Source: an uncultured bacterium
Lineage (GTDB): Bacteria > Chlamydiota > Chlamydiia > Chlamydiales > SM23-39
DNA length: 64,000 bases
Assembly (NCBI GenBank): GCA_963716985.1
Contig: OY970323.1
Span: 1,056,001-1,120,000, forward strand
Reading direction: 5' to 3'
Positions 1-64,000 of the stretch are shown here, in pieces. The position numbers and the translations under genes are program-made. Below the pieces are notes generated by a model. That model had not been told where the DNA came from. It ran no database searches and saw nothing but the letters and a program-made list of their open reading frames with translations. Numbering within the stretch: position 1 is the stretch's first letter; the number at the start of each line of letters is the position of its first letter.

Positions 1-204
1 AAGTCAAAAGAGTTATGTTACATGGGCGAAATTTAATCGACTAAAGGCGCTATACCCAATTTTAAAGCCAAGCTTGAAGATTCCATATGGAAAGATGCAA
101 GCATTGGCAGTCTTGTAAACCAAACTTTGAAGAGCGTGGTGCGGGAAATCCGCACGCCACGATCGTTGGGGTTGGAGTTATGCAAATAGCTCCTTCTACC
201 CGGC
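1..204 (+). mobile_element. 3' end of a group II intron (maturase C-terminus plus ribozyme domains V and VI); 5' part lies outside the window
   Basis: D5-like hairpin GAGCGTGGTGCGGGAAATCCGCACGCCACGATC (132-164) with the AGC triad. D6-like hairpin GGGGTTGGAGTTAT-GCAA-ATAGCTCC-TTCTACCCGGC ending at about 204. Preceded by an ORF tail typical of intron maturase domain X. Confidence 0.88.
2..118 (+). CDS. ltrA: C-terminal fragment of a group II intron reverse transcriptase/maturase (partial, not in the ORF track)
   Basis: Frame +2 reads SQKSYVTWAKFNRLKALYPILKPSLKIPYGKMQALAVL*, matching the (RR)SQ..(S)..W..F..L...YP...P pattern of domain X in introns lacking an endonuclease. Stop at 116-118, just before D5. 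Confidence 0.8.
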   Translation, partial: SQKSYVTWAKFNRLKALYPILKPSLKIPYGKMQALAVL

Positions 205-259
205 GACCGAGCCCAAATAGGGCTCCTCCCACTCGGCAATGCTCTTAAGCGGAGAAAAA

Positions 260-745
260 TTAACCAATGCCGCGTACGGATTCTTGAAAAGCACGGGCCG
301 CAGCCGCTGCCGCTTGCTGGACTGCATCTTCGGCAGTTTTGGCAGAAGTGGCTCCCTGTCCTTGCTGGTTCGAGATCTTTGTGTTTAGGATTGTGGCGTC
401 TCCATCGGCTCGGACTTTCTTAGGATCCGCATAGATTTTGGTCGCTGCTTGTCCGATCTCTGATCCGGTCTTTCCAATCGCTACTAAAAAGTCTTGCGCG
501 GTTTTTCGGTCCGGAGTGTTGCAAACCCCATAGGCAAGCATGTTACAGCCCACAACCATCGTAAGCGTAACGGCAAGTGTGGTAACTGCCTGGAGGCGCG
601 AGGCGTAAGCTGAGTCTCCATATTTTTCTGAGAGATTCGTTAACTCCTTATGCAGTTCGGCAGCCTGAAAGGTTTTTAGCTTGGCTGCGGACGCGTGCGC
701 TTGGGAAAGAACTTCCCCAAGTTTATATTGGGATTCAATGGTCAT
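260..745 (-). CDS. putative minor T3SS translocator (CopD/CopD2-like), short
   Basis: Last gene of an operon with an LcrH-type chaperone. One hydrophobic segment (AVTTLAVTLTMVVGCNMLAYG) and an Ala/Gln-rich amphipathic C-terminus. Position-based call. Confidence 0.55.
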   Translation of the reverse strand: MTIESQYKLGEVLSQAHASAAKLKTFQAAELHKELTNLSEKYGDSAYASRLQAVTTLAVTLTMVVGCNMLAYGVCNTPDRKTAQDFLVAIGKTGSEIGQAATKIYADPKKVRADGDATILNTKISNQQGQGATSAKTAEDAVQQAAAAAARAFQESVRGIG

Positions 746-763
746 AACACTCCTCCATGATTT

Positions 764-1780
764 TTACGTTGGTTGGACGGCAAGTTTTTGACTTGTAATG
801 TAACTTTGCAATGCATCTCTGCACGATTCGTTTAATGTACGCTGCGTGTCCGCAGTTTCTTGAACAGCGCGAGTTGTTTCATTCACACGATGCTTGTAAA
901 GAGCCGATGCGCTTTCGGACTGTTTTCCCTTTTCTTGCATCTGATAGGTATGCGCAGTGTCGATACCGCTTTTGATGCCGAGAAAGACGGATGCGACATT
1001 GATCACAGTCGATACGCCGGAGAATAAAGTGGAGACTTCGGGCCCTAGCTGCCCAGTCCAAAACTGGGGATTGGACACTTGAATGGTCGTTGCCGAAACG
1101 CCGAGGCTGACCAGTCCTAAAAGCGTCGATCCGATCGAGACGCTTTTTTCTAAAAGAGAGGCGAGTTTGGCTCTGTTTTCTTCGTTGTCGGTCACAAGGC
1201 CGGCAAACCAGCTCCATCCCCCGGAAAGGGACATCCCCTGGTTGAAAAGAGCGCCGGATCCCGAGAGCAACAGAGCGTAGGTGAGATAAGCGGTGGCAGG
1301 TCCGGCCCCGGAGATAGTTGCGGCGGTAAAAAAGGTCATGGCCGATGTGAGAGTAGAGGCAATTTGTCGATAGCTGTCCCAATAGGAGGCCCTCTCTTGC
1401 TGTTCTACGAGCGCTCTTTGTTTTTTCGCCCACTCGAGGGCTAGCGTCTCGTGGCGTTTTGTCGCTTCTGTTAATTCTTCTGCTTGGCAGTGGTTCAAAC
1501 GGCCAAGCGTCTCCTCGGCCCCGATTTGGAGCTCCATCAGATCAAAGATCGGAGGATGGGTTTCTTTCTCGGATGATGGCGGGGGGAGTTTAGGGCGGGA
1601 AGGGGGGGAGGGCGATAGAGCATCGAGTGAAGAGGGTGGGGCAATTGCGAGCCGGTCTTGAAAAACGGGGCAGCCGGCCGGCGTTCCTAACATTGCGGGA
1701 GGCGGTAGTTTTTTTGAATTTTCAATGGCCTCTAGAAGCGGGCTTTTTTCTGCTTCGATGGCAGAAAGGGATCTAGGCAT
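764..1780 (-). CDS. putative major T3SS translocator (CopB/CopB2/YopB-like)
   Basis: Pro-rich N-terminus containing PKLPPP (resembles the PxLxxP chaperone-binding motif), a coiled coil, two long hydrophobic regions and a C-terminal coiled coil. Overlaps the chaperone stop. Confidence 0.7.
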   Translation of the reverse strand: MPRSLSAIEAEKSPLLEAIENSKKLPPPAMLGTPAGCPVFQDRLAIAPPSSLDALSPSPPSRPKLPPPSSEKETHPPIFDLMELQIGAEETLGRLNHCQAEELTEATKRHETLALEWAKKQRALVEQQERASYWDSYRQIASTLTSAMTFFTAATISGAGPATAYLTYALLLSGSGALFNQGMSLSGGWSWFAGLVTDNEENRAKLASLLEKSVSIGSTLLGLVSLGVSATTIQVSNPQFWTGQLGPEVSTLFSGVSTVINVASVFLGIKSGIDTAHTYQMQEKGKQSESASALYKHRVNETTRAVQETADTQRTLNESCRDALQSYITSQKLAVQPT

Positions 1781-2165
1781 GGGGCGGCTCCTCTTCTAAA
1801 TGGTTCTGGCTTTTTAATGCCTGGATTTTTTCCAGAAGATCTCTTGGAGGATGGCATTTTTCAGCAGCTAAGAGGGCTTTGAGCGCTTGATTTTTTTCAT
1901 TTTGGGAAAGTAGACACTCGGCTGCATGAAAATGGGGCAGGGGATTTTCAGGATCTAACGTGGCCGTGATGCTCCAGGCGGTGAGCGATTTTTTGTATTC
2001 GCCTTTGACTTGCCAAGAGGCGGCAAGGCCAAACCAGTGGCTCGCTCGATCGGCATCAAGCAGGACAAGGCAAGAAAAGGCTTGAATGGCTTCATCGACA
2101 TGCCCCTTTTCATAAAGGAGGCAGCTTGCCTGATAAAGATCCTGATTGTGCGGATGGATGTTCAT
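1773..2165 (-). CDS. class II T3SS chaperone, SycD/LcrH family (TPR)
   Basis: 130 aa with LY..G...EA...F..LVLLD....HWFGLAA..Q..GEY..... and LDPENPLPHFHAAECLL, the typical SycD/LcrH TPR motifs. Confidence 0.92.
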   Translation of the reverse strand: MNIHPHNQDLYQASCLLYEKGHVDEAIQAFSCLVLLDADRASHWFGLAASWQVKGEYKKSLTAWSITATLDPENPLPHFHAAECLLSQNEKNQALKALLAAEKCHPPRDLLEKIQALKSQNHLEEEPPHA

Positions 2166-3193
2166 CTGCCCTGGCCCATGCGTTCCAAGACATGTCTCAA
2201 AAATTCCTGATAGGCTTTCAACGCTGCTAGCATGGCCTCATCGATTAAGCGCTGCTCGGATTGAATCCCTTGCAGTCCTGTCAACTCTTTGTTGGCGTCC
2301 TGCGGGCCCTGTTCGCACCGAGTTGTGACCACCTGTTCTAAGTCTTTTAACTCTTTTATGAGCTGTTTGATCTCCGCTTTCGACCGTTTGGTAAAATCAT
2401 AGCGCCCTTTTCCTTCTTTTTTGAGAAGTTCGCTCTGATCTTTTAATTCTTCAAGGGCGGCGCACTGTTTCAAACGGGAAGAAAAATCTTCTCTGGTTTT
2501 TGGCACAACGGTTTGATCAAAAGTGATGACGTAGGAGCCGGCCCCGGCGGAGCCAACCCCGTCGGATCCGGATCCGATGGATCTAGATCCACTGGCTAGG
2601 TCTGCTTTTGCTTTCAGGGCGGAAATGTCATAGCCATGATGTTGGAGCACAACTGCGAATTCTTCGTTCAAAACAAGGTCGGATTTTTCGACCCTCTCTT
2701 TTTTTGTCAAAGAAAGGTGTTCTTGGACGGCGGGGAGGGAGAAATCAATCGACTCGATGGCGGGCTCTTTTCCTCCGGGAGTTTCCAGTTTTGTTTTTTC
2801 TCTTTTCAATCTTTGCCGAAGCTCGATCAGGTAATCCAATTTGCCATAGATCTCTTTTGCTTTACGTATGATCTCCCCTTCTCTTTCGTGCAGCTGTTTT
2901 TGTTTTGGAGCGTAAAGAATATCCAGGACCTCGTAGACCATATTGTAGCCAAAGGGATGGGATGTGTGGGGGGAAAGGGAAGCAGATTCGATAGTGCCCG
3001 ACAAGGAGGCCGGAGGTGCCGCAGAGGGAATTTTCAGCGCGCCGGCAGCAGCTTGGTGAACTTTTAGCTGTTCGCGAGTTAAAGGGAGCGTTTCACGGCT
3101 CTCTTGCTGCAGTTGATTGTAGAAGGCGGCGATGACAGGATGCTCGTCAGTTTTTTTCTTCTTGCCTATGCTTGCGACTTTTCCATCGTCCAT
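2162..3193 (-). CDS. hypothetical coiled-coil protein, first gene of the translocator operon (CT863-like position)
   Basis: 343-aa helical ORF whose stop overlaps the chaperone ATG (ATGA). AT-rich promoter region upstream. Confidence 0.7.
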   Translation of the reverse strand: MDDGKVASIGKKKKTDEHPVIAAFYNQLQQESRETLPLTREQLKVHQAAAGALKIPSAAPPASLSGTIESASLSPHTSHPFGYNMVYEVLDILYAPKQKQLHEREGEIIRKAKEIYGKLDYLIELRQRLKREKTKLETPGGKEPAIESIDFSLPAVQEHLSLTKKERVEKSDLVLNEEFAVVLQHHGYDISALKAKADLASGSRSIGSGSDGVGSAGAGSYVITFDQTVVPKTREDFSSRLKQCAALEELKDQSELLKKEGKGRYDFTKRSKAEIKQLIKELKDLEQVVTTRCEQGPQDANKELTGLQGIQSEQRLIDEAMLAALKAYQEFLRHVLERMGQGR

Positions 3194-3403
3194 TTTATTT
3201 TTCCTTTGTTAATTTTATGCGGACATAGCTTTCTCTCTTTTTCGATTCTAAATTAAAAACAAATTAAAAGCTATGCTATTAATTGTTTTAATGAAGAAAG
3301 AAAAAGTTGGCAACTAAAGATAAGTTTTGCATCTCTTTGAAAAAAAATCTAGAAGAAATTTCCTTTTTTTTTAAGTTTATGGATCAACGGAAGTTAAGAC
3401 TTA

Positions 3404-4449
3404 ACGCGATGTGCGAGTTTTTCAAAGCAAAAAATCACACGTAAAAAAATAATTGAAAAATGACAAGTCCTTACTGCACACTGTTTTGCGACAAAACAAC
3501 AACAGGAGTTCAGGACATGTCGATTGATGATTTTATCATAACCACCTTTTGTTTGATAGATGATGAGATGAAGAAGGTTCTTGCAGACGAGAAATTTCGT
3601 CAAAGAGGTCCCTCGCCTAGATTGAAAGACAGCGAGGTTATTACGATGGAGGTCGTTGGAGAATTTTTTGGAATGGACCGTGACAAAACCATTTGGGAAT
3701 ATTTCAAAAGGCACTGGTTGCATTTCTTTCCAAATATTCCTGCACGTTCGAATTTTGTCAGGCAAGCGGCCAACCTTCATGTAGTAAAGCGATTGTTACA
3801 AGAGAGTTTAGCAACTGACCTACATGCTCTTTCTGATTCATTGCACATAATAGACGGGCTTCCTATTCCAGTTTGCAAATTTGCCAGAGCTCACTTTAGC
3901 AAAAATTTCAAGGGCGACGCTGCATATGGATATTGTGCTACAAAAAAAGAGCACTTTTATGGTTTTCGAGGCCATGTTGTCATCAGTTCAATAGGGGTGG
4001 TGACAGCAGCTACATTCGCCAAGGCAAACATTGATGAGCGCGATGTGTGTCCTGAGATTGTGGAAAAAATCGGAGGGCTTTTGTTGGGAGACAAAGGTTT
4101 TATACGACCTGGATTGAAAGAGTTGCTCAAAAAACAAGGGTTGTACTTGCAAACTTCGCTGAGAGAAAATATGAAAGATGAAAGACCGAAGAAATTTTTG
4201 AAATGGCTGGTAGGGACTCGGCGACTGGTTGAAACAGTTATAGGGCAGCTCAATGATAGATTTCGGATTGAAAAAGTATGGGCGCGAGATTTATGGCATC
4301 AATTTTCAAGATTTTGGAGAAAATTACTGGCGCATACTGTCGGCATTAAACTTAATGTAAACGCAGGGAACGAGCCTTTACAGTTTGACCAGTTGCTTTG
4401 TTCTTAAAAGCATAGGCGATTTTTCGCTTTATAAACTCGCACATCGCGT
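3404..4449 (+). mobile_element. IS982-family insertion sequence, intact, copy 1 (1046 bp)
   Basis: 17-bp terminal inverted repeats ACGCGATGTGCGAGTTT at 3404 and 4433-4449. 6-bp target duplication GACTTA at 3398-3403 and 4450-4455. Confidence 0.95.
3460..4407 (+). CDS. IS982-family DDE transposase (probable start 3517, MSIDDFII)
   Basis: Motifs DSEVIT, IIDGLPIPVC, YGYCA..K..FYGFRGH, LLGDKGF and RRLVETVIGQL are typical of IS982 transposases. Confidence 0.95.
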   Translation: MTSPYCTLFCDKTTTGVQDMSIDDFIITTFCLIDDEMKKVLADEKFRQRGPSPRLKDSEVITMEVVGEFFGMDRDKTIWEYFKRHWLHFFPNIPARSNFVRQAANLHVVKRLLQESLATDLHALSDSLHIIDGLPIPVCKFARAHFSKNFKGDAAYGYCATKKEHFYGFRGHVVISSIGVVTAATFAKANIDERDVCPEIVEKIGGLLLGDKGFIRPGLKELLKKQGLYLQTSLRENMKDERPKKFLKWLVGTRRLVETVIGQLNDRFRIEKVWARDLWHQFSRFWRKLLAHTVGIKLNVNAGNEPLQFDQLLCS

Positions 4450-4452
4450 GAC

Positions 4453-5514
4453 TTAAGTCCGCTGTTCATATTCGGCCGCAAGCTGGCCGCAGGCCGCGCC
4501 GATTTCACTGCCGAAGGATTGACGGATCGTTACGTGAACGCCTTTTGTTTCTAACAGTTCTTTGAAGGAGAAGAGAGAGCTTTTTTCGGTCTTGTGAAAG
4601 ATCGTGTTTTCATGCAGCGGAGGGTTGTAGCGGATCAGATTCACGAGAAAGAGGTGGCGCAGATTTTTCCTCTCTAAAAGAGAGCAGAGCTTTTTGGCAT
4701 GGTCGAGCGTGTCGTTTTTCCCGGAGAGCACCATATAGGCGATGTAGGTTTTCTTGTTGGTCTTCAGAATATGCTCTTCCAGTGCCTGGAAAAGCTCTTC
4801 GATCGGGTATTTGTTGTTGAGAGGAACCAAGCTGTTTCGCTCTTCATCAAAAGGGCTGTGGAGGGAGAGCGTTAAGCTGATTTGGGGAAATGCATTCGTC
4901 AGGCGGATCATTCCCTCGGGTATTCCAACGGTGGATAGGGTGAGCCTTCGTTCGCTAAGGCCCATCAATTGCGGATCGGTGAGGAGTCGGAGTGCATCGA
5001 AAAGATTGGGGTTCAGAAAAGGCTCCCCCATCCCCATAAAAGCTACGTTGCGAACCTCCTGATTGTTTTTCATAAAGAAGAGCGGCTGGTCCGCGATCTC
5101 GTCGGACGATAGGCTGCGCCGGAAGGAGATGCGGCCCGTTGTGCAAAAAGCGCACGCACACTGACAGCCTACTTGAGAGGAGATGCAAAGAGAGGTGTGG
5201 TCATTTTGGAACTCCATGCGGACAGCTTCAATGCGGTTTTTGTCAAAAAGCTCAAAGAGAGCCTTGGAGGCTTGGGTCACTTTTTGCGTTTTGGATAGGC
5301 GCAAGGTCAAAATCTCATCCCCCAAAGAGGCGATGATGGCGTCTCTCAAAGATTTCGAGAGGGTGGTGATTTCGCTATAGCGAAGAGCTTTGGTCTTAAA
5401 AATCGCATGTGCGATCTGCGCTCGTCGATAGGGCTTTTCTTCTTTGAGCAAAGAAGCGAGGACCTCGAGTCGAGAGGGTTGTTGGGCGGGAGTTTCTGTA
5501 ATATTTTCTTGCAT
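4453..5514 (-). CDS. Cfr-like/RlmN-family radical SAM 23S rRNA A2503 methyltransferase
   Basis: CISSQVGCQCACAFC (CxxxCxxC), FMGMGEP, SLHSP and AACGQL. Many segments resemble staphylococcal Cfr (YRRAQIAHAIFK, LTDPQLMGLSERRLTLST, YIAYM, VNLIRYNP, VTIRQSFG). ATG at 5514 preferred over TTG at 5568. Confidence 0.9.
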   Translation of the reverse strand: MQENITETPAQQPSRLEVLASLLKEEKPYRRAQIAHAIFKTKALRYSEITTLSKSLRDAIIASLGDEILTLRLSKTQKVTQASKALFELFDKNRIEAVRMEFQNDHTSLCISSQVGCQCACAFCTTGRISFRRSLSSDEIADQPLFFMKNNQEVRNVAFMGMGEPFLNPNLFDALRLLTDPQLMGLSERRLTLSTVGIPEGMIRLTNAFPQISLTLSLHSPFDEERNSLVPLNNKYPIEELFQALEEHILKTNKKTYIAYMVLSGKNDTLDHAKKLCSLLERKNLRHLFLVNLIRYNPPLHENTIFHKTEKSSLFSFKELLETKGVHVTIRQSFGSEIGAACGQLAAEYEQRT

Positions 5515-5649
5515 AGGGCATCTCAAAAAACAGGCTCTTATTGTGGTCTCTTTTTTCGTAGAAATCAATTCTTTCCGCCATTTGAAAAAAATATTTCTAA
5601 GCGGGAAGTGTTTTTTAAAAAAACACCTGAATCATTTTTTTATTTTTTG

Positions 5650-6003
5650 AGTTGATTGCGAAAAATTCGTTTATCGACGGTGGCAATGCGCTCATCCAAT
5701 GCTGTCAATTTAAGAATTCGAGAACTCTTCTCAAGAGGCAAGCTCTTTGCAGCAAAAAGAGACCTTTTCAACTAGCGGAAAATGGCTTCTGCTTTATTTT
5801 TCTCGTTTCCTTCTCCCAACTGTTTGCCTATACACCCGTGAACGCGTGCCTTCTTTGACCTTAATTAAAATATTCAATCAATCTAAATCATTTATATTCA
5901 CTGACATGCGCCCATCCATTAAGTCGACTCCTCTTGGTTATCAACAACTTATGATTACCAGAAAGAGGACATTTCTAAAAAACGGAAAGCGGACATTTTA
6001 AAA
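5650..6003 (-). pseudogene. degraded IS relic (ISNCY/IS1202-like left end plus interrupted N-terminus)
   Basis: Minus strand starts TAAAATGTCCGC...AGAAATGTCCTC (repeated AAATGTCC end motifs), then MDGRMSVNINDLD*LNILIKVKEG with an in-frame stop. Family assignment by recall only. Confidence 0.35.
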
Positions 6004-6019
6004 AAACGCTAATAGTTGC

Positions 6020-6048
6020 TTTACAAATTATTTTATTATTGTTATAAT
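6020..6048 (+). promoter_or_regulatory. sigma70(66)-type promoter
   Basis: TTTACA (6020-6025), 17-nt spacer, TG-N-TATAAT (6043-6048). GGAG RBS at 6073-6076 before ATG 6082. Confidence 0.65.
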
Positions 6049-6081
6049 TATGTTATAAAAAATAAAATAGACGGAGATTTT

Positions 6082-6414
6082 ATGTCAGTCGTGGAAAGCG
6101 ACAGTGCAACAGTTGCGTGCAGTAGCAAAACAATAACCATTCGTTTATTTGATAATAAACAAACACTTGCGATTGGTATAGTTAATAGCGTTTTTACAAG
6201 CACTTTGAAATACATCAATTATTACGGCTGGTGGTTTCTAGCACTTCTCAAGTGTTGGAGGCTTGGTAAGGAATACACAATACTAAAACGTAATGTACGG
6301 TTCGAAAAACCAGGTTCGGACGAATATTCGGACGAAGTTGAAAAGAAGTATTTTGTTGTGCTCAAGGAGGACGTTGAGAAACCAATTTACGCAGAGGATG
6401 ACTCAAAGACGTAA
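6082..6414 (+). CDS. hypothetical protein (110 aa, one hydrophobic/aromatic segment)
   Basis: ORF with its own promoter and RBS, low GC. No family recognised. Confidence 0.6.
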   Translation: MSVVESDSATVACSSKTITIRLFDNKQTLAIGIVNSVFTSTLKYINYYGWWFLALLKCWRLGKEYTILKRNVRFEKPGSDEYSDEVEKKYFVVLKEDVEKPIYAEDDSKT

Positions 6415-6505
6415 GTATATGTGATTTTTGGTACGCGTTCAGCCCCCACAGGGCTGGCGCCCCGTCTTTTGATGACAATACACGCTTCTCTTGAATAATA
6501 TCCAC

Positions 6506-6806
6506 GGGCGCATTTCCAAATTGTGGGTAGCTCAGGCGATGCATAAGATTCCTCCTTCGTAAACCGCTCTTTTTAACGATTCCCATCGACCGGCCTTGTA
6601 ATAAGCACGTAATAGCAATATTTCCTCAGCCGTGTCCTCATTCCAAAATATGCAGGGCTTTTCAAACGTAAGTTGATCACTCTTCGAACAGCACTTTCTA
6701 TAGCACCACTGCCTATCGGCATGTGCAATGCTCGCATCGCCGCGTAATCCATCCTGTGACGGTTCTTCACAAAATATTCTTGTTCTCCGAAAAGCCCAAA
6801 CTTCAA
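6506..6806 (-). pseudogene. frameshifted C-terminal fragment of an ISKra4/ISLre2-type transposase with right end
   Basis: YFVKNRHRMDYAAMRALHMPIGSGAIESAVRRVINLRLK, then in another frame CIFWNEDTAEEILLLRAYYKAGRW. Probable element end GGGCGCATTTCCAAATTGTGGG at 6506. Confidence 0.75.
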
Positions 6807-6918
6807 CTCATAGAGAAAGTCACTGAAGTTGGGTTAAGTTGACAACAGTGGGCGCTCATCTGGATTGTTTTTGATCAATGAGGACGCTTCTTGAGATCGA
6901 ATGTTTTCCAACAAATTT

Positions 6919-9900
6919 TTAGTAGTTGATGTTCCACTTTAGCGTGAATTTGCTCTGCTCTTCCTCTTGCATCGTCTCTGCTTGGAAGATAAATCCATGC
7001 TTCAGGTCTACCTCAACGCTGATGTTGGAGCTGTCTTCTTGCGTTCCTTGCGTTAGGGAAACAAGCACGTCCTTCGTGATATATTTTCCCACCTGGACGG
7101 CAATTTTTTCCGATTCGTCGGGGGCGGCTGCGGGAGAGGAGATGATGGTGAAGCGGTCAATGCCAAGGTTTTTTCGGGCCGCTTCTAATAGGTTGGACCC
7201 ATTGGAAAGGCTGGCAATGGTTGTGGCCAGCTGAATGGCTTGAATGCCGGAGATTTCAGAAATATCCTGCCCAAAGATCAGTAGCGACATGATGGAGCTT
7301 AAGGGAAGCGGAGGCAATGATTCGAAGGTAAGAGAGGGCGCATTTAACGGCCCTTTGAGGTGGGCAGAGATCACCACTCCTTTTTGCTGCACCTGTCCTG
7401 CAAGGGACAGAACGGGCAGGGCGCCGATGATTCCGGGGAAGATCAAAGAACCTTGCGTCAGGGTAAACACGCGGCCGGAAAAAGAGTAATCTCCATGAAG
7501 AAGATTTAACTGGCCCTTCGCAATGAGATCGGTATACGATCCTTCGATTTTCAAAGAGCCCATGCATTCGGCATTCAGGCCTTTTCCGGAGATCATGATG
7601 TGATCTTTGGCAAATAGGTCTAAATCTAAATAGAGCGGATAGGGAGTATAAGCGGCGGCGATTTCTTCTTGCTTTTTGGAAAAAGGATGGTTGCGGTAAG
7701 TAATGGTGAAGTCGGGCGAAAAGGGCGGAATGCGATCGGGGACGGAGAGTGAGGCTTTGTTTACTTCGATCCTGCCCACTGCTTTTGCAGAAAGCGAAGT
7801 TCCTTTGATTTGCAGTTTTCCCGAAGTTGTTGCATCGATCAGGTCGGTTTGTATGCTGCTAAGCTTGTCGAGGGCGGCAATGACGAGGAAAGGAAAATGT
7901 TTTTTGGGATCAAGGAGGAGCAGTCCCTTGGCAGCCAGAGATCCGTTATGGAGATCGGAAGCGGTCAGGGATTCGATTTGCAAAAGGTCCTTTTCGGCCT
8001 TGACTTTTGCTTGTAAATTCTTCAAATAGCTTCCGGTATAATAATTCTCATATGTCCCTTTTTCAAATTGGCAAAAACCGTTGAGCTCGGGATGGAGGAG
8101 TGTTTTGGAAAGCTCCATCCGGCACTGCAAATGACCTTTGATCCGATGGGTCCCTAAATCAAAAAAGTCCAAAAGCTCTTCAATGCCGCCATCATAGGTA
8201 AGACGAGAAAAAATAGGCGACTGCTTATCTAGCGAGAAGTGAAAGGGCAAGGGGGTAAGGAGCGCTTGGCCGAAGGCGGAAAACTCCATGATCTCCTTTT
8301 GATTCATGGCAAGGCGGCTCTTTACACTGTAGTTGTTGTCCGCTACCTGGATTTCTACGGCGCCCATGGCGTGAAGAGGGGTCTTTTCCGATAGGGAATA
8401 TACATCCAGCTTTTCTAAAGTCAAATGGATAGCGCCGTTCAGTTTTTGCTCTTTTTGGCGAAGAGTTGCGTCCATAGATGCATGTCCGCGCACGCGCAAA
8501 TTCAGGGGATTGAGAGAAAGAAAGTCGATGGGAAAATGCGTCGAATGCAATTGGATTTCTGCTTCTTGATGCGACAAAAAAATCGATCCCTCTAAAGAAG
8601 AGGAGGCCAGCTGAATGCGAAAATTTTTCATGGAAAATTGATCCGGCGACCATTCCCATTGAATGGGTTCGGGCGCTGCTAAGGGCTGCCCCAGAAGGTG
8701 GCCCGACAGAGCGTCAATAGTTACGAGCAGATCGTTTGGCGAAAACTTCCAAAAACCGCTCGATCGGATCTGAAACGGCTCTTTCCACATCCCGCTTAAG
8801 AAAAGTTCATAGGGCCAATTTTCTTGCCGGTTGGACGTCTCTAAAAAAAGCCCCTTGATGCCAATGTCGCGAAAGGAGGCATCCTGGAGTAAAAATTTAA
8901 GCAAGCCCTTCATTTCAGAAAAAGGCTCTTCGCTATCAAAGGAGAGGTAGGCTTTTTTTCCCGACAGGCTTTGGTAGTGAAAGTTTGTCAAATCGGCCTG
9001 TATTTGCGCTTCCTGCTTGCCCTTGGCATCCGGCGTGGAATAGAGGCGCAAGATCAAGTCGCCGCTTTCTGCAAGGAAGGGCAGATCGGGGAAAAGAGCG
9101 TAAAAAAGGTTCATCTTTTCAAATCGAACCTCGATTTTTCCGGTGAGGAGCCCGAGCGGCGTTCGTTTCAAAGAAGCGGAGGCATGGGCCGAGGGAAGCG
9201 TCAAAGAGGAAGAGCGCAAAGAAAAGACCGCCTCATCCTCCCATTGGAATTCCGCGGTGGCCTTGGCCTTTTCTTTCTTGAAGAAAAAAGTGGATTCAAG
9301 AGAGCCGTTTTCGTTGTGCTTAAGCTGCGAGTTGAGGGCCACGTCTTCAATGGTGTGTGGGCCGATCCGAATTTGAGGGGAGAAGAAGGAGATGTTGAAG
9401 AAAGGGCCAAGCTGAGCGTTGTAATGGAGCTCACCTGCCCCTTTTTCTAACACCAATGCGGGCAGGCGCGGCTCTTGAATGGACAGGTTTTTCGTCTTTA
9501 GAAAAAAGTCGCATTTTTGAAGACCTGACGGGACATCAAAAAAACAGGAGCCTTTTAGAGCGGTCTTGTCATTGACGTAATAAAGGTCGAAGAGCTTGCA
9601 ATTTCGACTCTCGGAAATCTGGAACGAAGAGGCGATTCGCCCTTTGTCGATCCTGAGGTTTTTGAACGGATCCTTTTCAAAGGAGGGAAGACCGATGATT
9701 TTTCCTTTGAGGAAGCCTTCAGCGGCGAGGTTTGTTGCAGCGCCTCTTTCGGAAGAGAGCATCCGATAAAAATTGTCCACCTTTCCCTTGCCGTCGATTT
9801 GCAGAAAAACAGAGGCGTCGTAAGGAAATGAAAAGAGAGAAGAGAGAGAGGGTGTGTCGAGGATGAGGCGCGAGCGGAAGGACCTGGTTTTTTTTGTGAT

Positions 9901-10485
9901 GCTCCCCACCAGTTGCAGCGAGGAGGCTTCCTCATCTTTGGGAGATGCGAGTAGTGCAAAAACAATCTCTTTTCCATTCTTCTCGATCTTTCCCTTGCCT
10001 TTGATGCGCCACTCCTTTTCCAGATGGAGGTCTTCGATCCGAAAAGAGGTTATTTCTAGAGTGAAAGGGGGCTCGACCCAGTGACTTTTGAGATGGATCC
10101 GGAACATCGGCAGCACCTCATTATTTTGAGGGGAGGACTCCATGAGAGTGACATTTTTGGCCACGACTTGAGAGAGCACAAGTTTTTTTACCAAGAGAGG
10201 CAGAGGAGATATGCGAATGGTCAATTGATCGATGGCCACCCGGCGCGATGATGTCGCTTGCAGACGCACCTCATCGAGCCGGAAGGAAAAGGGGGAGAGG
10301 ATTTCTGCCCTTTCTACAGAGATGTTGATCTGATTCTTTTGGCTCCAGGTATGAAGATAGGAGAGAAAATATTCCTGGCCCTTGCGCGTATGGAAAAGAG
10401 AGGCGAGCAGGATAAAAAAGACAAAGAGGCTCAAAAGGGAGTAAAGAAAGGTTTTGAGAAAAAGAAGAGGTAGTTTTTTCATCAA
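6919..10485 (-). CDS. tamB: translocation/assembly module TamB
   Basis: 1188 aa, N-terminal membrane anchor, beta-rich body, C-terminal DUF490-like VGKYITKDVLVSL...FTLKWNINY. Coupled to a TamA-like gene. Confidence 0.88.
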   Translation of the reverse strand: MMKKLPLLFLKTFLYSLLSLFVFFILLASLFHTRKGQEYFLSYLHTWSQKNQINISVERAEILSPFSFRLDEVRLQATSSRRVAIDQLTIRISPLPLLVKKLVLSQVVAKNVTLMESSPQNNEVLPMFRIHLKSHWVEPPFTLEITSFRIEDLHLEKEWRIKGKGKIEKNGKEIVFALLASPKDEEASSLQLVGSITKKTRSFRSRLILDTPSLSSLFSFPYDASVFLQIDGKGKVDNFYRMLSSERGAATNLAAEGFLKGKIIGLPSFEKDPFKNLRIDKGRIASSFQISESRNCKLFDLYYVNDKTALKGSCFFDVPSGLQKCDFFLKTKNLSIQEPRLPALVLEKGAGELHYNAQLGPFFNISFFSPQIRIGPHTIEDVALNSQLKHNENGSLESTFFFKKEKAKATAEFQWEDEAVFSLRSSSLTLPSAHASASLKRTPLGLLTGKIEVRFEKMNLFYALFPDLPFLAESGDLILRLYSTPDAKGKQEAQIQADLTNFHYQSLSGKKAYLSFDSEEPFSEMKGLLKFLLQDASFRDIGIKGLFLETSNRQENWPYELFLSGMWKEPFQIRSSGFWKFSPNDLLVTIDALSGHLLGQPLAAPEPIQWEWSPDQFSMKNFRIQLASSSLEGSIFLSHQEAEIQLHSTHFPIDFLSLNPLNLRVRGHASMDATLRQKEQKLNGAIHLTLEKLDVYSLSEKTPLHAMGAVEIQVADNNYSVKSRLAMNQKEIMEFSAFGQALLTPLPFHFSLDKQSPIFSRLTYDGGIEELLDFFDLGTHRIKGHLQCRMELSKTLLHPELNGFCQFEKGTYENYYTGSYLKNLQAKVKAEKDLLQIESLTASDLHNGSLAAKGLLLLDPKKHFPFLVIAALDKLSSIQTDLIDATTSGKLQIKGTSLSAKAVGRIEVNKASLSVPDRIPPFSPDFTITYRNHPFSKKQEEIAAAYTPYPLYLDLDLFAKDHIMISGKGLNAECMGSLKIEGSYTDLIAKGQLNLLHGDYSFSGRVFTLTQGSLIFPGIIGALPVLSLAGQVQQKGVVISAHLKGPLNAPSLTFESLPPLPLSSIMSLLIFGQDISEISGIQAIQLATTIASLSNGSNLLEAARKNLGIDRFTIISSPAAAPDESEKIAVQVGKYITKDVLVSLTQGTQEDSSNISVEVDLKHGFIFQAETMQEEEQSKFTLKWNINY

Positions 10486-12251
10486 AAGGTCTGTCCTATG
10501 CTTGCATAAAGTTGGTAGGGCGGGTCAAGCTGGCTCCTGCGGTTTAAAGGAAAACCGATATCTATGCTTAAGGGACCAAAAAAGGTAAAATAACGCAAGC
10601 CGATTCCGGTGGACTTGTACCATTTTTTCTTTGGGGTGGGGGCCATTTTGTCAGTGACGCATCCCAGATCGAAGAAGGGAACGATGCCAATGGTCGAGGT
10701 GATTCTCATCCGTGTCTCGACGTTCATGAAAATGGCCCCTCTTCCTCCAACGGGCCGGCCATTTTTATTTCGAGGGCTCACCGTGCGATATTTATATCCG
10801 CGAAGATTGATATAGGATCCTCCAAGAAAGAGCTTGGTCAGGGGAATGAAGTGGACCGAGGGGCCGAGGATCGAGCCGATCTCGGTGCGGAGGGCGAGGA
10901 CGAGCTTGTCTTCTTTAACAATGGGAGCATATGTTTCTAAGCCAAGCGTCTCTTTAAAGAAAAGGGAGCGGTGTCTGTGCGTATTGGCAGAAGGTATGGC
11001 TTTATAGACAAGCGTATATCCCGAAATGGGATTTAAGAGACTGGCGGTATTGGTGTTTTTCAAAAAAATGGGAAGGGAGAAAAGAAGATATTTTCCATCG
11101 TTGGCGCTATGCGTGACATCGATGTAATCCTCTGAGAGCCCCCAAGAGAATTCCCATCGTTTTTTTAACTTGCGATCGATTGCGGCGCTAGAGCCATAAG
11201 TGAAGGCAAGATAGGGGAAAATATCTTCGCGTTCTGCATAAAATCGCGCGATGAAGTCCTGATCGCTTCGAAGAAAATCGGGTTTGCGAAAAAGAGCGAG
11301 TCCCGAATAGCCTTTTTGCGAAAGCGATCCTTCCACGCTCAGCTGCTCTCCCATATGGCGCAAATTTCGGTGCGTCCATGCAAAATTGCATCCCATCCCG
11401 TCGACGGTGGCATAGCTAAGCCCTAAGCTCAGACTTTTATGCTTGGATTCGGTCAGGTGGATTTTCATGGGGAGTTCTTGATTTTCCGCAATCTGGTCGG
11501 CATGGGTAATCATTACGGAGCTGAAGAGATCGCTCTCGAGTATTTTCTTCTGCGTTTCATCAATTTGAGTCGTCGAGTAGGTATCTCCTCGCTTCCAAGT
11601 GACTTTGCCGTCGAGAAAACGGGGAGAGACGTCGATGAGTCCTGTCGTGGAAATGGAGCCAAAGCGGCACAAGGGGCCGAATTGTACGAAGATGGCGATG
11701 TGCAGCGCCTTTTCGCTGCCATCGGCGATCACTTCTTGATTTTCAATGGTTGCCAGAGGATAGCCCTCTTCGGCCAGATGGGATAAAAGAAGGAGTCTTG
11801 CCTGCAAAATTTTTCGCTCGTCGGCCGGCTCTTGTAAGTTCAGTCCAAGCTGCTTTAAGGAGATGGCGGAATACTCCTTATTCTCCTCGCAAGGCGCAAT
11901 GAAGATTTTATAGGACCCGAGGGTATAGTGCGGGCCCGACTCGATGAGAAAGGAGATAAAAATCACATCGCCCTGTGTTTGTAATGAGGGCGTGATCGTC
12001 GCATCGTAATAACCGTTTATGTGAAGAACCTTCATCAATTGAGGGAGATCGCGATCGATGCGATAGCGCAGGGCATTGATGGAGGGAGGCGGCTTTTTTC
12101 TCATCCGTATGAGATCCGATGTGTTTTTGAGCTCTTTGAGGGTCGAAAGGTCTTTCACCCCAATGAATTTTACCTCATAGCTCAGAGCGCATAAAGAAGC
12201 GCTTAGAAAGAAAAAGAAGAGGAAAAAAAAGATACTCTTCCGGCAGGCCAC
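10482..12251 (-). CDS. tamA: TamA/Omp85-family outer membrane protein
   Basis: Signal peptide, POTRA-like region (GYYDA, GYPLA), Omp85 motif LGGSYINLRGY and C-terminal YASIGQTF. Confidence 0.9.
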   Translation of the reverse strand: MACRKSIFFFLFFFFLSASLCALSYEVKFIGVKDLSTLKELKNTSDLIRMRKKPPPSINALRYRIDRDLPQLMKVLHINGYYDATITPSLQTQGDVIFISFLIESGPHYTLGSYKIFIAPCEENKEYSAISLKQLGLNLQEPADERKILQARLLLLSHLAEEGYPLATIENQEVIADGSEKALHIAIFVQFGPLCRFGSISTTGLIDVSPRFLDGKVTWKRGDTYSTTQIDETQKKILESDLFSSVMITHADQIAENQELPMKIHLTESKHKSLSLGLSYATVDGMGCNFAWTHRNLRHMGEQLSVEGSLSQKGYSGLALFRKPDFLRSDQDFIARFYAEREDIFPYLAFTYGSSAAIDRKLKKRWEFSWGLSEDYIDVTHSANDGKYLLFSLPIFLKNTNTASLLNPISGYTLVYKAIPSANTHRHRSLFFKETLGLETYAPIVKEDKLVLALRTEIGSILGPSVHFIPLTKLFLGGSYINLRGYKYRTVSPRNKNGRPVGGRGAIFMNVETRMRITSTIGIVPFFDLGCVTDKMAPTPKKKWYKSTGIGLRYFTFFGPLSIDIGFPLNRRSQLDPPYQLYASIGQTF

Positions 12252-12323
12252 AGGCTCTCTCTTTTAGATCATATGGAAAAATTATTGCTTTAATAGAGTC
12301 GCTCCGTCAACGAAAAAAAGAAC

Positions 12324-14036
12324 TTATTCCACCGTCGGGCAAAAACTGGAGGAGGTTTGGACCTCGGGTGTGGGCAAATTGCATAGGTTATGCGCATGCA
12401 AAAGCGCTGCGTCAATATTGGAAAAGCAATGCTCTTCTCCAACCTTTTTTAAGAAACCCGATCGTTTAAAGGCCTCTTTGAGCAAGGGAGGAACCCCGGA
12501 GAAGAGAAGAAGCGTTTTTTCCTTCTGAGTTTTTACGAAAAGATCTTCCAGTGCACGTATTCCGCTAGCGTCGATGGTGGGGACGTGGCGCATTCGTAAG
12601 ATCAAAACCTTGGGCACGCGATTGATCCGGCCAAGCGCGGATCGAAAATTTTCCGTGGCTGCAAAAAATAGGGGGCCGAAAATTTCAAAGACTTCGATCT
12701 CATCGGGAATTTTTCTTGCAGTGATCGCAAAGGGATCCTCTTTGTCCTCTTCTTCTTTGAGGCTTTCTTTCAGGAAACGATGCTTGGAAGATTTTACCAG
12801 TTTGTTCAAGAAGAGGAAGCTGGCGAGAATGATGCCCACCTCGATCGCCGTGACGAGATCGACGAAAACGGTGAGAAAAAAAGTACTCAAAAGAACGGCG
12901 ATGTCGGATTTGGGACTTCTAAAGAGTCTTGCAAAATGGCGCCATTCGCTCATGTTATAGGCGATAACGGCTAAAATGGCAGCCAGTGTGGCCATCGGGA
13001 TCCAGCACACCCAATTTCCAAAGAAAAACAGAATGAGGAGCAGAACGATTGCGTTGACAATGCCGGCAACAGGAGTCTGTGCTCCGTTTTTAATGTTGGT
13101 AGCCGTTCTGGCAATGGCGCCGGTCGCCGGAATGCCGCAGAAGAAGATCGTGCCGATATTCGCGATTCCTTGGGCAAAAAGCTCCATATTGGATCTGTGC
13201 CGGCGGCCTGTCATTCCATCTGCCACGACAGCCGAAAGCAGAGATTCGATGCCGGCCAATAGCGCAATGGCAATGGCGGAGGGGATGACCCGCAGCAGCA
13301 GATCGATATTCCACGACGGAATAGAAGGAGAGGGCAGAGAGGTGGGAATGGTTCCAAAACGATCCTTGATGGTTTCGATGGGTAGATGGAAGAGCTGAAC
13401 GATGGCGGTTGTCACGAAAATGGCAACAATCGCTCCCGGCACGCGTTTCGACACCTTGGGCCAAAAAATCATGATGCAAAGAGTTCCGAGTGCAATGAAA
13501 AAAGAAGATGGGTCGATGGATAAAAAATGATCGAGGAATAGAGCCCATCGCTTGTGAAATTCCGGAGGAAAAGAAGAAAATTTGATCCCGAAAAGATCGG
13601 GAATTTGTCCTGTAAAAATCACGAGCGCAAGTCCGCTTGTAAAGCCGATCGTTACAGGGTAGGGGATGAATTTGATGAATGCGCCAAAGCGAAAAACCCC
13701 CATAATGCATAGGAAAAGGCCGGCTACTATGGTCGCAAGAGCAAGGCCCTCATATCCAAATTGTTGAATGATCGTATGGACGAGAATGACAAAAGCGCCT
13801 GTGGGACCTGCGACCTGCACTCGAGAGCCTCCGAGCAAGGAGACGAGAAGTCCTGCGATGATGGCGGTGAATATGCCCTGTTCGGGCCTGGCTCCCGAAG
13901 CGATGGCAAATGAAATGGCCATGGGAATGGAAAGTATGCCGACGATGAAACCCGCCAGAGAGTCTTTTGCAAAAGTGGAGAAGCTATATCCTTCTTTAAA
14001 AGTAGTCCAAAGACTTGGAATCAAACGATTTTCCAT
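12324..14036 (-). CDS. sulP: SulP/SLC26 anion transporter with STAS domain
   Basis: GGSRVQVAGPTGAF, ESLLSAVVADGM, GAIARTATN and STAS motifs GPLFFA and IDASG. ATG 14036 preferred because a promoter lies between it and TTG 14111. Confidence 0.95.
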   Translation of the reverse strand: MENRLIPSLWTTFKEGYSFSTFAKDSLAGFIVGILSIPMAISFAIASGARPEQGIFTAIIAGLLVSLLGGSRVQVAGPTGAFVILVHTIIQQFGYEGLALATIVAGLFLCIMGVFRFGAFIKFIPYPVTIGFTSGLALVIFTGQIPDLFGIKFSSFPPEFHKRWALFLDHFLSIDPSSFFIALGTLCIMIFWPKVSKRVPGAIVAIFVTTAIVQLFHLPIETIKDRFGTIPTSLPSPSIPSWNIDLLLRVIPSAIAIALLAGIESLLSAVVADGMTGRRHRSNMELFAQGIANIGTIFFCGIPATGAIARTATNIKNGAQTPVAGIVNAIVLLLILFFFGNWVCWIPMATLAAILAVIAYNMSEWRHFARLFRSPKSDIAVLLSTFFLTVFVDLVTAIEVGIILASFLFLNKLVKSSKHRFLKESLKEEEDKEDPFAITARKIPDEIEVFEIFGPLFFAATENFRSALGRINRVPKVLILRMRHVPTIDASGIRALEDLFVKTQKEKTLLLFSGVPPLLKEAFKRSGFLKKVGEEHCFSNIDAALLHAHNLCNLPTPEVQTSSSFCPTVE

Positions 14037-14075
14037 GTACTGCCAATCTTGAAGATGATTCAAACAGAAAATGGC

Positions 14076-14105
14076 ATTATATCGCTCTTTTTTCACTCCC
14101 GTCAA
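14076..14105 (-). promoter_or_regulatory. sigma70(66)-type promoter of sulP
   Basis: Minus strand TTGACG-18 nt-TATAAT, about 40 nt upstream of ATG 14036. Confidence 0.6.
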
Positions 14106-14127
14106 GGGCAATTAACTAATGATATTA

Positions 14128-15173
14128 ACGCGATGTGCGAGTTTATAAAGCGAAAAATCGCCTATGCTTTTAAGAACAAAGCAACTGGTCAAACTGTAAA
14201 GGCTCGTTCCCTGCGTTTACATTAAGTTTAATGCCGACAGTATGCGCCAGTAATTTTCTCCAAAATCTTGAAAATTGATGCCATAAATCTCGCGCCCATA
14301 CTTTTTCAATCCGAAATCTATCATTGAGCTGCCCTATAACTGTTTCAACCAGTCGCCGAGTCCCTACCAGCCATTTCAAAAATTTCTTCGGTCTTTCATC
14401 TTTCATATTTTCTCTCAGCGAAGTTTGCAAGTACAACCCTTGTTTTTTGAGCAACTCTTTCAATCCAGGTCGTATAAAACCTTTGTCTCCCAACAAAAGC
14501 CCTCCGATTTTTTCCACAATCTCAGGACACACATCGCGCTCATCAATGTTTGCCTTGGCGAATGTAGCTGCTGTCACCACCCCTATTGAACTGATGACAA
14601 CATGGCCTCGAAAACCATAAAAGTGCTCTTTTTTTGTAGCACAATATCCATATGCAGCGTCGCCCTTGAAATTTTTGCTAAAGTGAGCTCTGGCAAATTT
14701 GCAAACTGGAATAGGAAGCCCGTCTATTATGTGCAATGAATCAGAAAGAGCATGTAGGTCAGTTGCTAAACTCTCTTGTAACAATCGCTTTACTACATGA
14801 AGGTTGGCCGCTTGCCTGACAAAATTCGAACGTGCAGGAATATTTGGAAAGAAATGCAACCAGTGCCTTTTGAAATATTCCCAAATGGTTTTGTCACGGT
14901 CCATTCCAAAAAATTCTCCAACGACCTCCATCGTAATAACCTCGCTGTCTTTCAATCTAGGCGAGGGACCTCTTTGACGAAATTTCTCGTCTGCAAGAAC
15001 CTTCTTCATCTCATCATCTATCAAACAAAAGGTGGTTATGATAAAATCATCAATCGACATGTCCTGAACTCCTGTTGTTGTTTTGTCGCAAAACAGTGTG
15101 CAGTAAGGACTTGTCATTTTTCAATTATTTTTTTACGTGTGATTTTTTGCTTTGAAAAACTCGCACATCGCGT
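14128..15173 (-). mobile_element. IS982-family insertion sequence, intact, copy 2 (1046 bp, inverted relative to copy 1)
   Basis: Same 17-bp inverted repeats and identical transposase protein. 7-bp target duplication GATATTA at 14121-14127 and 15174-15180. Confidence 0.95.
14170..15117 (-). CDS. IS982-family DDE transposase
   Basis: Translation identical to 3460..4407. Confidence 0.95.
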   Translation of the reverse strand: MTSPYCTLFCDKTTTGVQDMSIDDFIITTFCLIDDEMKKVLADEKFRQRGPSPRLKDSEVITMEVVGEFFGMDRDKTIWEYFKRHWLHFFPNIPARSNFVRQAANLHVVKRLLQESLATDLHALSDSLHIIDGLPIPVCKFARAHFSKNFKGDAAYGYCATKKEHFYGFRGHVVISSIGVVTAATFAKANIDERDVCPEIVEKIGGLLLGDKGFIRPGLKELLKKQGLYLQTSLRENMKDERPKKFLKWLVGTRRLVETVIGQLNDRFRIEKVWARDLWHQFSRFWRKLLAHTVGIKLNVNAGNEPLQFDQLLCS

Positions 15174-15217
15174 GATATTAATTGAAAAATTTAGAATGAA
15201 TATAGTTTGTCTAAAAA

Positions 15218-15634
15218 TTAATTTTTCTCTTCTTTTTCCAATGCCTTCAGAGGCCGTATTTCCAGATGGGATTCTGAAAGCAGCACTCTTTCTCCGTCTA
15301 CCTCGACGAGGTATAATAAAGATTTAGAGCTTAAAACTCTTTTTTCGATAATTTTGATCTTCTTTTGCTCATTGATCTCTTTTTCTCTAGAGCGCATGAG
15401 ACGCTTGAGGGCCCAAACAGTCAGAATCAAAAGGCCGACGAGCAATCCAAGCGAGAGCAGCATGCGTCTGAAATAATGGGGAAAGGGAGAGACGAGCGGG
15501 GCATTCTCTTGGTTCTCCATAATATTCTGGACGACAAGAGAGCTCTCTTTTTCTTGAATGGTCGCATCTTTTGCAGGCTCTGCTCCCAATAACATGGAAG
15601 ACAGGCAGAAAAACAGCACGCAAAACTTTTTCAT
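15218..15634 (-). CDS. FliO/MopB-family membrane protein
   Basis: Signal peptide, TM segment MLLSLGLLVGLLILTVWALKR, then IKIIEKRVLSSKSLLYLVEVDGERVLL, the FliO-type beta domain. Confidence 0.75.
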   Translation of the reverse strand: MKKFCVLFFCLSSMLLGAEPAKDATIQEKESSLVVQNIMENQENAPLVSPFPHYFRRMLLSLGLLVGLLILTVWALKRLMRSREKEINEQKKIKIIEKRVLSSKSLLYLVEVDGERVLLSESHLEIRPLKALEKEEKN

Positions 15635-15739
15635 CGAAAAATTCCCTATTCAAGATTTTCTCGACTATACGATTTTTTGTTTTGCAAGAAAAGAAAATTG
15701 AGTCTTTGGAGTGGGGAAAATTTTTGTCTCTTTATTCAT

Positions 15740-15772
15740 AAAAAAGACCGGTTCCAGATCAGCCGGTCTTTT
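15740..15772 (-). terminator. intrinsic terminator after array gene 1
   Basis: AAAAAAGACCGG-loop-CCGGTCTTTT hairpin with A/T tails. Confidence 0.75.
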
Positions 15773-15829
15773 GCAAATGCTTGCAGATGGCATTGCGGTG
15801 AAAATTGCCATCGGCCCGCGGAAGAGATC

Positions 15830-16552
15830 TTAGCGTTGTTTTGCCGTCGCGGCACTGGTTGGCGCTGTGGCATTGGCAGGGGCGCAAGTGTTGTACACTG
15901 CGGCAGTAAGTTTATTTAACTGAACCCCCATTTTCTTTAGTTCAGCAACAACAGCAGGATCATTCAAACCTTCTGCCTTCGGGGACGCGAAGCGCTGTTT
16001 CACGCAATCGGGTATCCATCCTGGGAATTTTTCGGCAACAAAGATCCAAGCCGAGTGGATTTTCGTAATAATGGGCGCTCCTATTGCGCTTTTAGCCAGT
16101 TTTTCCCAGTAGGTGCCCACCCCGTTGGTGATTTTTACAATTTTTTCGGCAAACTGGTTTGGATACAGACATCCCAAAAGGGCGAGCGATGCGAGGGCCG
16201 GAATGACAAAGAAGGGTTTGTAGGAGGTCGGTGTCCAAGACCTGCGAGCGAGGAGGTGGTTCTGTTGGGCCTGTTTATTTGAAGACCGAATCCACATATT
16301 GACAGGCTTTGCAATGGCATTGTTATAGATTAATGCAAGAGCATTTTTTGCAAAGGAGGTGAAAAAGTCGAGCATCCAAGCACCGACTTTTGCTCCCGTT
16401 CTTACGAATGGATCGTGAATATCCTTTGTTTGTTCTGCCAGGTTTGTTACTTCATGGAGGCCCCAAGACATGCAGGTGAGTTCTTTTTTTAAGGCGACAT
16501 CGGGACGATAGTAAGGATTGAAAAACGAATTATTGAGGATGGATAAAACCAT
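15830..16552 (-). CDS. array family membrane protein, divergent member 1 (Inc-like candidate effector)
   Basis: Shares NNSFFNPYYRP..AL, GLH..TNL and SW.PTSYK followed by a TM segment with its neighbours. Start ATG 16552. Confidence 0.8.
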   Translation of the reverse strand: MVLSILNNSFFNPYYRPDVALKKELTCMSWGLHEVTNLAEQTKDIHDPFVRTGAKVGAWMLDFFTSFAKNALALIYNNAIAKPVNMWIRSSNKQAQQNHLLARRSWTPTSYKPFFVIPALASLALLGCLYPNQFAEKIVKITNGVGTYWEKLAKSAIGAPIITKIHSAWIFVAEKFPGWIPDCVKQRFASPKAEGLNDPAVVAELKKMGVQLNKLTAAVYNTCAPANATAPTSAATAKQR

Positions 16553-16757
16553 GAGAAAAACCCTTTTTTGTATTTTTTCAAACATTCTAATCCTTTTCAT
16601 CGGTTAAGTCAATAGAAGCTTTTCTGCAATTATTTAAAAAGTTTTTTGAATAGACTTTGTTTCAGGACATCCCTTTTTCTCAAAAATGTCTTTTGCAAGG
16701 GATCTTTTGGTTTGGATTTTTGAAAAGCACTCATGATTGGAGCCGGTTGTTTACCTT

Positions 16758-16791
16758 AAAAAAAAGACCGACCCTTTGAGAGGGGTCGGCC
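16758..16791 (-). terminator. intrinsic terminator (family-conserved)
   Basis: AAAAAAAAGACCGACCC-loop-GGGGTCGGCC. Variants recur at 18918-18955 and 20380-20412. Confidence 0.75.
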
Positions 16792-16820
16792 ATTGGTCTT
16801 TTGAAGATTCCCGTCCCTTA

Positions 16821-17609
16821 TCAGGAGGGAGGAGGGGGCGCGGGTTCAGGGGGTTTTTGTGGTTCTGGTGAAGAATCCCCCCCCTCGACAGGGGAGACGT
16901 TTCCTTTGGCCATGAGGATGTCGTCGGCAATTCTTGAGGTTATGAAGAAGGCGCGAGCTTTTTTTTCCCAGAGGGTGCCTGCAGTGAGTTGGTCATCATT
17001 TTTGATCAGAGCATGCAGTTTACGGCTAGGGCAGCAGCAAGCAAGAGAAATTGCCGCACCGCCTACGACTGTACCACCGATTGCTAGGGCTGCTTTTGTC
17101 CAACTCCGTGATGGAATTTCAGGTGAGATGTCGATGGGTTTTTGTGGTGTTGGTGGAACGATTTCTGGTGGTGTTGTTGGTTGGTCTGATGGTTTAGGTG
17201 TTTTGTCTATTGTTGGGAAAAAATATTTGTATCCAACGACAGCGATTGTGGCAAGAAGGAGAGCGTCAATTGCAAGTGCTCTGTAGGAAATAGGCTTCCA
17301 TGATTGTCGCGCTGCTTTGTCTTGTTCTCTGAGCACATGATTGGAAATTTGAATGAATTTGTTTCGGAGCGGCGCCAATGTAAGAATGTTGTACAAAAGT
17401 GCAAGTAGGCTGCAGGGGATCGCTGTGAAAAGGTCTGCCGCAAAAGCAGCTACTTTTGCCGCTGTGTTCCTGCCGTTCGTTTTTGCAAGGAAGTTTGTTC
17501 CAATATGCAATCCTAAGCGTATGCCGGCTTCTGCTTTCAAGGCAACGGCCGGGCGATAAAAAGGATTGAACCATGAATTATTGAATGGATTACTGATGGT
17601 TTTGACCAT
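16821..17609 (-). CDS. array family membrane protein, copy A
   Basis: GGAGG RBS before ATG 17609. Conserved N-terminus, TM1, Pro-rich linker, TM2 with CCC, unique tail. Confidence 0.85.
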   Translation of the reverse strand: MVKTISNPFNNSWFNPFYRPAVALKAEAGIRLGLHIGTNFLAKTNGRNTAAKVAAFAADLFTAIPCSLLALLYNILTLAPLRNKFIQISNHVLREQDKAARQSWKPISYRALAIDALLLATIAVVGYKYFFPTIDKTPKPSDQPTTPPEIVPPTPQKPIDISPEIPSRSWTKAALAIGGTVVGGAAISLACCCPSRKLHALIKNDDQLTAGTLWEKKARAFFITSRIADDILMAKGNVSPVEGGDSSPEPQKPPEPAPPPPS

Positions 17610-17641
17610 AAAAAAACCTCCGGCACTCATTTTGGTCATTG

Positions 17642-18322
17642 TTAATATGATGCTCTGGGAAAGAGAGCGGGGGCGGGAGAAGAATCGTGGGTATTTAGGC
17701 TATCCGCGAGATTCACCTTGTCCGCTTTAGTCCGTGCGCAGCTGGCGAAGCAAAGAAGAGAAGCCACAATGCTTGTGATTGTACCACCGATTATTAGGGG
17801 TGATAGGGCTGCTTTTTCCCATCTCCTTAATGGAATTTCAGGTGAGATGTCGATGATTTTTGGTGGTGGGGCGATTTCCGGTAGTTTTTCTGGTGGTTTA
17901 GGTGGTGTGATTATTGTTGGGAAAAAATATTTGTATCCGACGACAGCGATTGTTGCCAGAAGGACAGCGTCAATGGCAAGTGCTTTGTAGGAAGTCGGCT
18001 TCCATGATTTTCGAGCTGCTTTGTCTTGTTCTCTGAGCGCATTATTGAAAATTTGAATGAATTTGTTTCGGAGCGGCGACAATGTAAGAATGTTGTACAA
18101 AAGTGCAAGTACGTTGCAGGGGATTGCTGTGAAAAGGTCTGCCGCAAAGGCAGCTACTTTTGCCGCTGTGTTCCTGCCGTTCGTTTTTGCAAGGAAGTTT
18201 GTTCCAATATGCAATCCTAAGCGTATGCCGGCTTCTGCTTTCAAGGCAACGGCTGGGCGATAATAAGGATTGAACCATGAATTATTGAATGGATTACTGA
18301 TGGTTTTGAGTGGAAGCGGCAT
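17642..18322 (-). CDS. array family membrane protein, copy B
   Basis: N-terminal about 130 aa near-identical to copies A, C and D. Unique short tail. Confidence 0.85.
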   Translation of the reverse strand: MPLPLKTISNPFNNSWFNPYYRPAVALKAEAGIRLGLHIGTNFLAKTNGRNTAAKVAAFAADLFTAIPCNVLALLYNILTLSPLRNKFIQIFNNALREQDKAARKSWKPTSYKALAIDAVLLATIAVVGYKYFFPTIITPPKPPEKLPEIAPPPKIIDISPEIPLRRWEKAALSPLIIGGTITSIVASLLCFASCARTKADKVNLADSLNTHDSSPAPALFPRASY

Positions 18323-18520
18323 AAAAAATACCTCTTTTATAGGTTTGGCTGCTTTTTCCCATTAATTGTACTCCATCGGCGAGGTTTTGATCAATGAAAA
18401 TGATTATTTTTTTTTGAACACTTGTTAACTGTCAGAACATACCTCAGTTGTCTTACGGCAGAAAGCCCTTGGGTCGCATAAATTCTAAAAATGCCAGTCA
18501 ACGCATTGTGAGAGAGAGAC

Positions 18521-18692
18521 TTACGAATTCAGAGATTTCCCTATACTTTTCAGGCACAAAGCATGCAATCGACGGCAGACCTGCTGATCTGAACATCTGA
18601 ATCGCTCCCTATCGATCGCCTGCTTGTCTTCTTCTGTGACGATGAACTGGATCACGTTGAGCCCCCCGATGGAATTGTGGGCATCAATTATA
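18521..18692 (-). pseudogene. IS630-like transposase N-terminal stub
   Basis: Minus strand VIQFIVTEEDKQAIDRERFRCSDQQVCRRLHALCLKSIG* resembles IS630 N-termini (…EEK.AL..ER..H....V..R..AL.LKS.G). TATA at the presumed left end. Confidence 0.5.
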
Positions 18693-18849
18693 GGGAAATA
18701 AAAATTTTACTTCACTCGCCATCAACCAATTTTTTCACAACACTTAACGACGCGCGGTATATCTTGAGTATGAGTTGATAGAAACTACTTGGATGATTCA
18801 AAAGCTAAACAACCGTGGCTTTGGTTTTGGGATCTTCACTTTATTTTAT

Positions 18850-18898
18850 TTGGAGGCTACAAGCTTAGACCGCGGCTCAAATTTTTGGGACCATTATA
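18850..18898 (-). mobile_element. IS3-like left-end stub
   Basis: GGAGGCTACAAGCTTAGACCGCGGCTCAAATTTTTGGGACCATTATA is a diverged copy of the end at 20315-20360 that precedes an IS3 OrfA fragment. Confidence 0.55.
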
Positions 18899-19001
18899 AT
18901 GTCGGGTTTTTCACCTTAAAAAAAAGGCCGACCCTTTGGGAGGAGTTGGCCTTTTGGCGTCGAGGGTCATTTTTGAAGATCCGCTTAAAAATCAACGTGT
19001 T

Positions 19002-19946
19002 TTATAAGCTATCAAGAGAAGGGGGGGATTTGATGGTGAGGGTTGCATTGAGGGCATCGCGGGCTTCGTCGGTAGCGGCAAGGAGATCGTAGGCGGCGAC
19101 TCTGATGGGATGGTCTGTGGTGAAGGAGCAGTCGTTGGCGCCTCTGATGATGGCTAGGGCGGCCTCTCTGCAGTTGCTGACGGTGATGGCGAAGTTTTTG
19201 AGGAACTGCTCGTCGTCGGTGCGCCTGCTGGCGGCGTCTCGGAAGGTTTGGGTGTATGATCTGAGGGCTTGGGCGCTTATTTTGAGGTCGTTGACTTTAC
19301 TGGGGTTATTGGCGATGGCTGTGAATGCCTTACGGGTCCTATTCTTAAAAGATTGTGTCCAAATGCTGCAACAGATCAAAGAAGCTACCACAATGCGTGT
19401 GATTGTGCTACCGATTGTTAGGAGTGATAGGGCTGCTTTTGTCCAGCTCCTTGATGGAATTGCATCAAGTGCAATGACTTTTGATAGTGTTGGTATGCTT
19501 GTCACCGGTGGCGTTGATAGGACCGGTTGGTTAAGTGTTGTGATTATTGTTGGGAAAAAATATTTGTATCCGACGACAGCGATTGTTGCAAGAAGGAGAG
19601 CATCAATTGCAAGTGCTTTGTAGGAAGTCGGCTTCCATGATTGTCTCGCTGCTTTGTCTTGCTCTTTGCGCACATAATTAGAAATTTGAATGAATTTGTT
19701 TCGGAGCGGCGACAATGTAAGAATGTTGTACAAAAGTGCAAGTATGTTGCAGGGGATCGCTGTGAAAAGGTCTGCCGCAAAAGCAGCTACTTTTGCCGCT
19801 GTGTTCCCGCCGTTCGTTTTTGCAAGGAAGTTTGTTCCAATATGCAATCCTAAGCGTATGCCGGCTTCTGCTTTCAAGGAAACGGCCGGGCGATAATAAG
19901 GATTGAACCATGAATTATTGAATGGATTACTGATGCTTTTGGCCAT
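19002..19946 (-). CDS. array family membrane protein, copy C (extra C-terminal helical domain)
   Basis: Conserved N-terminus and two TM segments, followed by an Ala-rich helical extension of about 115 aa. Confidence 0.85.
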   Translation of the reverse strand: MAKSISNPFNNSWFNPYYRPAVSLKAEAGIRLGLHIGTNFLAKTNGGNTAAKVAAFAADLFTAIPCNILALLYNILTLSPLRNKFIQISNYVRKEQDKAARQSWKPTSYKALAIDALLLATIAVVGYKYFFPTIITTLNQPVLSTPPVTSIPTLSKVIALDAIPSRSWTKAALSLLTIGSTITRIVVASLICCSIWTQSFKNRTRKAFTAIANNPSKVNDLKISAQALRSYTQTFRDAASRRTDDEQFLKNFAITVSNCREAALAIIRGANDCSFTTDHPIRVAAYDLLAATDEARDALNATLTIKSPPSLDSL

Positions 19947-19985
19947 AAAAACCTTTTGTTGAGGTTTGGTTATTTTTTTCCATTA

Positions 19986-20015
19986 ATTATACTCCATTGA
20001 CGAGGTTTTGATCAA
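19986..20015 (-). promoter_or_regulatory. sigma70(66)-type promoter of copy C (variants upstream of B and D)
   Basis: Minus strand TTGATC-18 nt-TATAAT. Copy B has TTGATC-18-TACAAT and copy D has TTGATC-17-TAAAAT. Confidence 0.55.
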
Positions 20016-20118
20016 TGAAAATGATTATTTTTTTTTGAACGCTTGTTAATAGTTAGAACATGCCTGAGTTGTCTTGCGGCAGAATGCTCTTGGGTCACAT
20101 AAATTCTAAAAATGCCAG

Positions 20119-20360
20119 TCAACGCGTTGGGTAATGTAAGATTCTTTCTGTAAAATGTTTTTTCCACTCGGAGAGGATCATCTGATGCGCTTCTGGTTTT
20201 TCCGACAATCGTGCTGCAGTTTTTTCTCCTTTTAAAATTTCCAAACCGGCTTTGAGCTTGAACTCAGGAGAACATTGCCTCCTCGATTGACTCATTTTAA
20301 CCTCCACTTTGTTTGGAGGTTATAAGCTTAGAGTGTGGCTCAAATTTTGGGACCATTATA
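20119..20360 (-). pseudogene. IS3-family left end with truncated OrfA
   Basis: MSQSRRQCSPEFKLKAGLEILKGEKTAARLSEK...HQMILSEWKK is an IS3 OrfA HTH. No OrfB follows. Confidence 0.75.
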
Positions 20361-20450
20361 GTTATCGATGTTTTCACCTAAAAAAAAGACCGACCCTTTG
20401 GAGGGGGTCGGCCTTCTGGCGTCGAGGGTCTGGAGATTCTCCCAAAGCCC

Positions 20451-21083
20451 TTAGGTGCTCTTCGGATCCTTAGAAGCTTCGGCTATAACGGCGACGCAAC
20501 AGAGGCAAGTACTCGCAACTGTCACAACGGCTGTGATTGTGCTACCGATTATAATGGCTGCTTTTGTCCAGCTCCTTGATGGAATTTCAGGTGAGATGTC
20601 GATGATTTTTGGTGGTGGGACGATTTCCCGTAGTTTTTCTGGTAGTTTTTCTGGTGGTTTAGGTGGTGTGATTATTGTTGGGAAAAAATATTTGTATCCG
20701 ACGACAGCGATTGTTGCAAGAAGGAGAGCATCAATTGCAAGTGCTTTGTAAGAAGTGGGCTTCCATGATTGTCTCGCTGCTTTGTCTTGCTCTTTGCGCA
20801 CATAATTAGAAATTTGAATGAATTTGTTTCGGAGCGGCGCCAATGTAAGAATGTTGTACAAAAGTGCAAGTAGGTTGCAGGGGATCGCTGTGAAAAGGTC
20901 TGCCGCAAAGGCAGCTACTTTTGCCGCTGTGTTCCTGCCATTTGCTTGTGCAAGGAAGTTTGTTCCAATATGCAATCCTAAGCGTATGCCGGCTTCTGCT
21001 TTCAAGGAAACGGCTGGGCGATAAAAAGGATTGAGCCATTGGTTATTGAATGGATTACTGATGCTTTTGAGTGGAAGCGTCAT
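20451..21083 (-). CDS. array family membrane protein, copy D
   Basis: Conserved N-terminus, linker as in B plus a 12-nt duplication, TM2 with CLCC, very short tail. Confidence 0.85.
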   Translation of the reverse strand: MTLPLKSISNPFNNQWLNPFYRPAVSLKAEAGIRLGLHIGTNFLAQANGRNTAAKVAAFAADLFTAIPCNLLALLYNILTLAPLRNKFIQISNYVRKEQDKAARQSWKPTSYKALAIDALLLATIAVVGYKYFFPTIITPPKPPEKLPEKLREIVPPPKIIDISPEIPSRSWTKAAIIIGSTITAVVTVASTCLCCVAVIAEASKDPKST

Positions 21084-21327
21084 AAAAAATACCTCTTTTA
21101 TAGGTTTGGTTGTTTTTTTCCGCTAATTTTAGTCCATGACGAAGTTTTGATCAATGAAAATGATTATTTTTTTTTGAACATTCGTTAACGGTCGGATGAT
21201 ATTAGTAAAATTTTTATTTTTAGGAATTATTAGGCGCATCTGCATTTAAAGGAGCAGGTTTTTATGCTCTCTCGAAGAGATTGCATCTTGAGTATGGGTT
21301 GATAGAAACTATTTGGATGATTCAATA

Positions 21328-21357
21328 GATGGTCGGGTTTATGCGACCGACCATCTG
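21328..21357 (-). terminator. hairpin downstream of array member 6
   Basis: AGATGGTCGG-10 nt-CCGACCATCT perfect 10-bp stem. Weak U tail. Confidence 0.45.
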
Positions 21358-21407
21358 AGATCTGTCCACTCTCTTTAAGTTTAAACCTGAACATCTTGGT
21401 CAGTTAA

Positions 21408-21597
21408 CCTAAAAACGGCAGTTGAACCGCTCCGCACAATCAAAACTTTCGCGATTCTCCTCTAAAAATCAATGTTATTGCTCAAATTTATCCACTCACC
21501 TATTGGGTGGGCGTGAAAGTTCAAGATAGAATTTATTTCTGAGAGAGAAATTTACAATTTTCAGGTCATGCAGAGCGGTTCAACTGCCGTTTTTAGG
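21408..21597. mobile_element. 190-bp MITE, copy 1
   Basis: Terminal inverted repeats CCTAAAAACGGCAGTTGAACCGCTC / GAGCGGTTCAACTGCCGTTTTTAGG, flanked by TTAA on both sides. Non-coding interior. Second copy at 40207-40396. Confidence 0.85.
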
Positions 21598-22378
21598 TTA
21601 AAGAAGAAGGCTGGGACTGTTGCAGTGAGAGCCATTCTTTTTTCCACTCTTCCCACCTAGCGTTAAAATGCTCCGGATCCTTATTCTTAGCTACCTTACA
21701 CATAAAGCGGAAGAGTTTAGGATTCACTTTAGCAGGAGCGGTCTTTTCAATAGAGGGGAGGTTACCAATCCCTTCAACAGTAGTTTTTGATTTGAGTGAT
21801 TGATGCAGCGCAAGGATGGGAATCGCAAATAATGGACTATATTGTGCCCAATGGAGAGTCTTTCCCCAAGGTCCGATGTCATTTATTTTATCAACGACAG
21901 TAGAGTCCACAGCCCAGTGAGTTATTGTTGGCAGAGTCTCTGACGGTGGTTTTGTGGCGGAGACAAAATACTTAGGTCCGAGGGTTGCGATTGCCACGAC
22001 AGAAGCAAGAAGGAGGGCGTCAACGGCTAGTGCTTTATAAGAAGTGGGCTTCCAAGGGTTTTGCCCTTTTTGGGTTTTTTTATTTGAAATTTGCATGATT
22101 TTATTACGGATCGGTAGGACTGAAACGTTATAGAAAAGAGCAATCGCATTCCCGGAAATTGCCGTAAGGAGGTCCCCTACAAAGGCGCCAATTTTTGCTA
22201 TTGTATGGAGGAAGGGATTGGAAATGGTTTTTGTTTTTTCTAGCAGGTTGGTTCCGGCATGCAAGCCTAAGGAACGATATGCTTTTTGTGGGCAAACGTT
22301 CGTTTCATGAAAAAAAGGATTGAACCATGAATTATTGATATAAGGGTTGTGCAAAAGATGATTTATTATGGCGTTCAT
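21593..22378 (-). CDS. array family membrane protein, divergent member 6
   Basis: NNSWFNPF, LGLHAGTNLL and WKPTSYKALAVDALLLA motifs shared with the array. Stop codon supplied by the MITE. Confidence 0.8.
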   Translation of the reverse strand: MNAIINHLLHNPYINNSWFNPFFHETNVCPQKAYRSLGLHAGTNLLEKTKTISNPFLHTIAKIGAFVGDLLTAISGNAIALFYNVSVLPIRNKIMQISNKKTQKGQNPWKPTSYKALAVDALLLASVVAIATLGPKYFVSATKPPSETLPTITHWAVDSTVVDKINDIGPWGKTLHWAQYSPLFAIPILALHQSLKSKTTVEGIGNLPSIEKTAPAKVNPKLFRFMCKVAKNKDPEHFNARWEEWKKEWLSLQQSQPSSLT

Positions 22379-22878
22379 GAGAATCTTTGGTTTTTTTAAT
22401 AAATTATAAGCCTAGAAAATACATTGTGTCAACAAAAGTGATTTTTTTAAAGTTTATTAATTTTTTTATTTTTTAAAAAAAATCATTTGTTTTAAAAAAT
22501 TTCGTGGATGAAGAGTTTGTTTGAGAAGGGAAAATTTAGGTAGCTTAAGGCCAATGGGGCCAAGGGGCAGGCTTCTTCATGTGATATGTGGGAATCTAAG
22601 ACCGGGTGTCCGGCTAATCTAGCTAATGACAGACGAGTCACCCTGCTTCCGGAATCGCAAAAATTAGAAACAAACTGCCCATTTTTTTTGAAGGACTTCG
22701 TGTATTTTGGACCTTATGTGGATGCCCTGTACATTTTCGTTCTGTATGCCAGTCGTTTGCAAGGGATTTTCTTCTGATTTCACTTAAACGATCTTCTTTG
22801 CTAACAAAGCTAGAATGGTTTTCTGAATCAAGGTCTATAGGGGAGTTTGGCTTTTAGTCCTATGCCGGGCGCGTCAAT

Positions 22879-22913
22879 AAAAAAAGGCCAGCTTAATAAA
22901 AGCTGGCCTTTTT
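22879..22913 (-). terminator. intrinsic terminator
   Basis: AAAAAAAGGCCAGCTT-loop-AAGCTGGCCTTTTT, bidirectional. Confidence 0.85.
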
Positions 22914-22939
22914 GCCATAAAGCCTAACTGCTAGTAGAC

Positions 22940-23695
22940 TTATTCACCAGTCTTTAGCTGGGGCTTCTTCCCATCAGGAGGCTTCGGAGCATCGGAAGTA
23001 ATGGAAGTACTGAGCATTACACGTTTCCCATGATGACAGCATTTTACTACACCATATATTGCTCCTATGAGAGCCAAGAGGCTGCCCGAGCCTTCACCTA
23101 TCATCATAGGAATGCTCGGCTTCGTAAGAATGCTTGGCATCGAGAACCAGGGTTGTTTTGGTGTAACGACTTTTGGTATTACAACTTTTGGTGTTACAAC
23201 TTTATCTGCTTCTTTGGGGATTGTTACTCGAAAAGGAAATACCCCATATTTGTAAGCAGAAAAGCCTGCAAGTGCAAGAACTGCAGCTGCAGCTACGCCA
23301 ATTTTTAGCGGCGACCAAACATATGTTTTATGTTTGCTGACTTGGCTAATCACTCTTCTTTCTACTGCAACGGCAAGATTGCCAACTGTCCAACGTGCCA
23401 TGTTCCCCACCGTGGCATCAAGAACTACAATCAAGGGCAGGGTCAGGGTAGCAAAAAGAGCTACTTTGTATGCAAGCGCAAGAGCTCCTTTGTCACCAGC
23501 TAGATGAAAAACAGACTTTGTTGTCTCAAAGCCAAAAGGAGAGACGTAATAGTCTGGCTTTTGCTTTGAAGGCACTGCTGTTTTGAGCAAAGCGTTCAAA
23601 GCGCTCGATGGTATTGAAACGATTGCTTTGCCAACGGATTTTGCGCCATTGACAACTGAATGAAAATTTACTGCTGCAACTGGACTTATACTCAT
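22940..23695 (-). CDS. distant array-like membrane protein (Inc-like)
   Basis: Same architecture in the C-terminal half: W.P.K, TM (..SAYKYGVFP), Pro-rich linker with (V/I)(V/I/T)PK repeats, TM2 followed by KCC. N-terminus diverged. Confidence 0.7.
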   Translation of the reverse strand: MSISPVAAVNFHSVVNGAKSVGKAIVSIPSSALNALLKTAVPSKQKPDYYVSPFGFETTKSVFHLAGDKGALALAYKVALFATLTLPLIVVLDATVGNMARWTVGNLAVAVERRVISQVSKHKTYVWSPLKIGVAAAAVLALAGFSAYKYGVFPFRVTIPKEADKVVTPKVVIPKVVTPKQPWFSMPSILTKPSIPMMIGEGSGSLLALIGAIYGVVKCCHHGKRVMLSTSITSDAPKPPDGKKPQLKTGE

Positions 23696-24367
23696 AAAAA
23701 ACCTCTTTTCTTTGGGTCTAATTGTTAATAATTCCTTTCAAGTGCTAGCACAATAGCAAATTCGGCTTCTTTTCGTCAAAACTTTTTTTATTCAGCTGTT
23801 TTTTTTTTTCTGCACGCGCCTCTTTTTGGTTCTTTTTAGGTTTTAAAAAGAGGGAAACAATCCTGCGGTTGCGGCACTCCTTCCTGTTGCAAAAAAGGAG
23901 AGAAAGGGGGGATTTTAGACGCTCAGGGAGCCATTTCCTTAAAATCCCATAGAGAATGGCGGCTGTTGGACGGGGGAGCTGGGGCAGTCTTGAATATTCG
24001 TTTGTGGAATTCCATGACGGGGTGCGAAGGGGCAGCCGGCCCATGTCCGGCATCGGAAAAAAGCAAAAATGTGCAGACGAGAAAAAGCGAGACATGCCTG
24101 CAGCTTCCTGACGATGCATTGAGGACAATGGACATGGCGGAATATCCCGTTTGAAAAATGGCGCAAGAGCTCCGGAAGAGAATGAAAACGCATTTTTTGT
24201 GAAAGCAAAGAGTCCCTTCGAGGGGCGCCTAAGAGGGAAGGATAGCTAAAGATTAAGGAGGAATGAATCAGTTGTCGAACAATTATTTGCCAAATGAACA
24301 AATTTTCTAATGGGAAATGAGATCGACGCAACGGAGAGATTGTTTTGCAACAGGGAGGAGCAGGATC

Positions 24368-25276
24368 TCAAGAGGTTGCGGACTTTCGTAGGGCAGGACT
24401 ATCTATCGATAACCCCATGGCATGAAGTCCATTGTCAACGAAGAGAACGTTGCCTGTGATCGCAGAGGCCGATGGAGAGAGAAGAAATGCTGCTGCCCGG
24501 CCCACCTCTTCGGCATCTAAATCTTTGACAAGCGGAGCGTTGGCTTTCGAATAGGCGATCGACTGATCGATGCTGCCAATGGCTCTGGCCGCACGGCTGC
24601 GCAAGGGGCCTGCTGAAATGCAATTGACGCGGATGTTCCATTTCCTTCCGGCTTCCCAAGCAAGCGTGCGGGTGTCGCTTTCGAGCGCGGCTTTTGCGGA
24701 GCTCATCCCGCCCCCATATCCGGGGATGGCTCTGGTGGAAGCGATATAGCTAAGCGTGAGAGCGGAGCCGTTTTTTAAAATCGGACCAAAATGAGAAAGA
24801 AGGCTTACAAAAGAATAGGAAGAGGCGCTGAGCGCGGCTAAATAGCCGGCCCTAGAGGTGTCGAGAAGGTCTTTCGTCACTTCGGGTGCATTGGCAAGCG
24901 AGTGGACAAGGATGTCGATGGACCCAACATCTTTTTTCACCTGCTCGGCAACCTCGGAAATCGTATAGCCCGAAGCTTCAGCATAGCGTTTGTTCTGCAA
25001 GACGTCCGGGGGGATGTTTTCGGGGGTATCGAATGCGGCATCGAGCGAGTAGACTTTGCTGTATTCCCAAAGGGTGCCGTCAGAGAGTTTGCGGGATTCG
25101 TCGAATTTTCCCATTTCCCAAGAGGTGGTGAAGATTTTGACGATGGGGGTCCAGGTGCCGATGAGAATTACAGCGCCCGCTTCAGCAAGCGCTTTTGCGA
25201 TGGCAAAGCCAAATCCGCGATCATCGCCAATTCCTGCGACAAAGGCCTTTTTACCTTTTAAGGACGAATGAAACAT
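24368..25276 (-). CDS. fabI: enoyl-ACP reductase (chlamydial/plant type)
   Basis: [35 protein letters not shown] and ISAGPL.SRAA. Confidence 0.97.
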
Positions 25277-25331
25277 AAAGAACCTCTTCGAGAAAAAATC
25301 ACCTTATTATAGCACAAATAAGAGCAGGACC

Positions 25332-25520
25332 TCAATGTGTTTTTTCTTTCTTGCTATGTGCTCTTTTCCACCCTTCGGCGGTTAAAATTTTTTTTTCAGG
25401 CGCGGAGGCTTTATGCGTTCCTTCTCTTTTCACCGGAGGCTTTTTTTCCGGTTTTTTTTCTTCTGCCTTCTTCTTCTCTTTTTTCTTTTTGGAAGAGAAA
25501 AATTTTACTTTTCGAAACAT
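25332..25520 (-). CDS. small Lys-rich hypothetical protein
   Basis: 62 aa ending KILTAEGWKR, a motif recalled from small conserved chlamydial proteins next to fabI. Confidence 0.55.
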   Translation of the reverse strand: MFRKVKFFSSKKKKEKKKAEEKKPEKKPPVKREGTHKASAPEKKILTAEGWKRAHSKKEKTH

Positions 25521-25587
25521 TTCAGGCTCTCTTTTTGTTGCATTATTTAGTTGGAATTTTCAATAATTCTACCAGCAGCAACATTTT

Positions 25588-26556
25588 GTGCAACACATGA
25601 AATTTCACGACTTTTCTTCTTTTCGGCGCTCTTGCGACGCGTCGCGTCCCCTTGTTGCCCTGGTTGTTGCCGCTCAAGATTACGAGCGGTCGAAAATTTT
25701 TGATGAGATCTTTTCGCTTTTACAAAAAAAAGGCCATTTTCAGATGATCAAATTTTCTTCTGAAGAAGCGGACAGGGCAATGGAGGCTCTTTCGTGCGGA
25801 TCTCTGTTTGCACAGGACCCTTTGGTCATTATCGACGGCGTGGATTTATTCAAGAAAAAGCAAGAAGAGCTTGTGCTGCAATATCTCAAGAATCCCAATA
25901 CGCACGGCTGCCTGCTTTTGGGCGCGCGCGAAAAAAAGGGAGTTTCTCTCTACGGAGAAATCGACGCCAAGGGAGTGGTCTTTGATTTGGGATTTGAAAG
26001 GGTCAAAGAGCGTGAAAAGCGGTTTGTCGAGAAATTGCGCGAGAAGTGTAGTGCAGCGGGAAAGACGATAGAGATGGCGGCCGTCGAGCTTTTCTTTACC
26101 AAGACGGGCCTTGATTTGGCGATTGTGGAATCAGAATCGGAAAAGCTTTTGTGCTTTGTCGGAGAAAAAGAGAGAATTGAGCGAAGCGATGTGGCCCTCA
26201 TTTGCGCCTCTTCCGATACGAGAAATCTTTGGGAAATTGCAGAGGACTTTGTCTGGAGGCAAAAAATGCCGCCCTCTTTAGAAAGCTCGCTTTTTCACCC
26301 GCTTTTGAGTGCGGTCCGCTATCAACTGCAGCAGGGACTTCGTATGGCATCTAGAGAGAGCTTTGGGGAAGAGTCCTCTTTTTTTTATAAAAAAGAAGAA
26401 GAAAAGCGGAATATTGCGCTGCAGAGAGGCCCTTCATTTTTTAAAAAATTTTTACTCCTGCTTTTTGAAATCGATCTTTTGTCGAAAACGCTCGGAGGGT
26501 CATTGGATTCTCTTTTCTCTTATCTGCACTCTAAGATGTTTGAGGCGCTTTCATGA
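25588..26556 (+). CDS. holA: DNA polymerase III delta subunit
   Basis: SLFA..LVII, YLKNP and ESEKLLCFVGEKERIERSDV motifs, with typical length. Confidence 0.8.
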   Translation: MQHMKFHDFSSFRRSCDASRPLVALVVAAQDYERSKIFDEIFSLLQKKGHFQMIKFSSEEADRAMEALSCGSLFAQDPLVIIDGVDLFKKKQEELVLQYLKNPNTHGCLLLGAREKKGVSLYGEIDAKGVVFDLGFERVKEREKRFVEKLREKCSAAGKTIEMAAVELFFTKTGLDLAIVESESEKLLCFVGEKERIERSDVALICASSDTRNLWEIAEDFVWRQKMPPSLESSLFHPLLSAVRYQLQQGLRMASRESFGEESSFFYKKEEEKRNIALQRGPSFFKKFLLLLFEIDLLSKTLGGSLDSLFSYLHSKMFEALS

Positions 26557-27308
26557 GCGGAGCGCTTTTTCTCTTGCCCAATTTACTCTGGCCGGACTCC
26601 AGGTTTGAGGATTTTTTTCCAAAAAGGGTGAGCGATATCGTTCATTCTTTAGATGGGCTCATTGCAGAGAGCGAAAAAGGGGGATGGCGTTTTCTTCGCC
26701 ATTTTTTTTCTCATGAAAAAATCAAGACCTTTCCGGTGCGCTATCTCAACGAACATACAAAGCTCGTAGAGATCGAGGAGCTGCTCCAACCCTTATTGAA
26801 AGGGGAGCGATGGGGGATGGTGTCGGATGCGGGACTTGCGACGATTGCAGATCCCGGATCTGAGCTGGTCTTTGCTGCGAAAAAAAGAAACATTCAGGTG
26901 GAAGCATTTCCCGGGCCCTCTTCGATCGTTCTTGCTTTAATGCTTTCGGGATTTTCCGCCCAAAGTTTTTCCTTTTACGGATATCTGCCCATCGATCCCG
27001 TGGCCTTCAAGGAGCGCATTTTGTCATTTGAAAAAGAGGTTGCACAGACGCATCTATGGATGGAAACTCCCTATCGCATCCGGCAGAGAATGCAGCAGAT
27101 CGTCCTTACTTTAAAGGAGGAGACGCTGCTCTGTCTTGCCCTTGATTTAACGCTGCCGAGGCAAGAGGTCATTGTTGCTCCTATTCGCGAGTGGAAGAGA
27201 AGGGATTTTTCTTCTTTTCACAAGCGGCTTGCCATTTTTCTGATCGGCCAAGATCCCTTTAAAGAAGCTCTTCGGCCACAGAGTCATAAAAAAGCAGGCC
27301 TTTTTTAG
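26553..27308 (+). CDS. tetrapyrrole-methylase-fold SAM methyltransferase (RsmI-like)
   Basis: LFLLPNLL, LNEH, SDAG...IADPG, GPSSIVLALMLSG, FYGYLP and ETPYR. Confidence 0.9.
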   Translation: MSGALFLLPNLLWPDSRFEDFFPKRVSDIVHSLDGLIAESEKGGWRFLRHFFSHEKIKTFPVRYLNEHTKLVEIEELLQPLLKGERWGMVSDAGLATIADPGSELVFAAKKRNIQVEAFPGPSSIVLALMLSGFSAQSFSFYGYLPIDPVAFKERILSFEKEVAQTHLWMETPYRIRQRMQQIVLTLKEETLLCLALDLTLPRQEVIVAPIREWKRRDFSSFHKRLAIFLIGQDPFKEALRPQSHKKAGLF

Positions 27309-28371
27309 AGAGGCGAAAAAATCCCTCCATCTCCTCTAACCATCCCTCTTGTTGGAGTTTTTTTATTTTTTCCCAAAGTTCATGAGGAATCTTTCCCTGC
27401 TTTTTTTGAAAAATCTCCATTTGCACTCCCTGAATGAGCCGCAGTTCGATGACGAAAAGTTCCGCAAGTTTTTGGGGTTGCGGCAATGTTTCTTCAAAAG
27501 CAGTGGGGATCTGATGCAATTGCAGCTGCCGGTAATATAGGTCCATGTTCGCCCTATTTTGAAATCTTCTGCCCTCTTCGTAACTAAAAGCAGAAGGGCC
27601 GAGGCCCAAAAAGGGGCGCCCGATCCAGTAGCCTACGTTATGTCTTGAATAAAGACCTTTTTTTGCAAAGGCGGAAATCTCATAGCGCTCGAATGAGAAG
27701 GAGGAAAAAGAGGAAATGGCCATTTCCCATAACTGCAAACTCAACGCCCCATCCGGGAGCAGCGGCAAAAGCATACTCCTTTTTTTATGGAAAAAGGTGT
27801 TTTCTTCAAAGGTTAGATTATAAAGGGAGAGATGGGTGATGGGCAGATCTTTGACAAGGGAAAGAGTTTTTTCCCAGCTCTCCATTGTCTGGCGCGGCAG
27901 GTCGAACATAAGATCGATAGAGAGATTATCGAATCCTGCGCTATTTGCCCATTCGATCGCTTGCAATCCCTTTTTTGCAGAGTGGGAGCGATTTAATAGG
28001 CGCAGTAAAGAAGGATCGAAGGATTGAATCCCGAGGCTGAGGCGATTGATGCCCATTTCTCTAAAAGAGCGCAAAGCATTTTTGGAAAGGCTTTCGGGGT
28101 TAGCTTCCAGGGTGATCTCACAAGAAGCGTCGTGGTCGATCCATCCCAGTATTGGCCCTAGATCTTTTTCTAGAAGAGAAGGAGTTCCTCCGCCAAAATA
28201 AATGGAGGTAATCTCTTTTCCCGCCTGATGCTTGCGAAGATCCCATTCGATTTTTAAGTGTTTCAGAAATTCGTTTTTCAGCTCTTCTTTGAAGGGAATA
28301 GAATAAAAATGACAATAGGGACACTTTCTCTGGCAAAAGGGAATATGAAAATAGATGCTTTTACCAGTTAT
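27259..28371 (-). CDS. hemW: radical SAM heme chaperone HemW (HemN-like); start codon uncertain
   Basis: YFHIPFCQRKCPYCHF, YFGGGTPS, EITLEANP, NRLSLGIQSF and YEISAF. The conserved domain begins at ITGKSIY (ATA 28371). The ORF-track extension overlaps the upstream gene. Confidence 0.9.
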   Translation of the reverse strand: MTGKSIYFHIPFCQRKCPYCHFYSIPFKEELKNEFLKHLKIEWDLRKHQAGKEITSIYFGGGTPSLLEKDLGPILGWIDHDASCEITLEANPESLSKNALRSFREMGINRLSLGIQSFDPSLLRLLNRSHSAKKGLQAIEWANSAGFDNLSIDLMFDLPRQTMESWEKTLSLVKDLPITHLSLYNLTFEENTFFHKKRSMLLPLLPDGALSLQLWEMAISSFSSFSFERYEISAFAKKGLYSRHNVGYWIGRPFLGLGPSAFSYEEGRRFQNRANMDLYYRQLQLHQIPTAFEETLPQPQKLAELFVIELRLIQGVQMEIFQKKQGKIPHELWEKIKKLQQEGWLEEMEGFFRLSKKGLLFYDSVAEELL

Positions 28372-28828
28372 CTGAGTCGGGATCTTCCCAAACGCCTCTT
28401 TTCCAGCGATTTGTGTCGGAGAAAGGATCTTCTGCTTCTTCACTTTCCTCTTCTGCAGCTTCTTCTTGAACGGGAGCTTCTTCCGCGACGGGGGCGGCCT
28501 CTTCTTCGGTGACGGCGCCCTCATCAAAATTTTCTGTTTCTAGGTCCAGCCCCACGTCGGTATCGATTCCCATTTCCATGTCGGGCAGGGTTTGCGGTTC
28601 TGCGTAAGCTTGTTTGGCAGATCCTCTTTTCGGGGCAGTGAACTCTTCGCCCTCGCCGCTTTCCTTCATGAAGCGAAGCCGCTCTTTTTCTTCTTCGATC
28701 TTGATTTTGATGAGTCGGATTTCTTCATTGTGTTTGAGAAGGTCTTTTTTGGGGACCAATCCCAATCGCTTCCACTGTTCGAGGTCTTCAAATTCTGTTT
28801 CTAATTTTTTCAAGCGCTCACTTTTCAT
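28361..28828 (-). CDS. conserved chlamydial hypothetical protein (CT053-like), acidic C-terminus
   Basis: MKSERLKKLE.E..DLEQW..LGLVPKKD...H.EEI and the DPFSD.NRWKRG tail are recalled as Chlamydiae-specific. ATG 28828. Confidence 0.8.
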   Translation of the reverse strand: MKSERLKKLETEFEDLEQWKRLGLVPKKDLLKHNEEIRLIKIKIEEEKERLRFMKESGEGEEFTAPKRGSAKQAYAEPQTLPDMEMGIDTDVGLDLETENFDEGAVTEEEAAPVAEEAPVQEEAAEEESEEAEDPFSDTNRWKRGVWEDPDSDNW

Positions 28829-28973
28829 TAAAAAAACCTTACCTTTTATGTGGAGAACAATAGCTAAACAGTGGCATTTTCCTGAAGTTTTTTTTGAAGA
28901 AGACAAAAAATCCCCTTCTTTTTTGTCTATCTACAAAAGTAAGAATTTTTTAAACAGTTTTTTTTTAGAAAGA

Positions 28974-29237
28974 TCAAAAAGTCACCTTGACAGTGCCTTT
29001 TTTGATCTTGCATTTACAGGCAAGCCTTTCATCGCCCATTTCACCTAAAAAGTCTTTTTCTTCCATGGTATATTCGGAAAGATTTTCCATCCCCGAAGTG
29101 ATTTGGATGACGCAAGCTCCGCAAATACCCTCTCCGCAAGGGATGGGCACACCTGCTTTCTCGCAGACATCTTTGATTGGAGAGCCGTCAGGCAGGTCAT
29201 ACTCTTCGTTTAAATTTTCAAAAATGATCTTGGCCAT
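28974..29237 (-). CDS. [2Fe-2S] ferredoxin
   Basis: C-x4-C-x2-C (CGEGICGAC) plus RLAC. Confidence 0.92.
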   Translation of the reverse strand: MAKIIFENLNEEYDLPDGSPIKDVCEKAGVPIPCGEGICGACVIQITSGMENLSEYTMEEKDFLGEMGDERLACKCKIKKGTVKVTF

Positions 29238-29288
29238 AAAAAATCCACTTTAAGTTTTTTTTCTATTATTCAAGGATTTCGATAAAAT

Positions 29289-29516
29289 TCAAGAAGGATT
29301 GTTGGTCTTTTTCTTAAGAATTTCCAGAACGCTTGCTTTGAGGGATTGAATTCCCTCCGGAAGGCCGCATTCTTTGAGCAACTGATTGACCGTCGAATGT
29401 TCGGTTTCTAAAAAATCGATCTTGCTCTCTAAGGAAGCGATGGCTTGTAATAATTTTTTCATAAGATCCGTTTGAATGCCTATTTCAATTATAGCTCGGC
29501 TCCCTTCCTCGAGCAA
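29289..29516 (-). CDS. small coiled-coil hypothetical protein
   Basis: IASLESKIDFLETE...LLKECGLPEGI.SLK, co-oriented with the ferredoxin gene. Start uncertain. Confidence 0.6.
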   Translation of the reverse strand: MLEEGSRAIIEIGIQTDLMKKLLQAIASLESKIDFLETEHSTVNQLLKECGLPEGIQSLKASVLEILKKKTNNPS

Positions 29517-29599
29517 GCATTAAAAGAATGATTTGTCAATGGAAAGAATCAAAAAAAAGTTCTCCCTATCGAATGATTTCACAGGCTCCGGACGGGGAG

Positions 29600-32320
29600 C
29601 TATTGTGTTGCTTTAGGGAAAATCCCTAAAAAATAGGGAAGGTAGAAATTTATGCATTGCGAGGTCCAAAAAAGGGCAGAACATAGCGGTGGGGCTGTCC
29701 GTTGGTTTTTGCGCGTTTGCAATAGGCCGCTGAGTGTGTGGGACAAAGAGAGGGCGGCTGCTTTCCAGTAGAATCTTCCGGCATTGGCACTCAATTGCCA
29801 AAAAGCAATAAAGTTGAGAAGAGATAAAAGGGCCGTTGTAGTGATTGCTCGGTTCCGTCCGGAGAGTCTTTGATTGAGCAGGTTCGAGAGCCCTAAGGAA
29901 GATAGCGAGCTAAAAATAATGGTGGGAAGGTTTCCGAAAAGGGCGGAGGAGAACATTTCGTGCAGGGCAGGGTCGGGCAACCAGCGGCCAAGATTCTTGG
30001 CGGCAGATCCGAGCGCGGTGAGAGGAGTGGCGAGATTTGTGAATGTACACAGAATTGCGGACGCCCCCAGAAGAACGGTGATGATTTTTCCGGTTTTTGA
30101 CACTTTTGAGTTGCGGATGATTGTGTACAATAGGCTGCCTGCAGCTATTTTTGCCAGATTGGTTTTTGTCATGAAGTTCCATGCAATCGTAGCAGGTATT
30201 TCGAGGCTTACCGGCGAGCAGTTGAAAAGAAGGCCCCAAATAGCCGCTGTGATTAAGTAGCTCGCCTTTTCCGAAAGTATAGGGACTCTCCATCCGGACC
30301 TATGAAGAGACGCAGATCCATGCTTGATGATATGTTTGCCCATCAGCATGAAGTAGGCCATTGCGGCCTTTCCGGCCCAACCGGAGGGAATCATTAAACT
30401 TGCAAGTTTTTTCAGCCCGAAGGTTGTTCCCGCTTGTGCGAGAGTTGTCATTCTGCTGACAATGCGCGGAGATAAAAAGTTGAGCGCAAGAAAAAGAAGC
30501 GCGGATACTACCATTCGTTCCTCAGGCGTTCGATTGGCAAAACGGGCGAGAAGTTTTTGTTGCAAGAAAGGAGTGCAAAGATTCGTGGCTATCATCGTTA
30601 CAATCTGGAGAAAAGAGGAGGGCAATAGCATGTTGGCCGCGAATGGAATCAAGGTTCCGGCTGCTTGAGGAATCAGGTGGCCGATTGCATAGGGGACAAG
30701 AGCGCCGATCAAAGGGAGCGCGAGCCATTTAATTTTATCCTGTAAGAGTGTATTTACAATGGATTCTCCGAGCAGGCTTTTGAGAACGTTAACTGTTTGC
30801 GGCTCGCGGGAATTTCGGGCGAGAACCCCTCCTAAAATGCCCCCGAGAACAGCTGCGCTCCAAACGACCGGAGCCATTCCGGAACAATAGGCGGCTGCCA
30901 GAGAGGCGAGAGCGACTTTTATGAAAGTTGGATGATCCTCGATCCAGGGGATCGTTTGTAATACGGGATCGAGCTTATTTAAATGCTTGGGAGCGAAAGC
31001 TGCGATGGCAAGCGATAGGGCGACCGTTGTCGGGGCGAAGATCCAGGTAAGCCCTGCGGTGGCAAGGCCCGCAGCGGCAATTATCGCTGTTTTTCTTATG
31101 TTGGGCCTGATCCTGTGGAGGAGTGAAGGGTGCTGCGTCGTTGATGAGGAGAGAAGAGATTGGTTGATCCCTTCTATATTTCTATAGGCCAAATAGCCGG
31201 CGCCAACGGCAGCCACAGCCGTAATGGGGGAGAAGAGGAGGGATGCACCTGCGGTAAGCGATACAGCGGCAATATTTTGGATGGTTAGGTATTTTTTCCA
31301 GCGTCCCCAGCCGCTTTCTTCTTGCGGCAGGATTTCCGTTTTCCAACGCGCATGAAGTTGATTCTTTAAAAGGTCATTTGCGAGCAATTCCTCGCAAAGG
31401 GGTTTGTCTCTCGGATGGCCTTCTAAATGCCTTTGCACAAGCGCATGGACCTCGCCCTCCTCGAAAGCCTCCATTAACGTGTCTTCGGTTTCGGGGTTTG
31501 CAAGAAATTGCGTTAAAGCAGCCACTTTGGGCCCTAGAAGAGGTTGTTTTGCAGGATCCTTGCGGATCTGCTCTTCTAAGTTGGCTTTTTTTGCTTGAAG
31601 AGGCTCGAGAAAGGGGGTTAGCTGTTTTTGCGCTGCAGCTTGCTGATAATTTTGGGCGAACACGAGAAAATCCTGTCGAAGACGTGCTTTGAAAGACTCA
31701 AAATCTCTCAGAGAAGATTGGGCCAGTGGCTTTTTAAGGCACCAATCTCTGACGAGGAGAAGAGAGATGTTTTGCGTGTCTAACTGTCCTGAAATTCCAA
31801 GAGAGGGAAGGGAAAGAACACTGGGTTTTTGAGCAGGTCCGCTTGTGATTGCAGGCGCTTCTTGAAATGAGCCGAGTAGTTCCGGGATGAGATCTTTTAA
31901 TGTTTGGTATTGCAAGCCTCCATATTTTCTGGGGATTATGCATTTGCTGGGGTGTGAAGGATCATGTCGCAAAAGCGTTTCATCGGAAACATCCCATCTT
32001 TTCGCGGTATATTTGTCTATGACCTCGACGCGGCCGCCGAGAGCGGAAATTTCAAATTGACAGGGACTTGTCAATAGTGTTTGCAATTCCGTGTCCTGGA
32101 GATATTTGCCTGTATTTTTGAGTGTGAAAACCACATCGTTCATAAAAGAGCGTAAGTTCTCTCTGGGCACAGAGTATTGATCGACGATGCGGATCGGCAT
32201 GCCATCTTCATCGACCGGTCTTACTTTAAGATCAAGCCATCGGCTGCCGGACCAGAAACGGCCGCAGGAGGCCACAGATTCTAGCTGAAAACTACCCATT
32301 GAAGAAGCTGCTCCGGTCAT
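29600..32320 (-). CDS. large polytopic membrane protein with soluble N-terminal and coiled-coil region
   Basis: 906-aa ORF with AAGGA RBS. About 340 aa soluble, then many Ala/Gly/Leu-rich hydrophobic hairpins. No family recognised. Confidence 0.8.
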   Translation of the reverse strand: MTGAASSMGSFQLESVASCGRFWSGSRWLDLKVRPVDEDGMPIRIVDQYSVPRENLRSFMNDVVFTLKNTGKYLQDTELQTLLTSPCQFEISALGGRVEVIDKYTAKRWDVSDETLLRHDPSHPSKCIIPRKYGGLQYQTLKDLIPELLGSFQEAPAITSGPAQKPSVLSLPSLGISGQLDTQNISLLLVRDWCLKKPLAQSSLRDFESFKARLRQDFLVFAQNYQQAAAQKQLTPFLEPLQAKKANLEEQIRKDPAKQPLLGPKVAALTQFLANPETEDTLMEAFEEGEVHALVQRHLEGHPRDKPLCEELLANDLLKNQLHARWKTEILPQEESGWGRWKKYLTIQNIAAVSLTAGASLLFSPITAVAAVGAGYLAYRNIEGINQSLLSSSTTQHPSLLHRIRPNIRKTAIIAAAGLATAGLTWIFAPTTVALSLAIAAFAPKHLNKLDPVLQTIPWIEDHPTFIKVALASLAAAYCSGMAPVVWSAAVLGGILGGVLARNSREPQTVNVLKSLLGESIVNTLLQDKIKWLALPLIGALVPYAIGHLIPQAAGTLIPFAANMLLPSSFLQIVTMIATNLCTPFLQQKLLARFANRTPEERMVVSALLFLALNFLSPRIVSRMTTLAQAGTTFGLKKLASLMIPSGWAGKAAMAYFMLMGKHIIKHGSASLHRSGWRVPILSEKASYLITAAIWGLLFNCSPVSLEIPATIAWNFMTKTNLAKIAAGSLLYTIIRNSKVSKTGKIITVLLGASAILCTFTNLATPLTALGSAAKNLGRWLPDPALHEMFSSALFGNLPTIIFSSLSSLGLSNLLNQRLSGRNRAITTTALLSLLNFIAFWQLSANAGRFYWKAAALSLSHTLSGLLQTRKNQRTAPPLCSALFWTSQCINFYLPYFLGIFPKATQ

Positions 32321-32712
32321 AATAATTCCTTTTTTGTTAGATTATTTAATATAATAGCATGATTGTAATTTAATGTAAATCTTTTGTAATAATAGGCTTG
32401 TGTCAAATATTTTTTATAATTAGTAAATTTTTTATTATTATGTCAGTTTGCATGTCTTTAGCCGCGTGCGACTTGGAGAATTATCTTGACTTTTTTGGAT
32501 TCTGCTATCAATTTGTTAAGTCTATGATAGTGAATGTATTGTGGTTTTGTAAGAAATTTTTTGACTCTATAATATATGTTTTTCAATTAGATGTATTTTG
32601 CTAATAAAAATCTTTAACTAGCTGTATACAAATATTTATTATTATGCTATCATATAAGCATAAAAATATAACATTAAGGTGTAAAGAAAGGAACGAGAGG
32701 AAGGAGGCGTCT

Positions 32713-34155
32713 ATGACTACTATTATAGAAATTACTGAAACCACCCCATTACTACCTGCTGCTTCGGGCGCTCCTGTGGTGAAAAACCCTGACCAAGGAA
32801 CGTTACCGCAGCGAATCAGTGATCGCGTTTGTGCAATTTTCAAATTTCTTTTAACTCCATTCTTCACGGCAAATTCTCCCTATTCAAAAACCTACCAGGC
32901 TTGTCCTTCGCCCTCATCCCTCACACTTACTGAAAAGCAGAAGACCCGCCAGTTAGATCTCATTCGTGAGATGCTGCATCCGGATCAGCCCCCGACGCCT
33001 CTACAGACGATAGGTCAGGTAGTCAAGGACATTTTTGTAAATATTTTCGCCTTTTTTGGCGGCGATGCCATGTGCGGGGTCCGTCGATTTTTTAACGTGG
33101 CCCCCCCTGCAGTTATGGCGGCGGCTGATGCAGCAAAAACAGCAGATGCACTGGCAGCCGGAGCCATTGGAGCTTCTTTGGTTCAGGGCGGTGTCCAGAT
33201 AGCGCTTGGAGTCCAACAGACAGTGGAGGCGTGCCACAAAGATAATGAAGGGGTTGATTTTGGATTAAATCTCATTGTCCAGGGAATCTTTAACATTGTG
33301 GCAGGCGTTCTTTGGGCGGTCGTCTATTGGAGTGCAGTCTTTGCTGCGACTACAGCGGGCATTCTCATAGGGACTGTTGCATGTCCTCTTCTTTTTGCAG
33401 CTTCTTGCTTGTTTAACCTTGTATTGGCAGTGAAAAAACTGATCAACCTTATCGAGTTTAATAAAGAGTTTAGGAAGTGTTTTACGAAGACCGCAAGCGG
33501 AGAGGAAGTCGTCGACGAAGGAAAGCTGCAAGCATTTATTCAAAAATGCCTTTTAATCACTGAAGGAGATGAGAAAAAAATCGATGATGAAGCCAAAGTG
33601 TATTGCAAAAAGATGATTCTCAAAAATCACCCTGAAGTGGTAGTAAGCAAGAGCGGTCCTGTATTTACAGAGGAATTTACCCAAGTACGATTCGACGATG
33701 AAGTTCAGAAAATGCTTGGCCGAGTTAAGGAAGCTTTGAGAAAAACGACATTAGAAACAAAAAAAGCCTACCTTGAGAGAAGGCTTAATTCGGAATGCTA
33801 TGAGAAAATGCATCAATACTTGGCGGGAACTGCGACATTCAAGGCAGAACAGCTAGCCCGAAAGATCACAAATACCATCTGGTGGAACAGGTTCTTTACG
33901 GTAGTGAAGATTGTCATCTTGGTCGCAGGCATCGCCGCATTGATCGCTCTGACGATTTGCCCTGCTGGCCATCTTGCGATTTTCCTTGTCCTGTTCATCA
34001 CTCTTCTTTGTTGGGTAATTCTGGATCTTCGCGGCTGCGCTCTGTGGCCAAAGATCCGACGCCATCTTTTTGGAGATGAGACGGAAGATGAAGAGCCAAG
34101 TCGGAAACAAAAGAAAGTGACTCAAGGGCCTGCAATCCCGCGCACCTGCTCTTGA
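32713..34155 (+). CDS. Inc-like candidate effector, paralog 1
   Basis: AGGAGG RBS before ATG 32713. Two bilobed hydrophobic regions separated by a helical domain. Shares KKAY.ERR.NSECYE and LDLRG.A.WPKIRR.LFGD with 40622..42091. Confidence 0.8.
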   Translation: MTTIIEITETTPLLPAASGAPVVKNPDQGTLPQRISDRVCAIFKFLLTPFFTANSPYSKTYQACPSPSSLTLTEKQKTRQLDLIREMLHPDQPPTPLQTIGQVVKDIFVNIFAFFGGDAMCGVRRFFNVAPPAVMAAADAAKTADALAAGAIGASLVQGGVQIALGVQQTVEACHKDNEGVDFGLNLIVQGIFNIVAGVLWAVVYWSAVFAATTAGILIGTVACPLLFAASCLFNLVLAVKKLINLIEFNKEFRKCFTKTASGEEVVDEGKLQAFIQKCLLITEGDEKKIDDEAKVYCKKMILKNHPEVVVSKSGPVFTEEFTQVRFDDEVQKMLGRVKEALRKTTLETKKAYLERRLNSECYEKMHQYLAGTATFKAEQLARKITNTIWWNRFFTVVKIVILVAGIAALIALTICPAGHLAIFLVLFITLLCWVILDLRGCALWPKIRRHLFGDETEDEEPSRKQKKVTQGPAIPRTCS

Positions 34156-34198
34156 GCGTCCAACTCTTCAAAGCGCTCTTAACGAAGTTCTTGGCAAA

Positions 34199-35839
34199 TT
34201 ACCGGAATTTCGAAACGATATGTGAGAAAAGAGAGGGCCGTCTGCTTGCGAAATAAGGGGTGATGCGCCAGGACCTATTCATAGCTGTTTGAGGAAATCT
34301 TCGAGTAAGAGAGTCGAGTTGGGAATTGCTAAATTGTGAAGACCAAACTGTCTGAAACCAAGGAAAAGGACGTGTGCGGTTGATGGGCGGATAGACATCA
34401 ATCGATTCTAGATGTGGGCATTTTTTCGAGATGATTTCTAATAAGTCATCTAATCGGGCTTTGTCCTGGGTCAGTGGGGGATGTATGCTTAAATGCCTCA
34501 GTCTGTGCAGGGATTCAAAGTTTGAAAAAATTCGCGAAAGCCCCTCATGGGTAAGTGGAGTTCTCCAGGAAAAGAGTTTCAAAGATGTTAGATGCGGACA
34601 TTTTCTTATGATGAGCTCTAATAGTTCGTCATCTGTGTCTAGTGGGTATAAACTCAGTTTTTCCAGATGGGGTAATGAGTCATAACTAGAAAGAATAGCT
34701 CTCACTTTAGTAGGCGTGAAATTAGATTCGGAGCTAGCGAGGTTCAGTCGTTTTAGGCTCGGAAATCTTCTGAGAACCCATCCTAAAAAAGCATCATTGA
34801 AGTTATTGATATGGAGAGAGTCTAAAAATAAGCTTTCTAGCCTTTCCGGGTATTTGAAGCCTGAAAAAATATCTTCGAGTTGTTCATGAGTGAGCTGGTC
34901 GTCATTGAGGCGTATTCCTAGAGATTTTAGATTGGGGTAATTTGCGATAATGAGCTTCAATAGGGGATAGTCAAAAATAACTTGGTCGCTGCCCATTTCC
35001 AAATGTTCGAGTTTGCTCAAGGTAGAAAAAACCTGTGTCAGCCCATGATAGGTAAATCCGGTAGAAGTGCAGTTTAGTGATTTCAGGTTAGGGCAGCTTT
35101 TGGCTATTATCTCCCATAGAGCATCGTTCACGACCGCGAATGTGTAACTTAAGTCCAAATGTTCCAATTTTTGAACCCATTCGGCATTTGAAAAAATGAA
35201 AGAGAGTCCTTCGCTGGTAAGGTCACTGCACAATTTGATGGTTAACGATTTGAGCTTTGGGCAAACTCTGAAGATGCGGTCTAATAGGGCGTCATCCAGA
35301 GGGAGGGTGTATAAATCCAGGTGCTCTAGATTGCAAAACGATTCTTTATTTGAAAAAATGCGCACAAGTCCAGCGTAGGTGAGATTAGAACATCTGCCAA
35401 GATTTAACGCAGTTGGGGCGCAATGTTGAAGAATCTGTGCGCATTCATCGTCATTTACATCTGTGTGGTATAAATCTAGATTTTTAATAGGTGGATAGAC
35501 GGGAGGGGAGGTTTTTGGGTCTAAAACGGCCCTTGCGTCTTGCCATTGAAGATATTCAGGAGCTCTTGTCCTGTGCCCATCGGTTGCCATTCGCTCTCTC
35601 ATTACTGTGGTGATGATCCCGGTGTTGATCTCGGAGCTGATAGCCGTTGCTGATGGGGCTGCGGCCGGTCCTATGACCTTTCCCGTCATGATTTGATGGA
35701 TGGCCTTGCAGGTTTTTGCAAGTGCGACCTGGTCCGTTAAGGGTAGATATTCCGCGATGTTTGGCATGATCCCGCGATTTGTAAAAACCTCTAGAGAAAG
35801 ATCAGGAGGCAAACTCGTGCGTGTTGTGGATGTGGACAT
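34199..35839 (-). CDS. F-box-like plus LRR protein 1 (eukaryotic-like effector candidate)
   Basis: N-terminal LP.D...E.......I..YL...D..AL..TCK.I F-box-like motif and Cys-containing LRRs (LEHLDL...DD.LL..I...CPxLKSL). Confidence 0.85.
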   Translation of the reverse strand: MSTSTTRTSLPPDLSLEVFTNRGIMPNIAEYLPLTDQVALAKTCKAIHQIMTGKVIGPAAAPSATAISSEINTGIITTVMRERMATDGHRTRAPEYLQWQDARAVLDPKTSPPVYPPIKNLDLYHTDVNDDECAQILQHCAPTALNLGRCSNLTYAGLVRIFSNKESFCNLEHLDLYTLPLDDALLDRIFRVCPKLKSLTIKLCSDLTSEGLSFIFSNAEWVQKLEHLDLSYTFAVVNDALWEIIAKSCPNLKSLNCTSTGFTYHGLTQVFSTLSKLEHLEMGSDQVIFDYPLLKLIIANYPNLKSLGIRLNDDQLTHEQLEDIFSGFKYPERLESLFLDSLHINNFNDAFLGWVLRRFPSLKRLNLASSESNFTPTKVRAILSSYDSLPHLEKLSLYPLDTDDELLELIIRKCPHLTSLKLFSWRTPLTHEGLSRIFSNFESLHRLRHLSIHPPLTQDKARLDDLLEIISKKCPHLESIDVYPPINRTRPFPWFQTVWSSQFSNSQLDSLTRRFPQTAMNRSWRITPYFASRRPSLFSHIVSKFR

Positions 35840-38200
35840 AATAGTTCCTTAAATTTTGATTCAATTAATAAAGATATTTTATAAGAAAGCAAACTAGAAT
35901 TCAAGGCAATTATTGTGGTTTTTGATGAAGTTTGTTTTTAGATGTTTGTTGATATTCTGAGCGATAATGAGAATTTTATTTGCATTGGAGGATCGAGATT
36001 ACATGTTCAAAAAACCGTTCATTCTTTTCATCGCCTTGCATCCGAGCTCCTCTTTTTTTGCTACAAGCACAATCGATAGCTCTTTCTTCTTGCGTTTGGT
36101 CGATGCGCGGATCTGAAAAAAGAGCCGCTTTTTGTGAAGTTCAAGCTCATTACCAGAATTTCGAAATGATACGCGAGAAAAGAGAGGGCTGAGGGGGAGG
36201 GTGCCGTCTGCTTGCGAAATAACGTTTGGTGGTCCAGTAACAATTCACCGCTGTTTGAGGAAGAAGTCTTCGGGCAAGAGAGTCGAGTTGGGAATTGCTA
36301 AATTGTGGAGACAAAACTGGCCGAAACCAAGGAAAAGGACGTATGCGTTTGAGGAGCGGACAGATATCAATCGATTCTAGATGTGGGCATTTTTTCGAGA
36401 TGGCTTCTAATAACCCACCTAATCGAGCATCATCCACGCTCAATTGACTCAATTGAGAAGGTAAACATAAATGCTTCAGTTTGTGGAGGGATTCAAAGCT
36501 TGAAAAAATTTGCGAAAGTCCCTCATATGTAAGAAGGGTTCTCGTAGGGAGTCTCAAAGATGTTAGATTCGGGCATTTTCTTATGATGAGCTCTAATAGT
36601 TCGTCATCTATGTCTAGTGGGCATGAACTGAGTTCTTCCAGATGGGGTAGTGAGCCATAACTAGAAAGAATACCTCTCACTCCAGTAGGCGTGAAATTAG
36701 ATTCGGAGCTAGAGAGGCTCAGTCGTTTTAGACTCGGGAAGTTTCTGAGGGCCCATGCTAAAAAAGCATCATTTAAGTTATCGGAATGGAGAAAGTCTAA
36801 GTTTAAGCTTTCTAGCTTTTCCGGGTGTTTGAAGCTTGAAAAAACATCTTCGAGTTGGTCATGAGTGAGCTGGTCGTTATAGAGGCTTATTCCTAGAGAT
36901 TTTAGATTGGGGCAATTGTTGATAATGAGCTTCAATAGGGGATAGTCAAAAATAACTTGTCTGCTGCCAATTTCCAAATGTTCCCATTTGCACGGCGTAG
37001 AAAAAGCCTGTGTCAACCCATGATAGGTAAGTCCGGCACTATCGCAGTTTAATGATTTCAGGTTAGGGCAGCTTTTGGCTATTATCTCCAATAGATCATC
37101 GTTCGAGAATGCGGATGTGCAACTTAAGTCCAAATGTTCCAATTTTTGAACCCATTCGGCATTTGAAAAAATGAAAGAGAGTCCTTCACTAGTAAGATTA
37201 GTGCACCATCTGAGGTTTAACGATTTGAGCTTTGGACAAACTCTGAAGATTTGGCTTAATAGGGGTTCATCCAGGAAGTTGAGGGTTAAATCCAGGTGCT
37301 CTAGATTGCAAAACGATTCTTCATTTGAAAAAATGCGAGAGAGACCAGTGTCGGTGAGATGCACGCATCGGGCAAGATTTAACGCAGTTGGGGAGCAATG
37401 TTGAAGAATCTGTGCGCATTCATCGTCATTTACATCTGTGTGGGACAAATCTAGATTCTTAATGGGTGGATAGACGGGAGGGGAGGTTTTTGGGTCTAAA
37501 ACGGCCCTTCCGTCTTGCCATTGAAGATATTCAGGAGCTCTTGTCCTGTGCCCATCGGTTGCCATTTGCTCTCTCATTTGCGTGGTGATGATTCCGGTGT
37601 TGATCTCGGGGCTGATAGCCGTTGCTGATGGGGCTGCGGCCGGTCCTATGACCTTTCCCGTCATGATTTGATGGATGGCCTTGCAGGTTTTTGCAAGTGC
37701 GACCTGGTCGGTTAAGGGTAGATATTCCGCGATGTTTGTCATGGTCCCGCGATTTGTAAAAACCTCTAGAGAAAGATCAGGAGGCAAACTCGTGCGTGTT
37801 GTGGATGTGGACATAATAGTTCCTTAAATTTTGATTCAATTAATAAAGATATTTTATAAGAAAACAAACTAGAATTCAAGGCAATTATTGTGGTTTTTGA
37901 TGAAGTTTGTTTTTAGATGTTTGTTGATATTCTGAGCGATAATAAGAATTTTATTTGCATTGGAGGATCGAGATTACATGTTCAAAAAACCGTTCATTCT
38001 TTTCATCGCCTTGCATCCGAGCTCCTCTTTTTTTGCTACAAGCACAATCGATAGCTCTTTCTTCTCGCATTTGGTCGATGCGCGGATCTGAAAAAAGAGC
38101 CGCTTTTTGTGAAGTTCAAGCTCATTACCAGAATTTCGAAATGATACGCGAGAAAAGAGAGGGCTGAGGAGGCTGCTGAGGGGGAGGGTGCCGTCTGCTT
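35800..38200. repeat. near-identical direct repeats (about 35800-36215 and 37775-38200) marking a 1975-bp tandem duplication unit
   Basis: The intergenic spacers, with adjoining gene ends, match almost base for base. Starts 35839/37814 and stops 36150/38125 are both 1975 bp apart. Confidence 0.9.
36150..37814 (-). CDS. F-box-like plus LRR protein 2
   Basis: Close paralog of 34199..35839. Confidence 0.85.
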   Translation of the reverse strand: MSTSTTRTSLPPDLSLEVFTNRGTMTNIAEYLPLTDQVALAKTCKAIHQIMTGKVIGPAAAPSATAISPEINTGIITTQMREQMATDGHRTRAPEYLQWQDGRAVLDPKTSPPVYPPIKNLDLSHTDVNDDECAQILQHCSPTALNLARCVHLTDTGLSRIFSNEESFCNLEHLDLTLNFLDEPLLSQIFRVCPKLKSLNLRWCTNLTSEGLSFIFSNAEWVQKLEHLDLSCTSAFSNDDLLEIIAKSCPNLKSLNCDSAGLTYHGLTQAFSTPCKWEHLEIGSRQVIFDYPLLKLIINNCPNLKSLGISLYNDQLTHDQLEDVFSSFKHPEKLESLNLDFLHSDNLNDAFLAWALRNFPSLKRLSLSSSESNFTPTGVRGILSSYGSLPHLEELSSCPLDIDDELLELIIRKCPNLTSLRLPTRTLLTYEGLSQIFSSFESLHKLKHLCLPSQLSQLSVDDARLGGLLEAISKKCPHLESIDICPLLKRIRPFPWFRPVLSPQFSNSQLDSLARRLLPQTAVNCYWTTKRYFASRRHPPPQPSLFSRIISKFW

Positions 38201-39798
38201 ACGAAATATGGCTGGCCGTCTTCCCGGCAAGAGGAGTTCACAACTACTTGAGGAAATCTTCGAGTAAGCAAGCCGAGGCGGGAATCGGTAGGTTGTTGAG
38301 AGAGAACTGACCAAAGCCAAGGAAAAGAACGTGTGTCTTTGAAAGTCGGACAGATATCAATCGATTGTAACTTGGGGCAATTTTTCGAGATGATTTCTAA
38401 TAAGGCATCTAATCGAGCGTCATCCATGCTCAATTGAGAAGGCAACCTAAAATGTTCCAGTTTGCGCAGCGATTCAAAACTTGAAAAAATGCGCGAAAGT
38501 CCCTCATAGGTAAGATGATCTTTCCAAGAGAATCCCAAAGATGTTAGATGCGGACATTTTTTTATGATGAGCTCAAATAGGCCATCATCGATCTCAAGGT
38601 GCGGTAAACTGAGCTTTTCCAGATTGGGTAGTGAGTCATAACTAGAAAAAATATCTCTCACCCCGTCAGTGGTGAAATGTGATGTTCGAGAATAGAGGCG
38701 CAGTCGTTTTAGTCCCGGGAAGTTTCTGAGGACCAATCTTAAAAAGGCATCATCTTCTAAGCTGAGAGAATCGGGAAAATTTATTTTTAAGCTTTCCAGC
38801 TTTTTTGGAGATTGGAAGCTTGAAAAAATATCTACGAGATTGTCATGAGTGAGAAGATGGGCATTTATGGCGAATATTTCTAGCGATTTTAGATTAGGGC
38901 AATTTTCGAACATGGGTTTCAATAGGGGTTGATCAAAAGCAAATTGCTCGCTGCCAATTGCCAAATGTTCCCATTTACACGGGGTAGAAAAAACCCGTGT
39001 CAATCCTTGATAGGTAAATCCGGCGTAAACGCAGTTTAATGATTTCAGGTTCGGACAGTTTTTGGCTATTATCCCCCATAGAGCGTCGTTCGAGAATGCG
39101 GATGTATGGCCTACATCCAAATGTTCCAAATTTTGAACCCATTCGGCATTTGAAAAAATGCGAGAGAGTCCTTCATTGGTGAGGCCTCTACAATATTTGA
39201 GGTTTAACGATTTGAGCCTCGGACAAACGCTGAAGATTTGGCCTAATAGGGCGTCATCCAGATGGGTGCCTGATAAATCCAAGCGCTCGAGATTGCAAAA
39301 TGATTCTTTATTTGAAAAAATGCGCACAAGGCCATCGTGGGTGAGATCATAACATTTGCTAAGATTTAACGCAGTTGGGGAGCAATGTTGAAGGATCTGT
39401 GCGCACTCCTCGTCATTTACATCTGTGTGGGTCAAATCTAGATTTTTAATGGGTGGATAGACCGGAGGGGAGGTGCTGGGGTCCAAAACTGCCCTTGCGC
39501 CTTGCCATTGAAGATATTCGGGAGCTGTTGTTCTGTGCCCATCGGCTGCCATTTGCTCTCTCATTAGGGTGGTGATGATTCCGGTGTTGATCTCGGGGCC
39601 GGTAGCCGTTGCCGATGGGGTTGGAGCCTGCCCTATGACCTTTCCCGTCATGATTTGATGGATGGCCTTGCGGGTTCTTGCAAGTGCAGCCTGGGCGGCT
39701 GCGGGGAGGTGTTCTGCGATGCATGACATGGCCCCTTGATTGGTAAAAACCTCTAGAGAAAGGTCTGAGGGTAACCTGCATGTTGTGGATGTGGACAT
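38125..39798 (-). CDS. F-box-like plus LRR protein 3
   Basis: More diverged paralog with an AAGGAG RBS. Confidence 0.85.
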   Translation of the reverse strand: MSTSTTCRLPSDLSLEVFTNQGAMSCIAEHLPAAAQAALARTRKAIHQIMTGKVIGQAPTPSATATGPEINTGIITTLMREQMAADGHRTTAPEYLQWQGARAVLDPSTSPPVYPPIKNLDLTHTDVNDEECAQILQHCSPTALNLSKCYDLTHDGLVRIFSNKESFCNLERLDLSGTHLDDALLGQIFSVCPRLKSLNLKYCRGLTNEGLSRIFSNAEWVQNLEHLDVGHTSAFSNDALWGIIAKNCPNLKSLNCVYAGFTYQGLTRVFSTPCKWEHLAIGSEQFAFDQPLLKPMFENCPNLKSLEIFAINAHLLTHDNLVDIFSSFQSPKKLESLKINFPDSLSLEDDAFLRLVLRNFPGLKRLRLYSRTSHFTTDGVRDIFSSYDSLPNLEKLSLPHLEIDDGLFELIIKKCPHLTSLGFSWKDHLTYEGLSRIFSSFESLRKLEHFRLPSQLSMDDARLDALLEIISKNCPKLQSIDICPTFKDTRSFPWLWSVLSQQPTDSRLGLLTRRFPQVVVNSSCREDGQPYFVSRRHPPPQQPPQPSLFSRIISKFW

Positions 39799-39909
39799 AA
39801 AAACTCCTTTAGTTTTTAATTAATTATTAATATTATATCAAAAAACAAATTAAATTGAAAGTATAATTATAAAAATTGTTATAAAAATTATAAAAAATTA
39901 ATTATATTG

Positions 39910-40200
39910 TTAACGGTTTTTAAATGTCTTCATTGATATCTGTAAAGCATTAAGCCTAAGTGGGGTGGTGCATAAGAAAGCGTATGTCAATGAGGGACAA
40001 GGATTTGTCTCGATATTAGGAACTGCATCAGATTCATGAGAAACGGCAAGCAAGTGTTCAAGCGGCTCAGAATTTGAGGCTTGAGCACAAGATGGGTCAT
40101 GCGGCTGTCGAAAAGGTTCGGGATAAGGGTCTTGAGGGCCCATATCCCGAAAAGCCGGAATAGGGGGTGGTCACCGATTGCTAACGGGATTAAAAGAATG
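39910..40200 (+). pseudogene. possible degraded IS transposase N-terminus (ISNCY-like)
   Basis: MSMRDKDLSRY*ELHQIHEKRQASVQAAQNLRL with an in-frame stop resembles an HTH N-terminus of ISNCY/IS481-type transposases. Weak. Confidence 0.3.
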
Positions 40201-40206
40201 GTTCAT

Positions 40207-40396
40207 CCTAAAAACGGCAGTTGAACCGCTCCGCACAACCAAAAATTTTGTGAATCTCCTCTAAAAATCAGTGTTATTGCTCAAATTTATCCGGTCACCC
40301 ATTGGGTGATCGTGAAAGTAAAAGATAAAATTGATTCCTGAAAGGGAAATTTACAGTTTTTAGGCCATGCGGAGCGGTTCAACTGCCGTTTTTAGG
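40207..40396. mobile_element. 190-bp MITE, copy 2
   Basis: Same terminal inverted repeats and length as 21408-21597, diverged interior, flanked by direct repeat TTCAT. Confidence 0.85.
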
Positions 40397-40621
40397 TTCA
40401 TCCGGTTAATGAGGCCCTTTGCTTATGAAGATGGTGAAAATGGTAGTTTGAAAGATTCTATTTCCCTGGTGATTCGGCTGAAAACAAGGTTGTTTTGAGA
40501 AAACCTTCATGTAATTTCAAATTTAATTCATTATGTATTAATTTTATTATAATTTACTTTTTTTTATTTCGGTGTTATAATCCTGGTGAATAAATAAAGC
40601 TAAATTAAATGAGAGGGTTCG

Positions 40622-42091
40622 ATGAGCCTAGCGATTAGTTCCACCACCTATGTGTACCCAAGACCTTCTGCCCGTAATGAAGGGTGGTTGCAAAAGCTCG
40701 GAGGCGTCTGCGCCAGAGTGGGCGATGCTGCAGCCTCCTTTTTCTTTCCGGGAGGCGAGCGCGGGATTGCAAATCGTGCTTGTTCCGAACATATAGAAGC
40801 CGAGATCAGCGCCATTCAAAATGGACGAAAAACCGGGGCATCCTTAGGAGCGTGGATCTATGATTTTTTTGCCAATATCGTTGCGAACTTCTCCTGCGAC
40901 TCTGCTTGCACTAGCCGTCAGCTTTTTAGGGTTCTTTCGGCCTGTTTGCTTGTACCCGCTGAGATGGCAAAGGAGTTTGTTTCTAAAGCAGAATATACCG
41001 CCGCACCTTTGTGTATTGTCCAGGGATTGGCAGCGTTTTTGATTGGCGGAAAAGTGTTTGTCGATGAGCGAAAGATCGGAGATGGGGAAGGAAAGGTTCA
41101 GACCGGAATCAACCTTCTTTTGCAAGGAGTGTTTGGTACGGCGGCAGGCAGTATTTGGACGGCATCCATCCCCTATGGCGCAACGGCAATAGGTCAGATG
41201 CTGAACACTGCCGTTTGTCCTCTATTTGCAGTCGGCTCTTTTGTGAACCTAGTTTTTACATCGCTAAGACTTCACCAGGTGCGCATGTTCGAAAAGGAAT
41301 TTGTAAGTTGCCTTCAGGAAGAGAAGGGACGTCCCATGAATGCTTCTCTAAAGGCAAAAAGCCGCGCGAATGTTCTGGATTTATTGGATCGCTCTCTTCG
41401 CCTCTCTTTAGAAGAGAGAAAAGAGATGATTGCAGTGGCCAGAGAAAATAAAAAAAAGATCGAAGCCGAGGTGCGAAAGAAAAACCCTACCTGGAGCGGC
41501 TGGCGCATTCGATCGGAAGCTGCTACGTTATATAAGCTGGACCTTAAAGCCCGCATGCAGAATGCCCTAAAAGTGAAAAAAGCCTATTTTGAGCGAAGGG
41601 TCAATAGCGAATGCTATGAGGTCGTCACCGAAAACCTGGATGCTTGGAAGAGCGGAAGAAAGGGCAGTGTTACTATGGAACAAGCAGTCAAAAAGATCCA
41701 ACAGACGATTTTTTGCAACAAGGTGATTTTAGGAGTTAAGATTGCGATCTTGATTTTAGGCATTGCGGCGCTCATTGCCTTTACCATTCTCCCCATAGGA
41801 AACCTTGCGATTTTTGCCGTCTTCCTGGCCACCGGCATCATCTGGATGGCGCTCGATCTTCGCGGATCTGCTTACTGGCCCAAGATCCGACGTTTGCTTT
41901 TTGGCGATGTGACGGACGCGGCAAAGAAAGCGCTTGGCTCTACACATGCGCCCTTATTTCGAAACATCGGGGCAAGGCTCCGACTCTGGCGTTATGGCGA
42001 TGCGGCAGATGAGACGAGAAAACGCATTGAGGAAAGAAGACGCACCTTGATACGGCAGCGTCAATTTATTCGAGCCGGCGGCTGGTGTTAA
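40622..42091 (+). CDS. Inc-like candidate effector, paralog 2
   Basis: Same architecture and shared motifs as 32713..34155. Confidence 0.8.
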   Translation: MSLAISSTTYVYPRPSARNEGWLQKLGGVCARVGDAAASFFFPGGERGIANRACSEHIEAEISAIQNGRKTGASLGAWIYDFFANIVANFSCDSACTSRQLFRVLSACLLVPAEMAKEFVSKAEYTAAPLCIVQGLAAFLIGGKVFVDERKIGDGEGKVQTGINLLLQGVFGTAAGSIWTASIPYGATAIGQMLNTAVCPLFAVGSFVNLVFTSLRLHQVRMFEKEFVSCLQEEKGRPMNASLKAKSRANVLDLLDRSLRLSLEERKEMIAVARENKKKIEAEVRKKNPTWSGWRIRSEAATLYKLDLKARMQNALKVKKAYFERRVNSECYEVVTENLDAWKSGRKGSVTMEQAVKKIQQTIFCNKVILGVKIAILILGIAALIAFTILPIGNLAIFAVFLATGIIWMALDLRGSAYWPKIRRLLFGDVTDAAKKALGSTHAPLFRNIGARLRLWRYGDAADETRKRIEERRRTLIRQRQFIRAGGWC

Positions 42092-42151
42092 AAGACCGAT
42101 TCTTTTTGCCAGAAGCGTTTTTTTTTGGCATAAGGGAAGAGGGGGTGGCCA

Positions 42152-43018
42152 GTGGATCGCTTCTTAGAGACCTTCGTTTCTTATCTTGTTTCCGAAAGGG
42201 GATTTTCTCCGCATACAATTGCAGCCTATGCGAAGGACGTGCGGCTTTTCTTGGAATTTTTAAAAGAGAAAAATCTTTCGTTGGAAAAAATCCAAAAAGA
42301 GGATTTTTTTTCCTATCTTTCATTCTTGCAAGAGAAGTCTTACGCCTCTTCAAGCATGTATCGAATCATGGTCTCGATTAAAGTTTTTTTCCGATTTTTG
42401 AAAAAAGAGGGATTTCTTGGACAGGATATCGTTAAGGATGTCGATCTTCCCAAGATCTGGCAGCTCATTCCCTCTGTTTTGAGCGTGAAAGAGGTAGAAA
42501 AACTGCTTTTAGAACCTAAATGCGATGACTTTATCGGCTCTAGGGACAGGGCCATTTTAGAACTTCTTTATGCAACGGGCATGCGCGTGAGCGAATGCTG
42601 CCAGTTGAAAATCTCTGACGTGGATGATGGTTTTGTGAAAGTGCATGGCAAAGGAAGAAAGGATCGAATGGTCCCCATCGGCAAAAGCGCTCTCGAGGCA
42701 GTGGACCATTATCTTCTGCATTTTTATCAAAAAGGAAAAAGCGATTTTCTGTTTATCAGCAGGTCCGGAAAAGCGATCGATCGGCAGACTGTTTGGCATC
42801 GGGTAAAATTCTATGCAAAAAAAGCCGGAATTGAAAAAAAGATCTCGCCGCATACGCTCAGGCACTCCTTTGCTACCCACTTGCTAGAAAATGGAGCCGA
42901 CCTCCGGCTGATCCAGGAAATGCTCGGACATGAGGATGTCGCCACCACGGATCGCTATACCCACATTTCCGCAAACCACCTAACGCGGGCTTTTTCCGCT
43001 TTTCATCCGCGGCCCTGA
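42152..43018 (+). CDS. xerD: site-specific tyrosine recombinase XerD
   Basis: RDRAILELLYATGMRVSE, GKG.KDRMVP, SPHTLRHSFATHLLENGADLR.IQEMLGH and YTH. Confidence 0.93.
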   Translation: MDRFLETFVSYLVSERGFSPHTIAAYAKDVRLFLEFLKEKNLSLEKIQKEDFFSYLSFLQEKSYASSSMYRIMVSIKVFFRFLKKEGFLGQDIVKDVDLPKIWQLIPSVLSVKEVEKLLLEPKCDDFIGSRDRAILELLYATGMRVSECCQLKISDVDDGFVKVHGKGRKDRMVPIGKSALEAVDHYLLHFYQKGKSDFLFISRSGKAIDRQTVWHRVKFYAKKAGIEKKISPHTLRHSFATHLLENGADLRLIQEMLGHEDVATTDRYTHISANHLTRAFSAFHPRP

Positions 43019-43215
43019 GCGAGTCCTGTTTTTTCCATTTCGACCTTCTCCCGGGAACAGATCTCTTTCTGCTCGACGGGACGATTTTGAAAATAGGTGT
43101 TATAAATCGGAAAGGAAATACAACTCGTCAAAAAAAGACAAAGAAAACACAAAAGATAGCGCATAGTTTGCCTCTATCCTTTCTATCTAATCGATTGGCC
43201 CTTTTTTGAAAATCT

Positions 43216-44685
43216 TTAAATTTCTTCGATTTTTTTCTTCAAAAGCTCGTTGACGAGATCGGGAGAGGCTTTTCCTTGGGATTTTTTCATGACCTGTCCG
43301 ACAAGGAATGCAAAGGCTTTTGTTTTGCCCTTTTTGTAATCGGCAATAGAGTCCGGATTTTCCGTCACTACTTCCTCCACGATTCCTTCGATGAGAGAAG
43401 CGTCATGGATGGGTTGATAATTGGGATTTTCTTTGACGATTGCTGCAGGGTCTTTTTGGGGATTTTGGATCATGTCGTCAGCCACATCTTTGGCGATCTT
43501 GCCTGTGATCTTTCTCTCTTCGATCAAGGAGACAAGAGTGGCGATATGGCGAGGGGGGATATTAAGAGAAAAAAGGGTCTTTCCTTTTTCTTTCAAACGG
43601 CCCGCAAATTCTACGGTAATCCAGTTGCAAAGAGAACGCGCATTGGGACAGGTTTTCAGCGCATCTTCGAAGTAATCGGCGAGCCTCTTTTCGTTTACGA
43701 GCTGTGATGCGGAATATTCCGTTAGCCCTAAAGACGTGATATATCTTTTAAAGCGTTCGTGAGGAAGTTCGGGCAGGGCTTTTCTAATCTCTGCAATCCA
43801 CTCTTTTGTTAAAACAACGGGAACGAGGTCGGGGTCGGGAAAATATCGATAATCTTCTGCCGATTCTTTTTCCCTCATCATGACGGTCTTCTTTTCTCCT
43901 GCATCCCAACGGTAGGTCCCGGGCCGTATGAGTGTTTTTGGATCCACGTCCGGATGGTTGGTATACAGAGAGATTTGTCGAATGATTTCCGATTGGAGGG
44001 CGAGCTCAAGGAAGTTAAAGGAGTTCATGTTTTTGATCTCAATCTTAGAGCGCAGACCTTTTTCTCCTTTGGGCCTGACCGAAATATTGGCATCGACTCT
44101 TAAAGAGCCCTCTTCCATGTTGCAATCGGAAGAGCCGATATACTCCATGATGGCTTTTAGGGCCATGACAAAGGCCACGGCTTCTTTGGGAGAGTGCATA
44201 ACGGGCTCCGAGACGACTTCCAAAAGAGGAACTCCCGATCGGTTAAAATCGATCCCGGCAAAGGTGGAAAAGTGTTTGAGCATGCCGGCGTCGTCTTCAA
44301 GATGCGCGCGGTTGACTTGAAACTCTTTTGTCTTGCCCCCGACATCAGCGATGATCACACCGCCTTTAATGATCGGATGCTCCAATTGAGTGATCTGGAA
44401 ATTGCGAGGGGAATCGGGGTAAAAATAAGATTTTCGATCAAATGTGCTGATGGGGGCTACTTCTGCGTTAATGGCAAGCCCGAAGAGCACGGCCTTTTTT
44501 ACCGCTTCCTCATTGAGGACGGGAAGAGCTCCGGGCTCTCCGGTGCAGACCTCGGTGATATTGGTATTCGGCTCGTTGCCGAACCGGTTGGGAGCATGGC
44601 TAAACAATTTTGTCTTGGTATTCAGCTGCACGTGTACTTCGAGTCCAATGACGGTGTCCCAAAGATCAAAGGGGATGTTTTTCAT
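43216..44685 (-). CDS. gatB: Asp/Glu-tRNA amidotransferase subunit B
   Basis: VIGLEVHVQL, FDRKSYFYPD and DYRYFPDPDL. Confidence 0.98.
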   Translation of the reverse strand: MKNIPFDLWDTVIGLEVHVQLNTKTKLFSHAPNRFGNEPNTNITEVCTGEPGALPVLNEEAVKKAVLFGLAINAEVAPISTFDRKSYFYPDSPRNFQITQLEHPIIKGGVIIADVGGKTKEFQVNRAHLEDDAGMLKHFSTFAGIDFNRSGVPLLEVVSEPVMHSPKEAVAFVMALKAIMEYIGSSDCNMEEGSLRVDANISVRPKGEKGLRSKIEIKNMNSFNFLELALQSEIIRQISLYTNHPDVDPKTLIRPGTYRWDAGEKKTVMMREKESAEDYRYFPDPDLVPVVLTKEWIAEIRKALPELPHERFKRYITSLGLTEYSASQLVNEKRLADYFEDALKTCPNARSLCNWITVEFAGRLKEKGKTLFSLNIPPRHIATLVSLIEERKITGKIAKDVADDMIQNPQKDPAAIVKENPNYQPIHDASLIEGIVEEVVTENPDSIADYKKGKTKAFAFLVGQVMKKSQGKASPDLVNELLKKKIEEI

Positions 44686-46151
44686 GAAAGCTCCTTGTCG
44701 AAGAGGGGTGGAATTTTACGGGCATAAGAGGCCGTTTCTGTTTCGAACAGGTGGGCAACTCCCAAGAGAAGAACGTCGTGGAGCTGGGGCCCAAGCAGCT
44801 GCAGCCCATAGGGCTTATTTTCTTGATCAAAGCCGGAAGGGATATTGATCCCGGGCAGCCCTGCGAGATTGGCAGGTATTGTGAAGATATCTTGCAGATA
44901 CATTTCGATGGGGTCGTGGACGGCGCCGACGGGAAAGGCAGTAGACGGAGATGTGGGCATTGCGATGAGATGGCAATCGGAAAAGGCTTTGTCAAAAGTG
45001 TTGATGATCAACGTGCGCACTTTTTGTGCTTTTTTATAATAAGCATCTATATAGCCGGACGAGAGCACAAATGTCCCTAAAAGAATTCTTCGCTTGACCT
45101 CCTCTCCAAATCCCTCGTCGCGCGAGAGATCATAGATTTCTTCTAAGGTCTTGGCTTTGTGCGATCTTCTTCCGTAACGAATCCCGTCAAATCGTGCAAG
45201 ATTGGTGGAGGCTTCCGCGGGGGCCAAAATATAATACACGGGCAGGGAGTATTTGAGCATTTCGAGGTCGATATTGACAATTTCCGCCCCGAGCTCTTGG
45301 AGTATGTTGAGAGAATGGGTGAAATTTTGCAAGATGTCCTCTTTGACGTCCTTCATAAAGGGCCAAGAGACGCCTATTTTCATTCCTTTGAGAGAGGAGG
45401 GAAGTTTTTCCAAGTAGTTTTCTTGGGGGAGGTTCAGACAGGTCGAGTCATAGGCGCATTTCTTTCCGATGGTCTCCATGATCAGGCAGCTATCGGCAAC
45501 CGTGGTCGTTAAAGGCCCTATTTGATCCATTGAAGAGGCAAAGGCCACAAGACCGTAGCGCGATACCCGCCCATAGGTTGGTTTGAACCCCACGATTCCG
45601 CAAAGGGAGGCAGGTTGGCGGATGGATCCTCCCGTGTCCGACCCGAGCCCGATAGGAGCTAGCCTTGCTGCGACGGCTGCAGCAGATCCTCCCGAAGAGC
45701 CTCCGGGAACGCAGTCGAGCTTCCAAGGGTTATGGGTGGGAAAGAAGGCAGAATTTTCCGTAGAGGAGCCCATCGCAAATTCATCCAGGTTGGTCTTGCC
45801 GATGAAAAGAGCGTCCTCTTCTTCTAAAAGGCGAACGACCGTGGCATCAAAAGGAGCCCGATAGTTCTCAAGATAACGACAGCTGCAGGTCGTGATTTCT
45901 CCTTTGATGTGCATATTGTCCTTCAAAACGATCGGCACGGCGGCAAGCTTTCCAAGCGGAGCATTTTCTCGTCTCTTCTTGTCGAGCAGCTCTGCTTTTT
46001 TGACGGCTCTTTCATTGAGTGTTTGTAAAAAGGCTTTGAGGTTAGGGTCGAATGCTTCTATACGTCGAAGAAAATAGAGGGCAATTTCTTTGGCCGAGAC
46101 CTCTTTTTTCAAAAAGAGATTGCGCAGTTCAATGGCAGAGAGTTTGTACAT
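44682..46151 (-). CDS. gatA: Asp/Glu-tRNA amidotransferase subunit A
   Basis: Amidase signature GGSSGGSAAAV...GSDTGGSIRQPA. Confidence 0.98.
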   Translation of the reverse strand: MYKLSAIELRNLFLKKEVSAKEIALYFLRRIEAFDPNLKAFLQTLNERAVKKAELLDKKRRENAPLGKLAAVPIVLKDNMHIKGEITTCSCRYLENYRAPFDATVVRLLEEEDALFIGKTNLDEFAMGSSTENSAFFPTHNPWKLDCVPGGSSGGSAAAVAARLAPIGLGSDTGGSIRQPASLCGIVGFKPTYGRVSRYGLVAFASSMDQIGPLTTTVADSCLIMETIGKKCAYDSTCLNLPQENYLEKLPSSLKGMKIGVSWPFMKDVKEDILQNFTHSLNILQELGAEIVNIDLEMLKYSLPVYYILAPAEASTNLARFDGIRYGRRSHKAKTLEEIYDLSRDEGFGEEVKRRILLGTFVLSSGYIDAYYKKAQKVRTLIINTFDKAFSDCHLIAMPTSPSTAFPVGAVHDPIEMYLQDIFTIPANLAGLPGINIPSGFDQENKPYGLQLLGPQLHDVLLLGVAHLFETETASYARKIPPLFDKELS

Positions 46152-46154
46152 AGC

Positions 46155-46454
46155 TCACTCCTTTTTGAGGATGGGGGGGACGCGGATCATCCCGCCGACG
46201 TGGGAAGGGGAATTGGCGAGGAACTCCTCGCGCATGCGAACAGGCCCCTCTTCATCTTTTCTCATCATGTTATAATGCAACTCTCCGAGAACGTGGTTGC
46301 AGGGCTGGACCTTTTCGGTATTCACTTCATTGAGCTGCTCGACGTGTTTGAGTATGTTTTGCAAGCTCTCGAGAAGCGGCTTTTCTTCTTCGGGTTTGCA
46401 CTGAATGCGGCTCAGCTTTTGTAATTTTTGCAAAGAGCTTCTGTCAAATTTCAT
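46155..46454 (-). CDS. gatC: Asp/Glu-tRNA amidotransferase subunit C
   Basis: About 100 aa, LSRI...L.NIL.HVEQL.EVNT and IRVPPIL, upstream of gatA. Confidence 0.93.
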   Translation of the reverse strand: MKFDRSSLQKLQKLSRIQCKPEEEKPLLESLQNILKHVEQLNEVNTEKVQPCNHVLGELHYNMMRKDEEGPVRMREEFLANSPSHVGGMIRVPPILKKE

Positions 46455-46694
46455 CACGCGCCTCTTAATTCCTAATTTTGAAAATGTTAGCAACTCGAGT
46501 TTCTAGAGTCAATCTTTTGTGCTTTTTGAAAAACGGTCAGTTGAGCCCAAGAGCGCAGGCGGTATTTTGTTATGGCCGCTGCATGAAGATCGCCTCTGTT
46601 CCAAAAAGAACCATGCAAGAAAGTGATGACAAAAAATTCTTTTCGAGTTAACTATTTAGGAGCATTGTTTTTAAACTTTTACGTGGAGGAACAA

Positions 46695-46919
46695 ATGAAA
46701 CTAGTTCGGTTTTTGTCCCTGTTGCTGATGGTTGTCGGCGCATTGAACTGGGGACTTTGGGGATTTTTTCAATATAATTTGATCCAAGACCTTTTTGCCG
46801 CCAGCATGCCGTCTTTGGTACGCGTCATCTATTGTTTTGTAGGGCTTGCGGGCCTTTGCGGCCTTTCCTTTTTCTTTATTCCCTGCATCTATAAGGGCGG
46901 ATGTTCCTGTCAAAAATAA
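46695..46919 (+). CDS. DUF378-family small membrane protein
   Basis: VGALNWGL.G.F..NL and R.IY..VGLAG. GGAGG RBS. Confidence 0.88.
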   Translation: MKLVRFLSLLLMVVGALNWGLWGFFQYNLIQDLFAASMPSLVRVIYCFVGLAGLCGLSFFFIPCIYKGGCSCQK

Positions 46920-46943
46920 GAGTTTTCCCTCAGTTTTTCTCTT

Positions 46944-46968
46944 AAGGCCCCCATTTTTGGGGGCTTTT
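46944..46968 (+). terminator. intrinsic terminator
   Basis: AGGCCCCCA-TTTT-TGGGGGCTTTT. Confidence 0.7.
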
Positions 46969-47123
46969 CTATTTTTAGGTCTCTTTTGTTTAGATATTTA
47001 ATACTATTGAATAGTATTTGTTTTTTCATAATTCTATCTAGTTTAAAATTTTTTTATTGCAAAAATAAATAATAAATTATAATTTAAATAACAGGGCCGG
47101 GAATTGCGGTCAGGGAAGAAGTT

Positions 47124-47774
47124 ATGCCAATCAATGGTAAGCCATGGATGGAAATGTGGTTGCATCCACGAAAGACCATTCAGACGATTGTGGAGTTTTC
47201 TCCAAACTATGGTCTGAAGATCTTAGCTTTTATCTATGGACTTGCTTCGTTATTTAGTTTGGCACAAACTTTTTCATTGGGGTTTTATGTGGGTTTTGTC
47301 CCCTTAATGCTCCTTATTTTGATCGCAGCGCCGTTTTGGGGATATTTTGTTTTTACCGTCGTTTCCTGGGTGGTTTATTACACGGGACGATGGATCAAGG
47401 GACTGGCCACTCGCCATCAAGTGAGAGCCGTTTTAGCTTGGTCCCATATCCCCATGGCGGCGAACCTTCTGATATGGGCGGTTTTCCTTCTTATTTTTAG
47501 AGGAATGCTCTTTCAAGGTTTTCCCGGTACCTATCTTTTCAAAGGCGGCATGTTTTATCTGCTTTTTTCTCTTTCTTTGATGCAGCTTTTCATGGGCATA
47601 TGGTCCTTGGTTTTGTATTTGAATGCCCTTGCCGAGGTGCAAGGATTTTCTATGGGCAAGGCCATTCTCAATCTCCTGATTGCTGGCGTGGCCTTGATGG
47701 CGGCTTTCTCAATTGTAAGTTTGATTGTCTTTTGGGGGAGCCATCTAGCAGTGAAGGGTTTTTTGGCAATTTAG
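47124..47774 (+). CDS. YIP1-family membrane protein
   Basis: W..MW.HPRKT, five TM segments, RAVLAWS..P and LAEVQGFS..KA. Confidence 0.85.
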   Translation: MPINGKPWMEMWLHPRKTIQTIVEFSPNYGLKILAFIYGLASLFSLAQTFSLGFYVGFVPLMLLILIAAPFWGYFVFTVVSWVVYYTGRWIKGLATRHQVRAVLAWSHIPMAANLLIWAVFLLIFRGMLFQGFPGTYLFKGGMFYLLFSLSLMQLFMGIWSLVLYLNALAEVQGFSMGKAILNLLIAGVALMAAFSIVSLIVFWGSHLAVKGFLAI

Positions 47775-47782
47775 GAGGAAAG

Positions 47783-48304
47783 ATGAAATTCGGTTTTTGC
47801 TTTGTTTGGATCGTGTTGATTGCTGCGAACTCTCTTTTTGCTGCCGATTGGCGCGAATTTCAGGGATCTGCCAACTCTTTCAAAGTTCTTTTGCCGGCAA
47901 ATCCCAACCACTGGCATAACCAAATGCGTGTGAAAGATGCCCATGACATGCTCAACTATGATGTATACGTTGCCGGCAAAGATCCCGAAGCGATGTATAT
48001 GATGTTAATCGCCGATTTCCCCAAAGAGCTAAGTCAAGCCCAAGAGACGTTGAGTATTGAAGGGTTTATGCGCGGCGTTCTCAAAGACAAAGAGGAGAGT
48101 CGCTTATTATTTATCGACTCTCTCAAGGTGCAAGGCCACGCAGCGATGGATTTTCTCATGAAAGGCAAGCTAGATCATTTTTTCAAAGGACGTGTGATTG
48201 CCGCCTCGAAGAAACTTTATCTCTTAACTGTGGAATGCTCTTTAGAGAACTTTAATGAAACGGATTACAAAACATTCGTGAATTCTTTTGTTTTGCTGCC
48301 CTGA
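47783..48304 (+). CDS. exported hypothetical protein
   Basis: AGGAGG RBS, signal peptide (…NSLFA), W..F......FKVLLP..P N-terminus and F.NSF C-terminus. Confidence 0.8.
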   Translation: MKFGFCFVWIVLIAANSLFAADWREFQGSANSFKVLLPANPNHWHNQMRVKDAHDMLNYDVYVAGKDPEAMYMMLIADFPKELSQAQETLSIEGFMRGVLKDKEESRLLFIDSLKVQGHAAMDFLMKGKLDHFFKGRVIAASKKLYLLTVECSLENFNETDYKTFVNSFVLLP

Positions 48305-49914
48305 AGCGCATTGTAGTGCCCCAGCATTCGTGAATATTCCTTTGTTCTTTCTTCTGCCGAGAGTTCTTTTACAGAGGAAAGAGTTCGTCCCTTTTTTTCT
48401 TCTTTTTGCACGCAAAGGTGGGCCGAAGCAAAACTGGCTACTTGGACAAAATGGGTGACGGCAAAAATCTGCTTTTTCTCCGAAAGTTCTTTTAATTTTT
48501 CTCCGATGATTGTTGCCGTGGTCCCGCCCACGTTGGCATCGATTTCGTCAAAGAGCAATAGGGGTGTGCGGTTTTTTTCGGAAAGAAGGATTTTTAGGGC
48601 AAAACAGATCCGGGCGACCTCTCCTCCGCTTGCACAAAGGGAAAGCGGGGCTGTTTTTTCTCCCGCATTTGCCTTGAGGAAAAAGAGGGCATCTTCATCG
48701 CCCTTTTCGCCGCGCTCTTTCTGTTGTAAAAAGATCGTGAATGCAGCCTTTTCCATGTTTAAAAGAGGCAGCTCTCGCGCCATCTTTTTTTCGAGGTCCA
48801 GGGCGGCTTTTTTTCGTTTTTCTGATAAAAGTGCGGCTGCGGCAGTGCACTTTTTTCGAAGGAGAGACGATTCTTCTTGAAGATTGCTGATGCGATCTTC
48901 GAGCCTCTCGAAAGATTGGAGGCGCTCTTTGGCTTGGGCTTGGAAAAGGAAAAGCGCCTCTTCGCTCTCTCCATATTTTCTTTTGATTTTGAAGATATGG
49001 CACAAACGCTCTTCGATTTGGCAAAGGCGGTCCAAAGCAGTGTCCTGCCGCCCTTGAAATTGCCGCAGGGAATAAAGGAGCTCTTCGATCTCCACAATTG
49101 CGTTTTGCAGGTGGAGGAGATTGTCATTTAAGGTGGGGGAGATATCGGCGATGGACGCGAGAAGAGAGTGGATGTTTTTGAGCTCGGGCAAAAGAGAAGG
49201 GGAGGCATCCGAGAGCCGGTCAATAATGGCATGGATTTTTTCTTCCACCTCTTGGGATCTTCGCAGAATTTTTTCTTCCCGGCAGAGCGCCGCATCTTCT
49301 TGTGGTTTCAGGGCAAGATCATCGATTTCTTGCAGGGCGTTTTTGATCCGCTCTTCCTCCTCTTCTTTTTTTTCTCTTTGCACAAGTGCTTCTGCTAACT
49401 GCCGCTCCATTTCTTTTGTTTTGGCCCATAGAGAGGAAAAGGCCTTTGCCTCCTTTTCTAACGAGCCGAAAAGGTCCACGATCTGCAGTTGACAGGAAGA
49501 AGAAAGGAGCTCTTTGTGCACATGCTGTCCTACCCTTTCGGCAAGAGTTTTTCCAAGCGTTCGAAGAAAAGAGAGCGAGCTATTTTGATCGTTAATAAAA
49601 ATGCGGCTTTTCCCCGAGTCGGAAAATTCTCGGCGGATCCAAAGCTCGCCTTGGAATTCAATCCCTTCTGCTTGCAAACACTCTTGGGCATATGGGTTGT
49701 TGGAGATCTCGAAGAGCGCTTCCACCACTCCGATAGACTCTCCTTCGCGCACCGGATTTCCCTCGGCTTTTTCTCCTAAAATCCATCCCAAAACGGAAAA
49801 AATAATGCTTTTTCCTGCGCCCGTTTCTCCGGTCAGGATCGTAAGGCCGCTCTTCCAGGAAATCTTGAGAGAATCAAAAAGGAGGATGTTTTTCAGTTCA
49901 AGGTGGCGCATCAT
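48265..49914 (-). CDS. recN: DNA repair protein RecN
   Basis: TGETGAGKS, ASGGE.AR, FDEIDANVGG and VTH..QVAS. Confidence 0.96.
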   Translation of the reverse strand: MMRHLELKNILLFDSLKISWKSGLTILTGETGAGKSIIFSVLGWILGEKAEGNPVREGESIGVVEALFEISNNPYAQECLQAEGIEFQGELWIRREFSDSGKSRIFINDQNSSLSFLRTLGKTLAERVGQHVHKELLSSSCQLQIVDLFGSLEKEAKAFSSLWAKTKEMERQLAEALVQREKKEEEEERIKNALQEIDDLALKPQEDAALCREEKILRRSQEVEEKIHAIIDRLSDASPSLLPELKNIHSLLASIADISPTLNDNLLHLQNAIVEIEELLYSLRQFQGRQDTALDRLCQIEERLCHIFKIKRKYGESEEALFLFQAQAKERLQSFERLEDRISNLQEESSLLRKKCTAAAALLSEKRKKAALDLEKKMARELPLLNMEKAAFTIFLQQKERGEKGDEDALFFLKANAGEKTAPLSLCASGGEVARICFALKILLSEKNRTPLLLFDEIDANVGGTTATIIGEKLKELSEKKQIFAVTHFVQVASFASAHLCVQKEEKKGRTLSSVKELSAEERTKEYSRMLGHYNALQGSKTKEFTNVL

Positions 49915-50819
49915 GGCTGGAGCAAAACTTCGTCTTTAGTTTTGAAATGAAGCTTGGCCACCTCGTCGAGGATTTGCGGGCCTTTCTTGCGCACAAGATT
50001 CTTTCCGGCTTCGATGACGATGGAAGAGGCCCCCTTCGGCAGGGGCATGTCCACTTTTTCACTCAGCTGCTTGAGCCCATCGAGGAAAGCAGATCTTGCT
50101 AAAATGGAGGCTCCGGCAACGACCAGGTCGGATTCGGCTTTCGTCCTCTGTTCGACATGAAGGGAGAGCTGTTTTCTCTCCAGCATGGACTCCAGAACTC
50201 TTTTATCGGCAAATTGATCGATGATGGCGCGATTACATAAGCTCTTTTCCGAAAGCTCTTCCAAAACGGTGGCGTGCCCCCAGGCAAGGAGGGCGTTCAA
50301 GTTTTTGAAGCGCTGGTAGAGTTCGTTATATTTGTGGGGGAATAGACGAATGATGGTATGAGGATATCCTTTAAGCCGCTCTGCGATTTTCAAAATGACG
50401 CTATCGGATATCTTCTTACTATCGCGCACGCCCAGCGTTAAAAGGTTTTTGATGCCCTCGGCATCTGCAAAGAGCCCTGCAATGCAAAGAGGGCCAAAAA
50501 AATCCCCTTTGCCCGCCTCATCTACGCCCATGTGAGGAGTGAGATCGAGAAGCGCCTCGGGATGGGTGTATTGAAAATTTTTCAAGATTTCGGGCTCTAG
50601 GTAGAATTCAATGAAGGCATCTTTATCTTTTCCTTGCACGACAAGGGAGCCCGATTCATAAAGGATGCAGACGACCTTGTCTTTTTTTGCAGAAAAAATG
50701 GTGTAGGGCGGCGTTGAAAAAACAAATCCCTGATGGGTAAGGTCTTGGATGAGCTTTTCCTTTAGGGAAAGGTCTATGGTTGCAGTAAAGGTCGCCGGTT
50801 TTGTCATAAATTCCTTCAT
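49911..50819 (-). CDS. rnhC: ribonuclease HIII
   Basis: N-terminal TBP-like domain (LYESG.LVVQGK), GVDEAGKGDFFGPL and DSKK. Confidence 0.96.
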   Translation of the reverse strand: MKEFMTKPATFTATIDLSLKEKLIQDLTHQGFVFSTPPYTIFSAKKDKVVCILYESGSLVVQGKDKDAFIEFYLEPEILKNFQYTHPEALLDLTPHMGVDEAGKGDFFGPLCIAGLFADAEGIKNLLTLGVRDSKKISDSVILKIAERLKGYPHTIIRLFPHKYNELYQRFKNLNALLAWGHATVLEELSEKSLCNRAIIDQFADKRVLESMLERKQLSLHVEQRTKAESDLVVAGASILARSAFLDGLKQLSEKVDMPLPKGASSIVIEAGKNLVRKKGPQILDEVAKLHFKTKDEVLLQP

Positions 50820-50917
50820 TTTGATTTAATCAGTTTCCTGAAAAAAAAGACAAGCAAGATGTTCGGTTGTGAAAAATCCGTCCAGTTCCTAAGATAGGAT
50901 AAAAAATAGGGTTTGAT

Positions 50918-51328
50918 ATGCCGACGATTGAGATGAAAAAATTGGGTGATCTGTTTCGCATGAAGAGGGAAGAGATGCATTTGACATTGAAAGAGGTGGA
51001 AAATGCAACGTCCATTCGCATGAGCTACTTGCAGGCGATCGAGGAAGGAAAGATCGGTCAGTTTTTATCTCGTGTTTATGCGATTGGATTTGTGCGCCAA
51101 TATGCGACTTTTTTAGGATTTGAGGCCGATCGTATCATGAAAGAAAATCCGGAGGCTTTTAAGCTCCCTTTAGAAAAACAGGAGTTTGCTTATGGCATCG
51201 GAACGCTGGATATCCGCGGCGGGCCCCATGGGGGAGTGAAATGGCTTCCCAACATTTTATGGATGGGACTAGGTCTTTTTGTTTTGATTCTTGCCTGGTT
51301 TTTTGCAAAATTCTTGGGAATTTTTTGA
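50918..51328 (+). CDS. RodZ-like HTH membrane protein
   Basis: LG..FR..RE...LTLKEVE..TSIR..YL.AIE.G and Y..GFVRQYA.FLG, with a C-terminal TM segment. Confidence 0.85.
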   Translation: MPTIEMKKLGDLFRMKREEMHLTLKEVENATSIRMSYLQAIEEGKIGQFLSRVYAIGFVRQYATFLGFEADRIMKENPEAFKLPLEKQEFAYGIGTLDIRGGPHGGVKWLPNILWMGLGLFVLILAWFFAKFLGIF

Positions 51329-51433
51329 AGAATATTTTCTATTTATAGAAAAAAAATAAAAAATTCAACCATATCTTGCATATAAAATTTTCCCCTTTTA
51401 TGATGCCATAAAGATAAAGGTGTATCTAAAGAT

Positions 51434-53302
51434 ATGGGGACTCAAGTACTCGGTGATTATCATCTCCTCAAAAAATTGGGAGAGGGAAGTTTTGGCTCTG
51501 TATATTTGGCCGAGCATCGCTTCATCAAGAAGCGTCTTGCCGTCAAAGTGCTTCATGAAGATCTTTTAGCGATCCCGAATTTTATCGAACATTTTGAAGA
51601 AGATGTGGGGCTTCTCGCCACTTTGGACCATCCCTCGATCATCAAAATTCATAATATTTCCAAAGCCGACAATCGCTATTTTCTTGTGATGGACGTAGCG
51701 TGCGATGAGCTGGGCGAGGTGATGAATCTTGAGCATTTTTTGGCAGACAGGGCCAAGGTTCTTCCCGAAAGAGAGCTGGAAGCTATTTTACGCCAGCTAG
51801 CATCGGCTCTGGACTATGCGCATAGCATTCCCTTTCATAACGAATATCTAGTCCACCGCGGCATCAAACTATCCAATATCCTTGTGGATGCAAAGGGCCA
51901 GCTGAGAGTTTTTCTTTCTGACTTTGGACTTTCCCGCCTTCTTGGAGACGGCGTGATGCTCCAGAGGTTTTATGAAAAAATGCTCTCTTCCTCCTCCCCA
52001 TTCGATCCTGCTATGCACAATGTTTTTTTAAACCACTATTCCTTTTTATCACCCGAGCAAAAAGCCCTGCATCCACATGAAAAAATCTCTTCGAAAAGCG
52101 ATGTGTATGCGTTTGGCGTTTTGGCCTATTATCTCATCGCCCGTAAATTTCCCGAGGGCTACTTCGAAATGCCTTCAAAGATAGCCCCCGAATATAATCT
52201 CAATTGGGATCTTTTCATCTGCAAATGTTTGCAGCGCGATGCGAAAAAAAGGCCCGAGTTTCTTTTAGATGCTTTGAACTCCTCGCTTTCTACTTCCGCA
52301 AGCGACTCTACCTCCCTAACAGTGCTTTCTTGGGAAGAGGTGGAAAAGAAGGTGGAAAATGCCATGCAGATGTCCTTTGAATTTTCTTCCGACTGGGAGA
52401 CCCCTCAGCCCAAGCCCTCCATGGATGCGGAAATGGACCGGCCACATCAGCTAAAGCCCATCATTCGTCCGCAGGAGATCGAGCGGCCGCAATATGAAAT
52501 GGATCCCGGAGCGGTTTTTCACAAAGATTTGAACGTTTCTTTCTACAAACCAAAAAAAGTGGAAGTAAAGGAAATCGAACCTCTTTTGACCGAAATGGTG
52601 ATCATCCCCGGAGGAAGTTTTTTCCGCGGAAGCAACAATGGGGCGCGCGATGAGATGCCCCGGCATAAAGTGACGATTTCCAGCTGCGCGATGGACATTC
52701 ACCCTGTGACCAATGAACAGTTCGTCCGATTTTTGGATGCGATGGGAGGGGAAAAAGACAGCAACAACAATGATATCATCCGTTTGCGCGACTCGCGCAT
52801 CAAGAAAAGCGGAGGAAAGATCAGCATCGAATCGGGTTATAGCAAACATCCCGTTGTCGGCGTCACCTGGTATGGAGCGTCGGCCTATGCAAAATGGATC
52901 GGCAAACGCCTCCCTACAGAAGCCGAGTGGGAAATCGCAGCAGGAGGGGGGTTGGAAAACAATATTTATCCCAGCGGCGCAGACATCGACCACACCCAGG
53001 CGAATTTTTTCAGCTCCGACACCACATCCGTGATGAGCTATCCTGCCAATGGCTATGGCCTTTACGATCTTTCCGGCAACGTCTATGAGTGGTGCCAGGA
53101 TTGGTATGCTTATAATTATTATGAAACCTCGATCCAAGAGCCTGAAAATCCCAAAGGGCCCCATCAAGGGGTCTATCGCGTTCTTCGCGGAGGCTGTTGG
53201 AAAAGCTTGAAAGAAGACCTGCGCTGTTCCCATCGTCATCGCAATAATCCCGGAGCTGTCAACGGCACCTATGGATTTCGTTGCGCAGCTGACGTGTCTT
53301 AA
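51434..53302 (+). CDS. pkn1: Ser/Thr kinase fused to an FGE/sulfatase-modifying domain (Pkn1)
   Basis: GEGSFG, AVK, HRGIKLSN, DFG. C-terminal RLPTEAEWE, GNVYEW, RGGCW and GFRC. Confidence 0.93.
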   Translation: MGTQVLGDYHLLKKLGEGSFGSVYLAEHRFIKKRLAVKVLHEDLLAIPNFIEHFEEDVGLLATLDHPSIIKIHNISKADNRYFLVMDVACDELGEVMNLEHFLADRAKVLPERELEAILRQLASALDYAHSIPFHNEYLVHRGIKLSNILVDAKGQLRVFLSDFGLSRLLGDGVMLQRFYEKMLSSSSPFDPAMHNVFLNHYSFLSPEQKALHPHEKISSKSDVYAFGVLAYYLIARKFPEGYFEMPSKIAPEYNLNWDLFICKCLQRDAKKRPEFLLDALNSSLSTSASDSTSLTVLSWEEVEKKVENAMQMSFEFSSDWETPQPKPSMDAEMDRPHQLKPIIRPQEIERPQYEMDPGAVFHKDLNVSFYKPKKVEVKEIEPLLTEMVIIPGGSFFRGSNNGARDEMPRHKVTISSCAMDIHPVTNEQFVRFLDAMGGEKDSNNNDIIRLRDSRIKKSGGKISIESGYSKHPVVGVTWYGASAYAKWIGKRLPTEAEWEIAAGGGLENNIYPSGADIDHTQANFFSSDTTSVMSYPANGYGLYDLSGNVYEWCQDWYAYNYYETSIQEPENPKGPHQGVYRVLRGGCWKSLKEDLRCSHRHRNNPGAVNGTYGFRCAADVS

Positions 53303-53585
53303 AGATCGGTTCCGATGAAGATCCTTTTGCTTTTAGCGAACTTGTAGGAGCGACTTGAATTGTTCCACTTCACTCGCCATTTCGATTGCATCTTCTAGCT
53401 GAAGGCAAGAAGAACCTTATCCGCAGCTATTTACGCAACAAATCTCCCAGGCAAAACCCCAATTTCTTCTTGGGCAATTAAATTCTTGTTGTTCAAAATT
53501 TTTTTTCTAATGTTTGTGGTTTTTTTAATTGTTTGTAATTATTGCAAATTATATGATAATTAAAAATTTCCAAAAAATGGTAGAT

Positions 53586-54596
53586 ATGTCCGGAAGTGTT
53601 TTAGGGCCGTGGGAATGGGCAGAAATTTGTCATCAGTCGACTATTCGATCGATCTTTAAATTAGGAGCGGTGAGTCATGAAATACGAGAGCGTATCACTC
53701 CTGCTCTGCCTCAAATAATTCAGAGAACCCGACAGGCGTTGAATGGAATCTGTCTTTTTTCTCCTTTGCGGAGAGAACAGCCGAACAATCATTTTTATTA
53801 TAGGGGATTTCTTGCTCAGATGATAAAAAGAATCCAATCCTCTCCAGCTCTCAAGAAAGTTCTAGATTCGCGGCTTGACGATTTGGACGCAATGGTTCAA
53901 ATAGTGAAGGATTGCGATCTTGTTAAAGTTTTTGAACCGAATCTTCCTCCGGAAATGAGTTGTTTAATGGAAGGAAAAAAGTGCATTTCTGAAAAAGCGC
54001 GAGTTGTTCGAGAATTTCTGCGACAGAATGTCGTTTATTTCTCTGAAGTTACCGAAATGCAGCTGAATAACCGAGGTCTTACTTCTATTCCTTTGGAATT
54101 GATTGAATATTGTCCCAACTTGCAAGAGCTGGGTCTTTCGTCCAATCAAATCCAAGTCGTTCCAGAAGCGATAGGAAAGTTGAAGCATTTGAAGGTGTTG
54201 CAACTTTCGCGCAATGCGATCCAAGAATTTCCTGATGTCGTAGGCAGTCTAGAAAATTTGGAATTATTAAATCTTGCACACAATAGAATTCCTGAAATAC
54301 CTGATGTCATTGGAAATCTCACCCATTTGAAACATCTGAATTTGTTTGACAACAAAATCCAAAAAATTCCCGATGTCGTTGGAACCCTTGGAGGCTTGGA
54401 ATGGCTTCTTCTTCACAAGAATCAAATTGAAATCATTCCGAAAATCATGAAAAATCTTGAGCATTTGGTTGCCTTAAATCTTTCGTTAAATCGAATCCAA
54501 GCTGTTCCTCCGGAGGTTGAGAGAACGCTGGACCATTTACGATGGGTGGCTCTTGTTGATGATCCCATCGCAACTTCTGTCGCAGCAGTCAGGTAG
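53586..54596 (+). CDS. leucine-rich repeat protein (23-aa bacterial-type LRRs), effector candidate
   Basis: About seven repeats of L..L.L..N.I..(I/V)P..(I/V)G.L. Low GC relative to flanks. Start uncertain (53577 or 53586). Confidence 0.85.
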   Translation: MSGSVLGPWEWAEICHQSTIRSIFKLGAVSHEIRERITPALPQIIQRTRQALNGICLFSPLRREQPNNHFYYRGFLAQMIKRIQSSPALKKVLDSRLDDLDAMVQIVKDCDLVKVFEPNLPPEMSCLMEGKKCISEKARVVREFLRQNVVYFSEVTEMQLNNRGLTSIPLELIEYCPNLQELGLSSNQIQVVPEAIGKLKHLKVLQLSRNAIQEFPDVVGSLENLELLNLAHNRIPEIPDVIGNLTHLKHLNLFDNKIQKIPDVVGTLGGLEWLLLHKNQIEIIPKIMKNLEHLVALNLSLNRIQAVPPEVERTLDHLRWVALVDDPIATSVAAVR

Positions 54597-54978
54597 TGCG
54601 CTCTCTTTTTCCCGGACATTTGGGAATTCTGAAAATTTCTGGAGATAGAAATTTTTTCTACGAAAAGATATCCTATTCTTATTAGCGTAATCAGTATGAC
54701 CAATATTGGTTTAGAGAATCGATTATATCGTTTATAATTTCATTCTAAAAGATTTCCCTGTTTTTCTCGCCATTTTTTAAAGCCATGTAAAGTGGAGACT
54801 AATTGAAGGGTTTTTTCACGTTTGCAATCATCGCATGTTGGATGGGACGATTATTGGGATAGGTTCTTTTGGAATGTACAATTCTGTTTTCTGGAAAAAG
54901 AAATTTTTTACTGGTTTTTTGGAAAATGGCAAATATCCTTTTTTTTGGTATCCTCTTGGGAAAAAGAGAGTTTTGGAC

Positions 54979-55902
54979 ATGAAATTGATCCTTGCAAAGC
55001 CTAGGGGCTTTTGCGCCGGAGTGGTGCGCGCGATTGAAATTGTCGAAAGATCGCTTGATCGATTCGGCGCGCCCGTTTACGTTTTTCATGAGATCGTCCA
55101 TAACCGCCACGTGATCGAGAAGTTGAGGAAGAGGGGCGCTGTTTTTGTGGAGCATCTGGATCTGGTTCCTGAGGGCTCTTATCTTATCTATTCAGCGCAT
55201 GGAATTTCTCCCGATGTGCGTTTGATTGCAAAAAAAAAGAAGCTGATCGAGATCGACGCTACCTGTCCGCTTGTGACGCGCAACCACTCGGCCGTCAAAC
55301 GGTTTGCCAAGAGGGGATTCTCTATTCTCTTGATTGGACACAAAAAACATATTGAAGTGGTGGCAACCGCTGCCGAATGTCCGCATTCCGTGTCCATCAT
55401 TGAATCTTTAGACGATGTGGAGAGGCTCTCTTTTTCGCCAAGCGAGAAGCTCTTTTATTTAACCCAAACGACACTGAGCATTGATGAGGCAAAAGAGATC
55501 GCGTTTGCTCTAAAAAAGAGATTTCCACAGGTTCAGACCCACCCGGAGACGTCGATTTGCTATGCCACCGCCAATCGCCAAATGGCCTTCAAAAACATTT
55601 TGAAGCAAGCAGACCTTGCCCTGGTTGTCGGAGATCCCAAAAGCTCTAATTCCAACCGCCTGAGCGAAATTGCCTCGAAAGCAGGAAAGCCAAGCTATCT
55701 GATCAATGATCCGAATGATCTTCAAAAAGAGTGGCTGCATGGCGTTTCTTGCATCGCTATGACTGCCGGGGCATCGACTCCGGAAGAGATTGTGCAAAAA
55801 TCCATTGAGCGTCTCTCTTTCATGGGACTGCGTTCGGTCGAAGAGGTCTGCTTTCAAGAAGAAGCCGTCTTTTTTTCCATTCCTTCGATTCTCTTTGAGT
55901 GA
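54979..55902 (+). CDS. ispH: 4-hydroxy-3-methylbut-2-enyl diphosphate reductase
   Basis: PRGFCAGV.RA, IVHN, DATCPLV, ICYAT.NRQ, SSNS and AGASTP. Confidence 0.97.
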   Translation: MKLILAKPRGFCAGVVRAIEIVERSLDRFGAPVYVFHEIVHNRHVIEKLRKRGAVFVEHLDLVPEGSYLIYSAHGISPDVRLIAKKKKLIEIDATCPLVTRNHSAVKRFAKRGFSILLIGHKKHIEVVATAAECPHSVSIIESLDDVERLSFSPSEKLFYLTQTTLSIDEAKEIAFALKKRFPQVQTHPETSICYATANRQMAFKNILKQADLALVVGDPKSSNSNRLSEIASKAGKPSYLINDPNDLQKEWLHGVSCIAMTAGASTPEEIVQKSIERLSFMGLRSVEEVCFQEEAVFFSIPSILFE

Positions 55903-57602
55903 CACAAAACAAAATGGGACGGCTGAACTTCTTGAAAGGAGAGTGGTTGTTCCTTGCAGAGAGCATCGCCGAGAGAACAGCGAGGGAAAAAGGGACAGCT
56001 ATGGGGCGCGTTTTTTTCTACAATCGTTTCTTTTTTTTCTTTGCCTCCCGTCATGGTTTTAAACGAGGAAAGCAGAAGCTTGGTATAGGGGTGGCGTGGG
56101 TAGGCAAAAAGCTGATGGGCCGGCGCTACTTCTACAAGGCGTCCTCGATAAAGAACTCCCATTTTCGTCGCGATTTTTTTTGCCAAAAAAAGATCGTGGG
56201 TGATCAAAAGGGAGGTGAGATGCTTCTTTTGATGAAGGGAGAGAAGCAGAGAGAGGAGCTGCTCTGCGGTTGGTAGATCGAGCGAGGATGTGGGCTCGTC
56301 TAAAATCAAAAAGGTAGGCTCTAAAATCAAAGCTCGGGCAATGCCCACTCTTTGGCTCTGTCCGCCGCTGAGTTCATGGGGATATTTTTTCAAAAGAGAG
56401 GGGCAAAGAGAGATCTCTTCGAAAAGGCGCAAGATTTTCTCTTCTCTTTCATTTTTGCTAAGAGATGTGTGGATGATGAGCGGCTCTTCTAGAATTTTGC
56501 AAATAGACATCTGCGGATCTTGGCAAAATTGGGGGTCTTGAAAGATCATTTGCACTTTTTGTCTATAGGACAGGAGCGGCTTTTGCTGCAGCTGGAGGAT
56601 CGATTTTCCTTCAAAAAAAATGTCTCCCGATGTCGGAGAAAAGAGTTTGGCGATGAGTTTGGCAAGCGTGGATTTTCCCGACCCGCTTTCGCCGACAAGG
56701 CCAAAAATTTCTCCCGTGCGAATCTCAAGCGAGACGTTGTTGAGAGCGAGCGTTTGAAAACTGCTCGAAGAAAAATTTTTACTGATGTTGCGAATAGAAA
56801 AAAGAGACTCTGTCAGATCACCCCGAGGAGGAGTTTCCGGATGAGAAAAAAAATGAGCCGATGCAACGAGCCTTTTCGTGGCTGGGTGCCGGGGGGAAGA
56901 GAAGATCTTTTGGGTTGGCCCCTCTTCAACGATTTTTCCCTGATGCATGACGATTGTTCTTTGGCACATTTCGCGCACTAAGGCCAAGTGGTGGGAAATC
57001 AGGAGGAGGGAGAATCCCCGTTTTTTTTGCAGCATTTGAAGAAGGGAGAGAATCTGATTGCTCGTTGTGATATCAAGCGCCGTTGTGGGCTCATCGGCAA
57101 CGATGAGATCGGCTTTTTGCGCGAGAGCCATTGCAATGGTGATTCGTTGCAGCATGCCGCGGCTGAGTTCATGGGGATATCTATGAAAAATCTTTTCAGC
57201 GTTTAATAGATAGACCTCTTCCAAGAGAGAAAGGGCCTCTTTTTGGGCAGCTTTCGAGGAAATGTCTTGTTGTAAAAGGAGAGATTCTCTGAGTTGATAG
57301 CCCACTTTTATCGTGGGATTGAGCGCAAGAAGCGGGTCTTGAAAGATAAAGGCGATCGAGGAGCTTCCCTCCTCCCGGAGGGGCTTTCCTTTGTAGAAAA
57401 TTTGCCCGGAAATTTCCTTCTCCCTACGCGCTTGGCGAGGAAGAAGCGCTTCAATCAAGCTGGTTTTTCCGCATCCCGATTCTCCAATGAGGGCAAGGCT
57501 CTCTTGAGCGTATAGAGAAAAAGAGGCCTCTTCGACGGCTCTGCGGGAGAGGGGATCGTTTGGATAGAAAACGGAGAGATTCTCGACCTGTAAAAGCGTC
57601 AT
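55854..57602 (-). CDS. peptide ABC transporter ATPase, fused duplicated domains (OppD/F)
   Basis: Two Walker A motifs (GESGCGKT, GESGSGKS), YPHELS, DEPT and a C-terminal C.F..RC motif. Confidence 0.93.
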   Translation of the reverse strand: MTLLQVENLSVFYPNDPLSRRAVEEASFSLYAQESLALIGESGCGKTSLIEALLPRQARREKEISGQIFYKGKPLREEGSSSIAFIFQDPLLALNPTIKVGYQLRESLLLQQDISSKAAQKEALSLLEEVYLLNAEKIFHRYPHELSRGMLQRITIAMALAQKADLIVADEPTTALDITTSNQILSLLQMLQKKRGFSLLLISHHLALVREMCQRTIVMHQGKIVEEGPTQKIFSSPRHPATKRLVASAHFFSHPETPPRGDLTESLFSIRNISKNFSSSSFQTLALNNVSLEIRTGEIFGLVGESGSGKSTLAKLIAKLFSPTSGDIFFEGKSILQLQQKPLLSYRQKVQMIFQDPQFCQDPQMSICKILEEPLIIHTSLSKNEREEKILRLFEEISLCPSLLKKYPHELSGGQSQRVGIARALILEPTFLILDEPTSSLDLPTAEQLLSLLLSLHQKKHLTSLLITHDLFLAKKIATKMGVLYRGRLVEVAPAHQLFAYPRHPYTKLLLSSFKTMTGGKEKKETIVEKNAPHSCPFFPRCSLGDALCKEQPLSFQEVQPSHFVLCHSKRIEGMEKKTASS

Positions 57603-58432
57603 ATCGGCTCGAGTGTTGAGGGATCATAATATTTTCTGAGCGATTCGCCTAAGAGATTGAATCCAAAAATTGTGATGGTCAGAAGAATGGCCGGGAAGAA
57701 AATTCTCCAGGGAAAATAGCGAAGGCTTCCAAGACCGTCATTGAGCATCACTCCCCAGCTGGAGAAGGGCGCTTGAATCCCTACCCCTAAAAAGCTCAAA
57801 AAAGCCTCGGCAATGATCGCCGATGGGATGTTGAGCGTTAGCGTGACAAAGATCGGTCCTGCCGCGTTGGGAATCAGGTGGGTGAAAAGTATGCGGCTTT
57901 TCGATGCGCCCAGAGATTCTGCTGCCAAAATAAAGGGCAGTTCTTTGACTTGCAATAGATGCCCCCGAATGATCCGTGCCATGGTGATCCAGCCGGTCAG
58001 AGCAATCGCGCTCAATATGGTGAAAAATCCCGGACCTAAAAAAAGCGTCAATAAGAGAACCATGAGAAGGGAGGGCAGTGATTGCAAAATATCGCAGCTT
58101 CTCATCAAAAACTCATCCAGTTTCCTTCCGTTTAGGGCGGCAATGCTGCCCCAGAGAACGCCGATGAAAAGATCGATCAAAACGGCGGAAAGGGCAACGC
58201 TAAGGGAGATCCTAGCTCCGATGGCGCTTCTGATAAAAAGGTCTCTTCCTAATTCATCCGTTCCAAACCAAAAGGAGGAAGAGGGAGGCTCATTGGCTTT
58301 GTCGAGATGGATTTGATCATATGAATAATTGCTACAGAAGGGGACAAAAAGGGCGAAAGCCAGTATGGCGCAAAGGAAGAAAAAAGCAATTTTTACCTGC
58401 CAAGAGCCGATGAGCGAATGTTTTTTATTCAT
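57599..58432 (-). CDS. oppC: peptide ABC transporter permease
   Basis: WFGTDELGRD, EAA-like loop AAESLGAS...H.IPN and EAFLSFLG.G. Confidence 0.93.
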   Translation of the reverse strand: MNKKHSLIGSWQVKIAFFFLCAILAFALFVPFCSNYSYDQIHLDKANEPPSSSFWFGTDELGRDLFIRSAIGARISLSVALSAVLIDLFIGVLWGSIAALNGRKLDEFLMRSCDILQSLPSLLMVLLLTLFLGPGFFTILSAIALTGWITMARIIRGHLLQVKELPFILAAESLGASKSRILFTHLIPNAAGPIFVTLTLNIPSAIIAEAFLSFLGVGIQAPFSSWGVMLNDGLGSLRYFPWRIFFPAILLTITIFGFNLLGESLRKYYDPSTLEPI

Positions 58433-59394
58433 GACCCATCCTTTGTCTTGAGGCGCGGATCGAGGAAAAGGCTCAAAAGGTCAAAGAGGAAAACACAGAG
58501 GAGCAAAAGGGAAGAGTAGAAAACGGTCAGGCCTAAAATCGTAGTGTAGTCGCGGCTGGCGATGCTTTTGACCATCCACTGGCCGAGGCCGGGGAGTGCA
58601 AAGATCTTTTCAATGACAAAACTTCCCGTCAGAATATGGGCTAAAAGCGGCCCTAAATAGCCAAAGAGGGGAAGCAGGGCATTGCGCAGGGCATGACGAA
58701 AAAAAACTGCAAATGGAGACAGGCCCTTGGCATAGGCAAGTTTGATATAGTCTTGCTGAAAAATGCCGATCAGCCGGTCGCGGATCAGTCGTGTGATATA
58801 GGCAGTGGGGAGAAAAGAGAGGGAAAGAGAGGGGAGAAAGGAGGAGAGATAGCCGTCGAACCGTGCGAGGGGAAAAATGTGCCAGTGAATGGCAAAGATG
58901 TGCTGTAAAAGCGTGGCTAAAAGAAATCCCGGCAGAGAAATTCCCGCAAAAGAGAAAAGGAGGATGGCCAGATCGATTTTTTTTTGATGAAAATAGGCGG
59001 CAAGACTTCCTAGAGCAACTCCTAAAAAAAGGGAAAGGACAAAGGCTTGCAAGCCAATGAGGGCAGAGATAGGAAAACCTGTTCGGATAATGTCTGTTAC
59101 ATGCTTATTTTCATAGACGAAGGAGGGGCCGAAATCCAATGTAAGGCATCCCAAGAGGTAGCTGCCATATTGAAAAAAAATATTTTTATCTAGGCCATAA
59201 TAGGCGTAAAGCGCTTGTTTGATCTCTTTTCGCACCCCTTGCTCTTCGTCAAACGGATCCCCGGGCAGACTTTTCATCAAAAAAAAAGTGAGCGTCATGA
59301 CGAAAAATAGAGAAAAGGAAAGGGAAAGAAATTTTTTTGCGATAAAAAAAATTTTAATTTTGACAGACTCTTTCAAAAAAAAACCATCATGCAT
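58429..59394 (-). CDS. oppB: peptide ABC transporter permease
   Basis: LPGDP, DFGPS, DYI..A.AKGL...HALRNA and IE.IF..PGLG. Start uncertain. Confidence 0.93.
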   Translation of the reverse strand: MHDGFFLKESVKIKIFFIAKKFLSLSFSLFFVMTLTFFLMKSLPGDPFDEEQGVRKEIKQALYAYYGLDKNIFFQYGSYLLGCLTLDFGPSFVYENKHVTDIIRTGFPISALIGLQAFVLSLFLGVALGSLAAYFHQKKIDLAILLFSFAGISLPGFLLATLLQHIFAIHWHIFPLARFDGYLSSFLPSLSLSFLPTAYITRLIRDRLIGIFQQDYIKLAYAKGLSPFAVFFRHALRNALLPLFGYLGPLLAHILTGSFVIEKIFALPGLGQWMVKSIASRDYTTILGLTVFYSSLLLLCVFLFDLLSLFLDPRLKTKDGS

Positions 59395-59460
59395 GTTTGA
59401 TTTTACCCTTCATTTTTGAGGTAAAAAGTAGTATAATAGATCGAACGAATTTTTAGGAGA

Positions 59461-60795
59461 TTGATGAAGATTCATTTCACCAGTTTGGGCTGCTCCCGCA
59501 ATCTTGCCGACACCGAAAAAATGATGCAACTTCTTTGCTGTGATGGGCATGAGATGGTCTCCGCGATCGCAAACGCCGACCTCGTCCTCCTGAATACTTG
59601 CGGATTTTTAAAGAGCGCAAGGAAAGAGGGAAGAGAAGTTTTAGAACGGATTCTGGCAGAGAAAGCGCCGTCTGCTTTTCTCATCGTTGCCGGCTGCATG
59701 ATTCCCTTGCACCAAAAAGAATTGGAAGAGGCCTTTGGACAGAAGATCGACCAATTTCTCTCTCCAAAAGAGGAGGAAAATATTGTCGATGCAGTGCGCA
59801 GATTGGAAACGAAAAGAGAGAAGAGATGCTTTCTTGCCAAAAGTGAAAAAAGGCTTTTTACGACGAACCATTTTGCCTACTTAAAGATTGCGGACGGCTG
59901 TCAAAAACAGTGCTCTTATTGCATCATTCCAAAGATTCGCGGCCGTTTGAAAAGCCGAGGCGAAGAAGAGATTTTAGAAGAATTTAACCGGATCCTTTCC
60001 CTTGGCGTTTTTGAAATTATCTTAGTGGCCCAAGACCTTGGCGATTTCGGGAAGGACCGCGGAGAAAAAAGGGCGCTCGTTTCTTTGCTGCAAAAAATGC
60101 TCCAATCGAAAAAAGATTTTTGGATTCGCCTTTTATACCTCTATCCGGATGAAATAGATGAGGATCTTTTATCTCTGATGCAATCAGATACGCGCATCTG
60201 CCCCTATTTTGACCTGCCCATCCAGCATATCAATACCCGCATTCTTTCCCTTATGAAACGCTCTTCTTCCAAACAAAAGATCATCGAGTCGATCGAGAAG
60301 CTACGCCACTCTTTTCCCGACGTTTCCCTTCGAACGAGCCTTATGGTGGGCTTTCCCTCGGAAACGGAAGAGGAGTTTCAAGAACTTTGCCATTTCATCC
60401 AAACGGCTCAATTGGATCAGGTCGGGATTTTTCGCTATTCGAATGAAAAAGAGGCGCTCGCGTCTTCTTTGCCGGGCCAGATTCCTGAATTGATCAAGAA
60501 GAAAAGAGAGCGGGTTTTGTCGTCTATTCAATGGGAAATCGTAGAGAGGAAAAATCATCAAAAGATCGGAAAAAAGACGATGGCTCTTGTAGAAAAATTG
60601 CACCCGGAATCGCCCTATTTAGCAATGGCCCGCTCGCAGATGCAAGCACCTGAGGTGGACGGAGTTATTCTGATCAACGATATTGGTCCGATCGAGTCGT
60701 TTGGAAAAATCTACCCGGTTGAGATTACGGGATGTGCGGGATACGATCTGATAGGGCAGGTCATAGTAGATAAAAAACACGGGAAGAAACGATGA
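59461..60795 (+). CDS. rimO: ribosomal protein S12 methylthiotransferase
   Basis: SLGC.RNL.D, NTCGF, AYLKIADGC...C.YC.IP, WIRLLYLYP and APEVDG. Confidence 0.93.
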   Translation: MMKIHFTSLGCSRNLADTEKMMQLLCCDGHEMVSAIANADLVLLNTCGFLKSARKEGREVLERILAEKAPSAFLIVAGCMIPLHQKELEEAFGQKIDQFLSPKEEENIVDAVRRLETKREKRCFLAKSEKRLFTTNHFAYLKIADGCQKQCSYCIIPKIRGRLKSRGEEEILEEFNRILSLGVFEIILVAQDLGDFGKDRGEKRALVSLLQKMLQSKKDFWIRLLYLYPDEIDEDLLSLMQSDTRICPYFDLPIQHINTRILSLMKRSSSKQKIIESIEKLRHSFPDVSLRTSLMVGFPSETEEEFQELCHFIQTAQLDQVGIFRYSNEKEALASSLPGQIPELIKKKRERVLSSIQWEIVERKNHQKIGKKTMALVEKLHPESPYLAMARSQMQAPEVDGVILINDIGPIESFGKIYPVEITGCAGYDLIGQVIVDKKHGKKR

Positions 60796-62006
60796 TCTCA
60801 AAAGACAATAGCTCCAATGATTGCAATACATCAAAAGAGCATTCTTTAAGAGAACACGTTGCCTCTTTTTTTCACCGATCGGCACGACTCCAGGCCCATC
60901 TTTTCTGGTGGTATACGGAAAAGTTTTTTTCTCATTTCTTTTTTGCCAAAAAAGAGAGGCGCTCTCTCATTGAAAAAATCAAGCGGTGGACCAAGCGATG
61001 TTTTTTGATTGCCTTGGCCTTGCCCCTTCTTTCTTGGACCCTTCTGCTTGCAGAGACCGAGCTTTTGACCCGCATTTCCGCCCACATGGTCGCCCAAAAA
61101 TCCTTTCACTATCTTCGAGGGAGCCATCCGGAAAAAATCTTGAAGAGAGGCGGCCCCATCACTCTTTTTAGCTTGAATACCTGTTTTGTGCATGGCGGCT
61201 TTTCCTACTTGTATGGGGGAGTGGCCCCTTGGCCTCAGCGCGTAGAGGGGATCATTGAGAATATCCAAGAAAAGAATCCCGATGTTCTTTGTCTTCAAGA
61301 GGTCAACGACCTCGAAGCTTGCTATCGTTTATACCAGGCGCTGAAAGATCAATATGCTCACTTTTATTTCCATATGGGTTCTAAAATTTTGTCTCAAAGT
61401 AGCGGACTTTTTGTTGCGAGTAAGTTTGCCATCGAAGAGCCCTCTTTTAAGGCCTTCGACGAGATTCCCGGAGTACAAAAAATGGTGAACAAAGGATTTT
61501 TCGATTGCAAAATCCTTTCGGAGGGCAAGGTGGTTGCGCATCTTTTTACGACGCACCTCAGCCCATCCAACGATGACCGTCTGCCCACTTTGGAAGAGAA
61601 GGAAATAAGGCAGAAAGAGATCGCCATGATCTTTGCAAAGATGCACGCTTGTTCCAAAGAGACTCCTCTGATTTTTGCCGGAGATTTCAATATGGCAAGA
61701 GAAAATGAAGAATCTTTGGCCTTCAAAGGGTTTTACGATCTTTTCCCAAAAGGAGAAAAGAGCAGTGCAACGGCTTTATTGAAGCAAGCTTTGCGGGCGC
61801 ACTCCGAGCGAGAAGTTCTGGAAGCGAAGCGTGCCCATTCCGAATTTGCCATTGATTACATCTTATTTAAGTCTGAAAAATCACATTGCAAGGGGAAAAT
61901 CTCTCTTGTCAAGTCTTATGATCTTAAGGATCCAAATCCAACAATTGGAGCTCTTTCCGATCACCATGCACTTTTTGCTACCCTCTATCTATCTCTAAAG
62001 TCATAG
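60792..62006 (+). CDS. endonuclease/exonuclease/phosphatase-family enzyme, sphingomyelinase-like, membrane-anchored
   Basis: SLNT, DVLCLQEV, SSGL.VASK, NKGF, TTHL, GDFN, IDYI and SDH motifs, plus an N-terminal TM segment. Confidence 0.85.
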   Translation: MISKDNSSNDCNTSKEHSLREHVASFFHRSARLQAHLFWWYTEKFFSHFFFAKKERRSLIEKIKRWTKRCFLIALALPLLSWTLLLAETELLTRISAHMVAQKSFHYLRGSHPEKILKRGGPITLFSLNTCFVHGGFSYLYGGVAPWPQRVEGIIENIQEKNPDVLCLQEVNDLEACYRLYQALKDQYAHFYFHMGSKILSQSSGLFVASKFAIEEPSFKAFDEIPGVQKMVNKGFFDCKILSEGKVVAHLFTTHLSPSNDDRLPTLEEKEIRQKEIAMIFAKMHACSKETPLIFAGDFNMARENEESLAFKGFYDLFPKGEKSSATALLKQALRAHSEREVLEAKRAHSEFAIDYILFKSEKSHCKGKISLVKSYDLKDPNPTIGALSDHHALFATLYLSLKS

Positions 62007-62149
62007 GATGATCCGTCCCGTTTTTTTCTCTTTTTGAAGGGCCTCGCTCGCCCAAAGGCGAAAGAGAGATCCCGCTACAAAGACACTGATGTAGCATGCT
62101 GTTTTGAGTCTCTTGGCTGTTTGTCAGAGGAATAATTTGTGATGGGAAG

Positions 62150-62175
62150 AAAAAAGGGAGCCTTGCGGCTCCCTT
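62150..62175 (-). terminator. intrinsic terminator of hppA
   Basis: Minus strand AAGGGAGCC-GCAA-GGCTCCCTTTTTT. Confidence 0.85.
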
Positions 62176-62182
62176 GATTGCT

Positions 62183-64000
62183 TTATAAGAACTTTGAAAG
62201 TATGGCCAAGAGGAGAAGTGCGACAATATTGGTAATTTTAATCATGGGATTAATGGCGGGCCCGGCCGTATCTTTATAAGGATCGCCAACGGTATCTCCC
62301 GTAATTGCTGCCCGGTGGGCCTCCGATCCCTTGCCGCCTAAATTTCCCGCTTCGATATATTTTTTCGCATTATCCCAGGCGCCGCCGCCGCCGGTCATGG
62401 AAAGTGCCTGAAAGAGTCCTGTGACCACTACTCCAAGAAGCATCGATCCTAAAGAAACAAGGGCCGGTTTCGTGCCCGCAATCCAATAGATGCTAAAATA
62501 GAGCAAGATCGGAGCGAGAACGGGCAGGATGGAAGGGATGATCATCTCCTTGATTGCCGCCTTTGTCAACATGTCGACGGCTTTTTTATAATCGGGAAGT
62601 GCGGTTCCTTTCATGATGCCCGGTATTTCCTTGAATTGTCTTCTTACTTCAATCACGACGGAAGCGGCTGCGCGGCCGACCGACATCATGCTCATAGAAG
62701 CAAAAAGATAGGGCAGGAACCCCCCAAAGAAGAGACCGATCACAACATAGGGATCTTGCAAAAAGAATTGCGTTTGTAATTTGGGAAAGTAGAAATGAAG
62801 ATCTTCGATATAGGCTGCAAAAAGAACAAGGGCCGCAAAAGCTGCAGAAGCAATTGCATACCCCTTAGTCACCGCTTTCGTAGTATTTCCGACAGCGTCG
62901 AGAGCATCGGTCACTTCGCGCACCTTTGAAGGAAGGTTGGCCATTTCTGCAATCCCTCCGGCATTGTCGGTGACAGGGCCATACGCATCGAGGGCGATAA
63001 TCATGCCGGCAAGCGCGAGCATGCTGGTGGCTGCAATTGCAACGCCATAAAGCTCGGCATTGAGATAGGATATTAGAATGCCTGCCGAAATGACAAGCAC
63101 CGGAAGAACGGTAGATTCAAGAGAGGTGGCAAGTCCCTGAATGATGTTGGTGCCATGTCCTGTGATTGAAGCCTTTGCAATGTTTTTTACCGGGCGGAAC
63201 TTTGTGGAGGTATAATATTCCGTGATCCAGATCAGAAGGCCCGTGACGACCATTCCCGTAAGGGCGCAATAGAAGAGGTTCTTTCCGGTAAACGCTATAT
63301 CGTGGATTTGAAAGGAGGAAGAGAATCCTAGCCAAAGATGGATTAAAAGGGCAATGGCGCCGGTAGAAATAATGGCCGAGGCAACAAATCCTTTATAAAG
63401 AGCTGCCATGATGTTTTGTTTCTTTCCCAGACGCACAAAAAACGTGCCCAAAATGGAAGAGAGAATGCAAACGCCTCCAATCGCAAGGGGAAAGAGAATC
63501 ATCAATTCCTGGACCGCCTCCGTAAAGAAGATTTTCCCCAGGAGCATCGTTCCGACAATCGTCACAACATAGGTTTCAAACAGGTCCGCCGCCATTCCTG
63601 CGCAGTCGCCAACATTGTCTCCGACGTTGTCGCTGATTACGGCTGGGTTGCGAGGATCATCTTCGGGAATGCCCGCTTCAATTTTCCCCACAAGGTCGGC
63701 TCCCACATCTGCGCCTTTTGTGAAAATACCTCCTCCCAAGCGTGCGAATATGGAGATCAATGAGGCGCCGAAACTCAGCGCAACGAGGGCTTCAAAAATC
63801 TTGCGCTCTTCCATCGCGAGTTGCTTCAGAGTGAAGTAATAAAGAGTGATGCCCAAAAGAGCAAGGCCTACGACGAGAAAACCGGTAATGGCGCCTGATT
63901 TGAAGGCAATGGCAAGTGCCGGTTTCAATCCTTTTCTGGCCGATTCCGCAGTTCGAATATTGCCGCGGACGGAAATGTTCATGCCAATGTAGCCCGCCAG
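62183..64000 (-). CDS. hppA: membrane-bound proton-translocating pyrophosphatase (5' end outside the window)
   Basis: [37 protein letters not shown] and [10 protein letters not shown]. Confidence 0.97.

Follow-up and report, generated by a model that had tools for sequence, protein, structure and literature searches.

A Cfr-clade RNA methylase gene as the likely substitute for rlmN in a genus of chlamydiae

We analysed a 64,000-nucleotide stretch of a chlamydial genome (the window) and found that its minus strand carries, at 4453..5514, a radical SAM RNA methylase gene of the Cfr clade (P0001), which is intact and encodes 353 aa with zero internal stop codons. This gene is real, intact, old and rare, and in one chlamydial genus it likely takes the place of rlmN. 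Cfr is the C8 methylase of 23S rRNA A2503, and RlmN is the housekeeping C2 methylase of A2503 and tRNA A37. Our preferred reading, to which we assign a probability of about one half, is a xenologous replacement in which the Cfr-clade enzyme took over from rlmN as the housekeeping m2A2503 methylase. The protein is predicted to work like an RlmN/Cfr-family methylase, yet it lies outside the limits that were tested for membership of Cfr and of RlmN. The genome studied (G000) is one contig of 2.07 Mb, 99.5% complete, and is compared below with a genome of the same genus (G001).

The protein (the query) is 43.6% identical to Cfr(A) by tblastn. In our own alignment, it shares 39-45% identity with six Cfr-family references versus 32-35% with four RlmNs, and its best sequence match in the PDB is Cfr (9P0P, E 8e-93). 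Foldseek comparison of the AlphaFold model (pLDDT 88.5) gave TM scores of 0.78/0.90 against Cfr (9p0p) and 0.78-0.87 against RlmN structures (3RFA, 5HR6 and 6FZ6), and the best E-value was for an RlmN; the predicted model thus confirms the family fold, in which C2 and C8 activities are not separable. The N-terminal RNA-binding domain is intact. Of the eight segments that the preliminary description had listed as following Cfr, seven do favor Cfr(A) over E. coli RlmN (identities of 8/12 vs 2/12, 13/20 vs 7/20, 9/13 vs 5/13, 9/14 vs 3/14, 8/8 vs 5/8, 6/8 vs 2/8 and 5/9 vs 1/9), whereas LGDEILTL gives 2/8 for both enzymes. The cluster motif CX3CX2C (C117/C121/C124), the two catalytic cysteines (C110 and C342, corresponding to C105 and C338 of Cfr) and MGMGE (here MGMGEP) are all present, as they are in RlmN too, together with an RQSFG motif. 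The motifs SQVGC and MGMGEP had been taken as RlmN-type, but they do not discriminate: MGMGEP also occurs in Cfr(C) and Cfr(D), Cfr(C) carries SQSGC, and Cfr stays active with C110A according to the accessible part of PMC2836569. The equivalents of R25, Q28, E91, S189, S212 and H214 are conserved. A promoter and terminator scan found nothing attributable to the gene.

On the NCBIfam Cfr models, the query falls 79-164 bits below all three cut-offs (NF011024, 389 against 468; NF000424, 391 against 530; TIGR04432, 386 against 550), and its 259 bits on the RlmN model TIGR00048 are also under the cut-off of 290. The Cfr of Planifilum scores 548, 542 and 544.5 bits on the same three Cfr models and passes two of the three cut-offs. 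In an IQ-TREE phylogeny (LG+G4; 83 chosen rows from a 313-row alignment), the query is placed within a 100/100 clade holding all Cfr references, which upholds the Cfr affinity proposed earlier. It lies outside a 99/98 clade that unites validated Cfr with Planifilum and Chloroflexi and contains all tested Cfr enzymes. Its chlamydial members form their own 99/89 subclade (the query, its G001 counterpart, a protein from a third genome, G029, and two to three other sequences); relatives of the query cluster with a record that bears the name Chlamydiae, and the G029 protein carries the label Chlamydiota. Canonical chlamydial RlmN forms a separate 100/98 clade, and an AU test on 34 rows rejected the grouping of the query with it (p=3.3e-8). 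The query therefore does not branch within the vertically inherited chlamydial RlmN, nor does it occupy a conserved RlmN locus, and the horizontal origin relative to that lineage, as first suggested, holds up. An exclusive grouping with six named Cfr/Clb/CipA references was likewise rejected on 34 rows (p=0.003), under a constraint chosen after the trees had been viewed.

The named neighbors of the query in the outer Cfr grade are mostly Patescibacteria. Cfr-like proteins of Patescibacteria and environmental origin (WWE3, Shapirobacteria and Dojkabacteria) belong to the same grade, and the chlamydial proteins are set apart from them by their subclade; a QSF motif is found in 86 of the 116 aligned first-search matches. 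The Cfr clade as a whole is placed beside, or nested among, Patescibacteria RlmN-like proteins (100/99; FastTree 98). It is possible that Patescibacteria are the origin of cfr, and long-branch attraction is conceivable in these trees, which were built with LG+G4 and FastTree only. No donor of the gene could be identified from the trees or by scanning GTDB genomes and metagenomes for sequence patterns, and the scans gave no further close relative among the matches listed (best 45% and 41%, respectively). None of this branch was found among the plasmid records listed. One transcript protein labelled Yihiella yeosuensis (P0107; 44% match, RNSF motif) may be eukaryotic or come from an associated bacterium.

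At the positions of Cfr Y97, W101, S103, S151, Q329 and F330 the query has F, H, S, N, S and F, and at S153 it has A; the set of pocket residues on which resistance depends in Cfr(A), the first six of these, is thus not kept in full, nor is the conserved S153. W101, S151 and S153, replaced in the query by H106, N156 and A158 (own numbering), are kept by all named Cfr examined, a set that leaves out Cfr(E), and by the Planifilum enzyme. The N at the S151 position is the RlmN residue, S103 and F330 are Cfr-type, the residue at 97 is aromatic, and several sites are neither Cfr- nor RlmN-type. Histidine is the commonest residue at position 101 among outer clade members (71/125) and, on that comparison, does not appear to represent decay in the query. 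The sequence had been called intermediate, and our columns, which were derived from our own alignments, agree: 10 discriminating columns hold 5 Cfr-type, 2 RlmN-type and 3 other residues, and the Cfr-specific columns kept, of 31, number 16 in the query, 29 in Planifilum and 1 in canonical chlamydial RlmN. The query also keeps 12 of 21 positions that are common to all seven Cfr references yet rare in RlmN. In the G029 member, four positions of the pocket carry the RlmN-type residue (R, T, N and V).

In Cfr(A), RlmN-type changes at Y97, W101, S103, S151, Q329 and F330 lower resistance, and S151N reduces both resistance and dimethylation; the same source, available in part, reports that in the absence of RlmN m2A2503 is formed by Cfr itself (PMC12887959). 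The nearest tested enzyme by identity is the Cfr of Planifilum fimeticola (PfiCFR), which shares 46.5% identity and the RQSFG motif with the query, as against R[ST]QF in named Cfr; unlike the query, it keeps Y97, W101, S151 and S153 and groups with validated Cfr. We took P0036 to be PfiCFR by its species name and its identity to Cfr (57.6% here, 57.7% in Table S1 of PMC10557674). In the accessible text of that paper, PfiCFR and the P. fulgidum enzyme PfuCFR raise MICs 32- to >4096-fold, and C8 methylation (m2m8A2503) is demonstrated for PfuCFR (PMC10557674). Absence of Q329 had been considered near-decisive against C8 activity; this argument was dropped, the C8-active Planifilum Cfr being RQSF as well. 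Because that enzyme is C8-active despite RQSF, single-residue rules taken from Cfr(A) are unsafe for natural homologues. Set against the known systems as a whole, the query resembles Cfr(A), Cfr(B), Cfr(C), Cfr(D), ClbA/B/C and CipA in fold, catalytic set, S103, F330 and membership of the wider Cfr clade, and differs from them in lying outside their clade and under their cut-offs and in carrying Y97F, W101H, S151N and S153A. It resembles RlmN in chemistry, fold, the N at 151 and its role as sole family member, and differs from RlmN in its low identity, its TIGR00048 score and the rejected grouping with chlamydial RlmN.

Canonical rlmN lies beside pgsA in several relatives of the same family, mostly with a glycosyltransferase-like gene nearby. 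This slot is assembled in both G000 and G001 and rlmN is absent in both; in G001 the two flanking genes lie ~400 bp apart on one contig. Remnants of rlmN were sought at two ancestral slots and genome-wide, and nothing rose above noise. The preliminary description had named, as a result that would speak against its own proposal, a genome without any further member of the family, and this is what we found: tblastn and the TIGR00048 profile, run over the whole genome, returned the query as the sole RlmN/Cfr-family gene, with no separate canonical rlmN. As a side observation, the former rlmN slot of G000 contains a 5'-truncated upp (uracil phosphoribosyltransferase; L314, G000:C1:1674796-1675353) that is absent from the G001 slot.

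The orthologue in G001 is 71% identical, free of IS elements, and located between the same two neighbors, which in the window are, on the downstream side, the gene that opens a cluster resembling those for type III secretion translocons (2162..3193, minus strand, with a SycD-like chaperone next) and a tamB-like gene on the upstream side (6919..10485, minus strand). The Cfr-like gene and tamB have diverged equally from G001: pN and pS are 0.190 and 0.729 for the former and 0.179 and 0.728 for the latter, with synonymous sites near saturation, and the dN of 0.22 and dS of ~2.7 for the Cfr-like gene equal those of tamB. Given the syntenic, IS-free orthologue and the tamB-like divergence, the gene predates both the species split and the IS982 insertion and is under purifying selection; by these comparisons it is old and vertically kept. 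Named Cfr genes are accessory genes beside a housekeeping rlmN and often mobile, in contrast to the query gene, which is chromosomal, vertically inherited, the sole family gene, syntenic and IS-free in G001. Its GC3 (4456-5514) of 0.61 is at the top of the range of 1126 genes and speaks against our preferred reading, though the neighbors are also high (0.48-0.57) and the G001 orthologue is not raised (0.44); by codon-usage distance it reaches no higher than the 79th percentile.

Several features of the neighborhood were recorded in passing. The translocon-like cluster consists of four genes (260-3193, minus strand) and looks like an operon for a type III secretion translocon; the ORF of its SycD/LcrH-like chaperone (1773-2165) scores 86 bits, under the cut-off; two other ORFs of the cluster diverge ~2x faster than tamB relative to G001. 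Between the Cfr-like gene and tamB, G001 has three paralogous hydrophobic ORFs (L022:10895-13543) with no Pfam match above cut-off; the corresponding interval of G000 contains a 110-aa ORF along with IS relics. At 15830-19946 (minus strand) is a tandem family of at least 4 paralogous ORFs (226-314 aa) that share a motif at the N-terminus in which N, P, F and Y abound.

An IS982-family element (3404..4449, plus strand; transposase ORF 3460-4407) with 17-bp terminal inverted repeats abuts the gene. It is flanked by a 6-bp target duplication, GACTTA, at 3398..3403 on the left and 4450..4455 on the right, and the right copy includes the stop codon of the gene (4453-4455), just as first described. 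The transposase scores 237 bits against an NCBIfam cut-off of 130, so that transposase, repeats and duplication are all in place. The element has 8 copies in the genome (99.8-100% identical), with an own 6-7-bp duplication at the 7 copies scored of 8; a second, identical copy is located in inverted orientation at 14128-15173 with its own 7-bp duplication, GATATTA. The IS relics noted upstream are real but small, namely a degenerate end of a ~1.66-kb multicopy ISNCY-family element (5848..6014; 82% identity, with the match reaching ~6097 against some copies) and a fragment resembling the C-terminus of an ISKra4/ISLre2 transposase (6573..6806, minus strand) ~1 kb upstream of the Cfr-like gene. 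Dispersed repeats make up 10.8% of the genome, and a repeat within 500 bp is found on at least one side of 186/1025 genes and on both sides of 17/1025. A composite transposon carrying the gene was considered and rejected: both IS982 copies of the window have their own duplications, and the would-be cargo is syntenic in G001. The link between IS elements and the arrival of the gene, implied in the preliminary description, is not supported, given the IS-free orthologue at the same locus, the tamB-like divergence and the intact duplication of the IS982 itself. We concluded that the IS982 is a later, independent insertion and that it and the upstream relics were added to an IS-rich genome, an incidental context for the gene.

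The Cfr-like clade was detected in 3 of 401 chlamydial genomes (G000, G001 and G029, each with >370 bits; the next score is 211.5), and together they stand for no more than two independent events. None of them has a canonical RlmN: a canonical chlamydial RlmN query finds only 37-38% identity at best in the three, and it matches the family sister of G029 (G097) at 61% versus 38% in G029 itself. G029 retains a second, distant paralogue and has its Cfr-like gene among ordinary genes. No family match was found in 73/335 high-quality chlamydial genomes (5/68 in the family of G000); RlmN is thus dispensable in the phylum, so its loss alone does not demand a replacement. Separately, in the small-genome chlamydiae of family f16 a match to the RlmN/Cfr family at E<=1e-20 was seen in 0/30 genomes. 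Two genomes of the same family as G000 (f1), G005 and G009, have a single and different non-canonical RlmN, which indicates that displacement of rlmN recurs in the family. This second non-canonical type (L033, L034, L040 and L041, from G009, G005, G022 and G019) makes up a separate clade with 100/100 support, and G005, G009 and G022 have no other family match.

Core Cfr shows the opposite pattern outside the chlamydiae: all five core-Cfr carriers among the clostridial genomes have a second family gene (79 scored of 81 genomes), as does Bacillus atrophaeus beside its Cfr. Among 201 genomes of the Microgenomates class, 7 carry an outer-grade Cfr-like gene, each as the sole family gene; this status is uninformative because 173 of the 201 have no family gene.

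Under the replacement reading, an ancestor of the genus would have acquired a Cfr-clade gene horizontally, likely before the neighboring IS arrived, and the acquired enzyme would have replaced the deleted rlmN as the C2-methylase of 23S rRNA A2503. A second target could be tRNA A37, and drug resistance would be little or none. Following the established RlmN/Cfr chemistry, one SAM would methylate C342, a second SAM would give rise to the 5'-deoxyadenosyl radical that joins the C342 methyl with the adenine ring, and the resulting cross-link would be resolved by C110. We infer A2503 as the target and C2 as the carbon from sequence features. The target base, at the position that we take to be A2503 by E. 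coli numbering, is intact in both rRNA operons of G000. Close to it, the 23S rRNA (G000:C1:466700-466800 and 1480880-1480980) shows an apparent compensatory base-pair change relative to the usual bacterial sequence, presumably at 2509/2579 in E. coli numbering.

Housekeeping m2A2503 methylation is favored by the sole copy, the loss of rlmN, the recurrent displacement in the family and the RlmN-leaning pocket taken together. A tentative alternative makes the enzyme a genuine methylase of C8, or of both C2 and C8, which would form m2m8A2503, cover the loss of rlmN and confer an intrinsic chromosomal PhLOPSA resistance. Dual activity would account equally well for the sole copy, and the 100/100 Cfr superclade, the identity and RQSFG shared with the C8-active Planifilum enzyme, S103, F330, the aromatic residue at 97 and the 16/31 Cfr-specific columns (against 1/31 in chlamydial RlmN) all point in this direction. 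On the other hand, the query is outside the 99/98 clade of Planifilum and validated Cfr, the tighter grouping with the six named references is rejected, the Cfr cut-offs are missed by a wide range of bits, W101, S151 and S153 are absent, and the branch is absent among the plasmid records listed. A resistance function is possible, and this reading is weakened and no further than that, because the natural RQSF-type Planifilum enzyme is C8-active.

An unlikely reading, modelled on clostridial Cfr-like enzymes, is that the enzyme acts at another RNA position or on tRNA only and leaves A2503 unmodified. Cfr-like enzymes of C. sporogenes and C. phytofermentans are reported, in the accessible text of PMC5062987, to be inactive in A2503 methylation, and a pocket that at several sites matches neither Cfr nor RlmN, together with the many chlamydiae without any family member, would fit such a role. 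The non-Cfr clostridial family genes that we sampled (a sample without the two enzymes of PMC5062987) all group with Bacillus RlmN, however, and the query is much closer to Cfr than any of them; the intact N-terminal RNA-binding domain and R25/Q28 equivalents also speak against this reading. Least probable by far is a cfr resistance gene recently mobilised as the cargo of a composite transposon. The IS982 at the stop codon, the upstream relics, the rarity of genes with repeats on both sides, the second, inverted IS982 and the high GC3 may suggest it, but they have to be set against the same-locus gene without IS in G001, the divergence equal to that of tamB, the duplications belonging to individual IS982 copies, flanking elements from three different families, the high repeat content of the genome and the ordinary surroundings of the G029 gene.

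Chlamydiae were already placed in a broad 'Cfr branch' in the accessible part of PMC2836569; we infer that this entry is the distant second paralogue, which falls outside the Cfr clade in the present trees. A 2026 survey of the cfr family applied a >50% identity filter, below which the query falls, and its main text makes no mention of chlamydiae (PMC13436266); a preprint, seen in part, lists 1,252 cfr matches in CPR genomes (10.64898/2026.07.13.738296). Related literature, likewise accessible in part, includes PMC4689488, PMC10838301, PMC8752094 and PMC12458371. Within a coverage that excludes most subscription journals, we found no literature on this protein and none combining chlamydiae, cfr and resistance.

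The rise of C8 specificity from C2-only ancestors and the source of cfr are stated as open questions in the parts available of PMC5062987 and PMC12887959. A doubtful but consequential scenario is that this chlamydial genus relies on a C8 or dual C2/C8 enzyme as its one housekeeping methylase for A2503, with C8 activity ancestral to a large outer Cfr grade rooted among Patescibacteria; if so, cfr resistance would have originated outside Firmicutes, and an intracellular bacterium would have intrinsic PhLOPSA resistance. If the enzyme makes m8A, a functional cfr reservoir would reach into the chlamydiae and probably the Patescibacteria. If it makes m2A only, as the replacement reading holds, a Cfr-clade enzyme would fill a housekeeping role, and the 'adenine-C8' labels that databases give to its close relatives would overcall resistance. 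The clinical resistance concern is minor, the gene being rare (3/401 genomes), chromosomal, old and not mobilised. The query occupies the branch that separates RlmN from all tested Cfr enzymes and is the only candidate for A2503 methylation in its genome; what makes it valuable is the chance to locate the onset of C8 specificity.
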